DNA of 64,000 nucleotides. It comes from Bdellovibrionota bacterium. Lineage in GTDB: Bacteria > Bdellovibrionota_C > UBA2361 > SZUA-149 > CAZDWZ01. The notes beneath the pieces were generated by a model. The model was not told the DNA's origin. It did no database searches and was given only the letters and a program-made list of their open reading frames with translations. Within the stretch, counting starts at the first letter, position 1. Each line of letters starts with the position of its first letter. A program made the translations under genes and the position numbers. Shown piece by piece: positions 1 to 64,000 of the stretch. The DNA is taken from contig JAXLVP010000001.1 of the NCBI GenBank assembly GCA_046328905.1, positions 46,731 through 110,730 of the forward strand, written 5' to 3'.

Positions 1-967
1 CCGCTTTTGAAGTCAACAGACCCACGAGCGCGAGATAACTCGGTTGTGCGCCGGGCAGCCGAACTGTCACTGCGTCCATTCTCCCGTATCGGTGGACGGG
101 ACTCTCGGTGAGACTTTTGGCGAAGTAAACGGCCGACTGTTGGTCCGCGTGAAACGCAATCTGTTTCTCGAAGTCTAGGGCATCGGCACTGTAGGTGGGG
201 TTGCCCGAGCGGAAGAGGCCGAATGCCTTCTTGGGATCCGCGGCGAAACCCTTCTTGGCACCAGAGCTCGAAAAGCGCTGGGCTCCTAGGAAAACGAATC
301 CGCCGTCCGCAAGCCACTTCAAAAGTGCGGCCGCTTCGGCAGTATCGGCCTCGGCCGATTTTCCGTTTGAAGATGCTTCGACGAGCTGCGCGGCAGCGCT
401 CTCGACCTCTCCCACCATGCTTTTGAAATCGTCCGAAATGAAAAGCAGCGCCGTGAACCGCTCGTCGATCTCTTTCTGGATCTGTGCAAAGAGGGCTGGA
501 TCGTCGTTGCCTTCGACTTCGAAATACGTGAGCGAGGTGAGGCGTCCGTCGTCGTGGCGCAAGATCGGATGGAGCAGGACATTATGTTGGAGGCGATTGA
601 CGCGCAGCAGCTCAGTCAGGGTATCGACGATAAACGGACGATCCGTCATTGCCGTCAGTATCGCCCACGAACCGACCGCGGAGCTGCGGACGGCGACCGA
701 GAATTGCTTTCCGGAAGAAAGATGGTCTCGATAAAACGTGCCGCAGTCGATCGCGATCTTTCCCAGCTCATCGACCGTTGACGATTCGAGATAATCGCTT
801 GGTGCACGAGCAAACAGTGCTTCGGCCAAGAAGATGTTGTCGGCGAGATTGCTTTCGGACTTTTTCGGCTGTGCGACCGGAGGTTGTTTTGCGAAGTATT
901 CGCGAAGCTGGTCCAGCTTTCGATTGGCCGATTCACTTCCGATACTGGATCCCAAACTGACTGTCAT
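1..967 (-). CDS. NAD-specific glutamate dehydrogenase, N-terminal ~322 codons (partial; continues past left edge)
   Basis: Manually translated minus-strand frame from ATG at 967 is open to position 2 with no in-frame stop (absent from ORF track because no stop in window). Product MTVSLGSS...DRPFIVDTLTELLR...LLKWLADGGFVFLGAQRF...SPVHRYGRMDAVTV...LALVGLLTSKA resembles the N-terminal region of large bacterial NAD-GDH (Bac_GDH family) from memory. Confidence 0.6.
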   Translation of the reverse strand, partial: MTVSLGSSIGSESANRKLDQLREYFAKQPPVAQPKKSESNLADNIFLAEALFARAPSDYLESSTVDELGKIAIDCGTFYRDHLSSGKQFSVAVRSSAVGSWAILTAMTDRPFIVDTLTELLRVNRLQHNVLLHPILRHDDGRLTSLTYFEVEGNDDPALFAQIQKEIDERFTALLFISDDFKSMVGEVESAAAQLVEASSNGKSAEADTAEAAALLKWLADGGFVFLGAQRFSSSGAKKGFAADPKKAFGLFRSGNPTYSADALDFEKQIAFHADQQSAVYFAKSLTESPVHRYGRMDAVTVRLPGAQPSYLALVGLLTSKA

Positions 968-971
968 AGAG

Positions 972-3005
972 TTATTTGAATAATGATTTTAATGCGCCGC
1001 CAAGGCCGGGCGCTACTTTATCGAGCTTTTGCGTCACTGCGTCGGTCGCGGAATTGTTCACCGCGCGTTTAGCGAGATCGGTTACATCCGGCAAGACCAA
1101 AAATTTCCCATTTGTTCGCCGGAGGATGAGCGGTACCACGATATTTTGATCCTTGTCGAGCAGCAGTGAGAGCTTCTTCTCTTTGGCGACCAGATCTTGG
1201 ACCAGCTGCGGTGTGAATCGCAGCTTCGCAGTGATCTCCATGTCACCGTTCTGAGCGATGGATCCCTGGCCGTCGACCAAATACAGCTCGTGCTGAAGGG
1301 TGATCGAGGTCAGCGAAACAGACTTTCCGGCGAAGGTGGCTTTCAGATCGAGATGGGAGAACGCGGTCGAGTTAGCTTGCAGCAGTGGGCGGTACTTCTC
1401 AGGTATGATCGATTGAATGACGGGACCGATCACCGGAAGCGACCCAAGCTTCCCGAACGTGGCGCCGAGGAGGTTGAAGCCCTCGATGACTCCGTTCGAC
1501 GCTGTCGCCTGTAGGGCTCCGTTTGCGCGCTCGCTCAACTCTTTCATCGGGCCTTTGACCGACAGATTCATCGAATCCAGTGATCCAGTCAGCCCAACTT
1601 TGCTCTTCGCGAACGCAGCGAGCTGCGCCAGGTCGAGTTTCTGACCCTGGACCTGTGCGTCCAAAGCGCTTCCGTCGACAAGACTTCCCTGAACGGTGAT
1701 GTTACCGCCAAAGATCGGAAGCGAGGTCGGCTCGAGCGTGAAACCTTTCGGCGTCGATTTGACCGTCGTGTTGATGTTGCTGAGGGTGAGCGGCGTATCG
1801 CCCGGCACATGAGCACCGAGCCCTTTCACCTGCGCCGTCCCTTCAAGCTGTGGCGGCGAACCGGGCGAGGGGACACTTACTGTGCAGTTTGCATCCAGCG
1901 CCCCGGTGAGCTGATAGGGCTGTGCGAGCGGAACCACTTTACCTATCGAGCCGAGTGGCAGCGCGCTTGTCTTGAGCACCGCTTTCGTCGGCCCTTTCGG
2001 ACGCAGGGAAACGGGAACATCGATGTCCATATCGGCGATGCGGATGTGAAGCTGAGACAGATCGACGCCGCCTTGCAAGAACGCTTGCCCACTGGTCTCG
2101 ACAGTAAACGGAATGTCCGCCGCTTTTTGAAAAAGCTGTCCGTAGGCAAGCGACGCTTTTGAACCGTCGAACTTCCCGCTGATCTGTATGCCGCCGGTCG
2201 ACAGCTTGATGCTGGCCTTCAGATTGCCCTGTTGCGCGAGCTGAACGTCTTTATTCGAGCCGCCGTACGCCGCCGCGAGCGCGCTTAGCCGGTTGAAGTC
2301 CAGAGCTCTCGCGTCCAGCTCGAGGTCAGCGTTCGGCGCACCGCCCGCAACTGAGGCGGCACCGGAAAGTGTGAGGTTGTTCTTTTCCGTGCCGAAGAAC
2401 GAGCTGGTTACTTGGAGCTTTGAAACCCCGCTCGTCGTGATGTCCTTCAGATCAGCTGTCAGATCGTCCAGAACCAGAACTTGTGGCGGCGACACTTTAT
2501 GGTCGGTGAATGAAATCCTCGAGCCTTTGACCCAGGCGCTCTTCACTTCGAGCTGGATGGGTCCGCCGGACTTCTCAGGAGCGGGTTCCGTGTCAGGCGA
2601 GGTCGTTTTCGTTGCGCCGAGAGGAGCGCCGCTCAGCTCGATCTGGCCGTCCGATGTTCGGGAGAGAGCAATGTCGGCACCTTCGATGCCGACCTCGGTG
2701 ACCTGCAGCTCTTTATGGAGGAGCGGCATCAACTTGGTGGCGAGCACGAGGGTTTTGATTCGAGTCGAGGCGCCGCTTTCCGGCTTCGAAGCTTGAAGCA
2801 CAACATCTGAAACGCTGACGGCGAAAGGGTAGAGCTTCAGAGAAAGCTCTCCGATAGTCACCGGCCGGTGGGCAGCATCAGACATCCGCTGTTCGATCTG
2901 CGGCTTGAACGTAGAGAGAACCGGATTGATGTTCCAGAGCAGGAGTGCCACCGCGACAGCAGAGACGAGAACCAGGAACACGACGATTTTAAGCACTTTC
3001 TTCAT
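972..3005 (-). CDS. AsmA family outer-membrane biogenesis protein
   Basis: 677 aa ORF. N-terminal TM anchor (KIVVFLVLVSAVAVALLLW), long Gly/Ser/Thr-rich beta-rich periplasmic region typical of AsmA-like proteins. Stop at 972 is 4 nt from GDH start. Confidence 0.65.
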   Translation of the reverse strand: MKKVLKIVVFLVLVSAVAVALLLWNINPVLSTFKPQIEQRMSDAAHRPVTIGELSLKLYPFAVSVSDVVLQASKPESGASTRIKTLVLATKLMPLLHKELQVTEVGIEGADIALSRTSDGQIELSGAPLGATKTTSPDTEPAPEKSGGPIQLEVKSAWVKGSRISFTDHKVSPPQVLVLDDLTADLKDITTSGVSKLQVTSSFFGTEKNNLTLSGAASVAGGAPNADLELDARALDFNRLSALAAAYGGSNKDVQLAQQGNLKASIKLSTGGIQISGKFDGSKASLAYGQLFQKAADIPFTVETSGQAFLQGGVDLSQLHIRIADMDIDVPVSLRPKGPTKAVLKTSALPLGSIGKVVPLAQPYQLTGALDANCTVSVPSPGSPPQLEGTAQVKGLGAHVPGDTPLTLSNINTTVKSTPKGFTLEPTSLPIFGGNITVQGSLVDGSALDAQVQGQKLDLAQLAAFAKSKVGLTGSLDSMNLSVKGPMKELSERANGALQATASNGVIEGFNLLGATFGKLGSLPVIGPVIQSIIPEKYRPLLQANSTAFSHLDLKATFAGKSVSLTSITLQHELYLVDGQGSIAQNGDMEITAKLRFTPQLVQDLVAKEKKLSLLLDKDQNIVVPLILRRTNGKFLVLPDVTDLAKRAVNNSATDAVTQKLDKVAPGLGGALKSLFK

Positions 3006-3222
3006 GGATGAGTTTGTTCATTCATTATGCCTGTTCGACAAACTGATACAGCTTTTATCAGCAGAGACGGAAGTGGCCAGAATACAATACAATTTCCTAG
3101 CAGATGGGACCACCTTGCCGCAGAGAGTTGCTGCACGGTGGGCTGGGCCGCAATTTTCGAGCGACGCGTATATACAATATTACCCTGCGAAGCGAATAAA
3201 ACCGCGACCGGTATGCGGGTAT

Positions 3223-3273
3223 GTGACACAGTCCCGGCCCCCGTTTCAAAACCGGGCGCCGGGAGTGTGTCAC
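3223..3273. terminator. 16-bp near-perfect inverted repeat (gtgacacagtcccggc / gccgggagtgtgtcac) with 19-nt spacer, just downstream of hisG stop
   Basis: Seen directly in sequence. Sits 15 nt 3' of minus-strand hisG stop (3288). No clean T-tract, so could be a terminator hairpin or a protein-binding palindrome. Confidence 0.3.
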
Positions 3274-3287
3274 GGTCGCTGACTGGG

Positions 3288-4205
3288 TCACGCGAGGAAC
3301 TGCACGTCCACGATCATGGGATCCGTGGCTCCGGCCTCGCGCACCTGACGGAGAACCGTGAACTTGTCGCGAATCGGGACCGCGATGCGCAGAGTAGCGC
3401 TGTCTCCGTTCGCGGTTGGAATTCGATTCACGCTGCGCATGGCGTACGCCTCCAGGATCCGGACTACAGCGGGCTCCGTCTCGCGAGTCACGTTCACGGA
3501 AAGCTCCTGCCGCTTCGAACCCTCGATCACGCCGGAAAGCGCGAATACGAGGTCCTCGAGAGACTTGCTCCGCTCGGGATCGGAAGACATCCGCCCGCGG
3601 TTCGCGGCGAGAACCGTCGAAGATGCACGAAGTGTGTTCACGGGCACCAGCCCGTTGGTGCGGAGGGTCTCTCCGGAGGAGACGACGTCGACGATGCCTC
3701 CTTCGAGGATGTGTGCGAAGACCTCGACGGAGCCTTCGACGGGGACGATGGTTGCCGGGAACGGAGTGGGCCGCTCGGCCAGCCAGTCAGCGACGAGGTT
3801 GGTGTACTTCGTCGCGATCGGCAAGGAGGACATCGGTTCGCCCTCGAGTCCGCGGAGCACTCGAAAGCTATCGCACTCCCGGACCGCGAGCACGAGGTTG
3901 ACTCGGTCCCGTTCGGTATCGAGAAGCACTTGCACGGCGTCGAGCGCTCGCACTTCCGCGAGCATGTCCTGCCCGAGGAACGCGGCATCGAACGCCCCTT
4001 CTTTGAGAAGCCTCGCCGCGTCCTTGGAGCGGACCACGGCGAATTCGAAGCGATCGTCGCCGATCACGCGCGGCAGAAGAATCCGGCCGTTCGAGCCGAA
4101 GTCGAGCTTCAGCCCGGCCTTCTCGAGGAGCTCGGCAACGGCGCTCTGAATCCGACCCGACGTGAGCGCTACCTTGATCACTGGGCGCACTGGAATAACC
4201 CTCAA
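3288..4205 (-). CDS. hisG: ATP phosphoribosyltransferase, long form with C-terminal regulatory domain
   Basis: 305 aa. N-terminus IKVALTSGRIQSAVAELLEKAGL matches the HisG start (LRIA-KGRL...LL...G). Length fits long-form HisG. Confidence 0.85.
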   Translation of the reverse strand: MRVIPVRPVIKVALTSGRIQSAVAELLEKAGLKLDFGSNGRILLPRVIGDDRFEFAVVRSKDAARLLKEGAFDAAFLGQDMLAEVRALDAVQVLLDTERDRVNLVLAVRECDSFRVLRGLEGEPMSSLPIATKYTNLVADWLAERPTPFPATIVPVEGSVEVFAHILEGGIVDVVSSGETLRTNGLVPVNTLRASSTVLAANRGRMSSDPERSKSLEDLVFALSGVIEGSKRQELSVNVTRETEPAVVRILEAYAMRSVNRIPTANGDSATLRIAVPIRDKFTVLRQVREAGATDPMIVDVQFLA

Positions 4206-4322
4206 GGAAAACGTTTGGGGGGACCAGGAACTGGGCGTAAGTTGGCTTACGTCCAGTGGTCCGCAATTCGTCTACCGATCCAGCATGTGAAGTTGCGAAG
4301 TGGTGCGCGTCGTCCGCCGCCG

Positions 4323-4607
4323 CTACTTCGCGCGAGACTTGAGGGCTTGGCGGTAGCCGCCAGTCCCGGTCTGAAGCCATTTCGAGATTCTGGCGACCGT
4401 TGTCGAGCTGAGCCCAGTTTGCTCGATGATCGCTCGGTATGACTCACCGTTGTTCAGCAGACGGACTGCCTGCCAACGTTTCGCAATGTCATCGAGCTCG
4501 GCGTCGGTGAGAAGGTCCCGAAGGAATCGAGCGAGCTGACGTTCGTCCTTGAGACCGGCGAGTGTCTCAATCAGATCTCTGTGCAGGCTGCTCGGAAAGC
4601 TTGGCAT
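4323..4607 (-). CDS. TrpR-like YerC/YecD family DNA-binding protein
   Basis: C-terminal 94 aa of ORF 4323..4790 (MPSFPSSLHRDLIETLAGLKDERQLARFLRDLLTDAELDDIAKRWQAVRLLNNGESYRAIIEQTGLSSTTVARISKWLQ...) match the TrpR/YerC fold pattern. Start moved to internal ATG at 4607; the upstream extension looks non-coding. Confidence 0.6.
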   Translation of the reverse strand: MPSFPSSLHRDLIETLAGLKDERQLARFLRDLLTDAELDDIAKRWQAVRLLNNGESYRAIIEQTGLSSTTVARISKWLQTGTGGYRQALKSRAK

Positions 4608-5109
4608 GCGGCGCTTTACTATACTAAAGTGCCCATTGTCAAACTTGTGACGAATTGTGTGGCACGGGCTTCGTGCACGCCGCCTGCCCGGCGCCTTCAG
4701 CGGGCGAAGTCCACGGTTCTCTTGGTTCTCGCGCGTATCGGTCTCGAATCGGGCCGCACCTTCGAAGTATAGGGCGAATCCAGTCGACACGGGGCAGAGT
4801 GAAAGCGCCGACCATAAAAGGCCGATGCGCTCTCAAGAGAAGGATCTCATTGTCGCAACCGGACCCACAGAGCCCACAAAAACGAGCTAACCCCAAGAAA
4901 TACGTGGGTGTTTTCAATATTCTCGGCCGCTCGCTGGGGATTGGCGCATGGAGATATGACATAATTCCATTTATGCGGTTTTTAGGGTATCTTCCTTCCG
5001 CCGAATTCAACGCTTTCGCGATAGCCCCTGTGGGCTACGGCTGGAGGTGGCATTCGACGCGTAGTTTTCATTTCCTCGATTCTTTCAGGCGAAATCCTTA
5101 GGGGGCCTT

Positions 5110-6117
5110 GTGATTAAGACAGCAGTCGTCGGTGTCGGCTATCTCGGAAGCTTTCATGCAGAGAAATATCAGCGCTCGGACAAGGCGGAGCTTTGCGCCG
5201 TAGTCGATATCTCCAAAGAGCAGGCTGAGAAGGTTGCGTCCCGTCTCGGGACAAAGGCGCTCAGTGATTATCGTGAGTTACCCGCGCTCGGCGTCCAGTG
5301 CGCGAGCATCTCAGCCGATACGATGGCGCACTTCGAAATCTCATCATGGCTGTTGTCCCATGGCGTAGACGTTCTCGTGGAAAAGCCGATTGCGACCTCG
5401 AGCGCGCAGGCGAGGGAGCTTATCGATATCGCGCGGCAGAACGGCAGAATCTTGCAGGTGGGTCACCTGGAACGCTTCAATCCGGCGTTTCGCGCCATGC
5501 AGAAGCTGCTGACCCGTCCTCGATTTTTCGAAGCTCGCCGAATCTCGCCGTTTGCGGGCCGAGGCCACGACGTGGACGTCGTGCTCGATCTGATGATTCA
5601 CGACATCGACATTATTGCACACTTGGTCGGGCGACCGCTTCTGAAGGTCGACGCGGTCGGGGTTCCTGTGCTGACGAAGAACGTCGATATCGCTAACGCG
5701 CGGCTTACTTTCGAAGGCGGCGCAGTGGCAAACGTGACTGCGAGCCGAGTCTCTTTCAAGTCTGAGCGGAGCGTTCGGATCTTTCAGCCGGACGTTTATA
5801 TCTCCCTGGATTACGGCAATAAGAAGCTGAAAATGTACACGAAGTCGGGCGCCGTCGAGCCTGGCAAAATGCCGCAGATTGCGGTTGAGGAACACAACGT
5901 CGAAGAAAGAGACGCGCTTTTCGACCAGATCGAATCGTTTCTTGATTGTGTCGCCACTCGAACTCCTCCGGCTGTCAGCGGTGTTGATGGATTGAGGGCG
6001 CTCGAGCTTGCTGACCGCATTCGGGCCGCTTTTCAAGAATCGAGCGAGAGCTTCAATGCTGACGAGCTCGTTCTTCAGGCTGCAGCAGGATTCGATATGG
6101 AGCTCGGCAATCAGTGA
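5110..6117 (+). CDS. Gfo/Idh/MocA family NAD(P)-dependent oxidoreductase
   Basis: 335 aa, GTG start preceded by tagggggg RBS. N-terminal Rossmann VGVGYLGSFHAEKY, central EKP motif (VLVEKPIATS) typical of the Gfo/Idh/MocA family. Stop overlaps start of lpxB ORF. Confidence 0.8.
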   Translation: MIKTAVVGVGYLGSFHAEKYQRSDKAELCAVVDISKEQAEKVASRLGTKALSDYRELPALGVQCASISADTMAHFEISSWLLSHGVDVLVEKPIATSSAQARELIDIARQNGRILQVGHLERFNPAFRAMQKLLTRPRFFEARRISPFAGRGHDVDVVLDLMIHDIDIIAHLVGRPLLKVDAVGVPVLTKNVDIANARLTFEGGAVANVTASRVSFKSERSVRIFQPDVYISLDYGNKKLKMYTKSGAVEPGKMPQIAVEEHNVEERDALFDQIESFLDCVATRTPPAVSGVDGLRALELADRIRAAFQESSESFNADELVLQAAAGFDMELGNQ

Positions 6118-6188
6118 CTCGCAACGCAAGCCTGATTCAAAAGCGGCCTTTTCAGGTGCTCGAAGGTCGGCGGGAAGGGATCTCCGTG

Positions 6189-7373
6189 ATGTTGGTCTCC
6201 GGTGAGGCGTCAAGCGACGAGCATGGTGCGGCGGTCGTTCGCAGCCTCTTGAAGTCTCGCGCGGATGCACGGGTCTTCGGGATGGGAGGGTCGGCTTTGC
6301 GAGCTGCAGGCATGGAGACGGTGATCGATTCTGAATCGGCTGCCGCCGTCATGGGGCTCACCGAGGTCGTCGGAAGCTTGCGGAAGATCTACGCTGCATA
6401 TCGAGAGCTGATCCGGATCGCGCGCGAACGGAAACCCGATGTCGTCGTGCTTATCGACTTCCCTGATTTCAATCTGCGTCTTGCTCGAGCGCTCAAGCGG
6501 AGCGGGTTTCCGATCTTGTATTTCATCACTCCCCAGCTCTGGGCGTGGAGGAGCGGGCGAATCAAAGCTATTCGGCGCTCGGTGCGGAAGGTCGCTCCGA
6601 TCTTCCCTTTTGAAGAGAGCTATTTCCAACGCTACGGCGTTGATGCGGAGTATGTCGGGCATCCGTTTCTTGACCGCGCGCCGCTTGCATTCGACAGGGG
6701 AGAGTTTTTGCGAAGTCTCGGGCTCGATCCGAATCGCCCAGTGCTCGCGCTCCTCCCGGGAAGTAGGAAGGCCGAAGCGGAAATGCTTCTCCCGCCGCTT
6801 CTTGGCGCCTACGAGCAGCTCCGCAGGGTCCGTCCGAATTTTCAAGCGATCATTCCGGTGGCGTCGACCCTCACGAAAGACTTCTTCGCCGAAAGAACCC
6901 GAGGCGTGCCGGATCTGGCGCTCTCCTCGGGGCAGGCTCGAGAAGTGCTCAGCGTTGCTCGCGCGTCAATCGTAGCGTCTGGAACCGCAACGGTTGAAGC
7001 GGCGCTGGCGGAGAATCCGTTTCTCGTTGTCTATCGCTTATCGCCGGTTTCGCATTTTATCGCGAGAAAGCTCGTCCGCGGAGTGCGGCACTTTGCAATG
7101 CCCAATCTGATAGCCGGAAAGCCTGTAGTGCCCGAGCTCTTGCAGGATGAGGTGACTCCGGAACGTTTGGCGATGGAGCTTGAACGCTTCTTGGGCGATC
7201 CGGCATATGAGAAGCGAATGCGGAAGGATCTGAAGATCGTCGGTGACCGCCTTCGCTTCGGCCGCAAGGCCGAATGCAGTGCCGCTCAGCGGACTGCAGA
7301 GATCATCGTTGAGATCGCGGGCGAGAAATACACTCGCCAATCACGCGTGTACCGCCCGAAGGGAGAGCAATGA
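6189..7373 (+). CDS. lpxB: lipid-A-disaccharide synthase
   Basis: MLVSGEASSDEHGA..., VVLIDFPDFNLRLA...YFITPQLWAWRSGR are classic LpxB motifs. Start placed at ATG 6189 after gaaggga RBS (ORF track starts earlier at 6114). Confidence 0.85.
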   Translation: MLVSGEASSDEHGAAVVRSLLKSRADARVFGMGGSALRAAGMETVIDSESAAAVMGLTEVVGSLRKIYAAYRELIRIARERKPDVVVLIDFPDFNLRLARALKRSGFPILYFITPQLWAWRSGRIKAIRRSVRKVAPIFPFEESYFQRYGVDAEYVGHPFLDRAPLAFDRGEFLRSLGLDPNRPVLALLPGSRKAEAEMLLPPLLGAYEQLRRVRPNFQAIIPVASTLTKDFFAERTRGVPDLALSSGQAREVLSVARASIVASGTATVEAALAENPFLVVYRLSPVSHFIARKLVRGVRHFAMPNLIAGKPVVPELLQDEVTPERLAMELERFLGDPAYEKRMRKDLKIVGDRLRFGRKAECSAAQRTAEIIVEIAGEKYTRQSRVYRPKGEQ

Positions 7374-9214
7374 CGAGAGAGAAAGCCAAGGTCTCCGGGG
7401 TGAATGTCTATCGCCGCTTACTGAGCTATCTCCGGCCGTACCGGGGACAGTTTCTCCTTGCCTTGCTTGCGATGTCGCTTTACGGGGCGACGGACGGTGC
7501 CGTTCCTTACATTCTCAAGCGTGTGCTTGATGACATCTTCGGTGCACGCAATGAAGGAATGTTGTGGAACCTCGTTTATCTGATCCTGGGATTTGCCGTG
7601 ATCAGAGGGCTGTTCGGCTTTCTCGAACGATACTTAATTGCGAGCGTCGGCCTCAGCATCGTTCGGGATTTGCGGAACGAGATCGGGCAACATCTGCTGC
7701 GTCTCAGCACATCGTTTTACTCTCGAGAGACCAGCGGAGCGCTCGTCAGTCGGATGACCAATGACACTTTGCTGGTTCGGTCCGCGTTGACCGATGCAGC
7801 AGGGTCGATACTGCGCGACAGCGTGCGTATTGCGGCGCTGGCGGGAATGGCAATCTATCTCGACCCCGTGCTCGGGCTGATCGCTTTCATCGGTTTCCCG
7901 TTGGGGATCTATCCTGTGATGCGCTTCGGCAAGAAAGTGCGACGGTTTAGCCGGATGGGGCAGGACCGTTTCGGTGGGCTGACAGCGCTTTTGCAGGAGA
8001 TGATTGTCGGTCATCGGGTGGTGCAGGCGTTCGCGCGCGAGGACCACGAATATCAGCGGTTCAAAGAAGAGAACGAGAAGATTACTGACACGTTCAAGCG
8101 GGCGGAGAAATACGGCGCGTTCGCCGGGCCGACCAATGAAGTGCTCGCCAGCTTGGCAATTGCGGCGGTGATTCTGTACGGCGGGTTCAGTGTCATCTCG
8201 GGTGTGCGAACTCAGGGTGATTTCATTGCGTTCATTACATCGATGTTTTTGATGTACGAGCCACTGAAAAAGCTCGGCCGGATGAACACGATCACTCAGG
8301 CCGGTGTAGCCGCGGCAGAGCGGATCTTTGAGCTGCTCGACACCGTTCCGGAGATTCAGGACCTTCCTGGCGCACGTCCGCTTGTCGCGGACCGACCCGA
8401 AATTGAATACCGGCACGTCTCGTTTCAATATCCGAGCACGGAGCGAAGCGGTACTGAAGCAATCGTTTCGCTCGATGATGCGAAGCAGCGCCCCTATGCG
8501 TTGCACGATTTTTCGCTGAAGGTGTCGTCGGGAGAGACCGTCGCGCTCGTAGGGATGTCAGGGGGAGGCAAATCAACCGTCATCAGCCTGCTGCCGCGGT
8601 TCTATGATCCGACCTCCGGGGAAATACGTATTGCCGGCTCGGACATCCGCGAATATACGCTCGCGTCACTGCGAAGCTCCATGTCAATTGTCAATCAGCA
8701 CACGTTCCTTTTCAATCAGACCGTGTACGATAACATCGCGTATGGTGACGGCACCGCTTCGCGTGAGCAGATCATCGAGGCGGCGAAGGCGGCCAATGCT
8801 CATACTTTTATCGAGCGGCTGCCCGAAGGATACGACACCCAGATCGGAGAGCAGGGTCTTCGGCTGTCAGGCGGCGAGCGGGCCCGAATCGCGATCGCTC
8901 GGGCGCTTCTGAAGAATGCCCCAATCCTCATCCTTGACGAAGCGACAGCGAGCCTCGACAGCGAATCGGAACATCTGGTGCAGCGGGCGATCGATCGTCT
9001 GATGGAGAATCGAACAACGCTCGTCATTGCGCATCGATTGTCGACGATTCGTAAGGCGAATCGCATTGCAGTCTTGAAACAGGGTCGCCTGGTCGAGCTC
9101 GGCTCGCACGAGGAGCTGCTTGCTGCGAATGGAGAGTACTCGAAGCTGCATCGTTTGCAGTTTCAGCAGGCGGAGACGGAGTCCCGCCAGTTATCTGCCG
9201 GGGGCGCGGCTTAG
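7370..9214 (+). CDS. msbA: lipid A export ABC transporter permease/ATP-binding protein MsbA-like
   Basis: 614 aa. Six-TM exporter domain followed by Walker A GMSGGGKST, signature LSGGERAR, Walker B ILILDEATASLD. ATGA overlap with lpxB stop. Located between lpxB and waaA. Confidence 0.8.
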   Translation: MTREKAKVSGVNVYRRLLSYLRPYRGQFLLALLAMSLYGATDGAVPYILKRVLDDIFGARNEGMLWNLVYLILGFAVIRGLFGFLERYLIASVGLSIVRDLRNEIGQHLLRLSTSFYSRETSGALVSRMTNDTLLVRSALTDAAGSILRDSVRIAALAGMAIYLDPVLGLIAFIGFPLGIYPVMRFGKKVRRFSRMGQDRFGGLTALLQEMIVGHRVVQAFAREDHEYQRFKEENEKITDTFKRAEKYGAFAGPTNEVLASLAIAAVILYGGFSVISGVRTQGDFIAFITSMFLMYEPLKKLGRMNTITQAGVAAAERIFELLDTVPEIQDLPGARPLVADRPEIEYRHVSFQYPSTERSGTEAIVSLDDAKQRPYALHDFSLKVSSGETVALVGMSGGGKSTVISLLPRFYDPTSGEIRIAGSDIREYTLASLRSSMSIVNQHTFLFNQTVYDNIAYGDGTASREQIIEAAKAANAHTFIERLPEGYDTQIGEQGLRLSGGERARIAIARALLKNAPILILDEATASLDSESEHLVQRAIDRLMENRTTLVIAHRLSTIRKANRIAVLKQGRLVELGSHEELLAANGEYSKLHRLQFQQAETESRQLSAGGAA

Positions 9215-9287
9215 GCGGGCTCGGAATTGTCGATCTGAGGTTTGGGCCGATCAGAAGTTTGGATCGAACGGAGTTGGAGAAGTGGAA

Positions 9288-10592
9288 ATGTTCGTCAGAT
9301 TGTTGAGCAGCGCAGTAGGCACCGTTCTGATTCCGTTTCTCTTTCTTCGAGCAGTGTTCGACGGACGCTGGAGACGTTCGCTCGAAGAACGCCGCGGGCT
9401 CGGCGGATGGCTTGATTCGTCCTGGCAGACACAGGATGTCATCTGGTTTCACGGGGCATCGGTCGGGGAGATCAACGGTCTTGCGCCGCTCCTCTCGGAA
9501 GTCAGGAAGCGCTTTCCCGCCGTGCATATCTTGGTTACCACAACGTCGCTTACCGGTCGGGACGAAGCTCAAAAACGGAGGCTCGGCGATAGCGTCCTGC
9601 TTTTCCCTCTCGATCATCCGAAATACGCGCGCCGGGTCCTGAATCGGGTGAAGCCCAAGGTGGTCGTGCTTGCCGAGACCGAGCTCTGGCCGAACTTCCT
9701 TTTCAGCGCTCGCGAGCTGAACATTCCGGTGCTGCTCGTCAATGGGAGAATCTCTTCTTACAGCTATCCGCAGTACACCCGCGCCCGAGCGTTTTTCCGT
9801 CCTGTTCTGCGCAGCCTTCGCCAAATCCTCGTGCAAACATCGACCGATGCAGAGCGGTTTATCGTGATCGGCGCCGAACCCGAACGGGTAACCGTTTGCG
9901 GTTCGACCAAATACTCTCATAGCAGCGCAACGCCTTCAGCGTCTGAGCGAACGGAATTTGCGGATCTGGTCGGCATTGATCCGAATCGGCCGTGTTTTGT
10001 TGCCGGTTCGGTGAGATCCGGTGAAGACGAGACTGTCATCCGAGCGTATCAGCAGGCGTTGAAGACGGTTCCGGGGCTGCAGATGATTATTGCTCCCCGA
10101 CATCCGGAACGTTTCGAAAAGGTGGCGCGGATGCTTCGAGACCGCGGGATCGCGTATCATCGACGCAGTGATGGGAAGCCTGCTGGACGCAATACTGTCG
10201 TTCTGCTCGATACAATCGGTGAGCTCGCTCGAGCTTATTCGATTGCTTCTTTTGCGTTTGTCGGAGGCTCGCTCGTGGATATCGGCGGCCATAATCCATT
10301 CGAACCCGCAGCGTTTCGCGAGCCGGTTCTCATGGGACCTCACACTTCGAACGTCGCAGACGCGGTCGAAGAGCTTTCCTCCGCGGGAGGGTTGATCCGT
10401 GTCGAGAATGAAACGGAGCTTGTCAGCTCGATAGTTCGGCTCGCAGAGCACCCGGACGAGTGCCTGCTTCGCGGCGCACAGGCCTTCGCGGTGTGGAAGC
10501 GCAGCTCCGGTGCTGTAGAGCGGGTGCTGCCGGTCCTTGAAACGTATCTCACTCCTGCGGCGTCGTTCGCGCCCGTTCAAGCGGCAATGTAG
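9288..10592 (+). CDS. waaA: 3-deoxy-D-manno-octulosonic acid (Kdo) transferase
   Basis: FHGASVGE motif, N-terminal TM, glycosyltransferase N/C domains. Start placed at ATG 9288 (ggagaagtggaaATG); the ORF-track start at 9120 overlaps msbA. Confidence 0.8.
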   Translation: MFVRLLSSAVGTVLIPFLFLRAVFDGRWRRSLEERRGLGGWLDSSWQTQDVIWFHGASVGEINGLAPLLSEVRKRFPAVHILVTTTSLTGRDEAQKRRLGDSVLLFPLDHPKYARRVLNRVKPKVVVLAETELWPNFLFSARELNIPVLLVNGRISSYSYPQYTRARAFFRPVLRSLRQILVQTSTDAERFIVIGAEPERVTVCGSTKYSHSSATPSASERTEFADLVGIDPNRPCFVAGSVRSGEDETVIRAYQQALKTVPGLQMIIAPRHPERFEKVARMLRDRGIAYHRRSDGKPAGRNTVVLLDTIGELARAYSIASFAFVGGSLVDIGGHNPFEPAAFREPVLMGPHTSNVADAVEELSSAGGLIRVENETELVSSIVRLAEHPDECLLRGAQAFAVWKRSSGAVERVLPVLETYLTPAASFAPVQAAM

Positions 10593-10602
10593 GGCTTTGC
10601 AG

Positions 10603-11982
10603 CTAAATCTGTGGGAACTGTAGGTGAGCGAGCTTTTCGGCTGGATCAAATTCCGGATCGAAGGCGAGCTCGACGCCCGCAGAGCGGCTGAGCCGAATCC
10701 GCATGGATTTCACCTCACCGAGCGACTCACCATCTAAGAATCCACTGAGCGGGCGCTTCTTTGGGTCGAGCGAAACAAACTCGACCGTGCTGTCAATTGG
10801 GAGCACAGAAAATTTCCAATCCGGGCGAAACACGTTCGATCCAACGAGCAGGAGCACCGGTGTGTTGAAGGGAATCGGCGCGCCGCCCATCGCTCGCGCG
10901 TAAGCAGCGGAGCCCGATGCCGTTGCGACCAGCACGCCGTCTGAGATGAGCCTGTCGATTCGCAGCTTTCCGTTGACCGAAACGGAGATCCATGCGGATT
11001 GACCCGTGGCTCGCTCCACCCAGGCATCGTTGAAAGCCAACCCGGTGTGAATCTCACCGTCAACCGTCTCGGTTTCCACCCAGAGGAGGGGAAGGTGATG
11101 GAGCACTAAGTCTCTCTCGCCGAGTGACGTTGCCGTATTGCGAGGCTGGTTGAGCAGAAAGCCCGTATGTCCGGCGTTGATACCGTAGAACGGGATTCGT
11201 TTGCGCCAGAACTGACGGATTGAGCGGAGCATCATCCCATCGCCCCCGATGACTACGAACAGGTCGGGGTTTTCAGATGAGCGTTTCGGGAAGTATTTGG
11301 CGAGTTTCAGTGCTTCGGGGTTCCGCTCATCAACGATGAGCTCGACGTTCGGTTTCGGAAAGCGTGTCGTGACCTTCGCGGCAAGCTTGATGCCGCGGTA
11401 AAGATTGTGGCGTTGAATGTACTGAGCGACCTGCTCCGGAAGAAGGTCTTTCACCGGCTGCATGCGAAACAGCTTGTCACGAATCTCCGCGCTGGAACCG
11501 ACCTCTTGCAGCTCGAAAAGGCGATGATTGGGCGGAAGGTCGCTCGGATCGAGATGGTAGCTCGGCCGTGTGAAGACGGCGAAATGCGCCTGATTCCAGA
11601 GATTGCGCCCGTTACGCCAGCTCTGCTGGATCTGGGAAGTACCGTTTGCTCCTCCCGCAACGAGATCTGCGCCCACCACGTGCCATGGAACGCCGTCTTT
11701 CGAGTAGCGCCTGTCTAAGTCTTCTGTGCGAGTGAACTCCTCGCTCTCGAGGTCGAACAGGTCGACAATTACTTTCGGGACGTCGCGAAACGCCATGTCC
11801 ACCATCGCAGCACGATAGACGGACGGAATGTCGTCGGTTCCCGGTTTGTCGGGCCGAGGCCCGCAGGGGACGACGATCAGCTCATCGAAGTGCTTTGCAA
11901 GCTCGCGCGCGATCTCGAGATGGTGGTTCGCGGGCGGGTTGAAGCTCCCTCCGAAAATCGCTCGTTGTTTCTCACCGGGCAT
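10603..11982 (-). CDS. bifunctional nicotinamide/nicotinate mononucleotide adenylyltransferase (eukaryotic-type) / NAD kinase fusion
   Basis: N-terminal AIFGGSFNPPANHHLEIARELAKHF aligns with GSFNPITNMHL of eukaryotic-type NMNAT. C-terminal half has NAD kinase motifs VVIGGDGMMLRS (GGDG) and NDAWVERA (NE/D), plus ATASGSAAY. Confidence 0.7.
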   Translation of the reverse strand: MPGEKQRAIFGGSFNPPANHHLEIARELAKHFDELIVVPCGPRPDKPGTDDIPSVYRAAMVDMAFRDVPKVIVDLFDLESEEFTRTEDLDRRYSKDGVPWHVVGADLVAGGANGTSQIQQSWRNGRNLWNQAHFAVFTRPSYHLDPSDLPPNHRLFELQEVGSSAEIRDKLFRMQPVKDLLPEQVAQYIQRHNLYRGIKLAAKVTTRFPKPNVELIVDERNPEALKLAKYFPKRSSENPDLFVVIGGDGMMLRSIRQFWRKRIPFYGINAGHTGFLLNQPRNTATSLGERDLVLHHLPLLWVETETVDGEIHTGLAFNDAWVERATGQSAWISVSVNGKLRIDRLISDGVLVATASGSAAYARAMGGAPIPFNTPVLLLVGSNVFRPDWKFSVLPIDSTVEFVSLDPKKRPLSGFLDGESLGEVKSMRIRLSRSAGVELAFDPEFDPAEKLAHLQFPQI

Positions 11983-11998
11983 CCGTTTGCTCCTCGTT

Positions 11999-14020
11999 TC
12001 AGCTTCTCGGGTCGGCCTGCGAATCGACGTACCGCTTCAGCTCGTCGAGCTCTCGACGATACCCTCCGGAGAGAATTGGGAACCGGCACCAGGTTTTCGG
12101 GTCGAGGCTTTCACTATCCAGATGAAACGACGGGGCATAACGTTCCCGTTTCCATTGGTTTCTGCACCAGAGAGTGAAAAACCGCGTGATCCAGGTGCAC
12201 AGATCCTGGTTGGAATAGGGGACCTCGGACGCACGAATCCGCTGAAAAATCTCGAGAGGAGAGAGCCGATCGAGCAGCGCTGCCCGCTCGATTTCGTCGA
12301 GAAGCTCATAGGGCATGAGGTCGCCCTCGTCAGTCTGCTTGCTTCCCGGAGGGCGAAGCTCAGCGGTCGGCTGCTGAGCGGTCACATACGAAAGCGCAGG
12401 GAGAGGGGACAACCCGCAAGCTCCGTGCCGTTCCATCCAAACCAGCCACTTCCTGATAAATGCCTTGTCGATTCCGCCGAGCGGACTGATCGAGCCCGCG
12501 GTGTCGCCGTCCATCGTCGAATATCCGACCGCCGCTTCCGACCTGTTGCTCGTGACGAGCAATAACGCGTTCCTGAGGTTGGCAAGCAACCAAACACCCG
12601 GTGCTCGGACCCTTGCTTGAATGTTTTGTAGCGCGAGATCATCACGATTCCAGGCGAGCTCCCGACCAAGCACGTGCTCGATCTTAGAGATGTAGGTGTG
12701 TACGAGATCGCCGATCTCCAGCTCTGCAAATTCCGCTCCGATCGCCCTGCTTAGCTCCCGTGCGGCAGTCCGCGTGACATCAGAGCTGTTCTCTGTCGCT
12801 TGGTAGACGCACATGAGCAGCGCACGGACGATGTCCGCATCGGTGCCGTCTTCTGACAGTGTTGGAGTCGGGGGAAGCTTCGCGAGGAATGCTTCTTTCC
12901 CGATTTCTCGAACGCCGAGTGTCACCATCGTCGCCACCAAAACAGCGGTAGTCGACGAGTCTGCACCACCGCTCAGTGAAATTACGAAACCACTCGAACG
13001 GCTTTTCCTCAAGTAGTCATAGAGTGCAAGCGCTTCTGCCCGGAGGAACTCTTCATTCTTGATTTCGTCGCTCCGTTCCCATTCTGCAAGCGCGAGGAGG
13101 TTTTGCTTCGGGACGGGCTTTGGAAAAGTGAAGGGGACCGCTACGCACTCGTCGCCGGGGCCTCCCAACTGCGGGCTGAAGCTTGCCGGCTCAGAGCGGC
13201 GTGAGCGCGAGGCGTCGATGTCGATGAGAGCGCTCGTGAGCACGACATCCCGAAATGAGAATCGCGGTCCGACAGCTTCCAATTCACCGGAGCTGGCGAT
13301 GAGGGCGCCGCCATCGTAAATCGCTCGTCCGCTCTCATTGCCCAAGTGATTGGCGTAAACGTAGCTTAGTCCAAACGCACGAGAACCTTCGAGAACGAAC
13401 CGCTTTCGTGTCTCGAATTTGCCGAACGCAAAATGGCTGGCGCTGGGGTTGAGCAGGATGTCGACTCCTTTCAGCGCGAGCGACGATCCCGGTCGATTGG
13501 CGACCCAGGCGTCTTCGCAAATTTCGAAGCCGACTCGAACTCCACCGCAATCGAAGTAGATATCCCCGCACGGAATCTTCTCACCATCGAGCTCGATGGT
13601 CGTGCGATACTCGGCGGGCCATGCCTTGAACCATCGAGGCTCGTAGTAGATGCCGCCTCCGGCCAGAAATTGCTTTGCGACGAACCCTCGCACCTTGCCG
13701 TCCGCGACAAGACAAGCGGTGTTGAAGAGCGTGCCCTGCACCCTGAGCGGCAATCCGATTGACGCAATGATGCCCTTGGTCTCGGGAAGCACCTCGCGAA
13801 GAACCGCGAGGGAGGTGTATTCGACGGACGGGTGGTAAAACGCGTCTTCACACCCGTATCCGCTGATGACGAGCTCCGGAAGGCAGACGACACTGACGCT
13901 CTGTGCCCTTGCGGCGCGCAGTGCTTCGATAATCCGCTGCTTATTGCCCTCCCAATCAAGGGGCGTTTGATTCAAGACCGCAGCTGCGACCTTCACCAGC
14001 TTCATCGCTCTGTGCTCCAA
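11999..14020 (-). CDS. nadE: glutamine-dependent NAD+ synthetase (N-terminal CN-hydrolase domain + NAD synthetase domain)
   Basis: N-terminal nitrilase-like domain (catalytic region VVCLPEL...E...C). C-terminal PP-loop SLSGGADSS. 673 aa; alternative start at M6 (14005). Confidence 0.85.
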   Translation of the reverse strand: MEHRAMKLVKVAAAVLNQTPLDWEGNKQRIIEALRAARAQSVSVVCLPELVISGYGCEDAFYHPSVEYTSLAVLREVLPETKGIIASIGLPLRVQGTLFNTACLVADGKVRGFVAKQFLAGGGIYYEPRWFKAWPAEYRTTIELDGEKIPCGDIYFDCGGVRVGFEICEDAWVANRPGSSLALKGVDILLNPSASHFAFGKFETRKRFVLEGSRAFGLSYVYANHLGNESGRAIYDGGALIASSGELEAVGPRFSFRDVVLTSALIDIDASRSRRSEPASFSPQLGGPGDECVAVPFTFPKPVPKQNLLALAEWERSDEIKNEEFLRAEALALYDYLRKSRSSGFVISLSGGADSSTTAVLVATMVTLGVREIGKEAFLAKLPPTPTLSEDGTDADIVRALLMCVYQATENSSDVTRTAARELSRAIGAEFAELEIGDLVHTYISKIEHVLGRELAWNRDDLALQNIQARVRAPGVWLLANLRNALLLVTSNRSEAAVGYSTMDGDTAGSISPLGGIDKAFIRKWLVWMERHGACGLSPLPALSYVTAQQPTAELRPPGSKQTDEGDLMPYELLDEIERAALLDRLSPLEIFQRIRASEVPYSNQDLCTWITRFFTLWCRNQWKRERYAPSFHLDSESLDPKTWCRFPILSGGYRRELDELKRYVDSQADPRS

Positions 14021-14209
14021 CGGTCGAGAGACATATCAAATAAAATTTCCACGCAGCCGAGCTCCACGTTTGTCCACCTGCCTAAGTATTTGATTTTACC
14101 ATAGTTTGGCGCTAAACGCTTGTTGTGAGCCGGTTGATTCCCGCGGTTTGCGGGTGTATATTTCCACCGTTTTAATCACTTCATTCCCGCGAAGTCTATA
14201 ACTCCAGTT

Positions 14210-14674
14210 ATGAAAGGCAACGAACAGAGCAATGTCCATCACGCGTCGGTCGATTGGGTGAAGAGCGACCCTCAAATCCCGGCTCTTAAGGAGCGCGTGA
14301 TTGCGCACGCGGATTATCTCAGCTTGGTGATAGCGACCTCCCGCCAAAAGATTGTGGCGATTGAGGCTCAGATGAGCTCGAAGCTCGGCTCACTCTCTCC
14401 CGAAGGCAGTAGGGCGTTACTTCAGGTGCGCAGGATTATCAGCGCGGTGGAGGGACGGTTGGACCGTTTGACCGCGGCTTTGAACGAGAGCACCGACACC
14501 GCAATCTACGGCGCCGTGAAGTTGACATTGCAAGAGATCGCGGTTCCGCACGATGCGGTGCACGCGCTCATCACTGAAGCTCCACCGCCGCCGATCAATC
14601 CGCAGACGCTGCAGCATACGTTGAGCTCGCTGTTTGCGAAGATGAAATTCACCCGAGCGGAACGCTCGTTCTGA
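14210..14674 (+). CDS. hypothetical protein
   Basis: 154 aa ORF in an otherwise empty interval, convergent on rel. No recognisable motif, weak RBS. Confidence 0.35.
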   Translation: MKGNEQSNVHHASVDWVKSDPQIPALKERVIAHADYLSLVIATSRQKIVAIEAQMSSKLGSLSPEGSRALLQVRRIISAVEGRLDRLTAALNESTDTAIYGAVKLTLQEIAVPHDAVHALITEAPPPPINPQTLQHTLSSLFAKMKFTRAERSF

Positions 14675-14675
14675 G

Positions 14676-16850
14676 TTACTCGTCCGAGTATCGATGTCGT
14701 TCGATGCGAATGACACCGTCGACCTTCTCGATGGCGCGCGTGATCGTGTCGAGCTGCCCGCTGCTCTCGATATTTACTTCGAAGCTCGAGAGGGCTTTGC
14801 CGTGGGGTGTCGAATTCACCTGAGCGTTCACAATATTCGCGCCTGCGTTTGAGATACACTGGGTGAGCGCTGCCAAGATTCCAACCCGATCGGCTGAGAG
14901 AACGTGAAGCCGAATGCGGCGTGTGGTCTTTACGGTGTCGTCCCACGTAACTGGAATCAGGCGCCGAGGGTCGAAGCTGAGGGTTTGCGGACAGCCTCGA
15001 GTATGAATCGCAACTCCGCGGCCCCGAGTCACATAGCCGACAAGCTCGTTTCCAGGCAGCGGCTCGCAACATTTCGCGAAGCGGAACACGACGTCGTCGT
15101 ATCCGTTGACTTTGACCCCCGCTTTCTCACGGAAGACCTTGGCTGCCCTTTGGAATATCCGCTGCAGCGCCGAGTCTTCCTTCTCGAGCTTCGAGTCGAG
15201 GTCGGATTCTTCAGGGACAAGCAGTGTGATCACCTGTTTCGTTGAGATCTTTCCGTAGCCGATCTCAGCGAGCAGAATATCGATCTCCTTCAGGCCGAGC
15301 TCATCAGCGGCTTTCTGCAAGCGGCCGTCTTTGAGCACCGAGCTGTAGCTCAGCTTCACCTGGCGGAGGTCCTTGGTCATCAACTCTTTTCCGACCGTGA
15401 TGGAACGCTCTCGTTCAGCGGCTTTGAGAAAGCTCCTGATGCGCTGTTTCGCCTTATTGGTTGCGACGAGGTTGAGCCAGTCTTTGCTCGGCGACTGCGT
15501 TTTCGATGTAATGATCTCGACGGTGTCACCATTCTGCAGTCGATAGGAGAGGCCTACCTGCTGTCCGTTTACCCGTGCTCCGACACAATGGTGTCCGACC
15601 TCCGAGTGAATGTAGTACGCGAAATCGATTGGTGTGGATGTGCTTGCGAGCGCGATGAGGTCCCCTTTCGGCGAAAAGACAAAGACCTCTTGCGAGAAGA
15701 GATCCTCTTTGACCGTCGACAGGAACTCAATCGGATCTTTCAGCGTCTGTTCGGATTCGACGAGATCCCGAAGCCACGTGAACTGAAACCCCTCCCGAGC
15801 GATAGCTTTCTTACCGTCAGCAGTTTCTTTGTAAATCCAGTGTGCGGCGATTCCCCGCTCGGCGACATCGTGCATCTCCTGGGTTCGGATCTGAATTTCT
15901 ATCCGCGCACCCTTCGGTCCGATGACCGTCGTATGGAGGGACTGGTAATTGTTCGGCTTCGGCATCGCGATGTAGTCTTTGAAGCGTCCGGGAATGGGCT
16001 TCCAAGCGGCATGCACGAGTCCGAGCGCGGTATAGCAGTCCATCAATGTCGGAACGATGATGCGGAATGCAATGAGGTCGTAGATCTCGCTGAAATCCAG
16101 GCCTTCGCGCTCCATTTTTTCGTAAATGGAATAGAAGTGCTTCGGCCGGCCGGAGACGTCACCGGTAATATTGTTCTGTGCAAGCTCTCGAGTAATAAGC
16201 TGGGTGACGTCCTTGATGTACGCCTCACGCTCTCGCTTGCTTTCGCTCACGTGTTTTTTGATGCTTTCGTACGCAGCCGGTTTGAGGAAGCGGAGGCTGA
16301 GGTCCTCGAGCTCGGACTTCATCCAATAGATGCCCAGGCGGTGGCAGAGCGGGGCATAGATGTCGAGAGTTTCTTGCGCGATTCTGGTTCGGCGTCCCTC
16401 GGAGAGAAACTCGAGCGTGCGCATGTTGTGGAGGCGATCGCACAGCTTGATCAGAAGCACGCGGATATCTCTCGCCATCGCGAGAAGCATTTTGCGGAAG
16501 TTCTCAGCTTGCGCCTCTGCCCGTGAGCTGAAATTGACCTGGCTGAGCTTCGTGACTCCGTCGACGAGCTCGGCGATCTCCTTTCCGAAGTCCGCGCTGA
16601 TCTGGGTGAGCGAAACGGCAGTGTCTTCGACCGTGTCATGGAGGAGGGCGGTCGCAACGGACTGGACATCGAGGCGGAGCTTGGTAACGAGAAAGGCGAC
16701 TTCCTGAACGTGAGTTACGTAAGGCTCACCGGAAGCCCGGGTTTGGCCCTGGTGCTTCTCACGTACAAAGGCGTACGCTTTGCGGACAAGCTCGACGTCC
16801 GCATTCGGCAGGTAGTCCTGTACTGCGCCTATGATCTCTTGTAGTGTCAC
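14676..16850 (-). CDS. rel: bifunctional (p)ppGpp synthetase/hydrolase RelA/SpoT family
   Basis: 724 aa. HD hydrolase (HD motif in ...LLHDTVEDT), synthetase domain, TGS and C-terminal ACT. Downstream of rpoZ as in the canonical rpoZ-spoT arrangement. Confidence 0.9.
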   Translation of the reverse strand: MTLQEIIGAVQDYLPNADVELVRKAYAFVREKHQGQTRASGEPYVTHVQEVAFLVTKLRLDVQSVATALLHDTVEDTAVSLTQISADFGKEIAELVDGVTKLSQVNFSSRAEAQAENFRKMLLAMARDIRVLLIKLCDRLHNMRTLEFLSEGRRTRIAQETLDIYAPLCHRLGIYWMKSELEDLSLRFLKPAAYESIKKHVSESKREREAYIKDVTQLITRELAQNNITGDVSGRPKHFYSIYEKMEREGLDFSEIYDLIAFRIIVPTLMDCYTALGLVHAAWKPIPGRFKDYIAMPKPNNYQSLHTTVIGPKGARIEIQIRTQEMHDVAERGIAAHWIYKETADGKKAIAREGFQFTWLRDLVESEQTLKDPIEFLSTVKEDLFSQEVFVFSPKGDLIALASTSTPIDFAYYIHSEVGHHCVGARVNGQQVGLSYRLQNGDTVEIITSKTQSPSKDWLNLVATNKAKQRIRSFLKAAERERSITVGKELMTKDLRQVKLSYSSVLKDGRLQKAADELGLKEIDILLAEIGYGKISTKQVITLLVPEESDLDSKLEKEDSALQRIFQRAAKVFREKAGVKVNGYDDVVFRFAKCCEPLPGNELVGYVTRGRGVAIHTRGCPQTLSFDPRRLIPVTWDDTVKTTRRIRLHVLSADRVGILAALTQCISNAGANIVNAQVNSTPHGKALSSFEVNIESSGQLDTITRAIEKVDGVIRIERHRYSDE

Positions 16851-17049
16851 CGCACATCCATGCTCGTCGTGTTCCGCGAAGTACGATCTTTCAAACGCAC
16901 CTGTGGAACATCGTCATCAATCACGAGCCGACAGTGCTCGGCAAAATGGCTGAGCACCGGTCGGCACGGGGAATTTGACTGCTGAGGAAATGTCGGCCAA
17001 CGAGCGGCGGATCTTTTCGGAAAAAAACCTGAAGTTCACTGAGGAGGTT

Positions 17050-17286
17050 TCAGTGGCTTACGCCGGTCTCCGAAGGAGTCGTTTCCAGTTCCCCTTCAGT
17101 CTTCTTGAAGCGAACCTTGCCGTCGGCAATTTCACGCAAAGCGGAGACAATCGCCCGGTTTCCCTTGGTGTCCGTCACCGGCGACTGACCGGAGAGAAGC
17201 TGCTTGGCCCGGCGCGACGCGAGGCGAACAAGTGCAAAACGATTTCGTTCGTTATTCAAACAGTCTTCTACGGTAATACGTGCCAT
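17050..17286 (-). CDS. rpoZ: DNA-directed RNA polymerase subunit omega
   Basis: MARITVEDCLNNERNRFALVRLASRRAKQL is the conserved RpoZ N-terminus. Start set at internal ATG 17286. Confidence 0.75.
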   Translation of the reverse strand: MARITVEDCLNNERNRFALVRLASRRAKQLLSGQSPVTDTKGNRAIVSALREIADGKVRFKKTEGELETTPSETGVSH

Positions 17287-17613
17287 TTGTGAGTTCCTGT
17301 TCCTTACGTTACAGTGCCGCAATTCCAATCAAAAAGCGGCACCTCGGTCATTATCAACGGCGCTCCGGGCTCCCACCAGTGAACTCGATTATAGTAAATC
17401 CAGTCACCCGAATCCGCAGATCCAGACCTACTCCGATGAGCAGTGCTGGAGCGAGATTCAAGCCTGCAAGCGGCGGTGCTTGTCAGCCGCAAACGCCCTT
17501 ATGCGACCGCGGCGTGCGATCACTGCTGGTGCGCCGAATTTGTTTTCAGATCGTTTGTGCTAGATCTTTGGGGCAGACTGCCAACAAATTAACTAACGTA
17601 TATTACCATAGAA

Positions 17614-18456
17614 TTGCAACCGATGGAATCAGGTAAGGAACGCGAGCGGTTATCTCGGAAGGAGCGGCGGCAGCTGCTTCTGGTTAGGGGCCCACGGTTT
17701 ATGCGCGAGAAACTCCACGGGAAGGTGTTTCTCGTTCCGAGCAGCGTGACCGTTGTCGGAATTTTCTGTGGTTTCTTAGCGATTATTAGCGCAATTAAGC
17801 TCAACTTCGAGTACGCGACCAAGTGTATCGGGCTCGCGATTATTCTTGATGGAATCGATGGGCGTGTTGCTAGGAGGCTGAACGCAACGAGCGCGTTCGG
17901 CAAAGAGTTCGATTCGCTCAGCGACCTCATTGCCTTCGGGGTAGCTCCGGCTGTGCTCTTTTACTGTTGGGCGTTCGGAGCGTCCGCCGACGAGATCGGT
18001 GTGCTCGCTTGCTTCGTCTACGTCGTTTCTGCGGCGGCTCGCCTGGCACGGTTCAATGTCGAAACTACGGGCGATCCGAAGTCCCACTTTGTCGGATTGC
18101 CTAGCCCGGGCGCAGCGGCTGCGATTGCATCCGTTGTTTACGCTTATCCGGCGCCGGTCGAAAACGATTGGGCTGTCGGATTTCTCCTCATCTATATGGT
18201 TGTCGTCGGTTTCATGATGGTCTCGACGGTACCGTTTTTTAGTGTGAAGAAGATTAAGTTCACTCGCGATCAGCAGAAGGTCTATCTCATCGCCCTGGCG
18301 CTTTTCGTTGCGCTTGCCTGGAAATACAATCGCCTGGTCATTTTGCTGATCTCCGTATCCTATGCACTGAGCGGCTTGGTTTCGTTTCTCGTTCGGACAG
18401 GCCGCGCGTCGGCCGGCGAAGATGTGCAGCCTAAGGTGCCGAACGCAAGCGCCTAA
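17614..18456 (+). CDS. pssA: CDP-diacylglycerol--serine O-phosphatidyltransferase
   Basis: CDP-alcohol phosphatidyltransferase motif DGIDGRVARRLNATSAFGKEFDSLSDLIAFG, multiple TM segments. Confidence 0.8.
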   Translation: MQPMESGKERERLSRKERRQLLLVRGPRFMREKLHGKVFLVPSSVTVVGIFCGFLAIISAIKLNFEYATKCIGLAIILDGIDGRVARRLNATSAFGKEFDSLSDLIAFGVAPAVLFYCWAFGASADEIGVLACFVYVVSAAARLARFNVETTGDPKSHFVGLPSPGAAAAIASVVYAYPAPVENDWAVGFLLIYMVVVGFMMVSTVPFFSVKKIKFTRDQQKVYLIALALFVALAWKYNRLVILLISVSYALSGLVSFLVRTGRASAGEDVQPKVPNASA

Positions 18457-18483
18457 GGGATGCGTTCAAGCGACTCAGTGAGC

Positions 18484-20094
18484 TTACTGCGCGGGGACAG
18501 CGTCTTGCGCGAAGATGTAGCCTCGACGGCCTTGGTTCGAGCGTAACTCAAGCCACTGTCCCATACGCGAGACCACGTGAATCGTAGTATCACGTTCCAG
18601 TCTGGACACAGACGACGAGAGGAGCGAGGGGGCGGCCAGCACGTTCGTCGATGCGATGGTCTTGTAAAGCTGCGGCTCCGGAAATTCCTGAACTTCATAT
18701 GAGCGGAGGGGAGAACCGTCGAGGGCGCGACCCGCTTCCGGCGCCCCTGCAGGGTCCTGATCCTGTGGCGGTCCGTAGACCCGCCCGTCCGGTCCCACCT
18801 GAAGATTCGGGCGCGGCGGCGGAGGGGGCGTTCGATCGAGCCGATCAACCGGGATACTTGCTAGACCTGCCGGATCGAGACGCGGCGTTCGACGCGCGTC
18901 TACGGGAGCGGCTTGCACATCGTTGGTCTTCGGCCCGTCGATCGACGCGAGCTCGTCCGGCTGCGCCGGTTTGAGCTTCGAGGCTTCCTTCGAGCTGAGA
19001 GCCGCCTGGTCGACACCTGGGTCCTGGCTGAGCTCGTCTAGGCTCTTGTCACCGGGTTTCGGCGTCAGCTGTTTAATACGTTCGCCGATTTGATCTGCGC
19101 TTGTTCCCAGCGATTCGATCTTTCGGGCGAGCTTGTCATGAGCGTTCAGCTCTGCGTTCGGGAGCGACAGTTCGCCCGGCACCTCGACTCGCGTGGTCAT
19201 GGCCAGGACCAGCTCGCCTCCAGCGGACGAGTGCGGGGAGAAGAGGTCGTAAAGCGCCTTCAAGCCGAGGAAGCAGAACCCAGCCGCAATCAAGCCGACT
19301 GCAAGCGATTTGCGCGCGGTTTTCTTGCGCTCGAGCTCTTCCGAAGCAGCGGATCGATTGAGCGATGCGTCAGTTGTTCCAACCGGGACACTCGGGAGCG
19401 GTGTTATCTCCAGTTGGTTCATCTCGCGCTCTGCGAGAGGAGCACCGCCGTGCTCATCGTTCCGAGAAGCCTCCACCTCTGCCGCGGTGTAGATAGTTTT
19501 TGCGCTGAGCGGCTTTCGCTTCTCTTTCGGTTTTCGCTCCTTCGGAGGCTCCGGTGTCTTCGTGGCAAGCTGCTGCTCTTTTTGCTTCAAGCGGGCGATG
19601 TAGTCTTTGTTCTCTCGCCGTCCCTCGGCGCGGGCGATCTCTTCACGGAGATAGAGGAGCGTGTATGAATGTAGGTCAGCGGTTTGCGCACCGCTCAATC
19701 CTTCAGTCAGGCTCGCGAGCTCACCGGCATGTTCGAGGATAACCATTCCCAATCGGAGCGATCCCTTTTCAGCGAGCCGTGAAGTCAATGAAAGGAGTAC
19801 GCCGAGCGCAGGTCGTTGCAACCGCGTGTCGTTCTTAATCGTCGGGAAGATTTCGAGGAGCGGCGAGCTGAGGGCAGTCAGCGGAACCTGGTTGAGCTCG
19901 AGCTGAAGAGCTATCCACCACAAGCGCAGCTCGGAGTCCGATGGATTATGCTCGAGCTCCTGCTCGATAAGCTTGAGCGCCTCGGCGTAATTGCGCTCCC
20001 GAAACGGTGTGCTCCACGGCTGCACCGAGTCCGCGCTCGGGCGAACTTGCGCAAGCAAGCCGAGAAGGGAATCGGGGAGTCTCAATTTTTCCAT
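18484..20094 (-). CDS. hypothetical membrane protein with C-terminal SH3b-like domain
   Basis: 536 aa. Cytoplasmic helical N-region, Lys/Glu-rich linker, single TM (LAVGLIAAGFCFLGLKAL), Pro-rich region, C-terminal IHVVSRMGQWLELRSNQGRRGYIFAQDA resembling bacterial SH3. Confidence 0.55.
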   Translation of the reverse strand: MEKLRLPDSLLGLLAQVRPSADSVQPWSTPFRERNYAEALKLIEQELEHNPSDSELRLWWIALQLELNQVPLTALSSPLLEIFPTIKNDTRLQRPALGVLLSLTSRLAEKGSLRLGMVILEHAGELASLTEGLSGAQTADLHSYTLLYLREEIARAEGRRENKDYIARLKQKEQQLATKTPEPPKERKPKEKRKPLSAKTIYTAAEVEASRNDEHGGAPLAEREMNQLEITPLPSVPVGTTDASLNRSAASEELERKKTARKSLAVGLIAAGFCFLGLKALYDLFSPHSSAGGELVLAMTTRVEVPGELSLPNAELNAHDKLARKIESLGTSADQIGERIKQLTPKPGDKSLDELSQDPGVDQAALSSKEASKLKPAQPDELASIDGPKTNDVQAAPVDARRTPRLDPAGLASIPVDRLDRTPPPPPRPNLQVGPDGRVYGPPQDQDPAGAPEAGRALDGSPLRSYEVQEFPEPQLYKTIASTNVLAAPSLLSSSVSRLERDTTIHVVSRMGQWLELRSNQGRRGYIFAQDAVPAQ

Positions 20095-20256
20095 GAATCG
20101 GGTCGAGGGGCGCGTCGTGAAGCTGAAGAGTTTATATTATCACAGGGCCGGCCAAAGATTCGACGGGCTATCTCAGAGAATATATGCAACGTTTGGGGCG
20201 TCGGACGGCAAATAATCGGCGCTCCGACCTACGTTCCCAGTGCCTCCGGACTTAGG

Positions 20257-21462
20257 ATGCTCGAATTGCCCGATTTTTTCTTCCGCATGTGTCGACCTCT
20301 CTCCCGGCGATTCCTCCGTTCGGCCCTTTCCGCGGTTTCGGTGATTTTTCTCACCGGCTGCCTGAGCGTCGGGCTCCCGGAGCATTTTGCGGCCGGTCCA
20401 TTGCTCGGCTCTAATCTTTTCCAGGCTCCGGCGGGGCAGGGGGGCTCCGCAGACGTGGCTTGGGGCGGTGCGCGCATGAGACTCCAGCAGCTCGAGGCGC
20501 AAGGTCCGATTGCGCTCGTTATCGACGAGTCCCTGAATGGCGCTGAACCGAGCACGCTCGGACACCAATATCTGCTCGGTATCTTTCCTTTGACCTCCGT
20601 CTATTTCCAACACGGGGTGGAGAGGCAGGCTACCGAGCTCGTGGTCGATGCACTTCTCGAGAAAGGTTACCGCGTGGTGACTGCACCACCGTCCGCCGCC
20701 CCGAGCGCTGCCGCGCAAGTGCGACCGTCCGTAGTCATCCGTCCGCAGATTGTTGGCCTGCGCATCAATGGATTTGACGCAGTATTTTTTCGCATGCTCG
20801 ATCTCAGTGGTGAGCTCCGAGTTACGTTTCTGTCGCTCGATGCTGAACGTGAGGTTCGGGAGGTAAGAAGGTCCCTGGCTGAGACCCATTACAAGAAGTA
20901 TGCCCATGCGCCGCTCCTTGCGAATACGTTTCAACGCAAGGTTCGCTCTGCGCTCGAGGTTGCCCTCGCTTCCGAACCGACGCTGCGTCATAGCCGGCTG
21001 CTGAGCACAGCTGGAGCCGAAGCTGGCGCCGAGAGCTTCGTCGTTGTGGAGCTTCCGTATTACGTCAATCCACCGGCGCTCGGTATCGGGAAGTTTATCG
21101 CTGCATCATACGGCTATGATTCTGTGAGTGCGCTCAATAACCGAGCCCTCTCACGATTGATTCAGCGAGGAGTTGAAGTTGAGCTCTCCCGAGGGGGCAC
21201 GCCGTTCGCTTCGATTCAGTCGAGCGCTTTCCCTGTTCCGGATCACGCTCGCGCCCTCGGCATTGCGATTGAAGCTCTCGAGCTTGAAGAAGAGACGAAG
21301 CTCCACCTGAGAACGCGATTCACCTCGGCGTCTGGGGCTCAAATCTGTGAAGCACACGAGCCGATGGCAGAGCATGTTGACGGGGCTTGGGTCGTAACCT
21401 TGGAAAACGCTGCGATGCACGCGTTCGAAAAATACCGAGCGGGGGAGTGTGGCGATGGCTGA
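20257..21462 (+). CDS. hypothetical lipoprotein
   Basis: Start moved to ATG 20257 (MLELPDFFFRMCRPLSRRFLRSALSAVSVIFLTGC: signal peptide + LTGC lipobox). The upstream part of ORF 19816.. overlaps the divergent gene. Confidence 0.55.
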   Translation: MLELPDFFFRMCRPLSRRFLRSALSAVSVIFLTGCLSVGLPEHFAAGPLLGSNLFQAPAGQGGSADVAWGGARMRLQQLEAQGPIALVIDESLNGAEPSTLGHQYLLGIFPLTSVYFQHGVERQATELVVDALLEKGYRVVTAPPSAAPSAAAQVRPSVVIRPQIVGLRINGFDAVFFRMLDLSGELRVTFLSLDAEREVREVRRSLAETHYKKYAHAPLLANTFQRKVRSALEVALASEPTLRHSRLLSTAGAEAGAESFVVVELPYYVNPPALGIGKFIAASYGYDSVSALNNRALSRLIQRGVEVELSRGGTPFASIQSSAFPVPDHARALGIAIEALELEEETKLHLRTRFTSASGAQICEAHEPMAEHVDGAWVVTLENAAMHAFEKYRAGECGDG

Positions 21463-21480
21463 AAACAGGAAGCCGCGGCG

Positions 21481-22008
21481 CTATTGGCGCCGATACGAAT
21501 CGTAGCGGCTGATCTCTCTGCACGAACCGGAGCCAACTGTAGGCTCGTCACTTCGCTCACTGAACTCCCAATACGATTTTGCAGCTACTCGAGCTTCGCT
21601 CGAATATGCATCGATATCGATCGTAACAAGATACGGCCTCCCGGCTCGCGTGACGACGTTTCCATCGCAAACCCCTCGAAGAGTCGTCACCAGGCAATCG
21701 GTTCTGCCGTCGTGCGGAAGACCCGAGCAATCGTTCAGCTCAAGCTGATAGCTGACCTGAAATGGGTGATCCCCCGGCAAAACGTCAACAGAGGTCGCGA
21801 CGAAACCGAGTGCCTTCCCGTCCACGAGGATGCGCTCCAGATTGGTTGTGCCGGTGGGATGAAAGGAGATGTTGGAAACCTGCTCTTTGGGAAGCTCAGG
21901 CCCGGAGTAGCCTTGGGTCGTGCATCCGGCGGATCCGAGGCTCCACGCAAGCAGCATTCCCGGAAAAGCAAAACGCCCGAAGGAAGATGAGTGCCGTGTC
22001 TGCCGCAT
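21481..22008 (-). CDS. hypothetical lipoprotein
   Basis: MRQTRHSSSFGRFAFPGMLLAWSLGSAGC: signal peptide with lipobox. Cys-rich mature part. Convergent with previous gene. Confidence 0.5.
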   Translation of the reverse strand: MRQTRHSSSFGRFAFPGMLLAWSLGSAGCTTQGYSGPELPKEQVSNISFHPTGTTNLERILVDGKALGFVATSVDVLPGDHPFQVSYQLELNDCSGLPHDGRTDCLVTTLRGVCDGNVVTRAGRPYLVTIDIDAYSSEARVAAKSYWEFSERSDEPTVGSGSCREISRYDSYRRQ

Positions 22009-22112
22009 GTCAAAGGGGTAGCCTGGCCCCATGTTTTGGGTCAACTCAAATCCGTTTTTAACGGGAATGGTCTCCGTTTACTTCACCCGTTTTTGATAGT
22101 ACATCTCGTTCG

Positions 22113-22715
22113 ATGCAATACAGCCGCAAACACATTTTGCTCCTGAGCTTCCTGCTCGAAGGCTGTTTGACGTTGGTCTTTTTCGTTTGGGCCGCTTATC
22201 GTGGCATCACCTTCCCAATCTGTCCCGATTGGAATGAAGTTACCCTCGGGCTGCTCTTCTGCGCCCCTCTATTTGCGCTCAACTATTTACTGTTTGGACC
22301 GCTCAGTGAACGCGTTCCGTTTCTGCGTTCCTGCTACGAGTTCCGGGACCGGATTGTGCGTCCCCTGGCGGAAGCGCTCGACCTGTGGAGCAGTGCTGCC
22401 GTGTCGCTGTGCGCGGGTATCGGTGAGGAGCTTTTTTTTCGCGGGGTGATTCAGACGGAATTCGGCATCTTCGTGGCCAGCGTCTTTTTTTCGCTGCTTC
22501 ACTTCGGTCCGGCCGTTCGAAAATACGTCTTTATCGCCACTCTTTACGTTGGGATTGGTTATTATTTTGGCATTATTTGTCTTGGGAATCACAGCCTTTG
22601 GGTCCCGATCATCGCACATGCTGCGTACGACTTCATCGCGCTGCTCTACATACAGCGTTCGTCGTTTCCCTCCAGCGCGAACATTCACTCCAGTCGCGCG
22701 AGCTACTCGCTTTGA
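22113..22715 (+). CDS. CPBP family intramembrane glutamic endopeptidase (CAAX protease-like)
   Basis: Motifs GEELFFRGV (EExxxR), FSLLHFG (FxxxH), HAAYDF (HxxxD), multiple TM helices. Confidence 0.75.
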   Translation: MQYSRKHILLLSFLLEGCLTLVFFVWAAYRGITFPICPDWNEVTLGLLFCAPLFALNYLLFGPLSERVPFLRSCYEFRDRIVRPLAEALDLWSSAAVSLCAGIGEELFFRGVIQTEFGIFVASVFFSLLHFGPAVRKYVFIATLYVGIGYYFGIICLGNHSLWVPIIAHAAYDFIALLYIQRSSFPSSANIHSSRASYSL

Positions 22716-22885
22716 TGAGTTTGTCGTTTAACTAACTAAAAACTGCAGTAGCTTTTCGCGCCTCAAGCCGATTCATAAACATCAGAATGTTAGGAGTCGG
22801 TTTCTAAGATCATACGCTGAGAAACCGGCTGGCGTGAGAGCATCCGCTAGTTTACAGTTCAAATTATCGCGACGTTTTTTTTAAG

Positions 22886-23659
22886 GTGCAAAGTTTTGTG
22901 ATGAAGTTGCGAGAGCGGGTTTTCCAAACTTGTCTGCGCGCTTGTCTCCGGTGCCCACAATTTTTCCGACACCGTCATCCTTCGTGCACCTGCATCAGCC
23001 TCTTTCTTCTCTCTCTTCTCTCGCTCCCTTGCGCTGCACGTGCTGATGGTCCGCGCTCTGCTGCGGACCCGGCATCTCGCGCTCGGCTTTTCAACGGCAG
23101 CGCTTTTGTGAAAGCGGAGCAGCGGCACAGAGGCTCGCGAACCGAACGCCAAAGCAATTCCGATTTTGGAACGAGTGTCGTGAGCGACGCTGCGGAGCTC
23201 GACACGGTCACCGAAATTCTCGAGGACCATCGCAGCGGCGCCGACTTCTTTGCAGACTATCGCACCCCATTTTATCTCTCGTACGTCTCCGAGGTAGTGC
23301 CCATCGGAGATTTCGAAGATTGGGATTCTCGATCGACTGCCCAGAAGGTTTTTATTTATCAAGCCGCTACCACTCTCTCAAAAGCGATTGTGAACTCTGC
23401 TCTGGAACCGCTCTATCGAGACGTTCTGGATGGGCTTCGATGGTTCGGCGATTACACTTCGCTACGATTCAGACAGAAAGACGACGGCTCGCTCCGCGTG
23501 GGGAACACGAAGAGCGGTGAAAAGCCGCTGTTCGAGCTCAAGCTCAATGTGAGCGCGAACAACGGCGTCGAGCCGCGGTTAAAAATCGGCAGGGATTTCT
23601 GCCTGCGTTACGACGTAATTCACGATGAGACCGTGATGGAGTTTCGTCGTAATTTCTGA
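22886..23659 (+). CDS. hypothetical secreted protein
   Basis: Hydrophobic signal-like segment ISLFLLSLLSLPCAARA. Start uncertain (GTG 22886, or GTG 22898 / ATG 22901 after aaggtg). Confidence 0.45.
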   Translation: MQSFVMKLRERVFQTCLRACLRCPQFFRHRHPSCTCISLFLLSLLSLPCAARADGPRSAADPASRARLFNGSAFVKAEQRHRGSRTERQSNSDFGTSVVSDAAELDTVTEILEDHRSGADFFADYRTPFYLSYVSEVVPIGDFEDWDSRSTAQKVFIYQAATTLSKAIVNSALEPLYRDVLDGLRWFGDYTSLRFRQKDDGSLRVGNTKSGEKPLFELKLNVSANNGVEPRLKIGRDFCLRYDVIHDETVMEFRRNF

Positions 23660-23895
23660 GCCCTTCTCGGCTCTCTCTCGCGCCTTCCGTATTCCCGCGA
23701 GTGTTGTTGCATCAACCAACCACTTCTGATTAACTCTGCCTTCGATTTCGGGCATTTGACGATGTAATCGAATGCCTCGACGAAACGTCCTATTCCTGCG
23801 GACGCGCCGCCTCAAGGAACGTTTCTGATTTGATCGTTTTCGTTATGGCGCTCTCAGATTTCGGCGTCTGCATTTACACTAGAAGAGGAAAACTC

Positions 23896-25629
23896 ATGAT
23901 ACACCGTCGTTCTCGAGTTGTTCGCAACTCAGTTGTTTTGTCCGGTCTTCTCCTCGGCGCATCTTGTCTCACGATCGGCTGCTCCAAGGATGAGAAGAAA
24001 GCGGCAGAGCAGCAATCCGGGATCTCTCCCGTCAAATCCGCGAAGGAGATCGATCTCTCGAAATCACTCGTCAGCTATCTTCCAGATCAAACTGTCGGAT
24101 TCTTCCTCTGGGAAGGAAAACATCCCGCATACAAGAAGCTCATGGATTCTCCTTGGGCAAGCGGCCAGAACGATATCTCGAAGGTCCTCAACGAATCGAA
24201 TCCGGAGCTCGATCAGCTGAAAGATCTGCTGAAGAAAGTCGGAATCGACGCAAACGACAAGGAAACATGGCGAGCGCTTTTCAGCGAAGCAGCGGTTTTC
24301 GCTACCGGAGGACCGAGCGCCGACAAAGCAGCGGCTCTTGGCGTAGTATTCCGTGCCGACCCGAGCGCGAAGCTGTCTGACAAGATGACGGCTTTGAGAA
24401 ACGCGCTGAAACAGGATGCTCAGGTAGAGACTGCCGACCTCAAGGTATCCAAGGGCAGTGGGTTCAGCCTCAAGAAGAAAGATGCCGAGCCCGGTTCGCT
24501 CGACAAGGTCTATGTCGGATGGAACCAAGATACCGGCGTCGTCGGATCGAGCGAATGGGTCGTCGACAATTCGCTTTCCGCTCCCGGCGGAAAGGTGCCT
24601 GCGCTCGTGGGCTCGGATCAGTTCGCCAAGGCAGCAAAAGGGCTGCCACAGGATGAAGATCGTTTCGCTACCGGCTACGTCGATGTAGCGAAGCTGCTCG
24701 AAGTCGCCGCAAAAATCAGCCCGAGCTCATCTGCAGTTCCGCCGAATGAAGTTCCTGTGAAGGCGGTCTCGTTTGCGATGGCGATGGATGAGGCACCACA
24801 GTCGAGCCTGAGAATGATCTACGACCCGGCTGATAAATCGAAGAACCAGTGGCTGGGCGCGCTCAACGCTTCTTCGTCGAGCAGCCTGCTCCAAGCGATG
24901 CCGAACAAGCCGCTCGTTTTCCTGAGCCTTGATGGACAGACGCTGAAGAAGGCGAAAGAGATCGGTCTTCAGAGCGCAGGCCCCGCTGGGAAGGCGTATG
25001 CGAGCCAGCTTGCGTTTCTGGACAACATCAAGCGTGTCGGTCTTGCAGCTCGACCGGCTGCCCCGGGAAAATCCATGATCCCGATGCCTGACATCCTCTT
25101 GGTGCTCGAAAGCTCAGGAGCGGCTTCCACTGAGTCGCAGTTGAAGCAGATCCTCGGCGGCGTAGCTCAGGGAATGGGTATGCCGGGGATGCAGTGGAGC
25201 GAAAAGCAGATCGCCGGCGTTCCGGTGAAGTCGATGGTTTCACCGTTTGGCGTCGGAATCTTCCTCGCTTCGAACAAGGACCTTGTCATCGTGTCTTCTT
25301 CCGAGGCCCAGATGCAGGGTGCTCTCTCCGGTTCGACCACAGGAACGTTTGCCGCTGGGATGCCGGCACGTGTCGAGCAGGTCTTCGCGAAGGAGCAGAC
25401 ACTCGGAAACATCTACGTGAACTTCGAAGAGGTTGGAACAATGATGGAATCCATGGGCGGTATGCTCGCAATGTACGCTCCGCCGAATGGCGATGCGAAC
25501 AAGCTTCTCGAAGCGAAGAATATCGAGTCGATCAAGAAGATGGGCACGGTCGTCGGTTCGGTGAAGCTCGAGGACGGCGCAATTGGAGTTGATAGTTACT
25601 ATCAACAGCCTGCGAAGCCGACGGCTTAA
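23896..25629 (+). CDS. hypothetical lipoprotein (577 aa)
   Basis: MIHRRSRVVRNSVVLSGLLLGASCLTIGCSKDEKK: signal + lipobox. Start at ATG 23896 after gaggaa RBS. Followed by strong terminator. Confidence 0.6.
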   Translation: MIHRRSRVVRNSVVLSGLLLGASCLTIGCSKDEKKAAEQQSGISPVKSAKEIDLSKSLVSYLPDQTVGFFLWEGKHPAYKKLMDSPWASGQNDISKVLNESNPELDQLKDLLKKVGIDANDKETWRALFSEAAVFATGGPSADKAAALGVVFRADPSAKLSDKMTALRNALKQDAQVETADLKVSKGSGFSLKKKDAEPGSLDKVYVGWNQDTGVVGSSEWVVDNSLSAPGGKVPALVGSDQFAKAAKGLPQDEDRFATGYVDVAKLLEVAAKISPSSSAVPPNEVPVKAVSFAMAMDEAPQSSLRMIYDPADKSKNQWLGALNASSSSSLLQAMPNKPLVFLSLDGQTLKKAKEIGLQSAGPAGKAYASQLAFLDNIKRVGLAARPAAPGKSMIPMPDILLVLESSGAASTESQLKQILGGVAQGMGMPGMQWSEKQIAGVPVKSMVSPFGVGIFLASNKDLVIVSSSEAQMQGALSGSTTGTFAAGMPARVEQVFAKEQTLGNIYVNFEEVGTMMESMGGMLAMYAPPNGDANKLLEAKNIESIKKMGTVVGSVKLEDGAIGVDSYYQQPAKPTA

Positions 25630-25648
25630 CGGCGCGCTTCTTCGCTGA

Positions 25649-25691
25649 GGCGGGGCTCTGGGACGCATGTTCTCGGAGCCCCGCTTTTTTT
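25649..25691 (+). terminator. Rho-independent terminator
   Basis: ggcggggctc ...16 nt... gagccccgc followed by T8, 20 nt after lipoprotein stop. Confidence 0.7.
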
Positions 25692-25814
25692 TGCCCGACA
25701 GCATTAGGGCATAAAAACAGTCAGTAAAATCCAATTCGTTGCGGCCCAACTTGCCCCCGCGGCATCACAATTAAGACCGCTTCGGTCAGGTTATATCAGT
25801 TATTAGGTGCAGCA

Positions 25815-26024
25815 ATGAACAGCGTAGAAAAGCTCCAAGAGATCTCACTCCGTCTCGACCACATGCAATCTGCTGGAGATTGGCTTGCTCGGAGCCTAGT
25901 GCACACTGACAGCGCCGCGTCTCACACCGGAACGCTCATCACGGTTCTTACAGAAGACATCCGGGAACGACTGCTGGAGCTCGTTACAGAGCTCGAAAAG
26001 CAGGCATATATCGCTACTCGGTAA
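25815..26024 (+). CDS. small hypothetical protein (69 aa)
   Basis: ORF with aggtg RBS 7 nt upstream. Helical, charged, no motif recognised. Confidence 0.35.
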   Translation: MNSVEKLQEISLRLDHMQSAGDWLARSLVHTDSAASHTGTLITVLTEDIRERLLELVTELEKQAYIATR

Positions 26025-26181
26025 CCGAACCGGCTCTGGCGGGCAGTCGATCCGCCACCGCGTATTTCCCCATTATTCCGCTAATCTAGGTCGATTACGA
26101 AGCGACCCCACGTACCCCGCGGATAGGTGTTTGAGTGTGGACGTTGGTTGGTGGTGTGTTCGTAGCAGTAAGGTAAGTCGG

Positions 26182-26583
26182 ATGGCCCTCGGGTTGAATA
26201 AAGTGGAAGCGGCGGCGGTTGGAGGTTACTACCCGGTGGGCGATATGGCCCAAACTCTTCCGGGGGCACAGCGAGCTTTTGCCGTAGGATGTGTTCTGGT
26301 GCTGATGCAAGCTCTGGACGGTCTTTTAACCTCGCTCGGAGTCAGCCGCTACGGAGTTGCTGTCGAAGGAAATCCATTGCTGCGGACGCTGATGGAGCAG
26401 TTCGGGCATGTGCCGATTCTCGGCCTCGTCAAAGTCATCGCGATTCTTTTTGTGATTGCCCTTAGCTACTACGCAAAGCGCCTTCCCTGGGTGCAGAACG
26501 CGATGGGCGCAATCTCGTGCATCTATCTGTTCACTGCGATCATTCCCTGGACCTACATCCTCTTCTTCTCGTCTCGGATGTAA
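26182..26583 (+). CDS. small membrane protein with conserved E-G-N-P-L motif (DUF5658-like)
   Basis: Start placed at ATG 26182 after aaggtaag RBS. Two to three TM helices and AVEGNPLLRTL motif that I associate with the DUF5658 family (from memory). Confidence 0.5.
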   Translation: MALGLNKVEAAAVGGYYPVGDMAQTLPGAQRAFAVGCVLVLMQALDGLLTSLGVSRYGVAVEGNPLLRTLMEQFGHVPILGLVKVIAILFVIALSYYAKRLPWVQNAMGAISCIYLFTAIIPWTYILFFSSRM

Positions 26584-26764
26584 GCGAAATCGCGTGCGGC
26601 TTGCGGATTTTCGCCGGGCGGGGTTATTCTGAAATTGGTGAGAGATCCGGGCCGCCCATCGGGTTCCTGTCATTCGATTCGCCGTCGCCCGGCTTGCAAA
26701 CGATGCGCAGCATGTTTGCTCTCTTCTCCGGAACAAGCTGGTTATCATGAAGCGTTGAGCATTT

Positions 26765-27250
26765 ATGCGCATAACACAATGGGGTGAGTACGGAGTTCTC
26801 TTCTCCGCCTATATCGCGCGATGTGCCGCGAACGGTGCGAAGATGGTGGGTGCCGCGGAGATCGCGAGCGCGCAGGGAGTTGATCTTCAATATGCACAGC
26901 AGATTCTGCAACGATTGCGGCGCGGGGGCATTATCGACAGCGTTCGTGGGCCTGCCGGCGGCTATCATCTTTGTCGGAACGCCAATGAGCTCACGTTGCT
27001 GGATATTCTCGTCGCCGCTGAAGGCGACACCTTCGAGGTGATTTGCGATACGAAACCGATTGGTGCGGAAAGGTGCATGCCCGGCAACGAGTGCGGGCTA
27101 CGCACTATCTGGTTCGATCTTCGTGATCACGTGAATTCTTTTCTGATGCGCTATACGCTCGAGGATCTCGCTAAGCTCCCGAACGGAACGTTCTGTGGGG
27201 CTCAGGAGCATGACGACGCTCCGATCAAGATCGGTGGCCGTTCCCTGTGA
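26765..27250 (+). CDS. Rrf2 family transcriptional regulator (three-Cys, likely Fe-S binding)
   Basis: N-terminal wHTH, conserved GPAGGYHL motif, Cys triad C-x9-C-x5-C (CDTKPIGAERCMPGNEC). Confidence 0.8.
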   Translation: MRITQWGEYGVLFSAYIARCAANGAKMVGAAEIASAQGVDLQYAQQILQRLRRGGIIDSVRGPAGGYHLCRNANELTLLDILVAAEGDTFEVICDTKPIGAERCMPGNECGLRTIWFDLRDHVNSFLMRYTLEDLAKLPNGTFCGAQEHDDAPIKIGGRSL

Positions 27251-28287
27251 TGGCCGGCTTTCTCGCGGCCTGGTCAGTCCAGGTCTGGGAAGTAATTCTC
27301 GAGAGCGGTTGGTGGCTCCTGCTCGGATTGGGCATTGCTGCCGTGTTGCGCCGTGCTGTCCCATCCTCGCTAATCGAAAGACATCTTCAAGCGCCAGGTC
27401 TCGGCTCGATCTTGAAAGCCTCAGCCGCCGGCGTGCCGCTTCCGCTGTGCTCATGCAGCGTGATTCCGGTTGCTGTTGCGCTCAGGAGACAGGGCGCGGG
27501 GAGGGGGGCTACGGCGAGCTTTCTTGTGAGCACACCGGAGATCGGAGTTGACTCGTTTCTGCTGAGCTGGGGATTGCTCGGTTATCCTATTGCCGTCCTG
27601 CGTGCGGTTGCCGCTTTCGTTTCCGCGGTCGTTGTCGGACTGCTCGTAGAACGGGCTCCGGACGATTCGCTCGTAAAGCCGGTAACAGCTGACGCGGGGC
27701 ACTGCTGTTGTTGCGAAGCTGGGGAACAACCTGAGCAGGCAGCATCACACGGTCTTCTTCATTCGTTTCTCGACCTTCTCGATGACATCGCGCCGTCGCT
27801 CACAATCGGGTTCCTTCTTTCGGGTCTCGTCGCTACGATTGTGCCGGTCGACTTTTTTACTTCGCTCGGTCTGAACCGGTTCCTTCTCATGCTGCTCATG
27901 CTCGTCGTCAGCATTCCGACATATGTGTGCGCGTCCGCGTCGACTGCACTTGTAGCGGCGTTGATGGCTCGCGGGCTTTCAGTCGGGCCGGCGCTGGTAT
28001 TCCTCCTTGCCGGCCCAGCTTCGAACACGGCAACAATCCTCGTCGTGCGCTCAGAGCTCGGACGGGCTGCGGCTGTGCGGTACGTGCTCGGGATCGCCGT
28101 CGTGACCCTCCTGATCGGAGCTGTCGCGGACTCGATCATGGCGTCTGAGGGCGCCGCCATCGCTGCAGCGCATCATCACCCTGACGGATATTTGTCCGCG
28201 ATCGGAGGTATTGCTTGTGTCGCGCTCCTGCTCACGAGCATCTACCGGCGCGCGCACCGGAAGTCGCAGCGGCAAGTGAAAGGTTAG
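27247..28287 (+). CDS. DUF318/YraQ/ArsP-type permease with Cys-rich metal-binding motifs
   Basis: ATGA overlap with Rrf2 stop. Eight or more TM helices. LPLCSCSVIP motif reminiscent of ArsP/DUF318 TPFCSCS. Cytoplasmic loop HCCCCEAGE, His-rich C-terminus (AAAHHHPDG). Confidence 0.7.
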   Translation: MMAGFLAAWSVQVWEVILESGWWLLLGLGIAAVLRRAVPSSLIERHLQAPGLGSILKASAAGVPLPLCSCSVIPVAVALRRQGAGRGATASFLVSTPEIGVDSFLLSWGLLGYPIAVLRAVAAFVSAVVVGLLVERAPDDSLVKPVTADAGHCCCCEAGEQPEQAASHGLLHSFLDLLDDIAPSLTIGFLLSGLVATIVPVDFFTSLGLNRFLLMLLMLVVSIPTYVCASASTALVAALMARGLSVGPALVFLLAGPASNTATILVVRSELGRAAAVRYVLGIAVVTLLIGAVADSIMASEGAAIAAAHHHPDGYLSAIGGIACVALLLTSIYRRAHRKSQRQVKG

Positions 28288-28784
28288 TACGCCTTGACTC
28301 GGGGGAGCGCCCACTTTGCGGACTGAGCGACATACTCGTCCTTATCCTTTGTGGCGCGTTCCAGAGCTGGGGCCGCGGCTGATGCCCCTGTGCCGATCTT
28401 TCCGAGCGCCTTTGCGGCAGCCCGTCTGACAAACTTGGATTCATCGGTCAGACGTTCTGCAAGCGCAGGGACGGCCGGTTCTGCGGCGTCCCCCATCAGG
28501 CCGAGATACGATGCCGCAGCAGTTCGCTTTGTGGGTCGAGGATCGTCGAGCTGCTTCAGATAGTAATTTAGCCAACGGTTTCCTGTCCCGTGCTGCGCGG
28601 TTCGTGAAGGCGGCGACGTCGGGGTAGCTGACCAATTCGAATGCGTCTCCGCTTCCTCGTGAGGCTCGACGAACGGGAGGAGCACGACGCAACCGGTCTG
28701 TGTCAGGAGAATTGCCATCGAGAGCGAGAAAACGGCACGCTTGGAAGACAATGAGAGATGTGCGGGGCGAAAGAGGAGTCGCAT
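28284..28784 (-). CDS. HEAT-repeat (PBS lyase-like) lipoprotein
   Basis: MRLLFRPAHLSLSSKRAVFSLSMAILLTQTGC signal + lipobox. Then repeats ...AAASYLGLMGDAAEPAVPALAERLTDESKFVRRAAAKALGKIG... typical of HEAT/PBS lyase repeats. Confidence 0.6.
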   Translation of the reverse strand: MRLLFRPAHLSLSSKRAVFSLSMAILLTQTGCVVLLPFVEPHEEAETHSNWSATPTSPPSRTAQHGTGNRWLNYYLKQLDDPRPTKRTAAASYLGLMGDAAEPAVPALAERLTDESKFVRRAAAKALGKIGTGASAAAPALERATKDKDEYVAQSAKWALPRVKAY

Positions 28785-28810
28785 AGTTTTTGGTCGTGCG
28801 GAGCTGTCGC

Positions 28811-29134
28811 TCACTCCTCCGACGGCAGCGAATTTTCAGAGCTTCTGAAATCGCCTGGAACCGTATCATCGTCGGCGTCTGAGCTTTCCGGGGAGAAGAC
28901 CCAATAGTTTACGGTCGCGAGGCCGAAGAGCGCCGCTGCGATGGAAAAGTTTACGCCCGCCTCGCGAAACAGCGTTGGTCCCAGCCCCGCGGCCTCACCG
29001 AGCGAACCCTCGCCGAGAGAACCGGTAGCGTGGAAAAGATTCTGGGCGGCGCCGATCAGATACAGCAGTCCGAGCGCGAGCAGTGTCAGGCTGACAGCCC
29101 ACTGAAAGAATTTTCGTACGAGCGACAAAATCAT
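28811..29134 (-). CDS. small hypothetical membrane protein
   Basis: 107 aa, two TM helices, acidic tail. Same strand and immediately upstream of HEAT lipoprotein. Confidence 0.4.
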   Translation of the reverse strand: MILSLVRKFFQWAVSLTLLALGLLYLIGAAQNLFHATGSLGEGSLGEAAGLGPTLFREAGVNFSIAAALFGLATVNYWVFSPESSDADDDTVPGDFRSSENSLPSEE

Positions 29135-29243
29135 GTTCGACGGTCTTCAATTCAAATCGGGTCTACGGCCCTGAAACGAGCCGGTGTCGGCAGTTTCAGA
29201 AATAGCTCTACCAACTTTGTGGGAATCGTAAAAGACGGCTTTT

Positions 29244-32237
29244 TCACGCAGTTGCCGGACGATTCGAGAGGACAGCATTCAACACCGTGCTCAGTGTGCT
29301 CATCTCGTACGGCTTTGCCATCACGCCGCAGAAGCCATACTTGCGAAACTCGGCCATGACCGGCCCGTCTGCATAACCGCTCGAGACGATAGCCCGCACC
29401 TGTGGGTCGAGCTTCTTGAGCTTTCGAATAGCGACACGTCCGCCCATTCCTCCTGGGACGGTGAGATCCATAATCACCGCCGCAAATGGGCGACCTTCGT
29501 TTTGCGCTTGCTGGTATCGCTCGACGGCCTGGACCCCGTTTTCCGCGAAATCAACTTCATAACCCAGCCGCGACAACATGTGGCCGGCGACATTCCGCAC
29601 CATTGACTCGTCGTCCATCAGGAGTATCCGTCCGGACCCAAGCTGAAGCTCACGTGCTGCCTTCTTCTCAATCGCTCGGCGGCGGGGGCACGCTGGAAGG
29701 TAAATGGTGAACTCAGTGCCCTGACCGACTGCGGACTCGACTTCGATATGGCCCTGATGCCGGCGAATGATGGAATAGGTCGTAGCAAGCCCCAGCCCAC
29801 TGCCGCCGTCTTTCGTCGTGAAGAACGGATCGAAGATCTTCGAGAGATTCTCCGGCGGGATTCCGGCGCCTTCGTCTCGAAATGAGATGCGAAGATACTC
29901 GCCGGGCCGAAGTGGGGGACCGTATTCGGAGCTTCTCCGAGCGACTCGCTGGTTTTGGCAGAGAACCGTAATGTGGCCTCCATCGGGCATGGCTTGGCAC
30001 GCATTCAAAATCAGATTGTTGATCACCTGCGAGATCTGCCCCTCGTCGACATCCGCCGGCCAAAGCGAATCAGGCGCTTGCAGCGAATACGAGACATCGC
30101 TTCCGGCAAGCGTGAAACCAATCGTGTCCCGGAGAATCTCTACGATAGCGGCGGTCCGCTTGATCGGCATGCCTCCCTTCGCGAACGTAAGGAGCTGATG
30201 TGTCAGATCGCGTGCACGATAAACGGCTTTCTCGACATCGTTCAGCCTTTCGTAAAGCGGGCTCTCCTCCGGCACCTCGAGCTTCGAGAATGAGATTGAA
30301 CCGAGCATCGCCATCAGAATGTTGTTGAAGTCGTGCGCGATGCCGCCGGCCAAAATGCCGAGAGATTCGAGCTTGCACGCTTTGAGATACTCCGCTTCCC
30401 ACTTCTTTTTCTCGCTGATGTCTTCAATTTCCGCGACCAGGTATCGGGGAGAGTTGTTTGAATCGAAGATCGCACCGATCCGTTTCGTCGCGTAAATGGT
30501 TGAGCCGTTCTTGTGGAGATACCGCTTGTCGAGCTCGATGTGGCTGACCCTTCCGCGGAGCAGCTCGAGAAGCTTTCGACGAGGAATCCGGTGTCCTTCT
30601 TCCGGGTGGGAGATGTCAGCGAAGCTGAGATGGAGCAGCTCTTCCGCGTCGCGCCCGAGCATCTTACAGAGCGCGTTATTGACGCTCAGGAACTTTCCGT
30701 CGAGAGTGCAGGTTGCCATACCGATTTGAGCAGTATTGAACGTGAGCCGAAGCTGGGCTTCGTTTTGTGCAAATTGCTCCTGGCTGGCCGCGAGCTCCAG
30801 CTCTACGCGCTTCCGATCGAAACCGTTGGCGAAGATCTGCGCGAACATCTTGAGGAGCACGACCGCATCAGCCGACCACACTTTCGTTCGCGTGATGCTG
30901 TCTAGTCCGACGAATCCGATTAGCCGACGTCCCTGAACCATGGGCACCGCGATCAGAGACCGAATTCCACGGCGCGCGAGCTCTTCGCGCTCTGCCTCTG
31001 CTGTCGCCGGGAGATCGTCCGGAGATTTGAGATAGATCACGTCGTGTTTGAGCAGCTTGGCTTTGAGCCAGGGATACTCTTCAATTCGGATCTGGTGGAG
31101 CCTGTCCTGTTCGACCCGCAGGTCCGGTGAAACCCATTCGTGAGTATTGGTCATCAGCTCTCCATCCGGAGAGAGCAGGAAGATGTAGCTCCGATCAACG
31201 CCCGCGAAACGGCCTATCGATTCCAGGGCCAAAAGCGTCTCTGCATCGATACTCTCGCTCGGTGCGCTGATGAAGCGAGCGGAAATCGAAAAAATCAATT
31301 TCTCGAAATCGAAGCGATAACGAAGCGCGACCTCCGCGCGCCGCTGTCCCACCGCGATGCCTGCGATTGCAGCAGCTTTCTCTATGGTGCGCAGCTCTCC
31401 TGCCTTCGGTGAACGAATCGACCCACCGTACAGGGCAAGTGTACCCAGAACTCGCCCGCTCGCCGAGAATATCGGTTGCGCCCAGCAGGAGCGAAGACCG
31501 AGATCGAGTGCTGCTCCCCGGCACGACGCCCAGATCGAGTCCTGGGCTATATGCGGTGTGATGACCTGTCTGCCGAGCCAAGCCGCGGCACCGCAAGCCC
31601 CTCGATCTGGGCCGATCTCGAATCGCTCCCAGCGCCGCAGAAGGTCTTCAGGCACACTCGGCGCCGCGCCGAGAATCAGATGTTTTCCGTCTTCGTCGAG
31701 CAACGAGATTGAACAGAGCATTCCCGGCGTTTGGCGCTCTAAGTCTTTTGCGAGCGCAGAAAGGATCGTCGGAAGGGGATACCCTCGAGCGAGCAGATCG
31801 AGCACTTGGTTGGGACCGTCCTGCAGCGCTTCGCGCTTCTTCCGCGCGGCCGCCCGGCGGAGAAGCGAGCGGAAGTCCAATGACTCGGGCTCATCCGTAC
31901 AGACTACCTCATGAGCGCCACATTCGATTGCCCGCGATTGCTCAACGCTTGCGCTGCCGGAGAGAATGGCGGTGACAGAGGATTCGGGAGCAGACCGCAC
32001 AACGTCGATGAGCTCAGTCACCGAGTCGGCATCGGAATCCGCGTGAAGGTCCACGATGATCGTGTCGAACGATTCACTCCCGAGCACCGGAAGCGCATCG
32101 CGGACGGTGGAAACCTGTTTGAGACGTTCAGGAGACGAATCAGCTTCGATACGATAGCGCAACAGAGCGGCGCTCGGGGATTCCAGTCGGCCTCCCTTCG
32201 GTGCGATCAGTAAAATGCTCAATCCGTCACTGTCCAT
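29244..32237 (-). CDS. hybrid sensor histidine kinase/response regulator (REC-like, GAF, GAF, PAS, HisKA, HATPase, REC)
   Basis: 997 aa. H-box ESLGILAGGIAHDFNNIL, N/G boxes (NLILNACQAM, DEGAGIPPE, GGSGLGL). C-terminal receiver RILLMDDE...VIMDLTVPG...K. Confidence 0.85.
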   Translation of the reverse strand: MDSDGLSILLIAPKGGRLESPSAALLRYRIEADSSPERLKQVSTVRDALPVLGSESFDTIIVDLHADSDADSVTELIDVVRSAPESSVTAILSGSASVEQSRAIECGAHEVVCTDEPESLDFRSLLRRAAARKKREALQDGPNQVLDLLARGYPLPTILSALAKDLERQTPGMLCSISLLDEDGKHLILGAAPSVPEDLLRRWERFEIGPDRGACGAAAWLGRQVITPHIAQDSIWASCRGAALDLGLRSCWAQPIFSASGRVLGTLALYGGSIRSPKAGELRTIEKAAAIAGIAVGQRRAEVALRYRFDFEKLIFSISARFISAPSESIDAETLLALESIGRFAGVDRSYIFLLSPDGELMTNTHEWVSPDLRVEQDRLHQIRIEEYPWLKAKLLKHDVIYLKSPDDLPATAEAEREELARRGIRSLIAVPMVQGRRLIGFVGLDSITRTKVWSADAVVLLKMFAQIFANGFDRKRVELELAASQEQFAQNEAQLRLTFNTAQIGMATCTLDGKFLSVNNALCKMLGRDAEELLHLSFADISHPEEGHRIPRRKLLELLRGRVSHIELDKRYLHKNGSTIYATKRIGAIFDSNNSPRYLVAEIEDISEKKKWEAEYLKACKLESLGILAGGIAHDFNNILMAMLGSISFSKLEVPEESPLYERLNDVEKAVYRARDLTHQLLTFAKGGMPIKRTAAIVEILRDTIGFTLAGSDVSYSLQAPDSLWPADVDEGQISQVINNLILNACQAMPDGGHITVLCQNQRVARRSSEYGPPLRPGEYLRISFRDEGAGIPPENLSKIFDPFFTTKDGGSGLGLATTYSIIRRHQGHIEVESAVGQGTEFTIYLPACPRRRAIEKKAARELQLGSGRILLMDDESMVRNVAGHMLSRLGYEVDFAENGVQAVERYQQAQNEGRPFAAVIMDLTVPGGMGGRVAIRKLKKLDPQVRAIVSSGYADGPVMAEFRKYGFCGVMAKPYEMSTLSTVLNAVLSNRPATA

Positions 32238-33044
32238 GGTCTCGTCGTCCGGAAATCGGCTTCAATTCACAACAGCAGCATCGAGGCGCGCGCACAGTGG
32301 GGCGCTTGTGAAAACCTTTTGCGAACCGGTCTGACCGAGGAACCCGTCGGTTGTAAGCGGAGGTAACTGCGCTCGAGTGTCTTGAGGTGGGAGAAGAAAC
32401 TTCCCGTTTTTCACCGCGCGAAATGTGCTCGGCAGTGAACGATGGACACCGTTCGAGTACAGCAACTCAGAAGGGGGTGACCCCCCTTCAAGTCATTCTG
32501 TCTGCCGAGTGCGGGCTAAACAAGGGGCCGTTCGAAATTTTCGGTCGATGTGAGCTGCCGACGTCGATCCGAACGGTGTACGAGGTGAAGTACGGAGCTG
32601 AGGCTCCATGTCAGCAATTCACCCGAGCCGCGGCGTTCCGGGCCTATGCCTCGGTATCCACTCGCTTTGAAGAGTCGACCTTTTTCTTCGGCTCCTCGCG
32701 CTCGACCCGCTTTTCTGAGCGAGCTTCCTCGCTGCGGCGACTGGAAGATTCTGATGATTTTCGAGCGGCCTCGCTCGAATCCCTCGATCGTACTGCGTCG
32801 ATACCCATGGGCGATACTCCGTTATACGAACAATATCGGCCGTATTCCCGGAAGGTTAACAATCTGGGCCGGTCGAATCGACGGCGGTCTCGGAGGAAAA
32901 CAGCGAATTACCGGCTACTTACGCGATGTGGGAAGCTCGAAGACATCCGTGACGGTGATAAACGCGTGTGTTAGAGCGAATAGGAAGCGATACCGGGCAG
33001 CGAGCCCGGTTTATGTATCAATCGACCAACATTTTTGCGGTTCT

Positions 33045-33947
33045 ATGTGTTCGATGGCCACCGAATCTCAGATCCAAGAGCAAGCGGCGCCGCTCGGCGC
33101 CGAGGTTCGCACAGCACGACCGTTTCTCAAATGGGCCGGCGGTAAAACTGCTCTTCTTCCGGAGTTGCTCAAACGAGTGCCGAAGGATTTCAACGCATAC
33201 TTCGAACCGTTTCTCGGCGGGGGTGCGCTGTTCTTTGCTCTGGCGCCTGAGAAGGCGTTTCTCTCTGATGCCAACTCCGATGTGATCAACGTTTTTCGCG
33301 CTGTCCGCGACAAGTTGCCGGATCTCATTGCCAATCTCGCGAAGCATAGTCATTCGAAGCGCTACTACTACAAGCTGCGAAATCTCGATCGCGGATCAGA
33401 TTTCTGGGTGCTGAGCGATGTCGAGCGCGCAAGCAGGCTGATCTATCTGAATAAGACGTGCTTCAATGGATTGTATCGAGTGAACTCTCGTGGCGAGTTC
33501 AATGTTCCGTTCGGTGCGTACCAGAACCCAAAGTTCCTCGACCGTGAGAACCTTGAGAGCTGTAATCGTGTTCTCCAGAACGCGGACCTGAGTGTCGGCT
33601 CTTTTGAGGCTACCGCTGCGAATGCGAAGAGAGGTGATTTCGTCTACTTCGATCCGCCATACGCTCCGCTCAGTGAGACAGCCAACTTCACGAGTTATAC
33701 GAAAGACGGATTTGCGGATTCTGACCAAGTGACGTTGGCCGAGCTCTGCCGGACGTTGGATAAGCGAGGCGTAAAGTTCATGCTCTCCAATTCGGCGACG
33801 GACCGAATGAACGAGCTCTACAAGGATTTCTTGATTGAGACAGTGCAGTCGCCGAGAGCGATTAACTCTCGTGCAGACAGAAGGGGAAAGATCGCGGAAA
33901 TCATCGTGAGAAACTACGATATTGAACCAGATCTCGATGTCGACTGA
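33045..33947 (+). CDS. Dam-family (D12 class) DNA N6-adenine methyltransferase
   Basis: FLKWAGGK SAM-binding motif I and DPPY catalytic motif IV (FVYFDPPYAP). About 297-300 aa. Start at ATG 33045 or 33054; the upstream in-frame extension of ORF 32646.. looks non-coding. Confidence 0.8.
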   Translation: MCSMATESQIQEQAAPLGAEVRTARPFLKWAGGKTALLPELLKRVPKDFNAYFEPFLGGGALFFALAPEKAFLSDANSDVINVFRAVRDKLPDLIANLAKHSHSKRYYYKLRNLDRGSDFWVLSDVERASRLIYLNKTCFNGLYRVNSRGEFNVPFGAYQNPKFLDRENLESCNRVLQNADLSVGSFEATAANAKRGDFVYFDPPYAPLSETANFTSYTKDGFADSDQVTLAELCRTLDKRGVKFMLSNSATDRMNELYKDFLIETVQSPRAINSRADRRGKIAEIIVRNYDIEPDLDVD

Positions 33948-33957
33948 GAGGAGCCCT

Positions 33958-34221
33958 ATGTTCTTGCGTAAAGGCCTATTGTTATTGCTGCTGATTGTGG
34001 CGTGTTCCGCCTGCAAGTCAAAGAGCCACGACGGAGGCGCTCATCCGGAGCCGAACGCTTTGAAAGAGTACGTCAACGAACCGAAGAACAAGGCGAATGA
34101 CGCAAAAACCAAGCTCGAACGAGCGCAAGACGCCCAGAAGCAGGAAGCGCTCGACTCGCTCGGCGACGATGATGAGGGCGATGACGAAGGGGGAGGGGTT
34201 TCCGGTGCACCGGGCGAATGA
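33958..34221 (+). CDS. small hypothetical lipoprotein with acidic tail
   Basis: MFLRKGLLLLLLIVACSAC signal/lipobox, gaggag RBS. 11 nt after methyltransferase stop. Confidence 0.45.
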   Translation: MFLRKGLLLLLLIVACSACKSKSHDGGAHPEPNALKEYVNEPKNKANDAKTKLERAQDAQKQEALDSLGDDDEGDDEGGGVSGAPGE

Positions 34222-34223
34222 GC

Positions 34224-34853
34224 TCAGTGACGCAAGAGGAGAATCACTGCTGAGACCAGCGTGACGGCGAGAGCCACTGCTCCGCCGATGACAATCTGTT
34301 TCCGTTTCTTTTCGCGCTCTGCCTGTGTTTCGACCGGCGGATGATTCATTTTCGCCATCTCCGCCACGCTCATCGGCCGACCGGTTTCCGTTTGAGGGCT
34401 GGGCACGTTCTGAACCGGGCTTTGCAGGATGACCGTCTCCGGCTTCTTAATCTTCACCCTGGCTTTTGATTCCATCCGAACGAGTTTCATACTCGCGTCG
34501 GTGATCGGAGTATTCCACGCTTTGATGCTCTGAGAAACGCGGCCCGTCGGCTCCGACCAATCTTCTTCGGCCTCGACAGGCAGCGTCCTGTCGTATTCCT
34601 TACGCTTATCTGGTTTTACTAACGTGTGATATGCCGCGGTGACGCGCTGGAAGATCTCCTTGTCGCGGTTCGACAGCTTGTACTTGATGATGTCTTCGTA
34701 GTAATTGGAGTCGGGATGGTAGATTCGCGCGATTTCGCGGTACGCATCTTTGATCACCTCGGTCGACGCGTCGCGAGCCACTCCAAGCAGCTCGTAATAA
34801 TTCTTGTTTTCGAAGTCGTCGGTGAGTTGGATCGCCACGTTTAATCTCCACAA
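34224..34853 (-). CDS. J-domain (DnaJ-like) protein with C-terminal transmembrane anchor
   Basis: NYYELLGVARDASTEVIKDAYREIARIYHPD is a J-domain with HPD. C-terminal TM IVIGGAVALAVTLVSAVILLL. Confidence 0.65.
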   Translation of the reverse strand: MWRLNVAIQLTDDFENKNYYELLGVARDASTEVIKDAYREIARIYHPDSNYYEDIIKYKLSNRDKEIFQRVTAAYHTLVKPDKRKEYDRTLPVEAEEDWSEPTGRVSQSIKAWNTPITDASMKLVRMESKARVKIKKPETVILQSPVQNVPSPQTETGRPMSVAEMAKMNHPPVETQAEREKKRKQIVIGGAVALAVTLVSAVILLLRH

Positions 34854-34974
34854 AGAAAGTCGGTAAACTGATACATAACCTTTAAACGGGTTGACCGGCC
34901 CGTGTAAGTGTCGGTAACCTCTGCGGATTTGCCGGGAGAATGTTGAGTGTCGGTCTCTTGATTCGACGGACGGC

Positions 34975-36048
34975 CTAGGAGCCGCCGTTCAGGAATGCAT
35001 CGACGCGGCTAACGTATTGGGGATCCGTAACTGTCTGAAGGTGGTTTGCACCCTTCACCTCCCAAACGAGAATCGGTCCTCGGGCTGCTTGCTCGAGCAG
35101 TCGACAGTGCCGAAACGAGATCATCGCATCTTCCGTGCCGTGGATGAGCATAAGTCGAGACGAGTCGAGCTTACGCAGGGCATCACGATTGTCGACCTGC
35201 GACAGATCGAATCCGGTCCACAGTTTTCCCCAAAAAGTGAGCTGATACCAAAGTGCAGGTTCGAACGGGCCCGTGAAGCGGAGGAACTTCTCGTCGACGA
35301 TCTCTCTCAAGCTCGAGTAGGTTGCATCGACAACAATCCGCTGAAATGGAAAGTCATCGGCGGCGAACTGAAGGAGAGCTGCGCCTCCGAGCGAGTATCC
35401 AAGAGCCACCGGCGCTCGTCCCGGGTAGCGAGAGCGCAGCCACGCGACGCCTGCCGCAACATCGCGCTTCTCACGAAAACCGAGAGTTGTGAGCCTGCCG
35501 TCGCTTTCACCGTGTCCTTCGAGATCAAAGATCAGCACCGGGTAGTCGACCGCTGCGAAAGCGGCGGCGATGGGAAGGAAGTTCCCCTTATTGGCGTTGA
35601 GGCCGTGGAGTAGGAGAAGCGGCGGCTTGGAACCGCCCGGATTGAGCAACCATCCTCGTAGTGTAAGGTTTGCTGCAGGCAGCGAGACATCCTCGAACTG
35701 AATTCCGAGCTTCGACGGATGCTGAAGACCGGCGATCTTCTGCGGATGAAGCTGAATCGTCGCGAATAGAAATGGAAGCGCGAGGAATACGACAAAAAAG
35801 GCTTTCACGGCGACAGTTGGTGCCGGCTTGACGATACCGATGGAGACGAGCGCACGTCCGAGAATGAAGTAGAGCAGATGGCAAAACGCCATCAGACAGA
35901 AGAGTGCGGTCGTGTCGATGGCGAAGTTTTCAGCCGAATACGTTCCATGAATAACCGCGGCCAAACCGAAGCCGCGCAGCGCGACGATCGTGGCACAGAA
36001 GCCGAAATATTTAACAATCAGCCAGAAAGCTCGACGGTCTTTCGCCAT
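34975..36048 (-). CDS. alpha/beta hydrolase with N-terminal membrane domain
   Basis: Several N-terminal TM helices. Nucleophile elbow GYSLGG, HG dipeptide (LLLLHGLNAN), catalytic Asp/His region. Confidence 0.7.
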   Translation of the reverse strand: MAKDRRAFWLIVKYFGFCATIVALRGFGLAAVIHGTYSAENFAIDTTALFCLMAFCHLLYFILGRALVSIGIVKPAPTVAVKAFFVVFLALPFLFATIQLHPQKIAGLQHPSKLGIQFEDVSLPAANLTLRGWLLNPGGSKPPLLLLHGLNANKGNFLPIAAAFAAVDYPVLIFDLEGHGESDGRLTTLGFREKRDVAAGVAWLRSRYPGRAPVALGYSLGGAALLQFAADDFPFQRIVVDATYSSLREIVDEKFLRFTGPFEPALWYQLTFWGKLWTGFDLSQVDNRDALRKLDSSRLMLIHGTEDAMISFRHCRLLEQAARGPILVWEVKGANHLQTVTDPQYVSRVDAFLNGGS

Positions 36049-36103
36049 TCGACGAGCTTAGAGGCGTCGGTAGCGTTAGGCAACGCCGTTCTTGCTGAAG
36101 AAT

Positions 36104-36787
36104 CTATTCGGAAAGCTTACGGTCAATCCGGCTCGGAAAGAAGTATGCCGCCCCTGCGAGCACATAAATCCACAGGCTCAGCTTTACGCTCACCGGCGAC
36201 ACAAGGATCGAAAGCATGCCGGCAAGCGGTGCCATCAGAATACGCTGATGACCTAGCTCGATGACTTTTCGGTCGAGACTTTTCGGAACGAGCCGGTGAT
36301 TATGCGACGCGTACCGCCAGAGAAGCGCGAGCGAGCCCCCGGTGGCTATCAACGACAAACCGTAAGCTGCGACAGCAACCTTCAACCTCCAGTAACTGCC
36401 CAGCAATGACGTTGGGAACGGCATGATGCAAACGCACATGAGAAACACGATGTTGATCCAGAGGAAGGCTCGATCATAGTAGAGCACATGCCTCAGCACG
36501 GCTTGGTAGCCGGTCCAATACACGCCAATGACGATGAAGGTCGCCATGTAGCTCAGGAACTTCGGCGCTAGTGCGATGAGCGCTTGCGCGAGCTGCTGCT
36601 CCGAAAAGAGATCGCCGTTGGTTGGGAGCGGCACCTTGATGTCGAAAATGAGCAGAGTGATGACGATCGCGAATACTCCGTCACTCAGCGAGTGGAGCCG
36701 AGACAGGTCCTGGTAGCGCATTGCTGTGGTGCCAGTGACTGATGTTTCAATGACTGAGGCGGGTTCGTCTGACACGGAGCTCTCCAT
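36104..36787 (-). CDS. TMEM175/DUF1211 family putative potassium channel
   Basis: RLHSLSDGVFAIVITLLIFDI matches the TMEM175 family signature (R-x-x-x-FSDGV(F/I)AI-ITLL). Six TM helices. Confidence 0.7.
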   Translation of the reverse strand: MESSVSDEPASVIETSVTGTTAMRYQDLSRLHSLSDGVFAIVITLLIFDIKVPLPTNGDLFSEQQLAQALIALAPKFLSYMATFIVIGVYWTGYQAVLRHVLYYDRAFLWINIVFLMCVCIMPFPTSLLGSYWRLKVAVAAYGLSLIATGGSLALLWRYASHNHRLVPKSLDRKVIELGHQRILMAPLAGMLSILVSPVSVKLSLWIYVLAGAAYFFPSRIDRKLSE

Positions 36788-36905
36788 GAATCGGAACGCT
36801 TTCGGCGAAAATGGATTGAATCGGCAGATCCGGCAGGATTCCAGGTAGCCGGGTTCTTGCCCATAATGCTATAATTTTTGGGGACGCTCAGGAAAGGATT
36901 TTCAA

Positions 36906-37271
36906 ATGAATCGCAAGCTTATTGCTCCGGTCACATGCGGCCTCGTGACGGCCTACATGGCGGGATCGCTTGTGATCAGAAGCCCGATCGTCGATTTGGG
37001 AACGGCGGGGATTGCTCTGGCGACGAGCTGGTTCATCTTTCCACTTTCCTTCCTCGCTGGATTCTTCAGCTTCCGTGATACTGCCACAGGGATTGGCACA
37101 CTTTTCCTCTCGCTGCTCCCCATGCTTGCCACGACGATCTTCTTGATGTTCGAGTTCGCGTTGCCCCCCAACGGTGCGGGAGCAATGCTGATTGCTGTTT
37201 TCTCCGGCTCCTATCTCGGAGCAAAGCTCGGGCAGGTCGTTTATCGAAGCACCAACCCGCCGGAACCCTGA
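36906..37271 (+). CDS. small hypothetical membrane protein
   Basis: 121 aa, four hydrophobic helices, caggaaagg RBS. Confidence 0.4.
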   Translation: MNRKLIAPVTCGLVTAYMAGSLVIRSPIVDLGTAGIALATSWFIFPLSFLAGFFSFRDTATGIGTLFLSLLPMLATTIFLMFEFALPPNGAGAMLIAVFSGSYLGAKLGQVVYRSTNPPEP

Positions 37272-37324
37272 AGTCTTCCTCGCTTGGTTTCGCGACCTAT
37301 CTCGCTTCAGCCTATCTCGCTCCA

Positions 37325-37975
37325 GTGAGCGAAGTGACTGCGATCATGGTCCATCCGAATGTTCGCGGTAATCTGCTCTTTGTGGAGAATCCCTTCAACC
37401 CTGAACACATCGCATCGTATCTCAGCTCGTGGCAGAGCACCGGCATGCTACCGCTCGTGGTGGTAGCGGCCTACATTATCGGCAGCATGCTGTTCGTTCC
37501 GATTTTTGCTTTGGTGTTTGCTACTGCGTACGTGCTGTCTCCCGTCGAGGGAGCCTTGTGCTCATTTTTGGGGGTGGTCGCCGGAGGCATGGTCGGATAC
37601 ACGGCCGGCAGAGTATTCGGCGAGCGACTTTTTCCTGCGCGAGCGCGGCGAGTGCTCGAGGCGGTCCGGGGGAAGATCTCGGAACATGAAATCACGTCCG
37701 TCGCGATCATCCGCAAGCTTCCGATCGCGCCGTTCACGATCGTCAATATGGCGATCGGTGCCCTCAAGGTGAGAGCTACGTCTTTCGCGCTCGGGACCGC
37801 TGTGGGTATGGCGCCCGTAATCGTGCTTCTTGCTGTTTTGAGTAAATCGTACCATTCGGCTTCTCACGAGCACTCTTGGAAGTTCACCGCTTATTCGGTG
37901 GCCGGAACTGTGCTTGTACTCATTGCAACGTTATCGTTTGAGCGGTTGCTCAAGCGGCGGTCCGACGCGCGCTAG
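37325..37975 (+). CDS. DedA/TVP38/TMEM64 family membrane protein
   Basis: Topology and motifs (...FVPIFALVFATAYVLSP...GRVFGERLF...IIRKLPIAPF...) typical of SNARE-associated/TVP38 family. Confidence 0.65.
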   Translation: MSEVTAIMVHPNVRGNLLFVENPFNPEHIASYLSSWQSTGMLPLVVVAAYIIGSMLFVPIFALVFATAYVLSPVEGALCSFLGVVAGGMVGYTAGRVFGERLFPARARRVLEAVRGKISEHEITSVAIIRKLPIAPFTIVNMAIGALKVRATSFALGTAVGMAPVIVLLAVLSKSYHSASHEHSWKFTAYSVAGTVLVLIATLSFERLLKRRSDAR

Positions 37976-39615
37976 ACCCAGGCTTTGGTGGCGTCAGGAA
38001 GGAGGGAGATGAGCCGCACACTTATTTCTCGAGGTCCCCCGGCGACGAGGGGGAACGCGCCCAAGCTTTCGAATCGTTTGTAGAACTCTGAGTGAAAGAA
38101 AGGGACGATCTCATTCCCCGGCTTGAGCTCGAAGTTTTCTGGGAACCGCAAAAATTTCGAAGCCAGCTCGGTATCATCCGGGGTGATTGAAAGGAGGAGA
38201 TCTCGAAGTGCCGCTGTCGCCGGCGCGTCGTCTGCGAAACCGACGGTCCAACTATTTTTCGGACGAATGTCGTTCCGAATTCGCTGCGCGACCTCCCGAG
38301 CGACGGTGCTGTCGTTCACGATAAATCCGTTCTCTGAGTTGAGCCAAGCGGAGCGAGGATCGACGTTCGACGACCCCAACCAAACTGCTTCGTCGTCGCG
38401 GACAAAGGTTTTCGCGTGGCAACAGAGATGTACGAGGGGTGTTCCGTCCGCGTTCCCATTATCCAGCGAGCGAGTGAACGTTCCTCCGGGCTCGTCGGCA
38501 CGGTGATAGGCCAGCATCTCGAAAAGATCGGCTGGTTGCGGCTTCATCTCGTGAATCTGAAGCAGGAGCTCCGCCAGGTAATGGACGCGCTCCCGGTAAC
38601 TGTGGGCGTAGGCTACAACGTTGTCGGTTGACGCTAAGCTATTGGTCGACACCTGTATTGGAAGATTCGGGTGAGCGGCGCGCAAGTCCTTGAGCGCTTG
38701 AAAGTGCACCGGGTCGAGCACGAAATATGGCGATTGAAGGAGCAGGTATTGCTTCGCGGAGGAGAAAAACGTCACGATCGACTTCAGCGTGAGATTGAGC
38801 TCGTTGATGGGCGAGCACGGAATGTCACTGACGTACTTGATGTTATCGACTCGCCGAAGCTTCTCTTGTGCAAAGTGCGATGCTGTGCCGCAGTCCCGAA
38901 GCCGCTCTTCGAGCGCATCGAACAACATGTCAAGCTCAAAGCTGTCGCGATCGGAGTAAGCGACCCCAGCCGCGGGCAGGTGCGTATGAAGATCGGCGAG
39001 CCGTTCCGGCGGGAGGGAAAGATCGCAGTCCCAAAAGCCGTCGAACGAAGATTGGACCGCCTGGACCTCCGGCCCGATCACCAGCAGCTCTCTGTCGCGA
39101 AAGTTTCTCGTTGCTCCGCGGTCGTAATAATCGTTCTGGTAGTTGCGTCCGCCGACTATTGCGAGCTGTCCGTCAATGATAAAGGCTTTATTGTGCATCC
39201 GATGGTTCATCGAGCCGAAGTCGCTGAGCGCTGCTGAGATGAGATCCAGGGTGCTCGGTATGAGCCGCTCTGCGGACGGATTATAGTATTTCACCGAAAT
39301 ATTCGGGTGCGCGAGGCCCATAAAAGCGAGCAGCTTTGGCGGCCCGAGCGAGACCCACGCATCGATGAGAATTCGGACCACGACTCCGCGTCGTGCCGCT
39401 TGCAGGAGTTCCCAGAACACATACCGACCCGATTCGTCGTTGGCCCAGATGAAGGTTTGAACGTCAATAGCCCGATCCGCCGCACGGATAGCGTGAACGC
39501 GAGCGAAAAGGGCTTCATCGCCCGTTTCGAGGACGCCTACTGCGTGGGAAGAGTGAACGGTGGATTCCCCGGATTTTACCAGCTTCCGGGCGTGCTCAAT
39601 GACAGGGCTGCGCAT
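37972..39615 (-). CDS. phospholipase D family protein (two HKD motifs)
   Basis: HNKAFIIDGQLAIVGGRN and HAKTFVRDDEAVWLGSSN are HxK(x)4D(x)6G motifs. 547 aa. Confidence 0.8.
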   Translation of the reverse strand: MRSPVIEHARKLVKSGESTVHSSHAVGVLETGDEALFARVHAIRAADRAIDVQTFIWANDESGRYVFWELLQAARRGVVVRILIDAWVSLGPPKLLAFMGLAHPNISVKYYNPSAERLIPSTLDLISAALSDFGSMNHRMHNKAFIIDGQLAIVGGRNYQNDYYDRGATRNFRDRELLVIGPEVQAVQSSFDGFWDCDLSLPPERLADLHTHLPAAGVAYSDRDSFELDMLFDALEERLRDCGTASHFAQEKLRRVDNIKYVSDIPCSPINELNLTLKSIVTFFSSAKQYLLLQSPYFVLDPVHFQALKDLRAAHPNLPIQVSTNSLASTDNVVAYAHSYRERVHYLAELLLQIHEMKPQPADLFEMLAYHRADEPGGTFTRSLDNGNADGTPLVHLCCHAKTFVRDDEAVWLGSSNVDPRSAWLNSENGFIVNDSTVAREVAQRIRNDIRPKNSWTVGFADDAPATAALRDLLLSITPDDTELASKFLRFPENFELKPGNEIVPFFHSEFYKRFESLGAFPLVAGGPREISVRLISLLPDATKAWV

Positions 39616-39762
39616 GACCGACCTATACGTGGTCGGGAGGCAAAAGTTCCATGATGCGGATCAGTTTTGGGGCAAGGGGACCGCGCGACACCGCAGGAGG
39701 CGAGTTAGTGGCAACGAGAGTTGCTACCAACCCTCTGACATGAACCGCAGAAGCACGTTGAC

Positions 39763-40071
39763 TTACACTGCTTCGGTCGCTAACGCTCTGATTTCGTCGA
39801 GTCGATATCCATGACGGCTATCGTAAGCACTTTCTTCTTCAACAGGAACCACCTCAGCTTGAACATGCTGCGAATCTGTCGTTCGATGCGCAAGCCAAGC
39901 GGGGCCCGATTGTTGCTGCTGTTGAAGCTGCTGGTAGCTGACTGTCAGGCGTTCGCGCTGCAAGTAGGGGTCAAATACCCACCGAGCGTTAGCGCTGCAC
40001 CCGCAGCCGGTTCCATCTTCCGAAGAAGCCGTGCCACAAGCGCCGCAATGTAATTTGGAGTCGTTTCTCAT
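39763..40071 (-). CDS. small Cys-containing hypothetical protein (~102 aa)
   Basis: Start at ATG 40071 with GAGGA RBS 7 nt upstream. LHCGACGTASSEDGTGCGCS motif, poly-Q stretch. Confidence 0.4.
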   Translation of the reverse strand: MRNDSKLHCGACGTASSEDGTGCGCSANARWVFDPYLQRERLTVSYQQLQQQQQSGPAWLAHRTTDSQHVQAEVVPVEEESAYDSRHGYRLDEIRALATEAV

Positions 40072-40422
40072 CAAAGATCCTCGTGTGAATTGAAGTTGCC
40101 ATAGGTGACAAAGGCGCGGACGCCTCTCTAACGTATGGTCGCTTCTGAGGACTTTGAAATCAGAACCGGAGCTCAAACCTTCTGTTCTCTCGTTACCACC
40201 AGCTAAACGGCGCAAAACGCGGTTTAGCGCATGGAAACAAGTTCCGACCTTGGGTGCGGGAAAGTATCATAGTGGGAGGACCGGTGCAAGAGTAGGAAAA
40301 CGGTGGGTTTTGCGAGGGGCCGGGAGGAGACAGCAAAGAGCAGCATGCCGCCAAAACGGCTCAATGAAGATTGATCGGGCAATGCCGCATTTCGTGTGTA
40401 GGCGAAAGCATTACCCGACCGG

Positions 40423-40869
40423 TCAGCCAGCCAATTGGCCAGGACCCATGTGATCGCGCGTCCAGTTATCATCGGGCGCGTCGACTGAACGAGCGCGCCG
40501 GTGCGCACGTAGGTCAACCTCGTCAAAATGTGCCTCGCAATCGGGGCAGTATTCTGACTTTCCGACGAAGCGGTTTTTGCAGTTTGAGCAACACCGTTCG
40601 TCTTTGAGGTCGTCCCATGTAACGTCCGGATCGGCGTCTGGTAGGCCAGCAAACTGCTGCTCCAGGCGCCAACGCTCGAGCGCGTCGGCAAGGCCGGCGC
40701 CGTGGAGGTCAGCTTGCAGCTGCTCCAGGGATTCCGTTGCGCGGGAGGCACGCAGCGACTCGTTGAGGACTTGGTCCTCGAGCCTAGCGATGCGTGTCCG
40801 ACCGAACGGATCGGCCAAGAAGCGAGCGACGGCGGCGAAAACAGCGATGAACGTGCGGATTGAAATCAT
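40423..40869 (-). CDS. hypothetical protein with N-terminal TM and C-terminal zinc-ribbon-like CC-x2-C...C-x2-C motif
   Basis: MISIRTFIAVFAAVARFLA hydrophobic N-terminus. ERCCSNCKNRFVGKSEYCPDCEAHF. Confidence 0.45.
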   Translation of the reverse strand: MISIRTFIAVFAAVARFLADPFGRTRIARLEDQVLNESLRASRATESLEQLQADLHGAGLADALERWRLEQQFAGLPDADPDVTWDDLKDERCCSNCKNRFVGKSEYCPDCEAHFDEVDLRAHRRARSVDAPDDNWTRDHMGPGQLAG

Positions 40870-40898
40870 GATCCTGTGATCCCTAAGAAAAAGTGAAA

Positions 40899-40950
40899 TT
40901 GGTTAGTTGCTGTAACAAGACCTCTCCATCCCGCTCCAGAAACTAACCAA
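40899..40950. promoter_or_regulatory. perfect 10-bp inverted repeat ttggttagtt ...32 bp... aactaaccaa, 30 bp upstream of the 40869 start codon
   Basis: Seen in sequence. Lies in AT-rich leader of the zinc-ribbon gene. Candidate operator or RNA hairpin. Confidence 0.25.
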
Positions 40951-41330
40951 CCGCTTCTCCGAGATTCGATGCGAACATGATCGAATGCTTTCAAAACCTC
41001 TTTGCATCTCACGATGCAAAAACCTAAATGAAACCTTAAAAATGCGGCATCGCACCGAGGGCAACCAACTCGTCAGCGGCTGCACACGGTGCAATGTTCT
41101 CTTGCTCACAATTCTGAGCAAAGGCTTTCTACCCGGTTCGAAGTGAAAAGATCCCGCCGCAATGAGAGCAGAGGTACTCGCGCGACCGTGATAAAGTTAT
41201 GCAAGATTCTCAGAATATAGGGTGTGGACTCCGATACATCAGGCAGTTAACTGGGCCAGTGAAACTAGCAATCGGGCTCTGCAAGGAGAATGTTTAGTCG
41301 TGCGGCGAATGAATAGCTAACGGTCTCGGG

Positions 41331-41594
41331 AGCGGTGAGCGGGAGATAGCAAAGCGGCTCATGTGAAACTCAATTACGAAAAGCGCACAAACTTGGGAAA
41401 TCACGTAGGCGGGTGAAGCGCCGACAAGGCGCAGAGGGCGCCAGCCCTGGGCCGGAGCGGTGAGCGAGAGATCGCAAAGCGGCTCATCTGAAATTCAAAA
41501 ACGAAAAGCGCACAAACTTGGGAAATCACGTAGGCGGGTGAAGCGCCGACAAGGCACAGAGGGCGCCAGCCCCGGGCCGGAGCGGTGAGCGGGG
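41331..41594. repeat. tandem direct repeat, 125-bp unit x 2.1 copies (41331-41455, 41456-41580, partial 41581-41594), abutting the 3' end of tRNA-Ala
   Basis: Unit agcggtgagcg[g/a]gagat[a/c]gcaaagcggctcat[g/c]tgaaa...aaaagcgcacaaacttgggaaatcacgtaggcgggtgaagcgccgacaaggc[g/a]cagagggcgccagccc[t/c]gggccgg. Copies are about 93% identical. Not CRISPR (no spacers). Confidence 0.7.
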
Positions 41595-41598
41595 AATA

Positions 41599-41671
41599 TG
41601 GACCCGATCGGGATCGAACCGACGACCTCGTGAATGCCATTCACGCGCTCTCCCAGCTGAGCTACGGGCCC
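41599..41671 (-). tRNA. tRNA-Ala (anticodon GGC)
   Basis: Reverse complement GGGCCCGTAGCTCAGCTGGGAGAGCGCGTGAATGGCATTCACGAGGTCGTCGGTTCGATCCCGATCGGGTCCA folds as cloverleaf. G3:U70 Ala identity pair, anticodon loop ATGGCAT, T-loop TTCGATC, discriminator A. CCA not encoded. Confidence 0.85.
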
Positions 41672-41735
41672 GGATTGCGCCAAGCAGGGGGCCTGGCGGA
41701 GGTAGAGATTTAGCATCAGGCTCAGCGGAAGACAA

Positions 41736-42128
41736 CTACTTCGGGGGAAGCCGGCTCAGTCGCTGCATTTTGTCATACAACGAATGTAATTTCTTCTGCT
41801 GCTCCGCGTTTAATACGGGGTCCAAGTCGCGGATGGCCTGGTCGAGTATCGCCTCCATCTCCGGTTGGTGTGACCGGCGGAGCTCGATGACCTTCAGGTG
41901 ATATTCAGTTACGATTTTCTCAATCTGTTGTGATTGCTCCGCTGTCGGGTGAAGCTCGGAGTCCAGCTTGTGCAAAAGTACCCGTCTTACCGCTGGCGGA
42001 CCTTCGTTGATGATACCGAAGAACCAACGGGAGTAATAGATCTTCGTTCCGGCGCTACCGACAACTGCGCCAAGGGAGAATACAACGAGCACTCCGAACC
42101 AGATTCTCAACTTTTGTCGAAGGGTCAT
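41736..42128 (-). CDS. periplasmic Spy/CpxP-like protein (LTXXQ motifs), membrane-anchored
   Basis: N-terminal TM/signal, motifs LHPTAEQSQQIEKI and LNAEQQKKL. Start overlaps previous gene stop (42125-42128). Confidence 0.55.
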   Translation of the reverse strand: MTLRQKLRIWFGVLVVFSLGAVVGSAGTKIYYSRWFFGIINEGPPAVRRVLLHKLDSELHPTAEQSQQIEKIVTEYHLKVIELRRSHQPEMEAILDQAIRDLDPVLNAEQQKKLHSLYDKMQRLSRLPPK

Positions 42129-42424
42129 AACGAAAGCTCCATCTGGACGGTCCCGTGCGTTTCGATTGTAAGGAGCGCTTCGAGAGCCAAATCGTTCGAC
42201 GGCGCAGAAATCAGGGCGTACGTGAAAACCGCCGCTGCAACGATCGACCCTGCCGACGCGAATTTCCAGAGCGCTTGTCCAAAGTATACAGACTCGTCAA
42301 CCGACTGAGCGCTCACCGACTCCATGACAGCTGCGGCGAACTGAGCGCCGAGCTCGGGAGAGCGTTGGTTGCGAAAGGCCAGTATCAGCTCAGATTCAAG
42401 CTTATCAATATCCTTCCGTTTCAT
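42125..42424 (-). CDS. putative anti-sigma factor (small single-TM protein)
   Basis: 99 aa from ATG 42424, immediately after sigma factor stop. One TM near C-terminus. Assignment by position only. Confidence 0.4.
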   Translation of the reverse strand: MKRKDIDKLESELILAFRNQRSPELGAQFAAAVMESVSAQSVDESVYFGQALWKFASAGSIVAAAVFTYALISAPSNDLALEALLTIETHGTVQMELSL

Positions 42425-42426
42425 AT

Positions 42427-43014
42427 TCAACTCCGTCCTGCGTCTATGAGCGATTCTAGGATCTTTCGAAGGTGTCCCCGTGCGCGGTGTGCGCGCACTT
42501 TTACGTTTACCAGGCTCCATCCAAGTGTCTCCGCTGCCTCTCGAACCGTTCGGCCCTCGAGATGCACGAGCGTTACCACTGCTCGGTTTTCAGGGCTCAG
42601 CCCATCGAGCGCACGGGCGAGAAGATCAGCGGCGATTCTCTGCCGTTCGGAGGAATCGAACGCTTCAATACTTCCGGTCACGAGGAGCGACTCGATGAAG
42701 CCGGATTCTTCGGTACTGAGCTGACACGGAATCGGTTCAGGACGGTGGTAGCGGTCCCGCCAGTAATCGTAGCACTCACGAACCGCGATCTTTTTCACCC
42801 AGTGCGAGAATGGGCTCTCTGCGCGATAGCTGTCAAGCGAGCGGAAGGCGCGAACGAAGGCGTCGTGGCAGACCTCTGCTGCGTCTTGCGGCGGGATTCT
42901 GCGGGAGACGACAGCCATTACTTCGTTCTTCGTGCGTTCTACCAATATGCGAAACTGATCGACGTCTCCCCGGACGATCGCCCTCACAATCTCTTCGTCC
43001 GTGAGCGTTCCCAT
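42427..43014 (-). CDS. RNA polymerase ECF-type sigma-70 factor
   Basis: Region 2 (...AAEVCHDAFVRAFRSLDSY...FSHWVKKIAVRECYDYWRDR) and region 4 HTH (LSPENRAVVTLVHLEGRTVREAAETLGWSLVNVKVRAHRARGHL). Start ATG 43014 preferred over GTG 43068. Confidence 0.8.
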   Translation of the reverse strand: MGTLTDEEIVRAIVRGDVDQFRILVERTKNEVMAVVSRRIPPQDAAEVCHDAFVRAFRSLDSYRAESPFSHWVKKIAVRECYDYWRDRYHRPEPIPCQLSTEESGFIESLLVTGSIEAFDSSERQRIAADLLARALDGLSPENRAVVTLVHLEGRTVREAAETLGWSLVNVKVRAHRARGHLRKILESLIDAGRS

Positions 43015-43118
43015 CGGAGAGGTTCGTATCCTGTCACGCGGTTGAAACTTGCGCCCGGTGGTGCTCACCCGGGCGCACAGCGAAAATTCGTATCGAGCGA
43101 CGGTTCGAATGCCGTCGG

Positions 43119-43628
43119 TCAGGACTGTGCATTCGCGTCAATCCAGTCGTCGAGCAAAGTCCGCAGCTTCTCGATCCGATGCTCAATACGGCCTTCAATT
43201 TCATTCTTCAAGCCGGAAAGCTGTTGCTTCTGATCTTCGCTCAAGACAGCTCGGATCTGGCTCACCGCTTTGGCGCGTGAGACCGCAAGCTGTTCCTCTG
43301 CTGCGGCAACCGCCTTAGCAGAATCTCTGACAAGCTTTTCATCGAACGTATCCTGATGAATTGCGTTGAAGAGCTGCTTATGGGCTTCAATGAGGGTGTC
43401 CACCTCAGGGCGTATCTCAGGGCGATTTTCCTTCATCACTGTTGCAATCCGAGACTTCTGTTCGGACTTGAGGTCGAGCTTCGTGAGGTTGCGCATCACG
43501 GTTAGAAAAGGTGCGCCGGCGGGGGACAGCTCCTCAATCGAAAATTGCGGCGAAGCCAGGGCCATGGTTCCGCAGAATACCGGGATCGCGCACGCCGCTG
43601 CAAGCAATGAGACAGCAACACGTTTCAT
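43119..43628 (-). CDS. periplasmic Spy/CpxP family chaperone-like protein (LTXXQ motifs)
   Basis: Signal peptide MKRVAVSLLAAACAIPVFCGTMALA. LKSEQKSRI and LSEDQKQQL motifs. Confidence 0.65.
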   Translation of the reverse strand: MKRVAVSLLAAACAIPVFCGTMALASPQFSIEELSPAGAPFLTVMRNLTKLDLKSEQKSRIATVMKENRPEIRPEVDTLIEAHKQLFNAIHQDTFDEKLVRDSAKAVAAAEEQLAVSRAKAVSQIRAVLSEDQKQQLSGLKNEIEGRIEHRIEKLRTLLDDWIDANAQS

Positions 43629-43785
43629 ATTCTCTATTCTCCGAATAAGTCGTTAACTGTAGGTTCCAGGCAGATGAGAGCTGCCTTTCACGTACTCAGT
43701 CGCGCTGACGGATGAATAGGTTACAGAGGCTCGAACGGCACGAGGAATCGAGAGGTTCGGCAAGCAATTGTAGGCGGTTGCGCGC

Positions 43786-44376
43786 CTAATCACCGTGACG
43801 CTTTCTGAGCAGCGGCGAGAGCCGTAGGATGAGCTGGAGCCGTTCAAAATGGCGAACCCACTCGTCGAGCTCGGCCGCAAGAGCCGCGACGGGAGAACCG
43901 AACCCCGGATCGCAGGCGGCTGCGAGCTCGGTTTCCGCTTTGTGCCGGTAGACGCTCAGGTGGCGATCGCCGAATCTGCTCAGCTCGTAGAAGTCCTCAC
44001 TGAACGCCACAACAACCGGAACCTTTGCAGCGCCGTTAATCCGCAGCTCGTCCTGGAGCTCCGGATTTGGTCTGCTTTCGACGTAACGCATTTCGATAAG
44101 AGGGCATGCGCGCTCAATAGCCGCAAGCATCGGTCCTTGCCGCTGGCAGTCGCCGCACCAAATACCGGACAGAACGAGCACCGGCATTCGTCGTTTGAAC
44201 GATGCTGTGACATTTTGCTGCGCTGCAGTCAGTTGAATGTCTTTTGCATAGCGCTCCCAATTCTCGATCTCATGCGCCTTTCCGGTCTCGAGGTACTGCG
44301 CAACCGGAAGGCCGCGGTCGAAATAGCTGCGGAAGAATTCAATTCGGTGATCGTGGTAGGGGGAGGGGCTGCTCAT
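43786..44376 (-). CDS. thioredoxin-fold protein with WCGDC motif
   Basis: VLVLSGIWCGDCQRQGPML CxxC in thioredoxin-like context. 196 aa. Confidence 0.6.
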   Translation of the reverse strand: MSSPSPYHDHRIEFFRSYFDRGLPVAQYLETGKAHEIENWERYAKDIQLTAAQQNVTASFKRRMPVLVLSGIWCGDCQRQGPMLAAIERACPLIEMRYVESRPNPELQDELRINGAAKVPVVVAFSEDFYELSRFGDRHLSVYRHKAETELAAACDPGFGSPVAALAAELDEWVRHFERLQLILRLSPLLRKRHGD

Positions 44377-44429
44377 GGTGCTCTTTTGTTATAGTTGAAC
44401 AACGGTGCTGTGAATACACGCTCAAAGGC

Positions 44430-44891
44430 TCAGAGAAAGACCCAAGTCGTTCCCGGGTTCCGATCATCCAGCTTGAACGCGCTGATGTGGTTGCATCGCG
44501 AGAGGTACGCTTCAACAGCCCGCTTGAGCACTCCCTCTCCGATCCCGTGGATAACCTCGATACGTGCGATTCCTTTCAGGAGAGACTGATCGATTGCACG
44601 CTCAAGCTCAACAACTGCGTCGTGGGCCGCCAGACCGTGAAGGTCAAGACGTATCGCCTTGCTGGACCCTGAATTACTCTCAGACGGCTTGAGACGTCCT
44701 TTCTTCTTGCTTTCTTTCGCTGCTGGGAGAGGGGAGAGCTGCGAGGCCGGCACCCACAGCTTGAGTGAGCCGAACGCGACGAGGAGCTCAGACTTGTTGT
44801 TCGGACCCTCGAGAATCGTCCCTACACCCTGAAACAGTGGGCAGCGGACGGAAGCACCGGGATGCATGGGGTCGGTATTCGGCTCAGCCAT
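44430..44891 (-). CDS. Smr domain-containing protein
   Basis: C-terminal LDLHGLAAHDAVVELERAI...IEVIHGIGEGVLKRAV fits Smr (MutS2 C-terminal-like) domain. Confidence 0.65.
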   Translation of the reverse strand: MAEPNTDPMHPGASVRCPLFQGVGTILEGPNNKSELLVAFGSLKLWVPASQLSPLPAAKESKKKGRLKPSESNSGSSKAIRLDLHGLAAHDAVVELERAIDQSLLKGIARIEVIHGIGEGVLKRAVEAYLSRCNHISAFKLDDRNPGTTWVFL

Positions 44892-44979
44892 GCACAGATT
44901 CTACGAGCCTTCGGCTTCTTCGTAAACCGCTGTCGTCAGGTGGTGGTGGAATTTTAGGATCTCAGGAGGCCGAGTATTC

Positions 44980-45975
44980 TTACGAGCCCTCGGACTGCCG
45001 AAAGAGACGGGTGAAGGCGGCCAGCTCGATGAATGGAGCCGGATCGCGTGGGCTTCCGTTTACCCTGACCTCGTAATGGAGGTGAGGACCGGTGGATTGT
45101 CCGGTCGAGCCGACCAAGCCGATCTGCTCACCTCGGCAAACGCGGTCGCCGGGTTGAATCGAAACCTTTGCAAGGTGGCCGTAGAGAGTTTCCACGCCGT
45201 TTGCGTGCTTGATGATCACACAGTTGCCGTAGCCGCTCTTCGGTCCGGCGTTGACGACGATTCCGTCGGCAGTTGCGACAACGGGGCTCAACTTGTCGAT
45301 GGAGAAGTCGACTCCTTGATGCACTTGTGCACGTCCCGAGAAAGGCGAAGAGCGGGTCCCGAATCCGGATGTGATCTCTGCGTCGATCGGGCTTCCAATG
45401 GGAGTCGCAGAGAGACGGGCCATCTGCCGATCGAGATCATTCAACAACATGGAAACTCGATTGCGGGATTCAGCCGCTTTCAAAACTGGTGTGTCGGCGG
45501 GCGCGTTCTCAGACGGTACGCTACCGAGGTGGATGATGGGCGCCTTCGAAACATCTCCGCCGCCGAGACCGAGCCCGCGCCGACGAAAACGAGTTGGGCT
45601 GCTAACACCGGTGTCTCCGATGGGAACGGCTGAGCCGATGAGACGCTCAGCCTCGGTGAGGATCGCGTCTAGCGAGTCAGCGCGTCGCTTGAGCTGATCT
45701 TCATACTTTTTCAAGCGAGCGTACTCGCTTGCAAGGAACTTCACTTTCGTCCGGACCTCATCGGTTCCTCTGCTTTCACCGAGCGCGGCTGCATCCGCAG
45801 AGACATCAGTCGAAACATTCATCGAAGCTTCTACTCTCGTCGTTTCTTCTGCGATCTCACGCGAGAGCTCACGAAGCGAGACACCGCGATGCGTGGAGTG
45901 CGGACGCGGCACAATCATGACGGCGGCGATAAATCCGGCGCAGAAGCAGAATGATACAAAGCTGAGATGTCGCAT
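44980..45975 (-). CDS. M23 family metallopeptidase
   Basis: HQGVDF, GYGNCVIIKH, GSTGQSTGPHLHYEV motifs. Start at ATG 45975 (MRHLSFVSFCFCAGFIAAVMIV signal/TM). Coiled-coil N-region. Confidence 0.8.
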   Translation of the reverse strand: MRHLSFVSFCFCAGFIAAVMIVPRPHSTHRGVSLRELSREIAEETTRVEASMNVSTDVSADAAALGESRGTDEVRTKVKFLASEYARLKKYEDQLKRRADSLDAILTEAERLIGSAVPIGDTGVSSPTRFRRRGLGLGGGDVSKAPIIHLGSVPSENAPADTPVLKAAESRNRVSMLLNDLDRQMARLSATPIGSPIDAEITSGFGTRSSPFSGRAQVHQGVDFSIDKLSPVVATADGIVVNAGPKSGYGNCVIIKHANGVETLYGHLAKVSIQPGDRVCRGEQIGLVGSTGQSTGPHLHYEVRVNGSPRDPAPFIELAAFTRLFRQSEGS

Positions 45976-46367
45976 CGTATAGCCGCGCAGGCGCGACAAA
46001 AGCGAGTCCGAAGACACGACGCGGAAAAAATTCGGCGCGAGAAGTGCCGGTAGTCTGGAACCTGCGCCGCTGGGCGAGATGCAGACGAGAGCCCGTGAAT
46101 CATCGCTCACAGAGGGGCTCGGATGTTTGAGTTGTAGATCCACAACGAGTACCTCGAACGGATTCGACTCTGTTTCCGCCCTCGGGAACAACGTTCACCC
46201 AAAGACAGTCCACCGGAGAACAGCGCCCGAAAAGGGCCGCGGAAACAGTTTCATTGCTAACGCAAGTTGGTGAAAAGTCGATCACCAAAGGGGTGCGTTC
46301 TAGCAGTCAGGCTGCGGAAACGCAAATTTCCGCAGATTTTGTCGGTTTTTCGCTCGAAAGGATTGAA

Positions 46368-47528
46368 TTACGGGTGCTGCGGAATTTGTATGACGTCGCT
46401 CAGCTCTGTCGGCAGCCACCGTCCGAAATGATTCTGCAGTGTTCCCGTATGAACGAGATAATCAATAGATTGATTGATCATCGTCACAAGCTCCGGCCAG
46501 TCGTTCCGTACCGCGATGCAGCTATCTGAGAACTCGAGCACGGAATCCTTGTCTGCAAATGCCAGATCGAGCTCCTTCGGATGCAAACGCTTTTTAGAGA
46601 TCGCCATCGGTGCATTGCAGACGGTGAGATGAACCGGTCGCGCGATGCCTGAGAGCGTCGTTCGCTCGACGGCCTCGTCCACGCTATCACAGAGAACCAG
46701 GTCAGCGTCCGAGCGGCGAAGGGCGACGTTCGCGTACAGATGAGAGCGAGAGTTTTTCAACACTGCGATTGAATAGTCGTGTTTGAGCAGGTCTGCCTGA
46801 GTGAGCGGCGCAGGCAGCTTGGCAAGCTGCGGTGCGTTTCGCTTTCGAACCAGGGCGGCCATACCCATTCGGCAGAACGGAGCACTTACGAAGCCTGGAG
46901 AAGTGCCGGGCCGCACGTTCTTCGGTCCATAGACGTCGATCTCATGATTCCTGAGCTTCTCCGGATATTCCGCGTAAGACACCTCGACCGTTTCGATCTT
47001 GCAGCGGAGAGTCATGCCGAGCAGATCACAAAAGTTTGGAAAGAATCCTCCCTTGCCGTTCGCACTGCTGTCCTCGAGTAGCACGTCGAGATAGCTGTTC
47101 AACCCCATACGCAGCGGTTTGCCGCGGAGCAGATCTTGGATGTTGCGGGGTTTCGCCTCCGCATGAACGATCGATCGGATCGCATCGGTGAATCCCTGCA
47201 TGTCGAGCTTCACGGACAGAAATCCGGAATCCTGATCCGCTTTACCGATGCGGGCGCCGCGTTCGTATGGCCAGTCATCCTTTACTCGTGCGGCTTCGAA
47301 CAGTGTTTGTGCGTCGTCGAGCTCGAAATTGAGAGCGAGCAGAATGAGTATCGGTCTCCCCGGAATTCGACCGTAGCGACCGATGTGACTGAGGTAAGAG
47401 GGAGAGACGCCGCAGCGCCGAGCGAGCTCATCAAGACCCGCGAAATGCTTCTTCCGCCAGATCTCGAAGTAACGGTTGAACTGCACTCGTAACTCAGGAG
47501 AACACTCGAAAGCCGGTCGATTGCTCAT
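46368..47528 (-). CDS. one-component regulator: N-terminal XRE-type HTH fused to periplasmic-binding-protein (type 2)-like ligand-binding domain
   Basis: HTH ELARRCGVSPSYLSHIGRYGRIP. Remainder has PBP2-like alternating beta-alpha pattern. Assignment partly by fold-pattern recollection. Confidence 0.5.
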   Translation of the reverse strand: MSNRPAFECSPELRVQFNRYFEIWRKKHFAGLDELARRCGVSPSYLSHIGRYGRIPGRPILILLALNFELDDAQTLFEAARVKDDWPYERGARIGKADQDSGFLSVKLDMQGFTDAIRSIVHAEAKPRNIQDLLRGKPLRMGLNSYLDVLLEDSSANGKGGFFPNFCDLLGMTLRCKIETVEVSYAEYPEKLRNHEIDVYGPKNVRPGTSPGFVSAPFCRMGMAALVRKRNAPQLAKLPAPLTQADLLKHDYSIAVLKNSRSHLYANVALRRSDADLVLCDSVDEAVERTTLSGIARPVHLTVCNAPMAISKKRLHPKELDLAFADKDSVLEFSDSCIAVRNDWPELVTMINQSIDYLVHTGTLQNHFGRWLPTELSDVIQIPQHP

Positions 47529-47758
47529 AGCAGCTCCTTTAACTCAGTTCGGCACTGTATGTATTTTGTATCATCTGGTTTGGACTTAATCCACGGGCGG
47601 TCACGGAGAGTTTCGGTCGCGTGACGGTGTTGGGCTCTACCGTGTGAAAGTACGCATTCGGACGCATGATGTGAAATTCAGTATTGCAGTGCCGCACAAG
47701 ACGTTTTGAATAGCGTTCCGAGCCATGGTTATTCTGTTGAGAACGCACGGTATTTTCC

Positions 47759-48466
47759 TTGAGTGGGGATGACAGCATGGCACCAGGCACCCAAACACCG
47801 ACCCTCTTGAACAAGGCACATTCGCTGATGTTTCGCCGCTTGGAGCGGAAACGATGTTGGGTGCGTAAGCTTTCGGGGCTCGAGAACCGGTGCTTCACTG
47901 AGCACTGTCTCGATGTCGCGGATCTGCTCGCCAGGGAAGGATATGGGCCGCGTGTCATCGCAGCGTCGTTGCTTCGGTATTGCTCGAAAGATCGTCATCA
48001 CAACCCCGATGCGTGGGTGGAGTGGGAGTTCGACTCTGACGTAGCGAACCTTGTCTACTGGGTCTCCGACGAGGGCTCGCACCTCGCGCAGACCATTCGG
48101 GACAGCATGTTTCTTGCGAAGCTCGGCTCAGCGCCGCAGGCAGCGCTGTCGATCGTCGCGCTGGGGATTGTTTCGAACGTGAGCTCAATCGAGCTGCTCA
48201 CTCGGAGCGAAGTGGCGACGGGCTCGCTCAGTCGCTGCGGCTGGTGTCCTCTTGGAGAAGAGCTGGACTCGCGGCTCGAATTCCTCGAGCACTTCCTTGA
48301 CCTCTGTAACGGGAAAATTCCGAGCTCCCTACAGATCCGGCTGACAGACAAAATCGATCGGATGGCGGAGCTGGTTTCATGGGTTCGAGACCATGCCGGC
48401 GCTCAGGGAGACGGGGCAATTCGCTCAACGACAGAATATGCTCCTTCGCTCACAGTACGACGCTAA
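47759..48466 (+). CDS. hypothetical protein
   Basis: 235 aa ORF, no confident motif. Several Cys (CGWCP). Start uncertain. Confidence 0.35.
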   Translation: MSGDDSMAPGTQTPTLLNKAHSLMFRRLERKRCWVRKLSGLENRCFTEHCLDVADLLAREGYGPRVIAASLLRYCSKDRHHNPDAWVEWEFDSDVANLVYWVSDEGSHLAQTIRDSMFLAKLGSAPQAALSIVALGIVSNVSSIELLTRSEVATGSLSRCGWCPLGEELDSRLEFLEHFLDLCNGKIPSSLQIRLTDKIDRMAELVSWVRDHAGAQGDGAIRSTTEYAPSLTVRR

Positions 48467-48477
48467 AAACGCCTCGC

Positions 48478-50145
48478 CTACCGAGCGCGAAGGTTCATGA
48501 GCTCGCGCGCCGACTGCTCGAAGTTCGCTGAGACTCGTTTCCCGGCCAGCATACCGGCGATGTGTTGAACCCGCTCATCGTCGCTCAGCGATCGGAGGGA
48601 CGTCATCGTGCGTTCGCCGGATACGGATTTGGAGATCTGGAAGTGATTGTCGGCAAACGCCGCGATCTGCGGCGAGTGAGTGACGAGGATTACCTGCGAT
48701 CGCGCTGCGATCTGATGGAGCTTCTCGCCGACGATTTGCGCCACTGCTCCGCTGATCCCGGAATCGATTTCATCGAAAATCTGGGTGCCCGGGCCGGACT
48801 TTTCGTTGAGCACCGTTTTGACCACGAGGAGGATTCGCGAGAGCTCGCCGCCTGAAGCGACCTTGCTCAACGACCGAAGCGGTTCCCCGGGATTCGCGGC
48901 CAGCAGGAATTCGACTTTCTCGGCGCCGTGGGCACTGGAGCCTGCCTTCACCAGCGAAACCTCGAACTGCGCGTGCTTCATGCCGAGCGGTTGCAATGAT
49001 TCGATGATCTGCGCAGAGAGCTTCTTCCCAGCGGAAGCTCGTTTTTTCGAGAGAGCAATCTCGCATTTTTTCAGCACGGCCTCGGCTTCGGTTGCGCGGG
49101 CTCGAAGCTTGGTTTCGTCCAGCTCTCCGGACTCATACTGGCCGATTTCGCGCTCGAGGGATTCGAGGTAACGGACCAGCTCGGCTTCTATCTTCCCGTA
49201 TTTCCTCTCGAGCCGAGCGATCTCGGCAATCGTTTCACGGAGCACTTCCAGCCGCTCCGGATCCGCCTCGAGCCGCATGCCGTAATCGGAAAGCGCAATC
49301 TTTGCTTCGCTGAGCTGCACTGCTGCGGACTCGACCATTGCTGCGATCTCTGCGGTGGTCGAATCGTAGGTCAGAATGTGGTCGAGCACGCTGCTCAGAC
49401 TGCTGAGCTTCGCATCGATTCCGCCCTCCGAGTCCTCGAGAAGCTCGAGGGCTCGATTCACGTCGGCAGTTAGAGTCTCGACGCTTGCATACCGTTTGAG
49501 CTCAGCTTCGAGCTCTGCTCTGCGGCCGTCTCGGAGATCCGCCGCTTTGAGCTCTTCGCGCTCTGCGGTGATTCGTTGAAAATACTCCGCTCGCTGACCT
49601 TGGTCGCTCAAGAACGCCTCGAGCTGGCGCTTCGCATCTTGCCACGTGTGAAACGCTGAGCTGACCTCATCGCAAAGCTTCTGATGACCCCCATACTCGT
49701 CGAGCATGCTGCGATGCCGGTTCGGATCGAGCAGTGTTTGTTGCTGATGCTGACCGGTGATGTCGAGAAGATACGGGGCGAGGTTTTGAAGCATGCCGCT
49801 TGTGCTCAACCGCCCGTTGACCGAGATCTTGCTTTTTCCAGAGTTGTCGATCGCGCGGCGGATGAGAATCTCTTCCTCCTGCAGCAGCTCGTTGAGATCG
49901 TCGCTCTCGTCTTCGGAAGCGGGAGCAGGCTGAGAACGGAGAAAGAGGCCCTCCACCACGCAATGGTCAGCGCCGGTGCGGATGAGCTCCGCGGAGGCAC
50001 GCTTTCCAGTAAGCAGCTCGATTGCTTTCAAGATGATTGATTTCCCGGCACCCGTTTCCCCCGTCAGGACGTTGAGACCGGAGCGGAACTCGACTTCGAG
50101 CTCCTCGACAAGCGCGAGATTGTGGATGCGTAAAACAGACAACAT
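48478..50145 (-). CDS. recN: DNA repair protein RecN
   Basis: MLSVLRIHNLALVEELEVEFRSGLNVLTGETGAGKSIILKAI Walker A. Long coiled-coil. C-terminal SGGE signature and D-loop. Start at ATG 50145. Confidence 0.9.
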   Translation of the reverse strand: MLSVLRIHNLALVEELEVEFRSGLNVLTGETGAGKSIILKAIELLTGKRASAELIRTGADHCVVEGLFLRSQPAPASEDESDDLNELLQEEEILIRRAIDNSGKSKISVNGRLSTSGMLQNLAPYLLDITGQHQQQTLLDPNRHRSMLDEYGGHQKLCDEVSSAFHTWQDAKRQLEAFLSDQGQRAEYFQRITAEREELKAADLRDGRRAELEAELKRYASVETLTADVNRALELLEDSEGGIDAKLSSLSSVLDHILTYDSTTAEIAAMVESAAVQLSEAKIALSDYGMRLEADPERLEVLRETIAEIARLERKYGKIEAELVRYLESLEREIGQYESGELDETKLRARATEAEAVLKKCEIALSKKRASAGKKLSAQIIESLQPLGMKHAQFEVSLVKAGSSAHGAEKVEFLLAANPGEPLRSLSKVASGGELSRILLVVKTVLNEKSGPGTQIFDEIDSGISGAVAQIVGEKLHQIAARSQVILVTHSPQIAAFADNHFQISKSVSGERTMTSLRSLSDDERVQHIAGMLAGKRVSANFEQSARELMNLRAR

Positions 50146-50276
50146 AAAGCACCTCAGGAGGCTACGGTTCTCAGCTTGCGCAGCCCAAACTATGTTTCGC
50201 AAGGAAACCGCGACCCGTGCAAGAAAATTTGTAGAAACCCGGAATACCTTCGAAACGGGGGCTTGAGGAGGCGGTG

Positions 50277-50960
50277 TCAATGCCCTGCAAAGGGCTTACC
50301 GGCGATGGCCGAGGTGATCCTGCCTGGTACGGAAGTCACCCCGTCGTAAATTTCGTTCACTGTGTCTCGGGCGGGGTCGGGCAGTGCCTCCGTTACGTGG
50401 ACGGGTTGGTAACCCGCAAGCGCAAGCCCGGCGTTCCCTAGGAGGTAGAGAGCATACGGCGGGAAAACCACCACGGTGCCCACGTTTGCGATCGTTCGTC
50501 CGACCCCACCACCGTAAAACCAGCGATTGCCGAACTCGGAAAGTTGATCGTCCGCCGTTCCGTCCCGTGCTCGCTCTTCGGCATTGGCGACGATTTCTTT
50601 GAACGAGGGAGGGTTCGACTCGTCGAATGCGAGAGGACGTTTCTGAGTTGTTACATCAGGAGGCTGCCTCAGTGATGCCCGGGCATCCGGTGAAGCAGCG
50701 GGAAGTTCTCCGGCGCGAACGGGGGTATCGCCGATTTCGTGCTCTTCGACCTCGGATTGAGTGAGAAGGCTGCAGCCGCTCAACGAGACGCTGCTCACCG
50801 TCAGCAGGCATGCAGCAACAGTCCAGAAGCTTTGCAGCGTGGCGCAGAATTGGACCCCACGATTACGGCGTGCCAGATCTCGACGAGAGTGTGCGATCGA
50901 ACAAGAAGGGAACAGGAAATTCGTCCAAAGGCCTTGCAATGCGTCCCCCAAGTTGCGCAC
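50277..50960 (-). CDS. hypothetical (lipo)protein, start uncertain
   Basis: C-terminal two thirds of ORF 50277..51428 look coding (…LTVSSVSLSGCSLLTQ… lipobox-like, then soluble domain). The N-terminal part of the ORF overlaps nuoA in another frame, so it is not real. No ATG close to the signal segment; GTG 50960 or TTG candidates. Confidence 0.35.
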   Translation of the reverse strand: MRNLGDALQGLWTNFLFPSCSIAHSRRDLARRNRGVQFCATLQSFWTVAACLLTVSSVSLSGCSLLTQSEVEEHEIGDTPVRAGELPAASPDARASLRQPPDVTTQKRPLAFDESNPPSFKEIVANAEERARDGTADDQLSEFGNRWFYGGGVGRTIANVGTVVVFPPYALYLLGNAGLALAGYQPVHVTEALPDPARDTVNEIYDGVTSVPGRITSAIAGKPFAGH

Positions 50961-51025
50961 GCGCTCCAAACACCCGGCCAAGGAACGAGGGAGAAGCGGC
51001 ACCATGACGGCGGCCCGCTGTTCGA

Positions 51026-51382
51026 TCAGAGCCAGTTGAGCAGGCCCCGTCTCCAAACATACACCAAGCCGATCGAGAGCAGTAAGATGAAGGAAAGCAT
51101 GGCGTAGAACCCATACCATCCAAGCTCCTGGGCCTGCAGAGCCCACGGATAAAGGAAGACGATCTCGATATCGAAGAGAATGAAAATCATTGCGACGAGG
51201 TAGAACTTGACGCTGAATCGCTCGTTGGCGCTCCCTGTCGCCACCGTACCGCATTCGAATGGGTCGTCTTTTACCTCTGTGATCCGCTTCGGGCCAAGCG
51301 AGATTGAAAGCCCGAGCATTGTCACCACGAAGCCGGCCGCCAAAATGATGAGAACAAAAACAGGGATATACGTGTTGATCAT
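51026..51382 (-). CDS. nuoA: NADH-quinone oxidoreductase subunit A
   Basis: PFECG...KFYLVAMIFILFDIEIVFLYPWA is the NuoA/ND3 signature. Three TM helices. 119 aa. Confidence 0.75.
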   Translation of the reverse strand: MINTYIPVFVLIILAAGFVVTMLGLSISLGPKRITEVKDDPFECGTVATGSANERFSVKFYLVAMIFILFDIEIVFLYPWALQAQELGWYGFYAMLSFILLLSIGLVYVWRRGLLNWL

Positions 51383-51476
51383 TGCGAGGGACCGTCTCAA
51401 AAGGCCAATCTTGTGTGGCCCAAATCAAATATAGGTCAGTTCTACCGTGAGCTGCTCAGAAGCGGCAAGGAACAAA

Positions 51477-51550
51477 CGCGCCCAGCAGGACTCGAACCTG
51501 CAACCTACAGCTTAGAAGGCTGTTGCTCTATCCAATTGAGCTATGGGCGC
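51477..51550 (-). tRNA. tRNA-Arg (anticodon TCT)
   Basis: Reverse complement GCGCCCATAGCTCAATTGGATAGAGCAACAGCCTTCTAAGCTGTAGGTTGCAGGTTCGAGTCCTGCTGGGCGCG folds as cloverleaf. Anticodon loop CTTCTAA, T-loop TTCGAGT, 7-bp acceptor stem. Confidence 0.85.
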
Positions 51551-51936
51551 AAACTGTAGCAAAGCTTACCCGGCGCCTGACATTTTGCACCAGGACTAGT
51601 AACCTCCAGCTCGTAATAGTTCAAGCCCGATCCTGACAGGTGCAAACACTAAGCCTCCAAAAATTCTGTAATTTTTTTGCGCGAGGGGGGCAGAAAGAGG
51701 ATACTCTCCACCACCCAATTACCATAACGAAGTTGTAGGGAAAGACCGGCTGATCGACCACCTCCGGGTGATCTCAGGGATGCGCATCAGTGCGAATCGG
51801 GCGGAAACGGTTCAGAACCTGCAGATGCGTTCGATCGTTTCCGGGGTGAGCTCCCGGATGCTTGACGAGGCCGCAGCTGCAGGAAGTGATGATAGCTGGA
51901 TTGTTTCGAAGTAAACGGTGCTAGAAGGTTGGGAAT

Positions 51937-53649
51937 ATGAATCCGCAAGCGACAGACGAAACTTCCGAAAATGCGATCTTTGATCACAGTTACGAGATCA
52001 TTCGCGCAGTAGGGCGAGGTCGAAACAGTGTCGTCTATCAAGCGAGAAAGCTCGGCGGTGCGCCGACTGACATCGTTGCGCTCAAAGTTCTCGTTGGAAT
52101 GTCAAAAGCGCCTTCCGCCAACATCAAGCGAATGAAACGCGAAGCTCTCGCTATGCTCGCTTGCCGTCACGAAAATGTCATTCGGCTGAACGATTACGTA
52201 GCAGTGGGCGACCTGTGCTACCTTTCGATGGAATACGCTGAAAGGGGCGATCTCCGGATTCTCCTGGAGCAGCGAGGCGAAGCGCTGCCCGTGGATACCG
52301 CATTCAACCTGATCATCCAGACTCTCCGAGGCTTGGAAACGATCCATCGCGCTGGAGTCGTGCACCGCGATATCAAGCCCGAAAATTTGCTGCTCACCGA
52401 GCGGCAGGTGCTCAAGATCGCCGATTTCGGTGTCGCGCAGCTTCCAGTCCACGATCTTCAAGTTGATACCGCCAGTCTCGGCGTGGGGACCTTCGATTAT
52501 CTTGCGCCAGAGGTGTTGACCGGCGGCCATGCGGACGACCGTGCGGATCTCTATTCGGCAGCGGTTACACTTTACCAACTCCTGACCAATCACCTACCGT
52601 TCGAGGGCAGCTCTCTTTCGTTGCAGATCGAACACAAGATGGCGGGGCTGAGCGTTCCGCTCGAGACATACATCGAGAACCCGCCCGCGGGACTGCAAGA
52701 GCTGCTTGCGAAAGCGCTCGCAAACGATCCCAACGAGCGCTTTCACAGCGCGACGGAATTCTGCGCAGCGCTCGAATCCTTTCAGGCGGGGACCTGGGAG
52801 CCGGGCCCGCGCCGCAGCTTCTCCGGTGGAACGAGCCATACGGACCTTCGATCGGTAACAGTGAAAGACAACCTCAGCGACCTGTTGGACTCGGAGTCGC
52901 GTCGAGAGAGCCTCCTCGCTCATGATGTTGTGGACAACGAGGGACTCGAATATCACCCTGCTCCACGTCGGGGACTCCGGTATTTATTGACTTTTTTTGC
53001 GGCCGCGTGTGTCGCTGCCCTGGCATTCGTCTTCATGCCTTCCGGATTTTTGCCGGAACGCAAGCAAGATCATCGTCCCGACTCCTCCAATCATGCGACG
53101 GATGTGGTAACATCGCCGTCGGTGCCGGACGTGCAGCAGGTTCCTCCGTCAGAACCTGACGTGATGCAGAACGAGCCGCTTATCCCTCCGGCTGACGCTC
53201 CTTCGAGCGTGACAGCTGAGAAAGCTCCGACGGGCGAGGAACCGGCAGAGCAAGTAGCTCGTGCCGACAAGGCGGATCAAAGTGAAACACGAGCGATGCT
53301 TTCTCCGGAGAGCGCGCCTCAAGATGCTCCGAGCGATGCGCAACAAGGTGTGCTCGGAGTTGAGCGAAGCGGCGTGATCTCACATCTGTTCTCGGACGGG
53401 TCCGATGTTCAGATTGCGACGACTCCGGCAAGGAGCGACCGCGTGGTCATCGCGCTTGGGCTGATCGGCTGGCAACCAGTGGAAGTGAAGACAAGCGATC
53501 TCCTCGCCAACCGTGAGGTGACGGTGATCGGATCCGGAATGAAGTTGCAGCTGGTTGTGGATCCAGCGGATACTGACGAAGAGCATGTCTTAGGTGGTAG
53601 TTACAAAGAGCTCATCTCAGGTCGAGAAGGCCACTGGAAGATCTTCTAG
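51937..53649 (+). CDS. membrane-anchored serine/threonine protein kinase
   Basis: Hanks kinase motifs: G-loop VGRGRNSVVY, VALK, HRDIKPENLLL, DFG, APE. One TM (YLLTFFAAACVAALAFVF), extracellular C-terminal domain. Confidence 0.85.
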   Translation: MNPQATDETSENAIFDHSYEIIRAVGRGRNSVVYQARKLGGAPTDIVALKVLVGMSKAPSANIKRMKREALAMLACRHENVIRLNDYVAVGDLCYLSMEYAERGDLRILLEQRGEALPVDTAFNLIIQTLRGLETIHRAGVVHRDIKPENLLLTERQVLKIADFGVAQLPVHDLQVDTASLGVGTFDYLAPEVLTGGHADDRADLYSAAVTLYQLLTNHLPFEGSSLSLQIEHKMAGLSVPLETYIENPPAGLQELLAKALANDPNERFHSATEFCAALESFQAGTWEPGPRRSFSGGTSHTDLRSVTVKDNLSDLLDSESRRESLLAHDVVDNEGLEYHPAPRRGLRYLLTFFAAACVAALAFVFMPSGFLPERKQDHRPDSSNHATDVVTSPSVPDVQQVPPSEPDVMQNEPLIPPADAPSSVTAEKAPTGEEPAEQVARADKADQSETRAMLSPESAPQDAPSDAQQGVLGVERSGVISHLFSDGSDVQIATTPARSDRVVIALGLIGWQPVEVKTSDLLANREVTVIGSGMKLQLVVDPADTDEEHVLGGSYKELISGREGHWKIF

Positions 53650-54148
53650 GCGATCGCGGCCGCGACGGCCGCGTGTCATTTTTTCACGTCGTATTCTATC
53701 CTTTGTCGCCGGGTTCCTCGTCGCCTCGATGTTCGTCATGTATGGGGCGCCGGCTGACGCCGACGAAACTTTCGAACAGGAAGTCCACTTCAATTTCACT
53801 CCCGGCCTGACCGGCGAGCTCGAGCTCAACCATCCCGATCTGCACATCGAGCGCGTTCGCGCGCTTCTCACTATCGACGACCGGCTCTTGGTAATTCCAC
53901 TGCAGTCGCTCGGAAGCGGAAAATTTCGCGGCGTGTTTCCGACGCCCTCCAAGCAGTTCCGCTATCAGTATCAGTTCTTTCGCGACAACCACGAGGTATC
54001 GCTGAGCAACCGGTATTCCGTCGAGCAGGGTTGCGGCCCCGACTTCGAAGCGCGGGGCGCTGTGGGAGAAGCGATAGAGCTCGATCAAGAGATCGAGCGA
54101 CTGCGGGCTTCGGAGAAGCTCGTGGCAGGTCTACGGGGGATCCAATGA
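53594..54148 (+). CDS. hypothetical secreted protein (possible Tat-type signal SRRILSF)
   Basis: Signal-like SRRSRPRRPRVIFSRRILSFVAGFLVASMFVMYGAPADA. Start at 53594 would overlap kinase 3' end by 56 nt; start uncertain. Confidence 0.4.
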   Translation: MVVTKSSSQVEKATGRSSRRSRPRRPRVIFSRRILSFVAGFLVASMFVMYGAPADADETFEQEVHFNFTPGLTGELELNHPDLHIERVRALLTIDDRLLVIPLQSLGSGKFRGVFPTPSKQFRYQYQFFRDNHEVSLSNRYSVEQGCGPDFEARGAVGEAIELDQEIERLRASEKLVAGLRGIQ

Positions 54149-54786
54149 ACCGATCTCTTCGACGAACATTCTGCATGCTGATTATCCCAGTGAGCATTGC
54201 CGTGGCAGGCTCTTCGGCGTTTGCAGGCCAAAGCAGCAATCTGTTCCGAGTGGAGCTCGAACACGCGGTCGAGCGGGCGAGCGCGCTCGTGTTCGCGGAG
54301 CACCATGTGCTCATCTCTCCCGCGCATCTCGAGAAACAGAGCGGCGGTAAAATAGCTGCTGAAGTCCTGCTCACGCCCGATCCACTCTTCCAACGGCGCT
54401 TCATAACCGTCGTCGGAGTTGGAAAGGGTGCTGTGCGCACCTACACCAACGTGCAGGAAGCATCCGACCATAACGGAGATGAAAACATCACCGCATTCTG
54501 CTCGGAAAGCCCTCGGCGTGCGGCGCATGAACAGTTACCGTTGCTCAAACCCACCGCGGTGTCCGATCTGGTTCAGGTCAGGAAGCGCAAGCGCGACGTG
54601 CTTGCTGAGCGGCTTCGTTCCGAGCTTACGCCAAGCGTGCTGGAAACGTTGCGGGCGGCGGAAGAAGCGTACGGCCTGGGTGGGTCTCCGGAGCTCGCAC
54701 AGGACATGCCGATGGACGAGCTGCTTCGGCGCTTAGAGGCAATTCAGTCGATGGCACAGAACCGGCTGGCTCGCAAAAGAGAGTAG
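54145..54786 (+). CDS. hypothetical secreted protein
   Basis: MNRSLRRTFCMLIIPVSIAVAGSSAFAGQ signal peptide. ATGA overlap with previous gene. No motif recognised. Confidence 0.45.
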   Translation: MNRSLRRTFCMLIIPVSIAVAGSSAFAGQSSNLFRVELEHAVERASALVFAEHHVLISPAHLEKQSGGKIAAEVLLTPDPLFQRRFITVVGVGKGAVRTYTNVQEASDHNGDENITAFCSESPRRAAHEQLPLLKPTAVSDLVQVRKRKRDVLAERLRSELTPSVLETLRAAEEAYGLGGSPELAQDMPMDELLRRLEAIQSMAQNRLARKRE

Positions 54787-54807
54787 CAGGCCATCTATTG
54801 CGCCTCC

Positions 54808-55551
54808 TCAGCTCCGCTCAGCCTTCGTGCGTCGGTCGAGTAAATCGGTAATCGCCTTTCGCACATCGTCGATGCTTTCGAGGCTTCGAGGGAAGCGGAG
54901 CTCCGCTCTCCGTTCCGATTTGCCGTCGGAGAACGCGAGCACGAACCCGTTCTTGTGCACGGCGATCATTTTCACGAGGTGCTCCTCCGGGTTCAAGGAT
55001 ACATACGCCTGGGCGCATCTGATGAGTGCCTCCGGCTCGTTTTGATTCATGCGAGCTATTATATCGGCGCTGCGGTACGCTATCGGATCCAAGCTCGTTT
55101 CGCTGAACCTTTGTCTGTCGATCCAGCGTATGTCGCCGAAGCCTCCGATCCACCTGAGGTGTTGCCAGTTCAATCGGAAAAATTCGAAGTCGTGCGAGAT
55201 TCCGCGTGCGGCGGAAGCGGGAAATCTTTCAAAGTAGCTCTGCTCAGCGGTGGAGCGTTCGGCGTCGGGGAGCTGAGAAAAGATCCCCATCACGGTAGCT
55301 CTGCGTCCCGCCTGTGCATCCCCAAACTGCGGGCCGTCCGATACGAACAAGCTTGCGCGCGGATCTTTGAGAAGGTTGCGGTAGTGTTCGGAAATTCGGG
55401 AATCGAAAATAACGGGCTCGAGCTGTTCGGTGATGTCATACGGTGTGAGCGACGCGAAGGGATACCCGTCGTGAGATGCCGAGATGGTAGAGAGCACAGC
55501 ATCACGCTGCTGGCAGACGAAATCGATGATGGTTTGCGGTGAGGCTGACAT
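54808..55551 (-). CDS. pyridoxamine 5'-phosphate oxidase-like FMN-binding fold protein with C-terminal DUF2470-like domain
   Basis: N-terminal split-barrel pattern (…AVLSTISASHDGYPFASLTPYDI…DPRASLFVSDG…). Family assignment from pattern recollection. Confidence 0.5.
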   Translation of the reverse strand: MSASPQTIIDFVCQQRDAVLSTISASHDGYPFASLTPYDITEQLEPVIFDSRISEHYRNLLKDPRASLFVSDGPQFGDAQAGRRATVMGIFSQLPDAERSTAEQSYFERFPASAARGISHDFEFFRLNWQHLRWIGGFGDIRWIDRQRFSETSLDPIAYRSADIIARMNQNEPEALIRCAQAYVSLNPEEHLVKMIAVHKNGFVLAFSDGKSERRAELRFPRSLESIDDVRKAITDLLDRRTKAERS

Positions 55552-55664
55552 TCCGGCTCCTCCGGCGGGGCCTTCTCCGAGACGAGACGGCCGAAGTTGA
55601 AGTTCTGGCGCTTTTGGATATGATGGCCCGCAATTTTAGAGCAAATTCGCGGTTAGGGAAACGG

Positions 55665-57257
55665 ATGAGGATTATTGAAGTGTTGCCGCCGGTAACGGCT
55701 GCCGAAGGCGAGCAAAATCGTGTCGAGCGGGTGACAGAGCCCGCGCTGATCTCGGAGAAGTTCAGTGCTCTTCTGGGCGATGAGTCGAAAGTGCGCGCTG
55801 AATCCGTACTGTCGATTGTTCTCCCGAAAACGGATGCCGAGGTGTCCCTAGCGCTTGCCGAGAATACAGCGGGTGGTCAGGCGACCCGTTTGAGCGGCGC
55901 TCGAACCGGACTTGCCGCAGGCGCTGTGCCCGAACCGTCGGAACATCTCGTTTCGCTCGAGAGGCTCAAATCTATCGGAGAAGTAAAAGAGGATCCGACA
56001 ACCGGAGAGCGCTCGATTCGAGTGGGGGCGGGGGTTACCCTGAATGAGCTCAATCAGCATCTTCGCGATTCAGGCTGCGGATACTATTTTCCGGTTGATC
56101 CGACAGAAACTTGGGCGGCGTTGGGAGGAATGACTGCGACGAACGCTTCCGGTGCGCGATCGTATCACTACGGTGCGATGCGAAACTGGATCCTCGCGCT
56201 CGACCTTGTGCTCATTGATGGGAGCCGCTTTTCCATCCGGCGAGGCGAACAGTCGGTGGTGAATGGAGAGCTGCAGTTCTCTTTTCGTGGAGAGCGCCGC
56301 ACGCTTCGCGCAGGGACGATTCCGAAACCGCCCACCAAAAATACACTCGGCTATTCATACGCTGAAGGCCTAGACGCGATCGATGTTTTCATCGGGTCCG
56401 AAGGGACGCTTGCAGCATGCACGGGAATCGAGCTGCGCCTTGCGAAGCTGCCGGAAAATCGCTTGTATTACCTACAGTTCTTCTCCTCTGATGAGTCGGC
56501 CCTTGCTTTCGTCGCTGCCGTTCGCTCGCGTAGAGGGCTTCGCTCGCTTGCAATTGAGTTTCTCGACCGGAAGTCGCTCGAATTAGCGAAGACCGGACCT
56601 TCCGGAGCCAAGAATGCGCCGGCACAAATGGTAACAGACGATACTGCGGCGGCGGTCTATCTCGAAATCGAATATACGAGTGACGACGATCTGGGTGAGG
56701 CCTACGGTGTGCTTGAAGAGCTACTCGCCGATTTCGGAGCAGACTCCAGCGCTTCGTTTGCAGGAATAACCGAGAGAGAGCTGGCGGAGCTGAAAACGTT
56801 TCGACATGCAGTTCCCGAGCACATCAATTCGATAATCGCGAAGCGGAAGAACGAAATTCCCGCGCTGCACAAAATTGCAACGGATATGGCAGTGCCTGAT
56901 TCGGAGCTCGAGAACGTTTACCGCCTTTATCGATCCCGTTTGGACGCTCTGGGCCTCGAGTACGCGATCTTCGGGCACGCCGGGAACAATCATTTTCACG
57001 TTAATATTCTCCCGCGTTCGGCCGAGGAGCTTGCGAAAGCGAAGGCAGTCTATCTCGTGTTCGCTGACGAGGTCGTTCGGGCCGGGGGCGCCGTCGCCGC
57101 GGAACACGGCATCGGCCGCTTGAAAAAGCACTTTCTTAAAATACAATACGGCGCTAGTGCTCAAAGCGGTCCGCTCGCCGAGATGGCTGCCATCAAGCGT
57201 TTCTTTGATCCAAATACCCTGCTCAATCGCGGAGTACTTTTCGATTATGCACAGTAA
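55665..57257 (+). CDS. FAD-linked oxidase (GlcD/D-lactate dehydrogenase family)
   Basis: FAD-binding PCMH domain (…VLPKTDAEVSLALAENTAGGQATRLSGARTGLAAGAVP…) and C-terminal FAD-oxidase domain. Start ATG 55665 after aggga RBS. Confidence 0.8.
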   Translation: MRIIEVLPPVTAAEGEQNRVERVTEPALISEKFSALLGDESKVRAESVLSIVLPKTDAEVSLALAENTAGGQATRLSGARTGLAAGAVPEPSEHLVSLERLKSIGEVKEDPTTGERSIRVGAGVTLNELNQHLRDSGCGYYFPVDPTETWAALGGMTATNASGARSYHYGAMRNWILALDLVLIDGSRFSIRRGEQSVVNGELQFSFRGERRTLRAGTIPKPPTKNTLGYSYAEGLDAIDVFIGSEGTLAACTGIELRLAKLPENRLYYLQFFSSDESALAFVAAVRSRRGLRSLAIEFLDRKSLELAKTGPSGAKNAPAQMVTDDTAAAVYLEIEYTSDDDLGEAYGVLEELLADFGADSSASFAGITERELAELKTFRHAVPEHINSIIAKRKNEIPALHKIATDMAVPDSELENVYRLYRSRLDALGLEYAIFGHAGNNHFHVNILPRSAEELAKAKAVYLVFADEVVRAGGAVAAEHGIGRLKKHFLKIQYGASAQSGPLAEMAAIKRFFDPNTLLNRGVLFDYAQ

Positions 57258-58299
57258 GCTCACTCCGACCTTCTCGCTGCTTGGACTCGCAATCCTATTC
57301 TGGAGCGCCGCTGCCGGCCTGAGCAGTCAGCTGGGAGCTCCGAAGGGGGCGGCGGGCGGTTCGTCACACGGCGGAAAAGCCGCCGCCGTTGCGCTGAGCG
57401 ACGATCTCAAAGCGCTGAAAGCGGATGCCGACGCTCATCCGGACCGAACGGATGCGCGCTTGAATTTTGCGAATGCGGCCAGAGAGGAAGCCATCCAGAA
57501 AACAGATAACGGCCTGCTGATGGAAGCAGTGCAGGCATACACTGCGGTCCTGGCCAAAGAGCCGAACCAAACTCAGGCGCTGCTCGGTCTCGCCTCGCTC
57601 TGCTTCGAGGCCGGCATCATGGACAAGGCTCAGGAGTACTACCGCCGCTATTTGCAGCTCAAGCCCGACGACCTTCGCGTGAAGACGGATTACGCGCTCT
57701 CCCAGATCCAAACGGATGCGCTTGACGACGCGCTCGTTACGCTGAACGAGGTGATTAACAAAGACCATTCAATCTTCCAGGCGCATCTCGCTGTCGCCCT
57801 GGTCTACAAGCTGCAAGGAAAGACGGACGAAGCGAAAGCGAAGGCGGACGAAGCGAAACGTCTTGCACCATCTGACGCCGACCGAGCGAGAATCGATGAG
57901 TTCCTCACTTCGCTGACAGCGAAGGCGGCAGCCGGACAGCAGAGGGCGGAGCTCCCGCCGTCAGCGATTCCGGGAACACCTGGTGGCGAAGAGGGGGAGG
58001 GATCGATCGCTCCGGAGGATCTGTCTCCGGCAGGGATGGTATCGCAGTTCTTCGCCAGCCATCCGATAGTCGGCCCCAAGCTCAAAGGGATTGCGTGGCC
58101 GGAGCTCAACACGGCGATTGTTCGCCTGGAGAACTTCCCAGTAGACCAGATGCCGCCGTTTGCCCGCGAAAAATTCCTCGGCTCGATGAAGCAGAAGTTA
58201 TCGGGTCTGCCGAACAAGGTTACGGTCAAGCTCGTGGACGCTGATTCGGGCGCGGAGCTTCTGACGGTAGAGGCGGGAGGAGAGAAGCCGGCGTCCTAG
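57247..58299 (+). CDS. secreted tetratricopeptide-repeat protein
   Basis: Signal peptide MHSKLTPTFSLLGLAILFWSAAAGLSS. TPR-like repeats (AVQAYTAVLAKEPNQTQALLGLASLCFEAGIMDKAQEYYRRYLQLKPDD...). Start overlaps oxidase stop by 11 nt. Confidence 0.6.
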   Translation: MHSKLTPTFSLLGLAILFWSAAAGLSSQLGAPKGAAGGSSHGGKAAAVALSDDLKALKADADAHPDRTDARLNFANAAREEAIQKTDNGLLMEAVQAYTAVLAKEPNQTQALLGLASLCFEAGIMDKAQEYYRRYLQLKPDDLRVKTDYALSQIQTDALDDALVTLNEVINKDHSIFQAHLAVALVYKLQGKTDEAKAKADEAKRLAPSDADRARIDEFLTSLTAKAAAGQQRAELPPSAIPGTPGGEEGEGSIAPEDLSPAGMVSQFFASHPIVGPKLKGIAWPELNTAIVRLENFPVDQMPPFAREKFLGSMKQKLSGLPNKVTVKLVDADSGAELLTVEAGGEKPAS

Positions 58300-58466
58300 C
58301 CGTTATCGTCGTTCGCCGGCCTTGCGGTTCGTCGCGGTGTACGTAAACGTACCATTGAACCTGAGCCGGATATGGTACAATTCTCCGTTGGGCCTCCTCG
58401 CATTTCTTGAGCCGCGAGCGGAATATCCATCATCTGTGGAAGTAGGCTAAAATTCGAGAGATTTCA

Positions 58467-59111
58467 GTGGCTACGGGCGAATCGAGAAACTATCCGGACG
58501 AAGTGTTGCGTTTGATCGAGCGAATGCGCGCGATCCCGGTGATTCACGAGATCCTGGAGCAGCTTTCTGCGAAGCTTCCTTCAAACCTGCGCTACCACTC
58601 TGCCGAGCACACTATGGACGTGTTTTCGGAGGCGATGTACTTCGCGTACACTGATCAGCTCTCTGCTCGAGATGTCGAGCTTCTTGCGGTTGCAGCAGCC
58701 TTCCATGACGCTGGATTCCTCGTGCGCAGTGACAACAATGAGCCCGTCGGCGCCGAGATGGCGGTAGCGGCGATGCGTAAAGCGGGGGAATACGCTCCGG
58801 AAGAGATCGAGCTTGTGCGAACGATGATCCTCGATACGCAGCTCCTTCAAAACGGTAAGGGATATTCCGAGCGGCCGAGCAGTCACTTGTCGCGCTACCT
58901 GCTCGACGCTGATTTGAGCAATCTTGGCCGGGAGGACTTCATGGACAAGATGTCTCTGCTCGGCCAGGAATTCGGTGTGAACGGAGAGAAGCAGATGGCC
59001 GAGAGCTTTCAGCTTCTCAAGAATCACTGTTGGCTGACACCCGCGGGCAAGTCGCTCCGCGAGGCGCAAAAAGCTTCGAACGTGGAATCGCTCCGTCGGC
59101 GCATGTCCTAG
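58467..59111 (+). CDS. HD domain-containing metal-dependent phosphohydrolase
   Basis: YHSAEHTMDV ... AAAFHDAGF (H...HD...D pattern). Confidence 0.6.
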   Translation: MATGESRNYPDEVLRLIERMRAIPVIHEILEQLSAKLPSNLRYHSAEHTMDVFSEAMYFAYTDQLSARDVELLAVAAAFHDAGFLVRSDNNEPVGAEMAVAAMRKAGEYAPEEIELVRTMILDTQLLQNGKGYSERPSSHLSRYLLDADLSNLGREDFMDKMSLLGQEFGVNGEKQMAESFQLLKNHCWLTPAGKSLREAQKASNVESLRRRMS

Positions 59112-59186
59112 AAAACATCCGGGCGCTGGTTTCGCCTCGCCGCAATCCCCATCTCAACGCTGCGCTCGTTATTGCCCCCCGAGCGT

Positions 59187-60086
59187 CTATAGCTTTCGTT
59201 TATCGAGCACGCTGAGGATCTGGTAGTTCTTGGCCCAGCGCGCCCAATCCTTCGGCGTAAAGCCGTTTTTCGCGACGCTGTTCGCGTTTGCCCCGTGCCC
59301 CATGAGAAGCTTCGCACCCTCGAGACAGTTCGTGCGCGCCGCCCAAGCGAGTGCCGTGTCGCCGTTTTGGTCGCTCAAGTTGACCTCAGCGCCGCTGTCG
59401 AGAAGCGTTGCGAGCTGATTCACATTGCAATTCGCCGCTAACTCGAGCAGCGGCGGTTTGCTCTGAGGCATCCATCGTTCGGCCGCCTCGGTTGGCGACA
59501 ATTTGGGTTTGGTCGCAGCGTTCGCTACCGTCCGGTAATCGCCGAGCTCCCGACGAGCTCCTCCCGGCACTGATGAAGAGAATGCCGCTTTGGTGATCTG
59601 CACCGGCGCCGGATAACCGACAAGGGCTACGAGCAGAACGCTCAACCCCACGGTGCAATACGCCATGTAGCGGCCTACCTTCGTGATCAGCCGCTCCTGA
59701 TAGCGGCGTTTCGGTTGGGCCTGCTCTTCCCACACTCGATGAACGCTGCTCTGCTCATGCGCTCGGGGCGGAGGCCGATGAACATGTGAATTACGGAAGC
59801 TTTCCCAAGCGCTGCCTTTGCCGACCTCGGTGTGAACTCCGGAAGCGGAGCTCAGGTAGTCGGAACGTTTGAGGTGCTGGGTTTTTCGGTAATGGCGGCG
59901 GAGCTGACGAACAGCTTCGTTCAACCGCTTGCTCTTGTCTTCCGCGCGCAGCCGAAGGGTTTCGTCGTGAGCAAACCGATCAGGATGCCAGACCTTGATC
60001 AGATCGCGATACGCTTTCGTGACTTCGTCCCACGAGGCGCCCTGCGGCAATTCAAGAACGTCGAGGTGCTTTTGCAGATCTCTCAT
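59187..60086 (-). CDS. J-domain protein with central TM helix and C-terminal ankyrin repeats
   Basis: N-terminal LDVLELPQGASWDEVTKAYRDLIKVWHPDR (HPD). TM YCTVGLSVLLVALVGYPAPV. Ankyrin-like GDTALAWAARTNCLEGAKLLMGHGANAN. Confidence 0.7.
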   Translation of the reverse strand: MRDLQKHLDVLELPQGASWDEVTKAYRDLIKVWHPDRFAHDETLRLRAEDKSKRLNEAVRQLRRHYRKTQHLKRSDYLSSASGVHTEVGKGSAWESFRNSHVHRPPPRAHEQSSVHRVWEEQAQPKRRYQERLITKVGRYMAYCTVGLSVLLVALVGYPAPVQITKAAFSSSVPGGARRELGDYRTVANAATKPKLSPTEAAERWMPQSKPPLLELAANCNVNQLATLLDSGAEVNLSDQNGDTALAWAARTNCLEGAKLLMGHGANANSVAKNGFTPKDWARWAKNYQILSVLDKRKL

Positions 60087-60385
60087 GACAACGAACCGAA
60101 CGCCGAAAAATAGACCTGGGGACCGCAGTGCAGTGTTCTAAGTGGTATCGTCAACTTGCGGAAAACACTTGAGTTTTATCGGGCGTTTCGAAGCGGATAT
60201 TTGAACGTTGTAAGTGCGGAGAACCGCTCCTTTTTGTGGACGGCGAACGAACATTCGAGAAAACGGCTGTCGGAGATTTCGTCGATCTGCCAAGCATCGA
60301 ATTAACTGCAACGATTCTCGCCGAGAGCGGCAAGAATACTTTTGGCGCCCGGGGCGCCGGATCGAAAATGCTGGAGAAGGTTGCT

Positions 60386-61633
60386 ATGAATCTGCCACGC
60401 TTCAAACGTCTCGCTCTGTCTGTTTTGCTGATCTTTGCGTTCCTGTGTGTTGGTTGTGCGGCCGGTGACGGCGACTCGAGCGACGACAACGTCGGATCAG
60501 ATGGAGGAGGGAACGTCGATACCGGCGGTGGCGATACCGCGTCCAATCCACAGGATAGCTCGTCGTCCTTTTCCGGGGCGAAGGACCTCGACGCATTTAT
60601 TACGTCTACGATGCAGACGGGACACATCCCCGGCCTTGCGATTTCAATCGTGAAGGGAGACGAGGTACTTTACAGCAAGGGTTACGGACTTGCCGACATC
60701 GCGTCGAGCACTCCGGTTTCAACCGATACAGTCTTTCTTCTGGCGTCGGCATCGAAAGCCGTTACTGCCGTGGGCGTAATGCAGCTCGTGGAGATTGGGG
60801 GACTTAAGCTCGACGATGACATTAGCAGCGCGCTGACGTTTTCCGTCCGCAATCCGAACTTTCCTGATGTTCCAATAACGGTGCGCCAGCTTCTCGCTCA
60901 CGTGTCTGGGGTGCAGGATGATGTCGATCTTCTCGATTCGCTATCGGTCGACGGAGATTCGCCGATACCTCTGGCAGATTTCGTGCGCGGCTATTTTCTT
61001 CCAGGGGGCGTTTACTACAACGCCGCGCACAATTGGCTGACTCGAGCGCCGGGAACAAAATACCAGTTCACTGATTCAGCCTTCGCGCTCGCAGGCTACA
61101 TCGCCGAGTCGGTGAGCTCACGTTCGTTCGCAGATTATGCGAGGCAGGCGATATTCCGTCCGCTGGGGATGAGCAACACGTCTTTCACTCTGAGTGGTTT
61201 GAACGGAACCGCGAAGCTGGCGACACCCTACCACTTCAACGGGCAGTCTTTTGTTGCGCTCAACCAATACGGTTTCCCCGACTATCCCGACGGTTTGGTG
61301 CGCACATCCGCTCGCGATCTTTCCCGGTTTCTGATCGCGCTCATAAACGGCGGCAGCTTTCAATCGAGTAAGATACTGAGTGGGTCGTCGGTGAGTGAAA
61401 TCGAGCGAATCCAGTTCCCGCTCATCAATCGAAGCCAGGGAATCGGTATGTACTACAAGTCCTTCGGTACGACGCAGTTGTTCGGGCATGGCGGAGAGCA
61501 TCGAGGAGCGAGCGCCGAGATGTTTTATGTCCCGAGCAGCAATGTCGGTGTTCTCTTGCTGGCCAATGTCGACGGTGTGGGCGATTCGCTGCTCGGCATC
61601 GAGCAGCGAATGCTCCAGCTCGCGGGAAGCTAG
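60386..61633 (+). CDS. serine hydrolase, beta-lactamase/PBP4*-like family, lipoprotein
   Basis: MNLPRFKRLALSVLLIFAFLCVGC lipoprotein signal after ggagaagg RBS. SxxK active-site motif ASASKAVTAVG. Gly/Asp/Ser-rich linker. Confidence 0.75.
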   Translation: MNLPRFKRLALSVLLIFAFLCVGCAAGDGDSSDDNVGSDGGGNVDTGGGDTASNPQDSSSSFSGAKDLDAFITSTMQTGHIPGLAISIVKGDEVLYSKGYGLADIASSTPVSTDTVFLLASASKAVTAVGVMQLVEIGGLKLDDDISSALTFSVRNPNFPDVPITVRQLLAHVSGVQDDVDLLDSLSVDGDSPIPLADFVRGYFLPGGVYYNAAHNWLTRAPGTKYQFTDSAFALAGYIAESVSSRSFADYARQAIFRPLGMSNTSFTLSGLNGTAKLATPYHFNGQSFVALNQYGFPDYPDGLVRTSARDLSRFLIALINGGSFQSSKILSGSSVSEIERIQFPLINRSQGIGMYYKSFGTTQLFGHGGEHRGASAEMFYVPSSNVGVLLLANVDGVGDSLLGIEQRMLQLAGS

Positions 61634-61685
61634 CGCCGCCGATGATCCCTTCCATCAGACGCCGCAGTGACTTCGTAGAGATATC

Positions 61686-62540
61686 ATGATTGTCTTTCGT
61701 ATTGCAGCGCTGATTTTGACCTGTCTCGCCTTTGTCGTCTTGACGCAGGATCTTCAGCTCTTTCCGGTCGCTGCGGCTTCGCTTCTTCCTCGCTCACTGC
61801 AGCGTCCTACCGTTGTGCCGCCGCGCGTGAAAAGCTCGTTCATCGAGACCGAAGATGGAAAGAGGCTCGAAGTCTGGCGGCTCCCTGCGGCTGAGGGCGT
61901 GCCCCCAGTTCCCTACGTAGGACCGGTCTTCCACGGGAATGGAGACTCACTCGATGGCTTCTTCTTTCTTCATCAGTGGTTCTCGAAGCTCGGCATGGTG
62001 AGCTATGGCTTCGACTATCGTGGATATGGGCGCAGCAGCGGTTGGCCGAGCGAGCTTGGTCTTGTCCGTGATGCAGATGCGGTCTGGGACTATGTTATCA
62101 CTCAGGAACGTGCGGAGCCGTCGCAAATGGTCGTATTCGGCTATTCCATCGGAGCTGCGCCTGCCGCGAGAATCGCCAGCTTACACGACGTGAAGCTTCT
62201 GATTCTGGAATCTGCCTTCACCGACGTCCGGCAGACCATTCGAGAGCAGCCGCTTGTGCGGTTTCTGGCGGCGTTTGCCTGGTATCGTCTACCTACTTCG
62301 GAATTTGTCTCACAGCTGCAGGCTACGGACTTAATTCTTGCACACGGCCAAAAAGATACGCTAGTGCTCCCGTATCATTGCGATAAATTACGCGAGCGGT
62401 ATCGCGGGTCGGGCTCGGTCGAAAAAATTACTTCCGTTGAGGCCGGTCACAATGATTTATTTTTCGATATTCGGGATCGGCTCACCGCAGCGGTGCGACG
62501 GTCGTTGGCAATCGACGAGACGGATGAACGAGCGGAGTGA
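61686..62540 (+). CDS. alpha/beta hydrolase
   Basis: N-terminal TM/signal. Nucleophile elbow GYSIGAAPA. HG region PVFHGNGD. C-terminal His (AGHNDL). Confidence 0.7.
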   Translation: MIVFRIAALILTCLAFVVLTQDLQLFPVAAASLLPRSLQRPTVVPPRVKSSFIETEDGKRLEVWRLPAAEGVPPVPYVGPVFHGNGDSLDGFFFLHQWFSKLGMVSYGFDYRGYGRSSGWPSELGLVRDADAVWDYVITQERAEPSQMVVFGYSIGAAPAARIASLHDVKLLILESAFTDVRQTIREQPLVRFLAAFAWYRLPTSEFVSQLQATDLILAHGQKDTLVLPYHCDKLRERYRGSGSVEKITSVEAGHNDLFFDIRDRLTAAVRRSLAIDETDERAE

Positions 62541-62543
62541 GCT

Positions 62544-63224
62544 GTGAGCGCAGTGCAAGCAATTATTTTCGACCTGGACGGCACGTTGACGAACACGATG
62601 CCCTTCCACGCACGCGCATGGCAGCTTGCCTTTCAGAAGCGGCATGGTGTGAGGGTGGAGTCCTTAGAGGCTTATCTCCACGAGGGGGAAAAGGCCGAAG
62701 AATTCGGAAAGTATCTTTACAAGAAATACTTGAACCGTGATGGCAAGCCGGAGGAGCTCGCCGAGATAACCGAGTTCTACAAGCGAGAGCTCGCGGCGAT
62801 TTTTGTATTGCGCTTTTTCCCAGGCGCGCTCGAGCTTGTCAGCCTCCTGGTGAAGAAGGGGTACCGGCTCGGTTTGGTCTCCGGCTCCAAAAGTGTTCAT
62901 ACGCTCTTTGGAGAGCACATCGGCCACCTTGAAGCTTTCGCTGCAGTTGTGAGCGGTGACGACACCTCGATCGGCAAGCCAGCTCCCGATCCGTATCTTC
63001 GCGCGAGCGAGCTGCTCCAAATTGCCCCGAGTGAATGTCTCGCGATTGAGAATGCGCCGTTCGGGATCCGCTCTGCCGTGGCGGCCGGGATGCAGTGTTG
63101 GGCAGTCCTCAATGATTCGCCCGTCCCAGGTGAAGAGCTGCTTGCTGCCGGCGCGACGAAGCTCCTCGAGCAAATTGCGGACCTCGCCGGTCAACTTCCA
63201 GCACGCGACGGGGCGTCCGCCTAA
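62544..63224 (+). CDS. HAD-superfamily hydrolase, subfamily IA
   Basis: Motif I IIFDLDGTLTNT, motif II LVSGS, motif III/IV ...K...VSGDD. GTG start. Confidence 0.75.
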   Translation: MSAVQAIIFDLDGTLTNTMPFHARAWQLAFQKRHGVRVESLEAYLHEGEKAEEFGKYLYKKYLNRDGKPEELAEITEFYKRELAAIFVLRFFPGALELVSLLVKKGYRLGLVSGSKSVHTLFGEHIGHLEAFAAVVSGDDTSIGKPAPDPYLRASELLQIAPSECLAIENAPFGIRSAVAAGMQCWAVLNDSPVPGEELLAAGATKLLEQIADLAGQLPARDGASA

Positions 63225-63286
63225 GGGGAAGCTCCGTCGGTGCCGAATATACCGGCGTCTGATTACTACGATCAGGGCTGGTCAGA

Positions 63287-63772
63287 TTAGCGTTCGTCAA
63301 TCATCTTTCGCTTAATAATCGCGTCCAGGCTGAATTTCCCGGGGCCGGCGATCAGCAGCCAGAACAACATGCACAGATAATAGACCGGGATCTCGACGCC
63401 GTGCTTCACGCGCTCGATGACCTCGTCTGCGTTCCGAACGGTTTCGCATGCCGCCCAACCGTCCGGTAGGTGTACCGTTTTGATCGCGACAAGCATTATG
63501 ACCATCATCGGAATCGAGATGAGCCGCGTCGCAAGCCCAAGTATCATGAGCACAACACCCGCACACTCGGTGCTTACAGCCATGATTGCGTTGAGCTTCG
63601 GGAACGGTATGTGAAGCGTCTCACCGAACCAAACCACGATGTCGTTGAAATGGGTCGCTTTCTCCATGGCGGGGCCGTAAAAGCCGTATGCCAAAATGAA
63701 CCGGAAAAGAAGTGGGGGCAGATCGGCGAGCAGCTGCAGCTTGGAGATAAAGAAGAGATAGAGACGTTTCAT
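63287..63772 (-). CDS. DoxX family membrane protein
   Basis: Four TM helices with the DoxX-like pattern (…LRFILAYGFYGPAMEK…TVHLPDGW…). aagg RBS 8 nt upstream of ATG 63772. Confidence 0.7.
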   Translation of the reverse strand: MKRLYLFFISKLQLLADLPPLLFRFILAYGFYGPAMEKATHFNDIVVWFGETLHIPFPKLNAIMAVSTECAGVVLMILGLATRLISIPMMVIMLVAIKTVHLPDGWAACETVRNADEVIERVKHGVEIPVYYLCMLFWLLIAGPGKFSLDAIIKRKMIDER

Positions 63773-63813
63773 AGAATGCCTTGGGTCATGCAGCCGGAAC
63801 GACTGCGCTGAAA

Positions 63814-63860
63814 CGTTCGCGGAGCGAACGCCTAGAATGCCGCAGGCGCAAGCCTGCGGC
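63814..63860 (-). promoter_or_regulatory. two GC-rich hairpins in the 96-bp spacer between the Cys-rich peptide gene and doxX (candidate attenuator/processing site)
   Basis: Seen in sequence, minus-strand sense: gccgcaggc-ttgc-gcctgcggc (9-bp stem) then cgttcgc-tcc-gcgaacg (7-bp stem). No clean U-tract. Confidence 0.35.
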
Positions 63861-63868
63861 AGAAGAAG

Positions 63869-64000
63869 CTATTTACCGCTCCCACATTTCCCTTCGCCAC
63901 ACTTCCCTTCGCCTTTCGGTGACGGGGTAGGAGAGGGCTTCGGCTTCTTATCGCCGCCGCACTTGCCTTCGCCGCATTTTCCATCACCCTGTTCGTGGAT
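63869..64000 (-). CDS. C-terminal 43 aa of a Cys-rich EGKCG-repeat peptide (HvfA/bufferin-like RiPP precursor candidate); partial, continues past right edge
   Basis: Minus-strand translation ...IHEQGDGKCGEGKCGGDKKPKPSPTPSPKGEGKCGEGKCGSGK* (stop = plus 63869-63871). Four G-K-C-G units. Not in ORF track because N-terminus lies outside window. Confidence 0.5.
   Translation of the reverse strand: MHEQGDGKCGEGKCGGDKKPKPSPTPSPKGEGKCGEGKCGSGK

Follow-up and report, generated by a model that had tools for sequence, protein, structure and literature searches.

Does a single polypeptide at this locus carry both an adenylyltransferase and an NAD kinase, and, if so, from which family does the adenylyltransferase come and on which nucleotide does it act? 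The question is raised by an open reading frame (ORF) that lies directly downstream of nadE on the minus strand of the window, the 64-kb stretch of DNA analysed here. The features referred to below are as follows.

10603..11982, minus strand: fusion gene, NadD-like adenylyltransferase plus NAD kinase, 459 aa from an ATG start (ORF list, Pfam and NCBIfam domain matches)
11392..11982, minus strand: N-terminal domain (aa 1-197), a divergent nucleotidyltransferase of the NadD family, GxHH clade (TIGR00482, PDB sequence and fold matches)
11920..11952, minus strand: motif GGSFNPPANHH, aa 11-21, a variant of the (H/T)xGH ATP-binding motif (aligned to NadD GGTFDPIHNGH)
10603..11391, minus strand: C-terminal domain, complete short-form NAD kinase, aa 198-459 plus stop (PRK04761, PDB, Foldseek)
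11236..11247, minus strand: GGDG motif of the kinase, aa 246-249 (read in the sequence; invariant in the alignment)
11983..11998, minus strand: nadE-fusion intergenic spacer, 16 nt, with Shine-Dalgarno GAGGAG at 11990-11995 (read from the sequence)
11999..14020, minus strand: NadE, glutamine-dependent NAD synthetase (CN-hydrolase plus NAD synthase), 673 aa counted from a TTG (domain matches)
14021..14209, no strand assigned: divergent intergenic region ahead of nadE, where the promoter of the nadE-fusion unit is presumed to lie

The fusion ORF is unbroken over its 459 aa, and the NadD-family domain (aa 1-197) is joined directly to the NAD kinase (aa ~200-459). A domain scan matched both halves, with Pfam CTP_transf_like at aa 9-151 (6.5e-14), NAD_kinase at aa 226-284 (4.4e-9) and NAD_kinase_C at aa 332-423 (6.7e-4), and with NCBIfam TIGR00482 (NadD) at aa 9-195 (2e-25) and PRK04761 (short NAD kinase) at aa 225-456 (7.7e-49, profile positions 23-255 of 257). 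The continuous ORF and these matches bear out the initial annotation, which had placed an adenylyltransferase and a complete NAD kinase on one polypeptide. Both halves fall below every curated NCBIfam equivalog cutoff, and therefore we assign them to families and not to equivalogs. The NCBI name of the exact protein is 'MAG: NAD(+)/NADH kinase [Bdellovibrionota bacterium]'.

An adjacent nadD and nadK fused by an assembly or frameshift error would also give such an ORF; the window sequence derives from a metagenome-assembled genome (MAG), and a related MAG (L081) does have frameshifts. However, the same junction occurs in hundreds of independent full-length homologues, and cultured isolates, including Brevifollis gellanilyticus NBRC 108608 and Prosthecobacter fluviatilis KACC 12649, carry intact ORFs of 459 and 460 aa. 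In addition, a conserved LYRG runs straight into the first kinase strand (alignment of 24 fusions, AF2 model), which leaves no room for a stop and a restart. We therefore rejected the two-gene merge, to which we give a negligible probability. The AF2 model of the full-length protein (pLDDT 85.8) has a pTM of 0.86, which is consistent with a fixed arrangement of the two domains, and the predicted interdomain connection is only about 10 residues long.

The survey of other genomes returned 926 protein matches (>900 protein clusters) to full-length fusion homologues of about 455-465 aa; the best 120 of the 926 are all of fusion length, and the fusion is present in at least 265 species-representative genomes. 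It is thus widespread in many little-studied phyla and cannot be put down to faulty assembly. At 48-83% identity across phyla both active sites are retained, the NadD half keeping H21, PCGPRPDK, T86, W122, R139 and GSSxxIR/R168 and the kinase half GGDG, NxGHxGFLLN, AFNDAWVER and DGxLVATAxGSxxYxxxMG.

The adenylyltransferase had been described as a eukaryotic or archaeal type of NMNAT, and at the level of the whole domain we rejected this description. The N-domain profile matched Bacillus subtilis NadD (1kam) over its full length at 4e-19, together with 17 other NadD-type sequences, whereas human NMNAT1 and NMNAT3 were matched at ~4e-6 to 9e-6 over short stretches only. Among PDB sequences its best matches were bacterial NadD structures. 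When the structure model of the N-domain (pLDDT 91.2) was compared with known structures by Foldseek, it showed the nucleotidyltransferase alpha/beta fold of NadD, and ranks 1-47 were NadD-type NaMN adenylyltransferases (TMt up to 0.84; 0.83 with rmsd 2.7 Å to 1kaq), all bacterial save the Plasmodium enzyme 5llt. The first animal NMNAT came at rank 48 (TMt 0.70). Human NMNAT1 scored 27.9 bits against the N-domain, within the 13-46 bits that it gives with ordinary bacterial NadDs; a 10-bit edge that human NMNAT1 gave this domain over three canonical NadDs was gone once all NadDs in the PDB were scored. The eukaryotic NMNAT1-3 share superfamily and fold with the N-domain, but their overall similarity to it is much weaker than that of NadD, and their long insertion (NMNAT1 aa ~105-150) is absent from it in the alignment. 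Archaeal NadM is a separate family (TIGR01527), and the grouping of archaeal with eukaryotic NMNATs is wrong.

Nevertheless, the N-domain is not a canonical bacterial NadD (TIGR00482/COG1057; 1kam/1kaq, and 1k4k of E. coli). It misses the TIGR00482 equivalog cutoff (89.9 bits vs 112.45) and is below cutoff for all PRK00071-type models, it carries an insertion of ~8 residues (GGxxGxSxIQ) ahead of the stacking Trp, and it is fused to an NAD kinase. What it keeps of NadD are the last His of HxGH, K46, T86, the stacking Trp (W122), R139 and the SSxxIR motif; the C-terminal ISSTxxR motif is present as GSSAEIR (aa 162-168), of which R168 is invariant. The ATP-binding motif is rebuilt. Residues aa 11-22 read GGSFNPPANHHL; in the alignment H16 of E. 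coli NadD becomes A18, G18 becomes H20 and H19 becomes H21. HxGH has thus lost its first His and its Gly: the motif is AxHH in this protein and GxHH in the majority of clade members. All 24 aligned fusions keep H20 and H21, and [G/A]xHH is found in about 70% of 150 clade representatives. The initial annotation had likened this motif to the eukaryotic signature. The likeness holds for GSFNP and for the missing first His and Gly (TNMH in NMNAT1-3, ANHH here), but FNP is also seen next to a canonical HxGH in members of this bacterial clade. Motif variants of this kind can be active, as human NMNAT1, with TNMH, shows.

The pyridine pocket is altered as well. Of the E. coli NadD residues H45, Y84, W117 and Y118, the Trp alone is kept; H45 corresponds to D45, Y84 to R85 (Arg in 54 of 77 fusions) and Y118 to R123, a position that is variable in the clade and often Glu. 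The N-domain is a member of a distinct bacterial NadD-like clade, in which HxGH is mostly [G/A]xHH and the pyridine pocket is altered. Pocket residues of E. coli NadD have been tied to the preference for NaMN or NMN, and the engineered Y84V/Y118D enzyme prefers NMN (PMC8035330). The pocket studied here differs at these preference positions, and a preference for NaMN is therefore not assured.

The NAD kinase family (NadK/PpnK; PF01513 and PF20143; PRK04761) shares with the C-terminal half the GGDG motif, an NE/D-type motif, AFNDAWVER (aa 316-324), and the Gly-rich GSxxY motif region, SDGVLVATASGSAAYARAMGG (aa 347-367), and all three motifs are invariant in the family alignment. The GGDG and NE/D motifs had been pointed out before and stand at aa 246-249 and 316-324. 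The Pfam score is above the gathering threshold for PF01513 (37.2 vs 25.5) and below it for PF20143 (19.8 vs 23.7). The domain spans 233 of the 257 positions of PRK04761 but misses its equivalog cutoff (166.2 bits vs 211), and it differs further from an ordinary NAD kinase in the NadD-like domain added at its N-terminus. NAD kinases in the PDB matched it by sequence at 2e-12, and Foldseek aligned it with L. monocytogenes NADK1 over about 265 columns (TMt 0.76-0.78), the complete two-domain NAD kinase fold.

A two-domain NadE had been noted directly upstream, and we confirmed it. The nadE product matches CN_hydrolase (PF00795, 1.9e-20) and NAD_synthase (PF02540, 4.6e-30) as well as PRK02628 (7e-75, below cutoff, 252 vs 473), and the motifs CLPEL, EICED and SGGADSS are visible in its translation. 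The ATG at 14005 (MKLVKV...), with GGAG 9 nt upstream, is more likely to be the true start than the TTG. The fusion gene follows on the same strand, with its own Shine-Dalgarno, across a 16-nt gap that reads TGA-aacGAGGAGcaaacgg-ATG, and the two genes are probably co-transcribed, presumably from a promoter in 14021..14209. Searches of this intergenic region returned no Rfam match at E<=1, no NAD+ riboswitch, no inverted repeat or operator, and no sigma-70-like site on the minus strand; promoter and terminator scans at the locus gave nothing above chance. The initial annotation had proposed that the last three steps to NADP lie in one transcription unit. For this lineage the proposal fits, since a 75%-identical relative (L082) has the same relA-nadE-fusion order, but nadE adjoins the fusion in only 7 of 80 loci across the family, and we rejected a family-wide nadE-fusion operon. 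No second nadD, nadK, pncA, pncB, nrtR or NAMPT gene was found in the 64-kb window.

The genes around other clade members bear on what the N-domain does. No neighbour gene is conserved across the whole fusion family in 80 loci; pncA, pncB, nrtR, nudix or nadE stands beside the fusion in about 15 of the 80, as in the order pncB-nadE-nrtR-pncA-nudix-fusion at locus L001. The GxHH clade is not confined to fusions with NAD kinase, and its members also stand alone or are fused to NadE (NadE-NadD* fusions, P0197 and P0200, the asterisk marking the variant domain). Standalone members lie in operons of the order pncA-nadD*-x-pncB-rSAM-nadE and nrtR-pncA-pncB-x-nadE-nadD*, and no other annotated adenylyltransferase was found near them within about 6 kb. 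The variant clade thus has the operon partners of bacterial NadD (pncA, pncB, nadE and nrtR), a salvage context that assigns the variant domain to the deamidated (Preiss-Handler) route and argues for NaMN to NaAD activity. Beside the fusion, one Pirellulales MAG (L081) has genes for a canonical NadD-like protein and for NAMPT, and therefore the variant domain is not always the sole adenylyltransferase. A 'triple' protein of canonical NadD, variant NadD and NadK (P0169) was not trusted, as its MAG has frameshifts. In a neighbour-joining tree of fused and standalone N-domains the two forms were interleaved, with at least 21 state changes. We draw no conclusion from the tree, since a short form on a contig of less than 1.5 kb may be a fusion cut short.

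Taken together, these data make it reasonably likely, in our judgement, that the protein is a bifunctional NAD(P)-biosynthesis enzyme, a divergent NadD joined to an NAD kinase in a two-gene unit with nadE. The N-domain (aa 1-197) would most likely convert NaMN and ATP to NaAD, and might accept NMN too. NaAD would be amidated to NAD by the separately translated glutamine-dependent NadE, which is encoded 16 nt upstream, and the short-form kinase of the C-domain would then convert NAD to NADP. Fusion would tie the supply of the NAD pool to its conversion to NADP at a fixed 1:1 stoichiometry, possibly on an oligomeric kinase core to which the NadD domains are rigidly attached, given the short connection. 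Under the NaMN route the step of NadE comes between the two fused activities, and a fusion of this kind would follow an unusual logic.

A different order of steps is known from Francisella, in which NadE acts on NaMN as an NMN synthetase and an NMNAT follows. If the N-domain preferred NMN or were truly dual in specificity, NMN, supplied by salvage or by NadE acting first on NaMN, would pass to NAD and NADP on one polypeptide. Fusion proteins more commonly join consecutive steps, and the pncA-pncB-nadE context and the NadE-NadD* fusions fit a NadE-first order equally well. The pocket is changed towards that of the engineered enzyme that prefers NMN, there being no Tyr at either position, often a Glu after the Trp, and an Asp for H45; the loss of the first His and Gly is shared with the dual-specificity eukaryotic NMNATs, and NAMPT adjoins the fusion in L081. 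However, none of the other 80 loci has NAMPT, and the canonical NadD-like domain of L081 could serve it; the NadE of this locus has two domains and is glutamine-dependent, unlike the single-domain Francisella type; the domain overall is nearest to NaMN-specific bacterial NadDs, and R85 could equally bind the nicotinate carboxylate. We consider it unlikely that this N-domain prefers NMN or is truly dual in specificity. That the GxHH clade as a whole changed over to NMN, or became truly dual in specificity, with the fusion making NADP from NMN and the upstream NadE serving as an NMN synthetase, seems to us quite doubtful.

The degenerate HxGH, the scores below the NadD equivalog cutoffs and the canonical NadD alongside the fusion in one MAG would also suit an N-domain whose catalysis was lost or changed, leaving a nucleotide-sensing module (for NaAD, NAD or ATP) that regulates the kinase while a separate canonical NadD works elsewhere in the genome. 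We think this very improbable. The last His, K46, T86, W122, R139 and SSxxIR, which catalysis and substrate binding require, are near-invariant across phyla, human NMNAT shows that the NadD/NMNAT family can do without the first His and the Gly, and standalone members are the only annotated adenylyltransferases in complete-looking salvage operons. The bifunctional NaMN-adenylylating enzyme remains the reading that we prefer.

The architecture had been said not to be a described family, and we found none in the literature searched: no paper describing a NadD-NAD kinase fusion turned up, the NrtR paper is likewise silent, and the NCBIfam scan returned no curated model for the NadD and NadK pair. 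Chains with two NAD-metabolism activities are known in NadR (NMNAT plus ribosylnicotinamide kinase) and NadM-Nudix, but their partner domains differ; the NADP phosphatase/NAD kinase of M. jannaschii (PRK14076) and NadD-HD (PRK07152) also have other partners and gave weak partial matches to the fusion. The fusion therefore appears to be unstudied, while its component enzyme families are already known and it is no new kind of biochemistry.

NadD, NadE and NadK are essential enzymes, and work on them as targets of antibacterial drugs has been confined almost wholly to Proteobacteria, Firmicutes and Actinobacteria. The locus points to a widespread NadD-like clade, apparently uncharacterised, in which the ATP motif and the pyridine pocket are rebuilt and which in several under-studied phyla is joined to NAD kinase. 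If the switch to NMN were true, a Francisella-like order of NAD synthesis would be widespread in Planctomycetota, Verrucomicrobiota, Acidobacteriota and Bdellovibrionota. The clade bears on whether NaMN can be adenylylated without HxGH and the H45/Y84/Y118 pocket, and the fusion bears on whether the size of the NAD pool is coupled to the formation of NADP.

Two neighbouring minus-strand ORFs, initially annotated as an adenylyltransferase-NAD kinase fusion next to NadE, were confirmed in the window:

10603..11982, minus strand, fusion gene, 459 aa, ATG start
11999..14020, minus strand, NadE ORF, 673 aa counted from a TTG start

At the junction, 16 nt that include GAGGAG separate the nadE TGA from the fusion ATG; the genes form a tight tandem and each is translated separately. 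The NadE start is more probably ATG 14005 (MKLVKV), with GGAG 9 nt upstream, than TTG 14020, and the product would then be 668 aa. A promoter and terminator scan of the locus gave nothing above chance, and neither a riboswitch nor an operator was found upstream of nadE. An msbA-like ABC transporter gene (7370-9214, plus strand) and the Kdo transferase gene waaA (9120-10592, plus strand) converge on the fusion gene; 10 nt separate the waaA stop from the fusion stop, with no terminator-like hairpin detected between them. On the other side, a 154-aa ORF (14210-14674, plus strand) without a Pfam match lies between relA/spoT (14676-16850, minus strand) and nadE. L082, the locus of a close, 75%-identical relative, lacks this ORF and its relA stop abuts the nadE start; the ORF looks like a lineage-specific insertion parting nadE from the relA operon.

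Domain scans with Pfam and NCBIfam confirmed that one polypeptide carries both an adenylyltransferase and a NAD kinase. Pfam placed CTP_transf_like at aa 9-151, NAD_kinase at 226-284 and NAD_kinase_C at 332-423, and found CN_hydrolase and NAD_synthase in the 673-aa protein. The NCBIfam model TIGR00482 (NadD/NMNAT) matched aa 9-195 of the fusion (2e-25) and PRK04761 (short-form NAD kinase) matched aa 225-456 (7.7e-49, 233 of 257 profile positions). Neither score reached the curated equivalog cutoff; both halves are therefore divergent members of their own families. The AlphaFold model of the full-length protein was confident (pLDDT 85.8, pTM 0.86), and structural alignment of its C-terminal half with NAD kinases spanned about 265 columns (TMt 0.76-0.78). 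In the alignment and the model, LYRG at the NadD-type C-terminus runs directly into the first kinase strand, and the catalytic motifs of both halves were invariant or nearly so among 24 aligned members (48-83% identity).

The NadD-NadK fusion is not rare: among 5.8 billion proteins searched there were 926 matches, and the best 120 were all about 450-490 aa long, nearly all with both Pfam domains. In a scan that took one genome per species, at least 265 carried the fusion; they come from Planctomycetota, Verrucomicrobiota, Acidobacteriota, Myxococcota/'Deltaproteobacteria', Sumerlaeota and other phyla. The ORF is also intact in the cultured Brevifollis gellanilyticus and Prosthecobacter fluviatilis (459 and 460 aa). 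These matches, genomes and intact ORFs rule out an assembly or frameshift artefact.

The initial annotation had called the N-domain (aa 1-197) eukaryotic-type, which did not hold: whole-domain sequence, profile and fold were all nearest to bacterial NadD. In a single-sequence search the best matches were the NadDs of M. abscessus (1.5e-16) and B. subtilis (3.6e-15), whereas human NMNAT1 matched at 7e-6 over a 34-residue stretch. A profile of 18 N-domains matched B. subtilis NadD over its full length (4e-19) and 17 other NadD-type sequences, and human NMNAT1 and NMNAT3 over partial stretches (about 4e-6 to 9e-6). When a separate N-domain model (pLDDT 91.2) was ranked by fold, 47 NadD-type chains, all bacterial except the Plasmodium enzyme 5llt, preceded the first animal NMNAT (rank 48; TMt 0.70 versus 0.83-0.84 for NadD-type chains). 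When five sequences were compared, the score of human NMNAT1 against the N-domain exceeded its scores against three canonical NadDs by about 10 bits; since its scores against all PDB NadDs span 13-46 bits, the 27.9 bits for the N-domain are ordinary.

The ATP motif is indeed unusual, as first noted, but it is a feature of an entire bacterial clade and not peculiar to the window gene. E. coli H16-x-G18-H19 aligns with A18-x-H20-H21 of the fusion; T21-N-M23-H24 of human NMNAT1 likewise lacks the first His and the Gly of HxGH. Using HMMER with the N-domain, we searched 1.84 billion cluster representatives exhaustively; 202 passed E<=1e-30 and 461 passed E<=1e-10. The best 150 comprised 77 NadK fusions, 60 short proteins (about 191-208 aa) and 13 of other lengths; their motifs were [G/A]xHH (about 70%), TxxH (about 8%) or HxxH (about 8%). 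Fused and short forms alike keep the last His, PCGxRPDK, Trp, Arg and SSxxIR. By sequence, the N-domain belongs to a distinct bacterial NadD-like clade (the GxHH clade; variant genes, nadD*). The clade has a second fusion architecture, NadE-NadD*, with the variant domain at the C-terminus of NadE (P0197, 509 aa; P0200, 836 aa) in both single-domain and glutamine-dependent NadE forms.

We considered which substrate the N-domain would use. In E. coli NadD, stacking on the pyridine ring comes from H45 and W117 and the hydrogen bond to the carboxyl or amide group from Y118, while the Y84V/Y118D exchange moves preference toward NMN (PMC8035330). The clade retains only the Trp: H45 is replaced by Asp and Y84 by Arg, and Y118 is variable, often Glu. 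With the pocket so changed, NaMN/NMN preference is not readable from sequence alone. A purely regulatory N-domain is unlikely because the catalytic residues are conserved.

Genomic neighbourhoods bear on the pathway. The proximity of nadE holds for the window and for L082, which shares the order rpoZ-relA/spoT-nadE-fusion, then waaA and msbA; it is conserved in this lineage and is not a family trait, since nadE adjoins the fusion in 7 of the 80 loci compared. None of the genes neighbouring the fusion is kept across the family, and no separate nadD or nadK lies within the 64-kb window. In about 15 of the 80, from several phyla, pncA, pncB, nrtR, nudix or nadE lies beside the fusion, and wherever NAD genes cluster they belong to the Preiss-Handler (deamidated) route. 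The closest species representative (L001, 584-7374) has six genes on one strand, pncB-nadE-nrtR-pncA-nudix-fusion, a candidate NrtR regulon taking in NAD kinase. Standalone nadD* genes occur in pncA-nadD*-x-pncB-rSAM-nadE (L083, 5155-11909; 201 aa) and nrtR-pncA-pncB-x-nadE-nadD* (L085, 105-6597; 198 aa), with no second annotated adenylyltransferase within about 6 kb. Both salvage operons also contain an ORF with no annotation, of 186 aa in L083 and 291 aa in L085; in L083 a radical SAM gene separates pncB from nadE. NAMPT was absent from the 80 loci other than L081 (Pirellulales MAG GCA_049840575.1, 4549-8276), where a NAMPT gene split in two precedes a 633-aa product comprising an extension of 90 aa, a canonical NadD that has HVGH and scores above the TIGR00482 cutoff, a variant NadD and the NadK start; the following ORF encodes the remainder of NadK. 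This assembly clearly contains frameshifts, but in it canonical and variant adenylyltransferases are adjacent.

The best-supported pathway is one in which the N-domain would convert NaMN to NaAD, the upstream NadE NaAD to NAD, and the C-domain (aa ~200-459) NAD to NADP. The main rival is an N-domain that uses NMN, making both fused steps consecutive, with NadE possibly acting first; the context data are compatible with it because a NadE-then-NMNAT order would give identical gene clusters. The nadE and fusion genes would form a two-gene unit driven from the divergent intergenic region 14021-14209; we infer this co-transcription, as we do the substrate preference and any advantage of fusing.

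Neither a full-text literature search nor the NrtR regulon paper yielded an account of a NadD-NadK fusion, in agreement with the first impression that the architecture is not a described family. Automated pipelines already name the protein after one or both domains: the identical NCBI sequence is a MAG protein, 'NAD(+)/NADH kinase [Bdellovibrionota bacterium]', and JGI labels some homologues 'NAD kinase/nicotinic acid mononucleotide adenylyltransferase'. Taken together, the silent literature and the labelled domains indicate that the fusion is a new, uncharacterised combination of two known enzyme families, not a new kind of system.

Follow-up and report, generated by a model that had tools for sequence, protein, structure and literature searches.

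The question raised by this locus is what the tandem repeats are that follow a tRNA-Ala(GGC) gene without a gap, and whether they, or the AT-richer spacer between them and the next gene, do anything. Positions refer to the whole stretch of DNA analyzed, 64,000 nucleotides, hereafter the window. The 3' end of the tRNA lies at 41599, the island lies downstream of it in the tRNA sense, and the relevant features are the following.

41599..41671, minus strand: tRNA-Ala(GGC), 73 nt (ARAGORN; Rfam RF00005, 60 bits), with a G3:U70 pair and no encoded CCA
41579..41598, minus strand: 20-nt direct repeat TATTCCCCGCTCACCGCTCC, a partial third copy of the array and the first in tRNA sense, flush with the tRNA 3' end
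41454..41578, minus strand: tRNA-proximal full 125-nt unit (TRF and repeat search)
41329..41453, minus strand: tRNA-distal full 125-nt unit (TRF and repeat search)
40953..41328, no strand assigned: unique lower-GC spacer with no credible ORF (GC 48%; no Pfam match for any ORF)
41102-41121, no strand assigned: 20-bp palindrome TTGCTCACAATTCTGAGCAA in the spacer (repeat search; fold z = -2.3)
41057-41035 and 41030-41000, minus strand: two weak hairpin plus U-tract sites in the spacer (terminator scan and folds)
40877..40952, minus strand: long imperfect hairpin of about 22 bp, then the U-rich tail AAUUUCACUUUUUCUU (fold and inverted repeat)
40423..40869, minus strand: 148-aa orphan gene bounding the island, with a hydrophobic N-terminus and a CxxC...CxxC motif

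The array (41329-41598) is composed of a 20-nt repeat, 105 nt, a 20-nt repeat, 105 nt, and a 20-nt repeat, giving a period of 125 nt, and it is the sole long tandem repeat in the 64 kb. A preliminary description of this DNA had reported head-to-tail repeats of 125 bp, 2.1 copies, with approximately 93% identity; TRF returned the same period and copy number over 41329-41591, with 94% matches, 0% indels, and a score of 470. That description also had the array ending 4 bp from the tRNA. The adjacency stands and the gap does not: TRF leaves 7 nt, and the third partial copy (20 nt, 90% identity) reaches 41598, so that the array is flush with the tRNA end. The trailer of the tRNA, read from the sequence, opens with TATTCCCC. 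The repeat search found three copies of the 20-nt direct repeat at 125-nt spacing and 90% identity, and their 13-nt core, CGCTCACCGCTCC, occurs three times in comparison to an expected 0.36. The two full units differ at 8 of 125 positions (four transitions and four transversions, ∼6% divergence); on the basis of these eight substitutions, the duplication is real and not recent. A 40-nt core of the unit has two exact matches in the window (0 expected), and the identical core shared by both units extends over 55 nt (P = 0.07 linear, 0.11 circular). Since this length is within chance, it provides no evidence of constraint. The tRNA-sense strand of the array contains 66% pyrimidine, 10% A, 36% C, and 24% G (C/G = 1.5), and no other 270-nt stretch of the window is as strand-asymmetric as the array.

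The in-register similarity stops at the tRNA-Ala end. As already stated in the preliminary description, the unit holds no tRNA sequence: Rfam finds none in the repeats at E<=10, and blastn detected no similarity to the tRNA or its leader. Only two tRNAs were found in the whole window at the Rfam gathering threshold, and the second one, Arg-TCT, likewise has no encoded CCA. The missing CCA was therefore rejected as a mark of rearrangement at the tRNA-Ala junction, and its absence looks genome-wide.

The unit was sought elsewhere in several ways. The 64-kb window contains no second copy by blastn, by a 40-mer search with three mismatches, or by use of the 13-nt repeat core. Exact 21- and 22-mers of the core gave 0 matches in GTDB representative genomes and 0 in IMG/VR, and the JGI metagenomes yielded 0 and then 2 chance matches in unrelated coding DNA without flanking similarity. 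Plasmids and phages searched with blastn in "distant" mode had no match to the unit. Of 123 fetched loci whose tRNA shares the 22-nt 3' end, 0 had a downstream flank similar to the unit by nhmmer, and 120 GTDB loci sharing that 3' end showed neither synteny nor a similar flank. The neighboring ECF sigma gene offered another route to related loci; its best non-self homologue is 57% identical, and the two ECF-sigma contigs that were fetched (L005, sigma 56% identical; L006, 53%) carry no tRNA after the operon, its place in L005 being taken by a protein gene. A tRNA-linked repeat family, as had been proposed, thus finds no copy in the window, GTDB, JGI, IMG/VR, plasmids, phages, or the 123 tRNA flanks. 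The preliminary description had held that a unit found only here would speak for a nonfunctional duplication. A unit found only here is indeed the result for the 64-kb window and for databases that lack this lineage and, with its uniqueness resting on that scope, it points to a nonfunctional duplication.

Direct examination of the array gave no RNA-family, structure, promoter, terminator, or coding signal. A search of the island with all Rfam families, on both strands at E<=10, returned only the tRNA apart from subthreshold microRNA-precursor (mir) hits at 40897-40952, which reflect hairpin shape only. When the array and single units were folded as RNA, in either strand, the z-scores were -0.5, -0.35, +0.1, and -0.05, equal to shuffled sequence. 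No hairpin plus U-tract terminator lies inside the units (41329-41598); the U-rich run that each unit contains is not immediately preceded by a stable stem, and the repeat search found no inverted repeat lying wholly within the array. With respect to the two small hairpins described earlier for each unit, ggcg-cttcacc-cgcc is present in both copies and gcga-tctc-tcgc is intact only in the tRNA-proximal one. The earlier suggestion of a small RNA or terminator module, duplicated and transcribed together with the tRNA, is not borne out by these results, with no Rfam match, a folding z of ∼0, and no unit with a hairpin followed by a U-tract. A scan for sigma-70-like promoters, limited to that type, found none in 40700-41900. 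The absence of a credible ORF from the island was upheld; the longest are 72 and 79 aa, the latter starting inside the tRNA. Ten island ORFs had 0 Pfam matches at E<=1, and the codon-position GC of the island ORFs is not gene-like. No ORF is conserved between the two copies, and the 42-aa plus-strand ORF of the proximal unit is interrupted in the distal unit, where codon 7 is a stop. To catch copies that might have been annotated as spurious ORFs, the array was translated in all six frames and the translations were joined into a single chimeric query for a search of 5.8 billion protein clusters; this query had no match, which is a weak negative.

Between the array and the next gene, the 459 bp at 40870-41328 have 48.1% GC in comparison to a window mean of 57.0%, within the lowest 0.3% of 460-nt windows. 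The AT-richness noted before for the first 460 bp is therefore real but moderate. One other comparably low-GC patch is present in the window (∼22.4-23.0 kb), and a moderate drop of this kind is typical of an intergenic or promoter region. The inverted repeat at 40899-40950, previously given as a perfect 10-bp one, proved stronger than stated, with arms of 14 nt at 93%. It forms part of the hairpin at 40877..40952, which on the minus strand has a predicted energy of -27.8 kcal/mol (z = -4.6; stability equaled in 0 of 200 shuffles) and a U-rich tail separated by 8 nt from the ATG of the 148-aa gene. Folding makes it look like an intrinsic terminator or attenuator, in the tRNA-sense strand only, and the hairpin plus U-tract sites downstream of the array all have the tRNA-sense orientation.

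The 148-aa protein is identical to the NCBI hypothetical protein U0136_00355, and no other homologue was found among 5.8 billion clusters or 1.84 billion representatives. Its gene has a gene-like, native-looking codon-position GC. It had been named the zinc-ribbon gene; the zinc-ribbon Pfam matches for 40423-40869 fall below the gathering score. Neighboring ORFs were scanned with Pfam, 13 on the downstream side of the tRNA (23.8-40.9 kb) and 5 on the upstream side (41.7-44.4 kb). They contain PLD, VTT, TMEM175, hydrolase, DnaJ, Dam-type methylase, histidine kinase, and other domains, with no integrase among them. The genes flanking the array on both sides lie on the same strand. Lower GC and the orphan gene next door are the sole hints of an integrative-element scar at this locus.

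We conclude that the array is probably a lineage-specific, neutral tandem duplication of the DNA directly after tRNA-Ala(GGC) and that the lower-GC 460 bp are an ordinary regulatory or terminator spacer ahead of the next gene; we assign this joint explanation a probability of approximately 60%. For the route of duplication, the transcription of the array, and its termination, we infer the following. In the ancestral trailer, one copy of a 20-nt direct repeat would have adjoined the tRNA and a second would have lain 125 nt farther on. Through unequal recombination or replication slippage, this pair of repeats would then have led to duplication of the 105-nt intervening segment, after which the two copies would have diverged by 6%. 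Transcription of the tRNA would continue through the array, making it the 3' trailer of the precursor, and the trailer, because no CCA is encoded, would be cut off after the discriminator base and then degraded. Transcription could be stopped by Rho acting on the pyrimidine-rich, C>G, unstructured RNA of the array, or it could be stopped at the downstream hairpin plus U-tract sites (41057-41000 and, most strongly, 40952-40877). The case for Rho is weak because classic rut sites contain less G than the 24% found here. The layout is exactly that which unequal exchange between short direct repeats yields, in register and with no indels. Set against this explanation, one edge of the array falls exactly on the tRNA 3' end. 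Random slippage within a 730-bp spacer would seldom hit that position, and the tRNA end or its processing site may therefore have been involved. Tandem duplications of such size are usually lost quickly, and the retention of both copies for long enough to diverge by 6% could reflect selection. As it stands, the array adds one example to the low-copy tandem duplications of bacterial intergenic regions and is of little importance.

Retention of both copies at 6% divergence also bears on the alternative that each unit is a small RNA, processed from the tRNA-Ala precursor and duplicated, that acts in trans, for example as an sRNA sponge or protein-binding RNA. The layout is like that of E. coli tyrT-tyrV, where tandem units lie 3' of a tRNA on the tRNA strand and rttR is annotated; 3'ETS-leuZ is a proven functional tRNA trailer (PMC8166272); and with the array flush with the tRNA end, cleavage at the discriminator would give a defined 5' end. 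RtT itself barely beats its shuffled fold (z = -1.06), and a weak folding z-score therefore does not exclude a small RNA. However, no Rfam family, RF00391 included, matched at E<=10, the folding z is ∼0, both units lack a terminator or any other signal for a 3' end, and the differences between the copies are not compensatory, with one small hairpin broken in the distal copy. No homologue of the unit exists in the collections searched, and hence there is no covariation support. We regard a small RNA as unlikely, and slightly less likely still the more specific proposal of a previously undescribed trans-acting sRNA of the RtT/3'ETS kind in this uncultured lineage, labeled Bdellovibrionota, cut from the tRNA-Ala precursor and with its two diverging copies retained by selection for dosage or two specificities. 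A stable RNA from each unit, if true, would be a second, independent repeated functional tRNA trailer, and it would suggest that small RNAs arise repeatedly in the 3' flanks of tRNA genes. Similarly doubtful is the explanation that ∼39.6-41.6 kb is a remnant of DNA inserted at the tRNA-Ala 3' end, made up of the repeats, the lower-GC spacer, the 148-aa orphan gene, and a doubtful 150-aa ORF, in which the 20-nt repeats would be degenerate copies of the attachment site. The 3' ends of tRNAs are classic integration sites, and the first 20-nt repeat begins exactly at the tRNA end. The GC content is 48% at 40870-41328 and 51-55% at 39700-40300, a search of 1.84 billion representative proteins yielded no homologue of the adjoining 148-aa gene, and the related ECF-sigma operon in L005 is followed by a protein gene instead of a tRNA. 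A duplicate of the 22-nt tRNA-Ala 3' end is nevertheless missing, at up to three mismatches, from the 64 kb, of which 41.6 kb lie downstream of the tRNA. The repeats are free of tRNA sequence, and the neighbors scanned encode no integrase, transposase, or phage domain. The 148-aa gene has a native-looking codon-position GC, no plasmid, phage, or viral matches were obtained, and the 105 nt between the supposed attachment sites are far too small for an element. With this unduplicated tRNA end and no mobile domain in the neighbors examined, the scar of a lost integrative element, put forward in the preliminary description, has no positive support. A tRNA-like fragment at 57669-57705 was considered as an attachment-site partner and rejected; it lies inside a 380-aa ORF, and Rfam sees no tRNA there.

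We consider it very improbable that the array is a cis-acting DNA element, either tandem protein sites or promoters for the 148-aa gene or an origin-like module of repeats and AT-rich DNA. The repeats do adjoin an AT-richer stretch, and the spacer has operator-like palindromes (41102-41121 and 40899-40950), but the array is 460 bp from the 148-aa gene and no sigma-70-like promoter was found. Upstream of the neighboring ECF-sigma operon there is a GAACC...TTCG pattern, which is a by-eye reading only, and a by-eye comparison of those upstream regions with the unit revealed no counterpart that might serve as an ECF-type promoter. A replication origin was rejected: DnaA boxes are not enriched (19 found in the window versus 15.6 expected, none in the island), and the cumulative GC skew is monotonic across the window, without inflection, with co-oriented flanking genes. 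That the duplication is an assembly artefact is scarcely credible. The source is a metagenome-assembled genome (a 3.26-Mb contig), and an independent short-read Logan contig breaks inside the tRNA, in the anticodon loop, short of the array; a second Logan contig covers the PLD gene only. Artefactual duplications are normally identical, whereas the two copies here differ at eight positions with no indels, and the first Logan contig matches the window base for base up to its end in the tRNA.

The neutral duplication that we favor can be compared with several known systems. PrrF1/PrrF2 and OmrA/OmrB are tandem paralogous sRNA genes, each with its own promoter and intrinsic terminator. They share with the array an intergenic, head-to-tail arrangement of two near-identical units of ∼100-150 nt, whereas neither a promoter nor a terminator was detected in the units described here. 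Thirteen E. coli tRNA transcripts end at unstructured Rho-dependent terminators that are later removed by exonucleases (PMC2190699). Like the regions after valV-valW, leuQPV, and other such tRNA operons, the array is unstructured and has no intrinsic terminator inside, and it is itself richer in C than in G; unlike them, it is tandemly repeated, and its G content (24%) exceeds that of typical rut sites. In the glyW-cysT-leuZ operon, the 3'ETS-leuZ trailer is freed during precursor processing and serves as a small-RNA sponge (PMC8166272). It is 53 nt long, is single-copy, and includes an intrinsic terminator, in contrast to the two 125-nt units without a terminator in the array.

The tyrT-tyrV locus of E. 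coli (NC_000913) contains 3.1 tandem units of 178 bp with 95% identity by TRF and encodes RtT RNA (RF00391; genes rttR and tpr). Both loci have low-copy units of 100-200 bp on the tRNA strand that start at the tRNA 3' end, with 94-95% identity and no indels. The E. coli array overlaps the tyrV 3' end by 19 nt, whereas the present unit has no similarity to its tRNA; four E. coli units score 133-137 bits against RF00391, whereas nothing in 40300-42300 of the window does so at E<=10; and the pyrimidine content is 66% here versus 47% in E. coli. Early-1980s literature on the tyrT locus from the Landy laboratory is said to have found that transcription enters the repeats and ends by a Rho-dependent mechanism. 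Judged from sequence, the resemblance of the array to tyrT/RtT is one of layout only and not of family membership, and its only curiosity is that it repeats this classic layout with unrelated sequence.

The tRNA-Ala(GGC) gene and all of its neighbors lie on the minus strand, in the order thioredoxin-like, Spy/LTXXQ-like, ECF sigma factor, 131-aa ORF, 130-aa LTXXQ-like, tRNA-Ala(GGC), the non-coding island (40870-41598), a 148-aa ORF, a doubtful 150-aa ORF, and a phospholipase-D-like gene. The island is therefore downstream of the tRNA in the tRNA sense. The elements that frame it are the following.

41599-41671, minus strand: tRNA-Ala(GGC), identified by ARAGORN and Rfam
40877-40952, minus strand: hairpin and U-rich tail, identified by folding against shuffles
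40423-40869, minus strand: 148-aa gene, which bounds the island

The preliminary description of the island was correct in all essentials, as judged by TRF, GC, ORF, and in-register checks. The reported 125-bp tandem repeat was recovered by TRF as an array at 41329-41591 (period 125, 2.1 copies, 94% matches, no indels), and the window contains no other long tandem repeat. In-register comparison showed that a partial third copy reaches 41598, so that no gap separates the array from the tRNA 3' end; three 20-nt repeats alternate with two 105-nt segments. The two full copies differ at eight positions (four transitions and four transversions), which rules out a trivial assembly duplication, and the length of a 55-nt difference-free stretch between them is within chance (P = 0.07-0.11). 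In the tRNA sense the array is 66% pyrimidine and 10% A with a C/G ratio of 1.5, and it is the most strand-asymmetric 270 nt in the window. The array was assembled in the source MAG alone; in an independent short-read assembly of this organism (Logan, SRR26348422), the contig breaks off in the tRNA anticodon loop, at window position ∼41636. The identical sigma factor is present in sample ERR14790673, so at least two public runs carry the organism.

With this anatomy and all of the negative results established, the array most likely arose within this lineage, when the 3' trailer of the tRNA was duplicated in tandem. The 20-nt direct repeats would have served as the sites of unequal recombination or slippage. 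The trailer would probably be transcribed together with the tRNA, cleaved from it behind the discriminator base, and then degraded, with termination that may be Rho-dependent or may occur at downstream hairpins. The Rho-dependent mode is possible because the RNA is unstructured with C > G; 13 E. coli tRNA transcripts have unstructured, C > G RNA with Rho-dependent termination (PMC2190699).

A functional role for the array is kept alive by the exact coincidence of its edge with the tRNA end and by the retention of both copies for long enough to reach 6% divergence, but the RNA-family, folding, promoter/terminator, and coding tests provided no evidence for one. A permissive Rfam scan of the island on both strands matched the tRNA alone and no known RNA family, the array, whole or as single units, folded with energies equal to those of dinucleotide shuffles (z of −0.5 to +0.1), the region scanned contained no sigma-70-like promoter, and the units themselves contain no hairpin with a U-tract. 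These results give no support to the earlier suggestion of a small RNA or terminator module. The T-rich stretch that had been pointed out is indeed a U-rich run, but no stable stem directly precedes it. Among the island ORFs there were no Pfam matches, no ORF is common to both copies (a stop interrupts the counterpart of the 42-aa plus-strand ORF of the proximal copy), and six-frame translation of the array matched no called protein among 5.8 billion protein clusters. A replication origin was also ruled out, as DnaA boxes are not enriched and the GC skew does not turn.

Copies of the unit were sought more widely. No others occur in the window, and nothing was found in GTDB, IMG/VR, plasmids, or phages; a GC-rich 22-mer matched twice in JGI, both times inside unrelated coding sequence without flanking similarity. 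Scanning GTDB with the 22-nt 3' end of the tRNA-Ala yielded 120 loci with 127 tRNA ends, four of them labeled Bdellovibrionota, Bdellovibrionales, or Bdellovibrionaceae. By blastn and nhmmer, 123 downstream flanks showed no resemblance to the island, a tandem repeat of period ≥20 is present in only three of them (none abutting the tRNA), and the neighboring genes of the window are absent from all of these loci. The proposed tRNA-linked repeat family thus did not materialize in the window or the collections. The collections searched contain no close sequenced relative of the lineage, and the GTDB representatives exclude this genome. An encoded CCA is present in all four Bdellovibrionota-labeled genomes with the identical tRNA 3' end and in 39 of the 123 flanks, for which TTA (two flanks) is the only one of the twelve commonest opening triplets not starting with C. 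In the window, CCA is absent at both tRNAs (41596-41599 and 51474-51477; flanks TAT and TTT), and because the second tRNA also lacks it, a local rearrangement was ruled out as the cause.

The remainder of the island (40870-41328, 459 bp) has a GC content of 48.1% versus 57.0% for the window, within the lowest 0.3% of 460-nt windows, which bears out the AT-rich part described earlier, and the reported lack of a credible ORF agrees with the missing Pfam matches. The sole other patch of such low GC (47-48%) is at ∼22400-23000. Two weak hairpin and U-tract sites occur downstream of the array at 41057-41000 on the tRNA-sense strand. The 10-bp inverted repeat noted at 40899-40950 is present and proved to be part of a stronger, long imperfect hairpin at 40897-40952 on the minus strand (−27.8 kcal/mol, z = −4.6, 0/200 shuffles as stable), followed by the U-rich tail AAUUUCACUUUUUCUU. 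The tail stops 8 nt short of the ATG of the 148-aa gene, so no promoter would fit between this element and the gene. From its sequence, the element resembles an intrinsic terminator or attenuator, in the tRNA-sense orientation only, that could end the tRNA transcript or control read-through into the 148-aa orphan gene. A 20-bp palindrome at 41102-41121 (TTGCTCACAATTCTGAGCAA; 7-nt arms, 6-nt center) looks like the putative operator of a dimeric regulator.

The lower GC of the island and the adjoining orphan gene would fit the scar of an integrative element at the tRNA-Ala 3' end, as had been considered, but we found no evidence for one: the tRNA 3' end is unrepeated throughout the window, including 41.6 kb downstream of the tRNA, the scanned neighboring genes encode no integrase or other mobile-element domain, and the codon-position GC of the 148-aa gene is gene-like and native-looking. 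At 57.7 kb, a stretch weakly similar to a tRNA falls within a 380-aa ORF, and the similarity was attributed to chance. The N-terminus of the 148-aa product is hydrophobic, and a CxxC...CxxC motif is present; 5.8 billion protein clusters and 1.84 billion representatives, the latter searched in full with HMMER, gave no match other than the protein itself. The 150-aa ORF (39763-40215, minus strand), between the orphan and phospholipase-D-like genes, has no Pfam match and a non-gene-like codon-position GC (0.61/0.50/0.48); therefore, the gene-poor tract downstream of the tRNA may be ∼2 kb (39616-41598), broken by the orphan gene only.

For the ECF sigma factor, the next best homologue after an identical protein is only 57% identical. 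The four-gene set at 41736-43628 (minus strand; Spy/LTXXQ-like protein, ECF sigma, small ORF, LTXXQ-like protein) is kept in identical order in a distant metagenomic relative (sigma factor 56% identical), with a protein gene where the window has the tRNA. Elsewhere, a D12-class (Dam-like) adenine methyltransferase (32646-33947, plus strand, 433 aa) has a ∼160-aa N-terminal extension without a Pfam match, and no restriction enzyme was recognized among its scanned neighbors.

Trailers can have a role, as for the functional leuZ 3' spacer (PMC8166272); the array would share with it the position of a tRNA trailer. The closest analogue is E. coli tyrT-tyrV, in which a 178-bp unit is repeated 3.1 times from the tRNA 3' end with 95% identity and no indels, and which is annotated with the small RNA rttR and the peptide gene tpr. 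Each tyrT-tyrV unit is an RtT element (133-137 bits) and includes the last 19 nt of the tRNA, whereas the 125-nt unit contains no tRNA sequence and does not match RF00391, so by sequence comparison RtT-type membership fails on two defining features. There is no evidence of function, family, or mobile-element origin for the array; the feature is real, was correctly described, and is ordinary: a tRNA 3' flank duplicated in tandem at low copy number, which is a known kind of feature, with the layout seen at tyrT-tyrV.

What the first reader, a model, noticed from the sequence alone, without database searches (positions are those of the whole stretch)
63287..64000. EGKCG-repeat Cys-rich peptide, hairpins, then DoxX at the right edge: candidate metallophore RiPP locus without adjacent modification enzymes
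The partial minus-strand gene ends in four copies of a (E/D/S)GKCG motif separated by a Pro/Lys linker. From memory this is the hallmark of HvfA-type 'bufferin' precursors. In those peptides Cys residues are converted to oxazolone/thioamide copper-binding units by a DUF692 multinuclear-iron enzyme with a DUF2063 partner, and DoxX genes recur in those operons. Here the peptide gene is followed on the same strand by two stable hairpins, which is typical of attenuation between a RiPP precursor and downstream genes, and then directly by doxX. No DUF692/DUF2063 gene lies between them. Either the maturation genes sit upstream beyond 64000 in an unusual order, or this is a variant (unmodified Cys-based metal buffer, or one modified in trans). 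An ECF sigma/anti-sigma pair and two CpxP-like envelope-stress proteins lie elsewhere in the window but are about 20 kb away, so no link is claimed.
Basis: partly seen in the sequence, partly recalled or inferred. Interest (0 to 1): 0.7.

Follow-up and report, generated by a model that had tools for sequence, protein, structure and literature searches.

The report
Leaderless copper-peptide gene paired with DoxX
At the window's right edge lie a gene for a small secreted cysteine-rich peptide of the known copper-binding HvfA/oxazolin family and its usual DoxX membrane partner (HvfX), but the two enzymes that normally modify such peptides are missing from the operon and the peptide has lost the motif found in enzyme-linked relatives.

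Summary
The minus-strand ORF at the window edge ends in DGKCGEGKCG, a Pro/Lys linker, then EGKCGEGKCG. It passes the NCBIfam HvfA-family domain model. The DoxX gene 96 nt downstream passes the HvfX model. The spacer folds into three hairpins (z = -4.8).

An identical public contig adds 323 nt. It shows an 86-aa precursor with a Sec-type signal peptide and 194 nt of non-coding DNA upstream.

No MNIO (HvfB) or DUF2063 (HvfC) gene lies in the 64-kb window, in that extension, or on the syntenic contig of the closest relative.

Among 39 informative HvfX loci, 17 are canonical A-B-C-X, 13 carry X alone and 8 carry A-X only. The A-X-only loci fall in about five separate HvfX clades. All 12 such precursors, including this one, lack the LGSGxxVRS motif. 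All 17 MNIO-linked precursors examined have it. Most A-X spacers carry a terminator-like hairpin.

A relative with 62% identical HvfX has the same peptide core, the motif, and a tightly coupled A-B-C-X operon.

Best reading: a B-C deletion derivative whose peptide is probably exported unmodified. Modification in trans is not excluded, because the rest of the 3.26-Mb genome could not be searched. This is a variant of a known system, of moderate interest.

The parts
63869..64000 (-). 3' part of the hvfA-like precursor gene: residues 44-86 of an 86-aa pre-peptide, plus the TAG stop at 63869..63871. It encodes two KCGEGKCG double motifs separated by the linker GDKKPKPSPTPSPK. The 5' part (signal peptide, start codon, RBS) lies beyond the window at L007 195..323.
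   Evidence: Translation. NF050137 scores 30.7 and 27.9 bits against a cutoff of 19.5. The full ORF comes from L007, which is 100% identical to the window over 1975 nt.
63773..63868 (-). Structured 96-nt spacer between the precursor gene and hvfX. It is a proposed partial terminator or transcript-stabilising element that sets a high peptide-to-HvfX ratio.
   Evidence: MFE -44.5 kcal/mol, z = -4.79. Eight of ten A-X loci from other organisms also have a strong hairpin in this spacer, and in the low-GC loci a U-run follows it. No Rfam family matches.
63838..63861 (-). Hairpin 1: 10-bp G+C-rich stem, 4-nt loop, beginning 8 nt after the stop codon.
   Evidence: Dot-bracket positions 8-31 of the fold.
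63812..63832 (-). Hairpin 2: 9-bp stem, 3-nt loop, followed by UUUC.
   Evidence: Dot-bracket positions 37-57 of the fold.
63790..63806 (-). Hairpin 3: 7-bp stem, 3-nt loop, 18 nt upstream of the hvfX start codon.
   Evidence: Dot-bracket positions 63-79 of the fold.
63287..63772 (-). hvfX: a 161-aa DoxX-family four-helix membrane protein, the last gene of the unit.

Best explanation
This is a two-gene derivative (hvfA-hvfX) of the known four-gene hvfA-hvfB-hvfC-hvfX ('oxazolin' / Buf_EGKCG / captophorin) operon, in a Bdellovibrionota genome.

Shown:
- The gene encodes an 86-aa pre-peptide with a Sec-type signal peptide. Cleavage is predicted after SFA. The roughly 53-aa mature peptide carries two KCGEGKCG double motifs.
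- hvfX follows after a 96-nt spacer with three hairpins.
- The modification genes hvfB (MNIO) and hvfC (DUF2063/RRE partner) are not in the operon or anywhere in the 64 kb held.

Inferred:
- The B-C pair was deleted from an ancestral, tightly coupled A-B-C-X operon of the kind still found in a close relative.
- In parallel the peptide lost the conserved post-signal motif LGSGxxVRS, which every MNIO-linked precursor of this HvfX clade keeps.
- The peptide is therefore most likely exported unmodified and acts in the periplasm through its cysteine thiolates, as a low-affinity Cu(I) or soft-metal binder or a thiol buffer.
- HvfX is made at a lower level by read-through of the hairpins and is the peptide's real functional partner. 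It is a periplasm-facing, probably quinone-linked membrane protein that handles the peptide's sulfur redox state or holds the peptide at the membrane.
For: Identity of both genes comes from curated models.

The full precursor, its RBS and 194 nt of non-coding upstream DNA come from the identical contig L007.

No MNIO is present. An HMM built from 26 MNIO ORFs found nothing at E<=1 in the window. tblastn with the MNIO and HvfC of a relative whose HvfX is 62% identical gave only noise, best E = 0.59.

The closest relative (P0002, 70% identical, syntenic HAD and DnaJ-ankyrin genes) has a 99-aa ORF followed by DoxX and no MNIO on its 8.7-kb contig. L008 (58%) has a 3x KCGEGKCG precursor followed by HvfX and no MNIO within 10 kb upstream.

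Survey: of 39 informative loci, 17 are A-B-C-X, 13 X alone, 8 A-X only and 1 has a distant A-B pair. The A-X-only loci sit in about five separate clades of the HvfX tree, interleaved with A-B-C-X clades.

The LGSGxxVRS motif is present in 15 of 15 MNIO-linked precursors and 0 of 12 A-X-only precursors. It is also present in L082 and L092.

L092/L093 (HvfX 62% identical, sharing the subclade-specific insertion) is a tightly coupled A-B-C-X operon. Its precursor has the same core of two double motifs and a P/K linker (51% identity) and also has the motif.

Terminator-like hairpins occupy the A-X spacer in 8 of 10 loci.

Links between HvfX and quinone flavoproteins in other A-X loci: NDH-2 overlaps the hvfX stop codon in L008, and a Gluconate_2-dh3 plus GMC oxidoreductase pair follows hvfX in L018, L020, L023 and L027 (Pfam-confirmed for L018 and L027; inferred from near-identical ORFs in L020 and L023).

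Literature: unmodified HvfA still binds 2-3 Cu(I), but weakly (PMC11252979). DoxX is dispensable for the modification (PMC11626156).
Against: The rest of the 3.26-Mb genome could not be read, so an MNIO/HvfC pair elsewhere is not excluded. A search seeded with a related MNIO returned more than 8000 hits, and its top 120 held none from this contig, which is uninformative.

In the published survey only 67 of 2583 complete genomes with EGKCG precursors lack an MNIO (PMC12452194).

HvfBC and FonBC modify leaderless core fragments in vitro (PMC11252979; 10.1101/2025.11.18.689057). Loss of the motif therefore does not prove loss of modification.

The exact EGKCG pentamer that the MNIO prefers is perfectly conserved here. 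This is what continued MNIO selection would predict.

The leader motif was defined after seeing the data, and the loci are phylogenetically non-independent.

Many HvfX genes stand alone (13 of 39), so HvfX need not act on the peptide.

The proposed quinone or sulfur role of HvfX rests on family analogy and gene neighbourhood only.
Confidence: 0.5

Rival explanations
1. Modification in trans. The genome encodes an HvfB/HvfC (MNIO/PME1) pair at another locus, perhaps with its own leader-bearing precursor. That pair converts the four cysteines of this peptide to 5-thiooxazoles before Sec export. The locus is then an ordinary captophorin precursor plus HvfX, merely unlinked from its enzymes.
For: About 97% of complete genomes with EGKCG precursors also have an MNIO. 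Unlinked precursor genes are reported, for example in Legionella (PMC12452194). The core is two intact EGKCG double repeats, which is the minimal FonBC substrate, and leaderless HvfA is still modified (10.1101/2025.11.18.689057; PMC11252979). Bdellovibrionota do carry MNIO genes: B. bacteriovorus HD100 has one MNIO and one DUF2063, and Bdellovibrionales MAG MNIOs appear as P0159, P0175 and P0197.
Against: The LGSGxxVRS motif kept by all 17 MNIO-linked precursors examined is missing here and in all 11 other A-X-only precursors, across about five clades. Remote substrates in other RiPP systems normally keep the leader (general knowledge). Without partner binding, Sec export should outcompete cytoplasmic modification, a point raised as speculation in PMC12452194. 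No MNIO lies within 64 kb here or within +/-10 kb in L018, L027 and L068.
Confidence: 0.35
2. Decaying remnant. After loss of hvfB and hvfC, the peptide gene is a non-functional leftover, and only the DoxX gene is under selection.
For: HvfX genes commonly stand alone (13 of 39 loci; L094). No public gene call exists for the peptide: it is absent from the 5.8-billion-protein collection, and the Logan annotation called an antisense ORF instead.
Against: The ORF is intact, with a GGAG RBS 6 nt upstream, a canonical signal peptide and four perfect KCG units. The small-ORF-then-DoxX pair is kept in the 70% and 58% relatives. A-X-only modules with 3-12 intact KCG units recur in about five clades. 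A structured spacer of the terminator-read-through type is maintained.
Confidence: 0.07
3. Unusual gene order. hvfB and hvfC lie upstream of the peptide gene, beyond the 323-nt extension, as part of the same cluster.
For: Only 194 nt upstream of the start codon could be read. One locus, L065, has A-B about 7 kb from X.
Against: The 194 nt are non-coding on both strands. The syntenic relative has an aldo-keto reductase on the opposite strand, then a response regulator and a histidine kinase upstream, with no MNIO in 4.3 kb. None of the 39 surveyed loci has a B-C-A-X order.
Confidence: 0.05

Closest known systems
hvfABC-hvfX operon of nontypeable Haemophilus influenzae (oxazolin; PMC11252979)
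   Same: Both have a signal-peptide precursor with C-terminal (A)EGKCGEGKCG double motifs and a DoxX-family HvfX encoded next to the precursor. Both window proteins pass the NCBIfam family-level models built on this system.
   Different: No HvfB or HvfC is adjacent. The window peptide has two double motifs rather than three. It lacks the N-region Cys pair. It fails the HvfA equivalog model (23.6 bits against a cutoff of 95). The organism is a Bdellovibrionota, not a Pseudomonadota.
Buf_EGKCG/oxazolin and 'captophorin' gene clusters (PMC12452194; 10.1101/2025.11.18.689057)
   Same: The precursor class is the same (Lys-Cys 5-mer repeats, Sec signal). The core gene set is described as precursor, MNIO, DUF2063 and DoxX 'in various combinations'. 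Precursor genes not linked to an MNIO are reported.
   Different: A captophorin cluster is defined by MNIO plus PME1, and neither is present here. Three features seen here do not appear in the passages of these papers that I read: co-loss of the leader motif, recurrence of the A-X module in several clades, and the terminator-like spacer.
L092/L093 metagenomic A-B-C-X operon (HvfX 62% identical)
   Same: HvfX shares the subclade-specific 13-residue insertion. The peptide core is the same: two KCGEGKCG motifs and a Pro/Lys linker, 51% identity.
   Different: L092 has an MNIO and HvfC with overlapping or 4-nt gene junctions and no hairpins. Its peptide carries LGSGQTVRS and a region roughly 30 residues longer between the signal peptide and the first KCG.
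Bufferin 1 operon bufA1B1C1D1 of Caulobacter vibrioides (PMC11626156)
   Same: A Sec-exported Cys-containing copper-binding peptide is encoded with a DoxX gene (bufD1) in the same operon. That DoxX is not needed for the modification.
   Different: The precursor fold is different (DUF2282). MNIO and DUF2063 are present. An ECF sigma/anti-sigma pair regulates it.
DoxX/DoxD-fold membrane proteins: thiosulfate:quinone oxidoreductase DoxDA, M. tuberculosis DoxX, and human NACHO/TMEM35A (PDB 9h9e_C)
   Different: No activity is known for HvfX. No cysteines are conserved. Its partners here are a secreted peptide and, in other A-X loci, flavoproteins.

Membership tests
HvfA family / Buf_EGKCG (oxazolin-type) precursor | Repeated KCGExKCG double motif (NCBIfam NF050137 domain model) | tested here: met
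   30.7 bits on the fragment and 27.9 bits on the full 86-aa peptide, against a cutoff of 19.5.
HvfA family / Buf_EGKCG (oxazolin-type) precursor | N-terminal Sec signal peptide on a short (about 70-130 aa) protein | tested here: met
   The full ORF is 86 aa. MNVNSMCKKSG is a positively charged n-region, VVAAGFALAAFVSLSL is a 16-residue h-region, and PSTSFA gives small residues at -3 and -1. This was judged by inspection; no SignalP tool was available.
HvfA equivalog (H. influenzae-type oxazolin precursor, NF050188) | Full-length match above the equivalog cutoff of 95 bits | tested here: not met
   23.6 bits, and only the C-terminal repeat region aligns. MNIO-linked precursors from other phyla also fail this cutoff (11.7-53.8 bits), so the model is narrow.
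Captophorin / oxazolin biosynthetic gene cluster | MNIO (DUF692, HvfB) gene adjacent to the precursor | tested here: not met
   No hit at E<=1 with an HMM built from 26 MNIOs across the 64-kb window. tblastn with L002 and L092 MNIOs gave only noise. Nothing lies in the 323-nt extension.
Captophorin / oxazolin biosynthetic gene cluster | PME1 partner (DUF2063 + RRE, HvfC) gene adjacent | tested here: not met
   tblastn with L002 and L092 HvfC gave only noise, best E = 0.83. The sensitivity of this test is lower than for the MNIO.
Captophorin / oxazolin biosynthetic gene cluster | MNIO and PME1 present anywhere in the genome | not testable with these tools
   The source contig (3,256,849 bp) could not be retrieved. 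A protein search seeded with a related MNIO was saturated at 8000 hits, with none of the top 120 from that contig.
MNIO-linked KCG precursors of this HvfX clade | Post-signal motif LG[STN]G..[VL]R[ST] (putative partner-recognition region) | tested here: not met
   Present in 15 of 15 MNIO-linked precursors and 0 of 12 A-X-only precursors, including the window. Also present in L082 and L092. In the alignment, the window's signal-peptide cleavage site occupies the motif's position.
HvfA family / captophorins | Cys converted to 5-thiooxazole; high-affinity Cu(I) binding | not testable with these tools
   This needs mass spectrometry, UV spectroscopy, alkylation and metal titration of the native peptide.
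HvfX family (DoxX-type partner of Cu-binding RiPPs) | NCBIfam NF050144 equivalog score above cutoff; Pfam DoxX | tested here: met
   131.3 bits against a cutoff of 80, covering profile positions 2-165 of 165. PF07681 E = 1.2e-13.
HvfX family (DoxX-type partner of Cu-binding RiPPs) | Encoded next to a Cys-rich signal-peptide precursor | tested here: met
   It lies 96 nt downstream of the precursor on the same strand.
HvfX family (DoxX-type partner of Cu-binding RiPPs) | Four-helix DoxX membrane fold | tested here: met

The most novel reading that the evidence does not exclude
The hvfA-hvfX pair is a self-sufficient, MNIO-independent envelope system. An unmodified EGKCG peptide is exported, and its cysteines are handled by HvfX, for example by quinone-linked oxidation or reduction or by retention at the membrane. 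In some lineages dedicated flavoproteins (NDH-2; periplasmic GMC oxidoreductase with a Tat small subunit) feed HvfX. This would give the long-uncharacterised HvfX/BufD DoxX proteins a function tied to the peptide rather than to its maturation. It would also define a non-RiPP branch of the oxazolin/captophorin family that arose repeatedly by B-C deletion.
Probability: 0.35. Interest if true: 0.7.

Novelty: new variant of a known kind. Interest (0 to 1): 0.5.

Why it matters
EGKCG peptides (oxazolin, fontiphorin, gonophorin) are a very large, recently recognised class of copper-binding peptides, and one of them is a Haemophilus virulence factor. Two questions about them are open. What does the DoxX partner (HvfX/BufD) do, given that it is dispensable for the modification and, in Caulobacter, for copper protection? 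And are precursor genes found away from an MNIO modified at all?

This locus and its relatives offer a natural experiment. The peptide and DoxX genes stay together after the enzymes are gone. The peptide sheds the motif that all enzyme-linked relatives keep. A read-through hairpin replaces the enzyme genes.

If the peptide proves to be unmodified, the family has a thiol-based, enzyme-free branch, and HvfX function can be studied without the MNIO chemistry in the way. If it proves to be modified in trans, it shows that the conserved N-region is not needed in vivo.

Either way the locus is an ordinary member of a known system in terms of parts. The interest lies in the arrangement.

Tried and rejected
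1. Extending the contig. A GTDB genome scan with HvfX found only relatives at 42% identity or below, not the source genome. Exact-protein look-up returned one 2.3-kb Logan contig that adds 323 nt. The 3.26-Mb NCBI contig named was not retrievable.

2. Looking for an MNIO of the same genome. A protein search seeded with the L082 MNIO was saturated (8000 candidates), and none of the top 120 came from the 3,256,849-bp contig. This is uninformative.

3. A weak tblastn MNIO hit at window 56878..56994 (E = 0.017) lies inside a 572-aa ORF at 55539..57257 and is not recovered by the MNIO HMM. I rejected it.

4. The full precursor used as a protein query found only three distant Pseudomonadota-type homologues and no identical entry.

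5. Rfam scan of the leader, gene and spacer found nothing above threshold. One sub-threshold chance hit to RF03136 scored 19.7 bits against a gathering score of 35.1.

6. The sigma-70 promoter scan found no site upstream of the peptide gene or of hvfX. No promoter is assigned.

8. Plasmid search with HvfX found only hits at 33-35% identity. The two inspected (Moraxella, Acinetobacter) are canonical MNIO-containing clusters and add nothing on the A-X form.

9. I looked for copper genes near the locus and found none among the 20 window ORFs scanned. I claim no link to the LTXXQ/CpxP-like gene 20 kb away.
Full report
**1. What is in the sequence**

On the minus strand, window 63872..64000 translates to IHEQGDGKCGEGKCGGDKKPKPSPTPSPKGEGKCGEGKCGSGK, followed by TAG at 63869..63871. 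The ORF runs off the window edge. GKCG occurs four times here and nowhere else in the six-frame translation of the 64-kb window.

The fragment passes the NCBIfam domain model NF050137, 'KCGExKCG_twice, HvfA family', at 30.7 bits against a cutoff of 19.5.

Ninety-six bases downstream on the same strand, 63287..63772 encodes a 161-aa protein. It matches Pfam DoxX. It also passes the NCBIfam equivalog NF050144, 'HvfX family Cu-binding RiPP maturation protein', at 131.3 bits against a cutoff of 80.

The spacer folds into three hairpins with stems of 10, 9 and 7 bp. MFE is -44.5 kcal/mol and z = -4.79 against dinucleotide shuffles.

The next gene is a convergent HAD-family hydrolase, so the unit ends at hvfX.

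**2. Completing the peptide gene**

An exact-sequence look-up of the DoxX protein returned a 2298-bp Logan contig, L007 from SRR26348422. It is 100% identical to window 62026..64000 and extends 323 nt further.

The complete ORF (L007 195..455) encodes 86 residues: MNVNSMCKKSGVVAAGFALAAFVSLSLPSTSFA | NTSDQISAGRIHEQGDGKCGEGKCGGDKKPKPSPTPSPKGEGKCGEGKCGSGK. A GGAG sits 6 nt before the ATG. The N-terminus has the three-part layout of a Sec signal peptide, with small residues at -3 and -1 (SFA). I judged this by inspection.

The 194 nt upstream carry no ORF on either strand. They contain a 12-bp hairpin just before the RBS.

An identical DoxX protein is on record as 'MAG: DoxX family protein [Bdellovibrionota bacterium]' on a 3,256,849-bp contig. 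The peptide itself is absent from the 5.8-billion-protein collection. The Logan annotation called an antisense ORF in its place.

**3. Are the maturation genes nearby?**

No. I built an HMM from 26 MNIO ORFs collected in related loci. It finds every MNIO in those loci at E of 1e-40 to 1e-155, and nothing at E<=1 in the window.

tblastn with the MNIO and HvfC of two relatives gives only noise. One of those relatives has an HvfX 62% identical to the window's. The best E-values were 0.59 for the MNIO and 0.83 for HvfC.

The closest relative found is P0002, 70% identical. It lies on an 8.7-kb contig that shares the convergent HAD gene and a DnaJ-ankyrin gene with the window. There, a 99-aa ORF precedes DoxX. 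Upstream lie an oppositely oriented aldo-keto reductase, a response regulator and a histidine kinase. No MNIO or HvfC is present.

L008 (58% identical) has a 125-aa precursor with three GEGKCGEGKCG units followed by HvfX, and no MNIO in 10 kb upstream.

**4. How unusual is this?**

A metagenome scan with an HvfX alignment gave 80 loci. Adding the loci fetched by exact look-up, 39 non-redundant loci have at least 2.2 kb upstream of hvfX. They divide as follows:

| Arrangement | Loci |
|---|---|
| Canonical A-B-C-X | 17 |
| hvfX alone | 13 |
| A-X with no MNIO in the flank | 8 |
| A-B pair 7 kb away | 1 |

Several A-X loci have the full +/-10 kb of flank (L018, L027, L068).

In a neighbour-joining tree of HvfX, the A-X loci fall into about five groups interleaved with A-B-C-X groups:
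- window + L008
- L035/L036
- the L018/L019/L020/L023/L027 group
- L068/L081/L087
- L050

The arrangement therefore recurs and is polyphyletic.

The literature already says that EGKCG clusters contain the four core genes 'in various combinations'. It also reports that 67 of 2583 complete genomes with such precursors lack an MNIO (PMC12452194).

**5. A correlated change in the peptide**

All 15 KCG precursors that sit next to an MNIO in this data set carry LG[STN]G..[VL]R[ST] a few residues after the signal peptide, and E[LM][KE]C at the first cysteine. None of the 12 A-X-only precursors does, including the window's. Two more MNIO-linked precursors found later, L082 and L092, also have the motif.

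I defined the motif after looking at the data, and the loci are related. The nominal Fisher p of 6e-8 is therefore not a probability. The independent events number about five, not twelve.

The most telling comparison is L092/L093. Its HvfX is 62% identical to the window's and shares a 13-residue insertion found only in the five closest homologues. Its operon is A-B-C-X with 4-nt or overlapping junctions and no hairpins.

Its peptide reads ...VDQAKALGSGQTVRSRILANISGDSLYAADKPAPAKEGEGKCGEGKCGDDEMKPAPKATPADSKKAPDSKSGEGKCGEGKCGE. The core is the same as the window's: two double motifs and a Pro/Lys linker, 51% identity. It also has the motif and a longer region between the signal peptide and the first KCG. 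In the alignment, the window's signal-peptide cleavage site falls where the motif would be.

The simplest history is deletion of B-C from such an operon, with loss of the N-region motif from the peptide.

**6. The spacer**

In 8 of 10 A-X loci from other organisms, the A-X spacer (66-109 nt) holds one strong hairpin. In the low-GC loci a run of U follows it directly, and only about 15-25 nt remain before the hvfX start codon. That leaves no room for a separate promoter. hvfX must be expressed by read-through.

This is the classical precursor, partial terminator, downstream gene design. It gives much more peptide mRNA than partner mRNA. The window's G+C-rich version has three hairpins and poor U-tracts. 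Whether it terminates, pauses or stabilises the transcript is inferred, not shown.

No Rfam family matches.

**7. What HvfX might do**

The AlphaFold2 model is confident (pLDDT 95.4). It shows four long helices plus a beta-hairpin formed by the subclade-specific insertion. Applying the positive-inside rule (my inference), both termini are cytoplasmic. The invariant polar residues K38, H101 and E127 then lie at the periplasmic ends of helices.

In other A-X loci, hvfX is followed by quinone-linked flavoproteins:
- L008: an NDH-2 gene whose start overlaps the hvfX stop.
- L018 and L027: a Tat-signal Gluconate_2-dh3 subunit plus a GMC oxidoreductase, confirmed by Pfam. L020 and L023 carry near-identical ORFs that I did not scan.

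L036 and L068 have an ECF sigma factor and a small Cys-containing ORF directly upstream of the peptide gene.

Published work shows that DoxX is not required for the modification or for copper protection in Caulobacter (PMC11626156). HvfX is still called uncharacterised in 2026 (10.64898/2026.07.17.739211).

I therefore propose, at low confidence, that HvfX is a periplasm-facing, quinone-linked or client-holding partner of the exported peptide. The analogy is to thiosulfate:quinone oxidoreductase DoxDA, which forms an S-S bond at the outer face of the membrane (general knowledge).

**8. Modified or not?**

This is the unresolved point.

For 'unmodified':
- The enzymes and the motif were lost together, repeatedly.
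- Sec export competes with cytoplasmic modification.
- Unmodified HvfA still binds 2-3 Cu(I), though more weakly than BCA (PMC11252979).

For 'modified in trans':
- Most genomes with such precursors have an MNIO somewhere.
- HvfBC and FonBC accept leaderless cores.
- The MNIO-preferred EGKCG pentamer is perfectly conserved here.
- Bdellovibrionota do have MNIOs.

I could not search the rest of this genome. I put the unmodified reading at about 0.5, trans-modification at 0.35, a decaying remnant at 0.07 and enzymes just upstream at 0.05.

**9. Comparison and verdict**

By its parts, this is a member of the HvfA/HvfX (oxazolin, Buf_EGKCG, captophorin) system. Both proteins pass curated family models.

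It is not a captophorin gene cluster in the defining sense, because MNIO and PME1 were tested for and are not there. The peptide also fails the narrow HvfA equivalog model (23.6 bits against 95).

It is best filed as a variant: a leaderless hvfA-hvfX two-gene module.

The chemistry should be updated to 5-thiooxazole. The 'DUF2282-related' remark should be dropped.

Interest is moderate. The arrangement bears on two open questions, HvfX function and the fate of unlinked precursors, but nothing here is outside the known system.

Noticed in passing
L007 141..169 (beyond the window; about 25 nt upstream of the precursor RBS): A 12-bp hairpin (AGCATTCGGGGTATGACATCCCGGGTGCT) sits just before the peptide gene's ribosome-binding site. 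It could be a 5'-UTR element, a regulator-binding palindrome or the terminator of an upstream gene. The surrounding 100 nt are not unusually structured (z = -1.0), and no sigma-70-like promoter was found.
   Followed up: partly
L018 10424..12720; L027 10450..12707; same layout in L020 and L023; L008 10450..11787: In other MNIO-less A-X loci, hvfX is followed directly by flavoprotein oxidoreductase genes. One form is a Tat-signal Gluconate_2-dh3 subunit plus a GMC oxidoreductase (Pfam-confirmed in L018 and L027; near-identical ORFs in L020 and L023 were not scanned). The other is an NDH-2-type enzyme whose start overlaps the hvfX stop. This hints that HvfX works with quinone-linked redox enzymes.
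   Followed up: partly
L068 8534..9398; L036 1728..2595: An ECF sigma factor and a small (91-99 aa) Cys-containing ORF with no Pfam match lie directly upstream of the leaderless precursor-hvfX pair. This resembles the sigma/anti-sigma control described for bufferin-1 clusters.
   Followed up: partly
L009/L010/L011 (for example L009 9304..9891): An HvfX 59% identical to the window's is preceded not by a KCG peptide but by a 195-aa secreted protein. That protein has 17 cysteines, an internal duplication and no Pfam hit. It may be a different Cys-rich client of HvfX.
   Followed up: no
L019 1087..1587; L023 5047..5877: Two A-X-only precursors carry EF-hand-like calcium loops (for example DMDTNEDGKVSKTEF and DKNKDGFIDADE) between KCG blocks. 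They resemble the Buf_EGKCG/EF-hand fusions reported in PMC12452194, but here they occur without an adjacent MNIO.
   Followed up: no
window 63407..63454 (HvfX residues about 107-122): The window's HvfX and its four closest homologues (P0002-P0005) share a 13-residue insertion (AACETVRNADEVIERVKHG region). It is predicted to form a beta-hairpin between helices 3 and 4. It contains a Cys in all five proteins. It occurs in both A-X and A-B-C-X operons, so it is not tied to loss of the enzymes.
   Followed up: partly
window 63869..64000 and L007 195..455: The peptide gene seems to be unannotated in public data. The exact 86-aa sequence is absent from the 5.8-billion-protein collection, and the Logan gene call at this place is an antisense ORF. 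Surveys based on annotated proteins will miss loci like this one.
   Followed up: yes
window 26765..28287 (+): An Rrf2-family transcriptional regulator is followed by an ArsP_1-type predicted permease. This is a possible metalloid- or redox-responsive pair, 35 kb from the finding, and no link is claimed.
   Followed up: no
window 41736..42128 (-) and 43786..44376 (-): One small ORF has a sub-threshold LTXXQ (CpxP-like) match (22.4 bits against 24.3). A Thioredoxin_9 protein is also present.
   Followed up: partly
L094 1..2652: The homologue with 65% identity (P0005) has no peptide gene. Its hvfX follows a long ORF that looks like a 4-alpha-glucanotransferase by eye; no family search was run on it. 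Even within the closest subclade, HvfX can stand alone.
   Followed up: no
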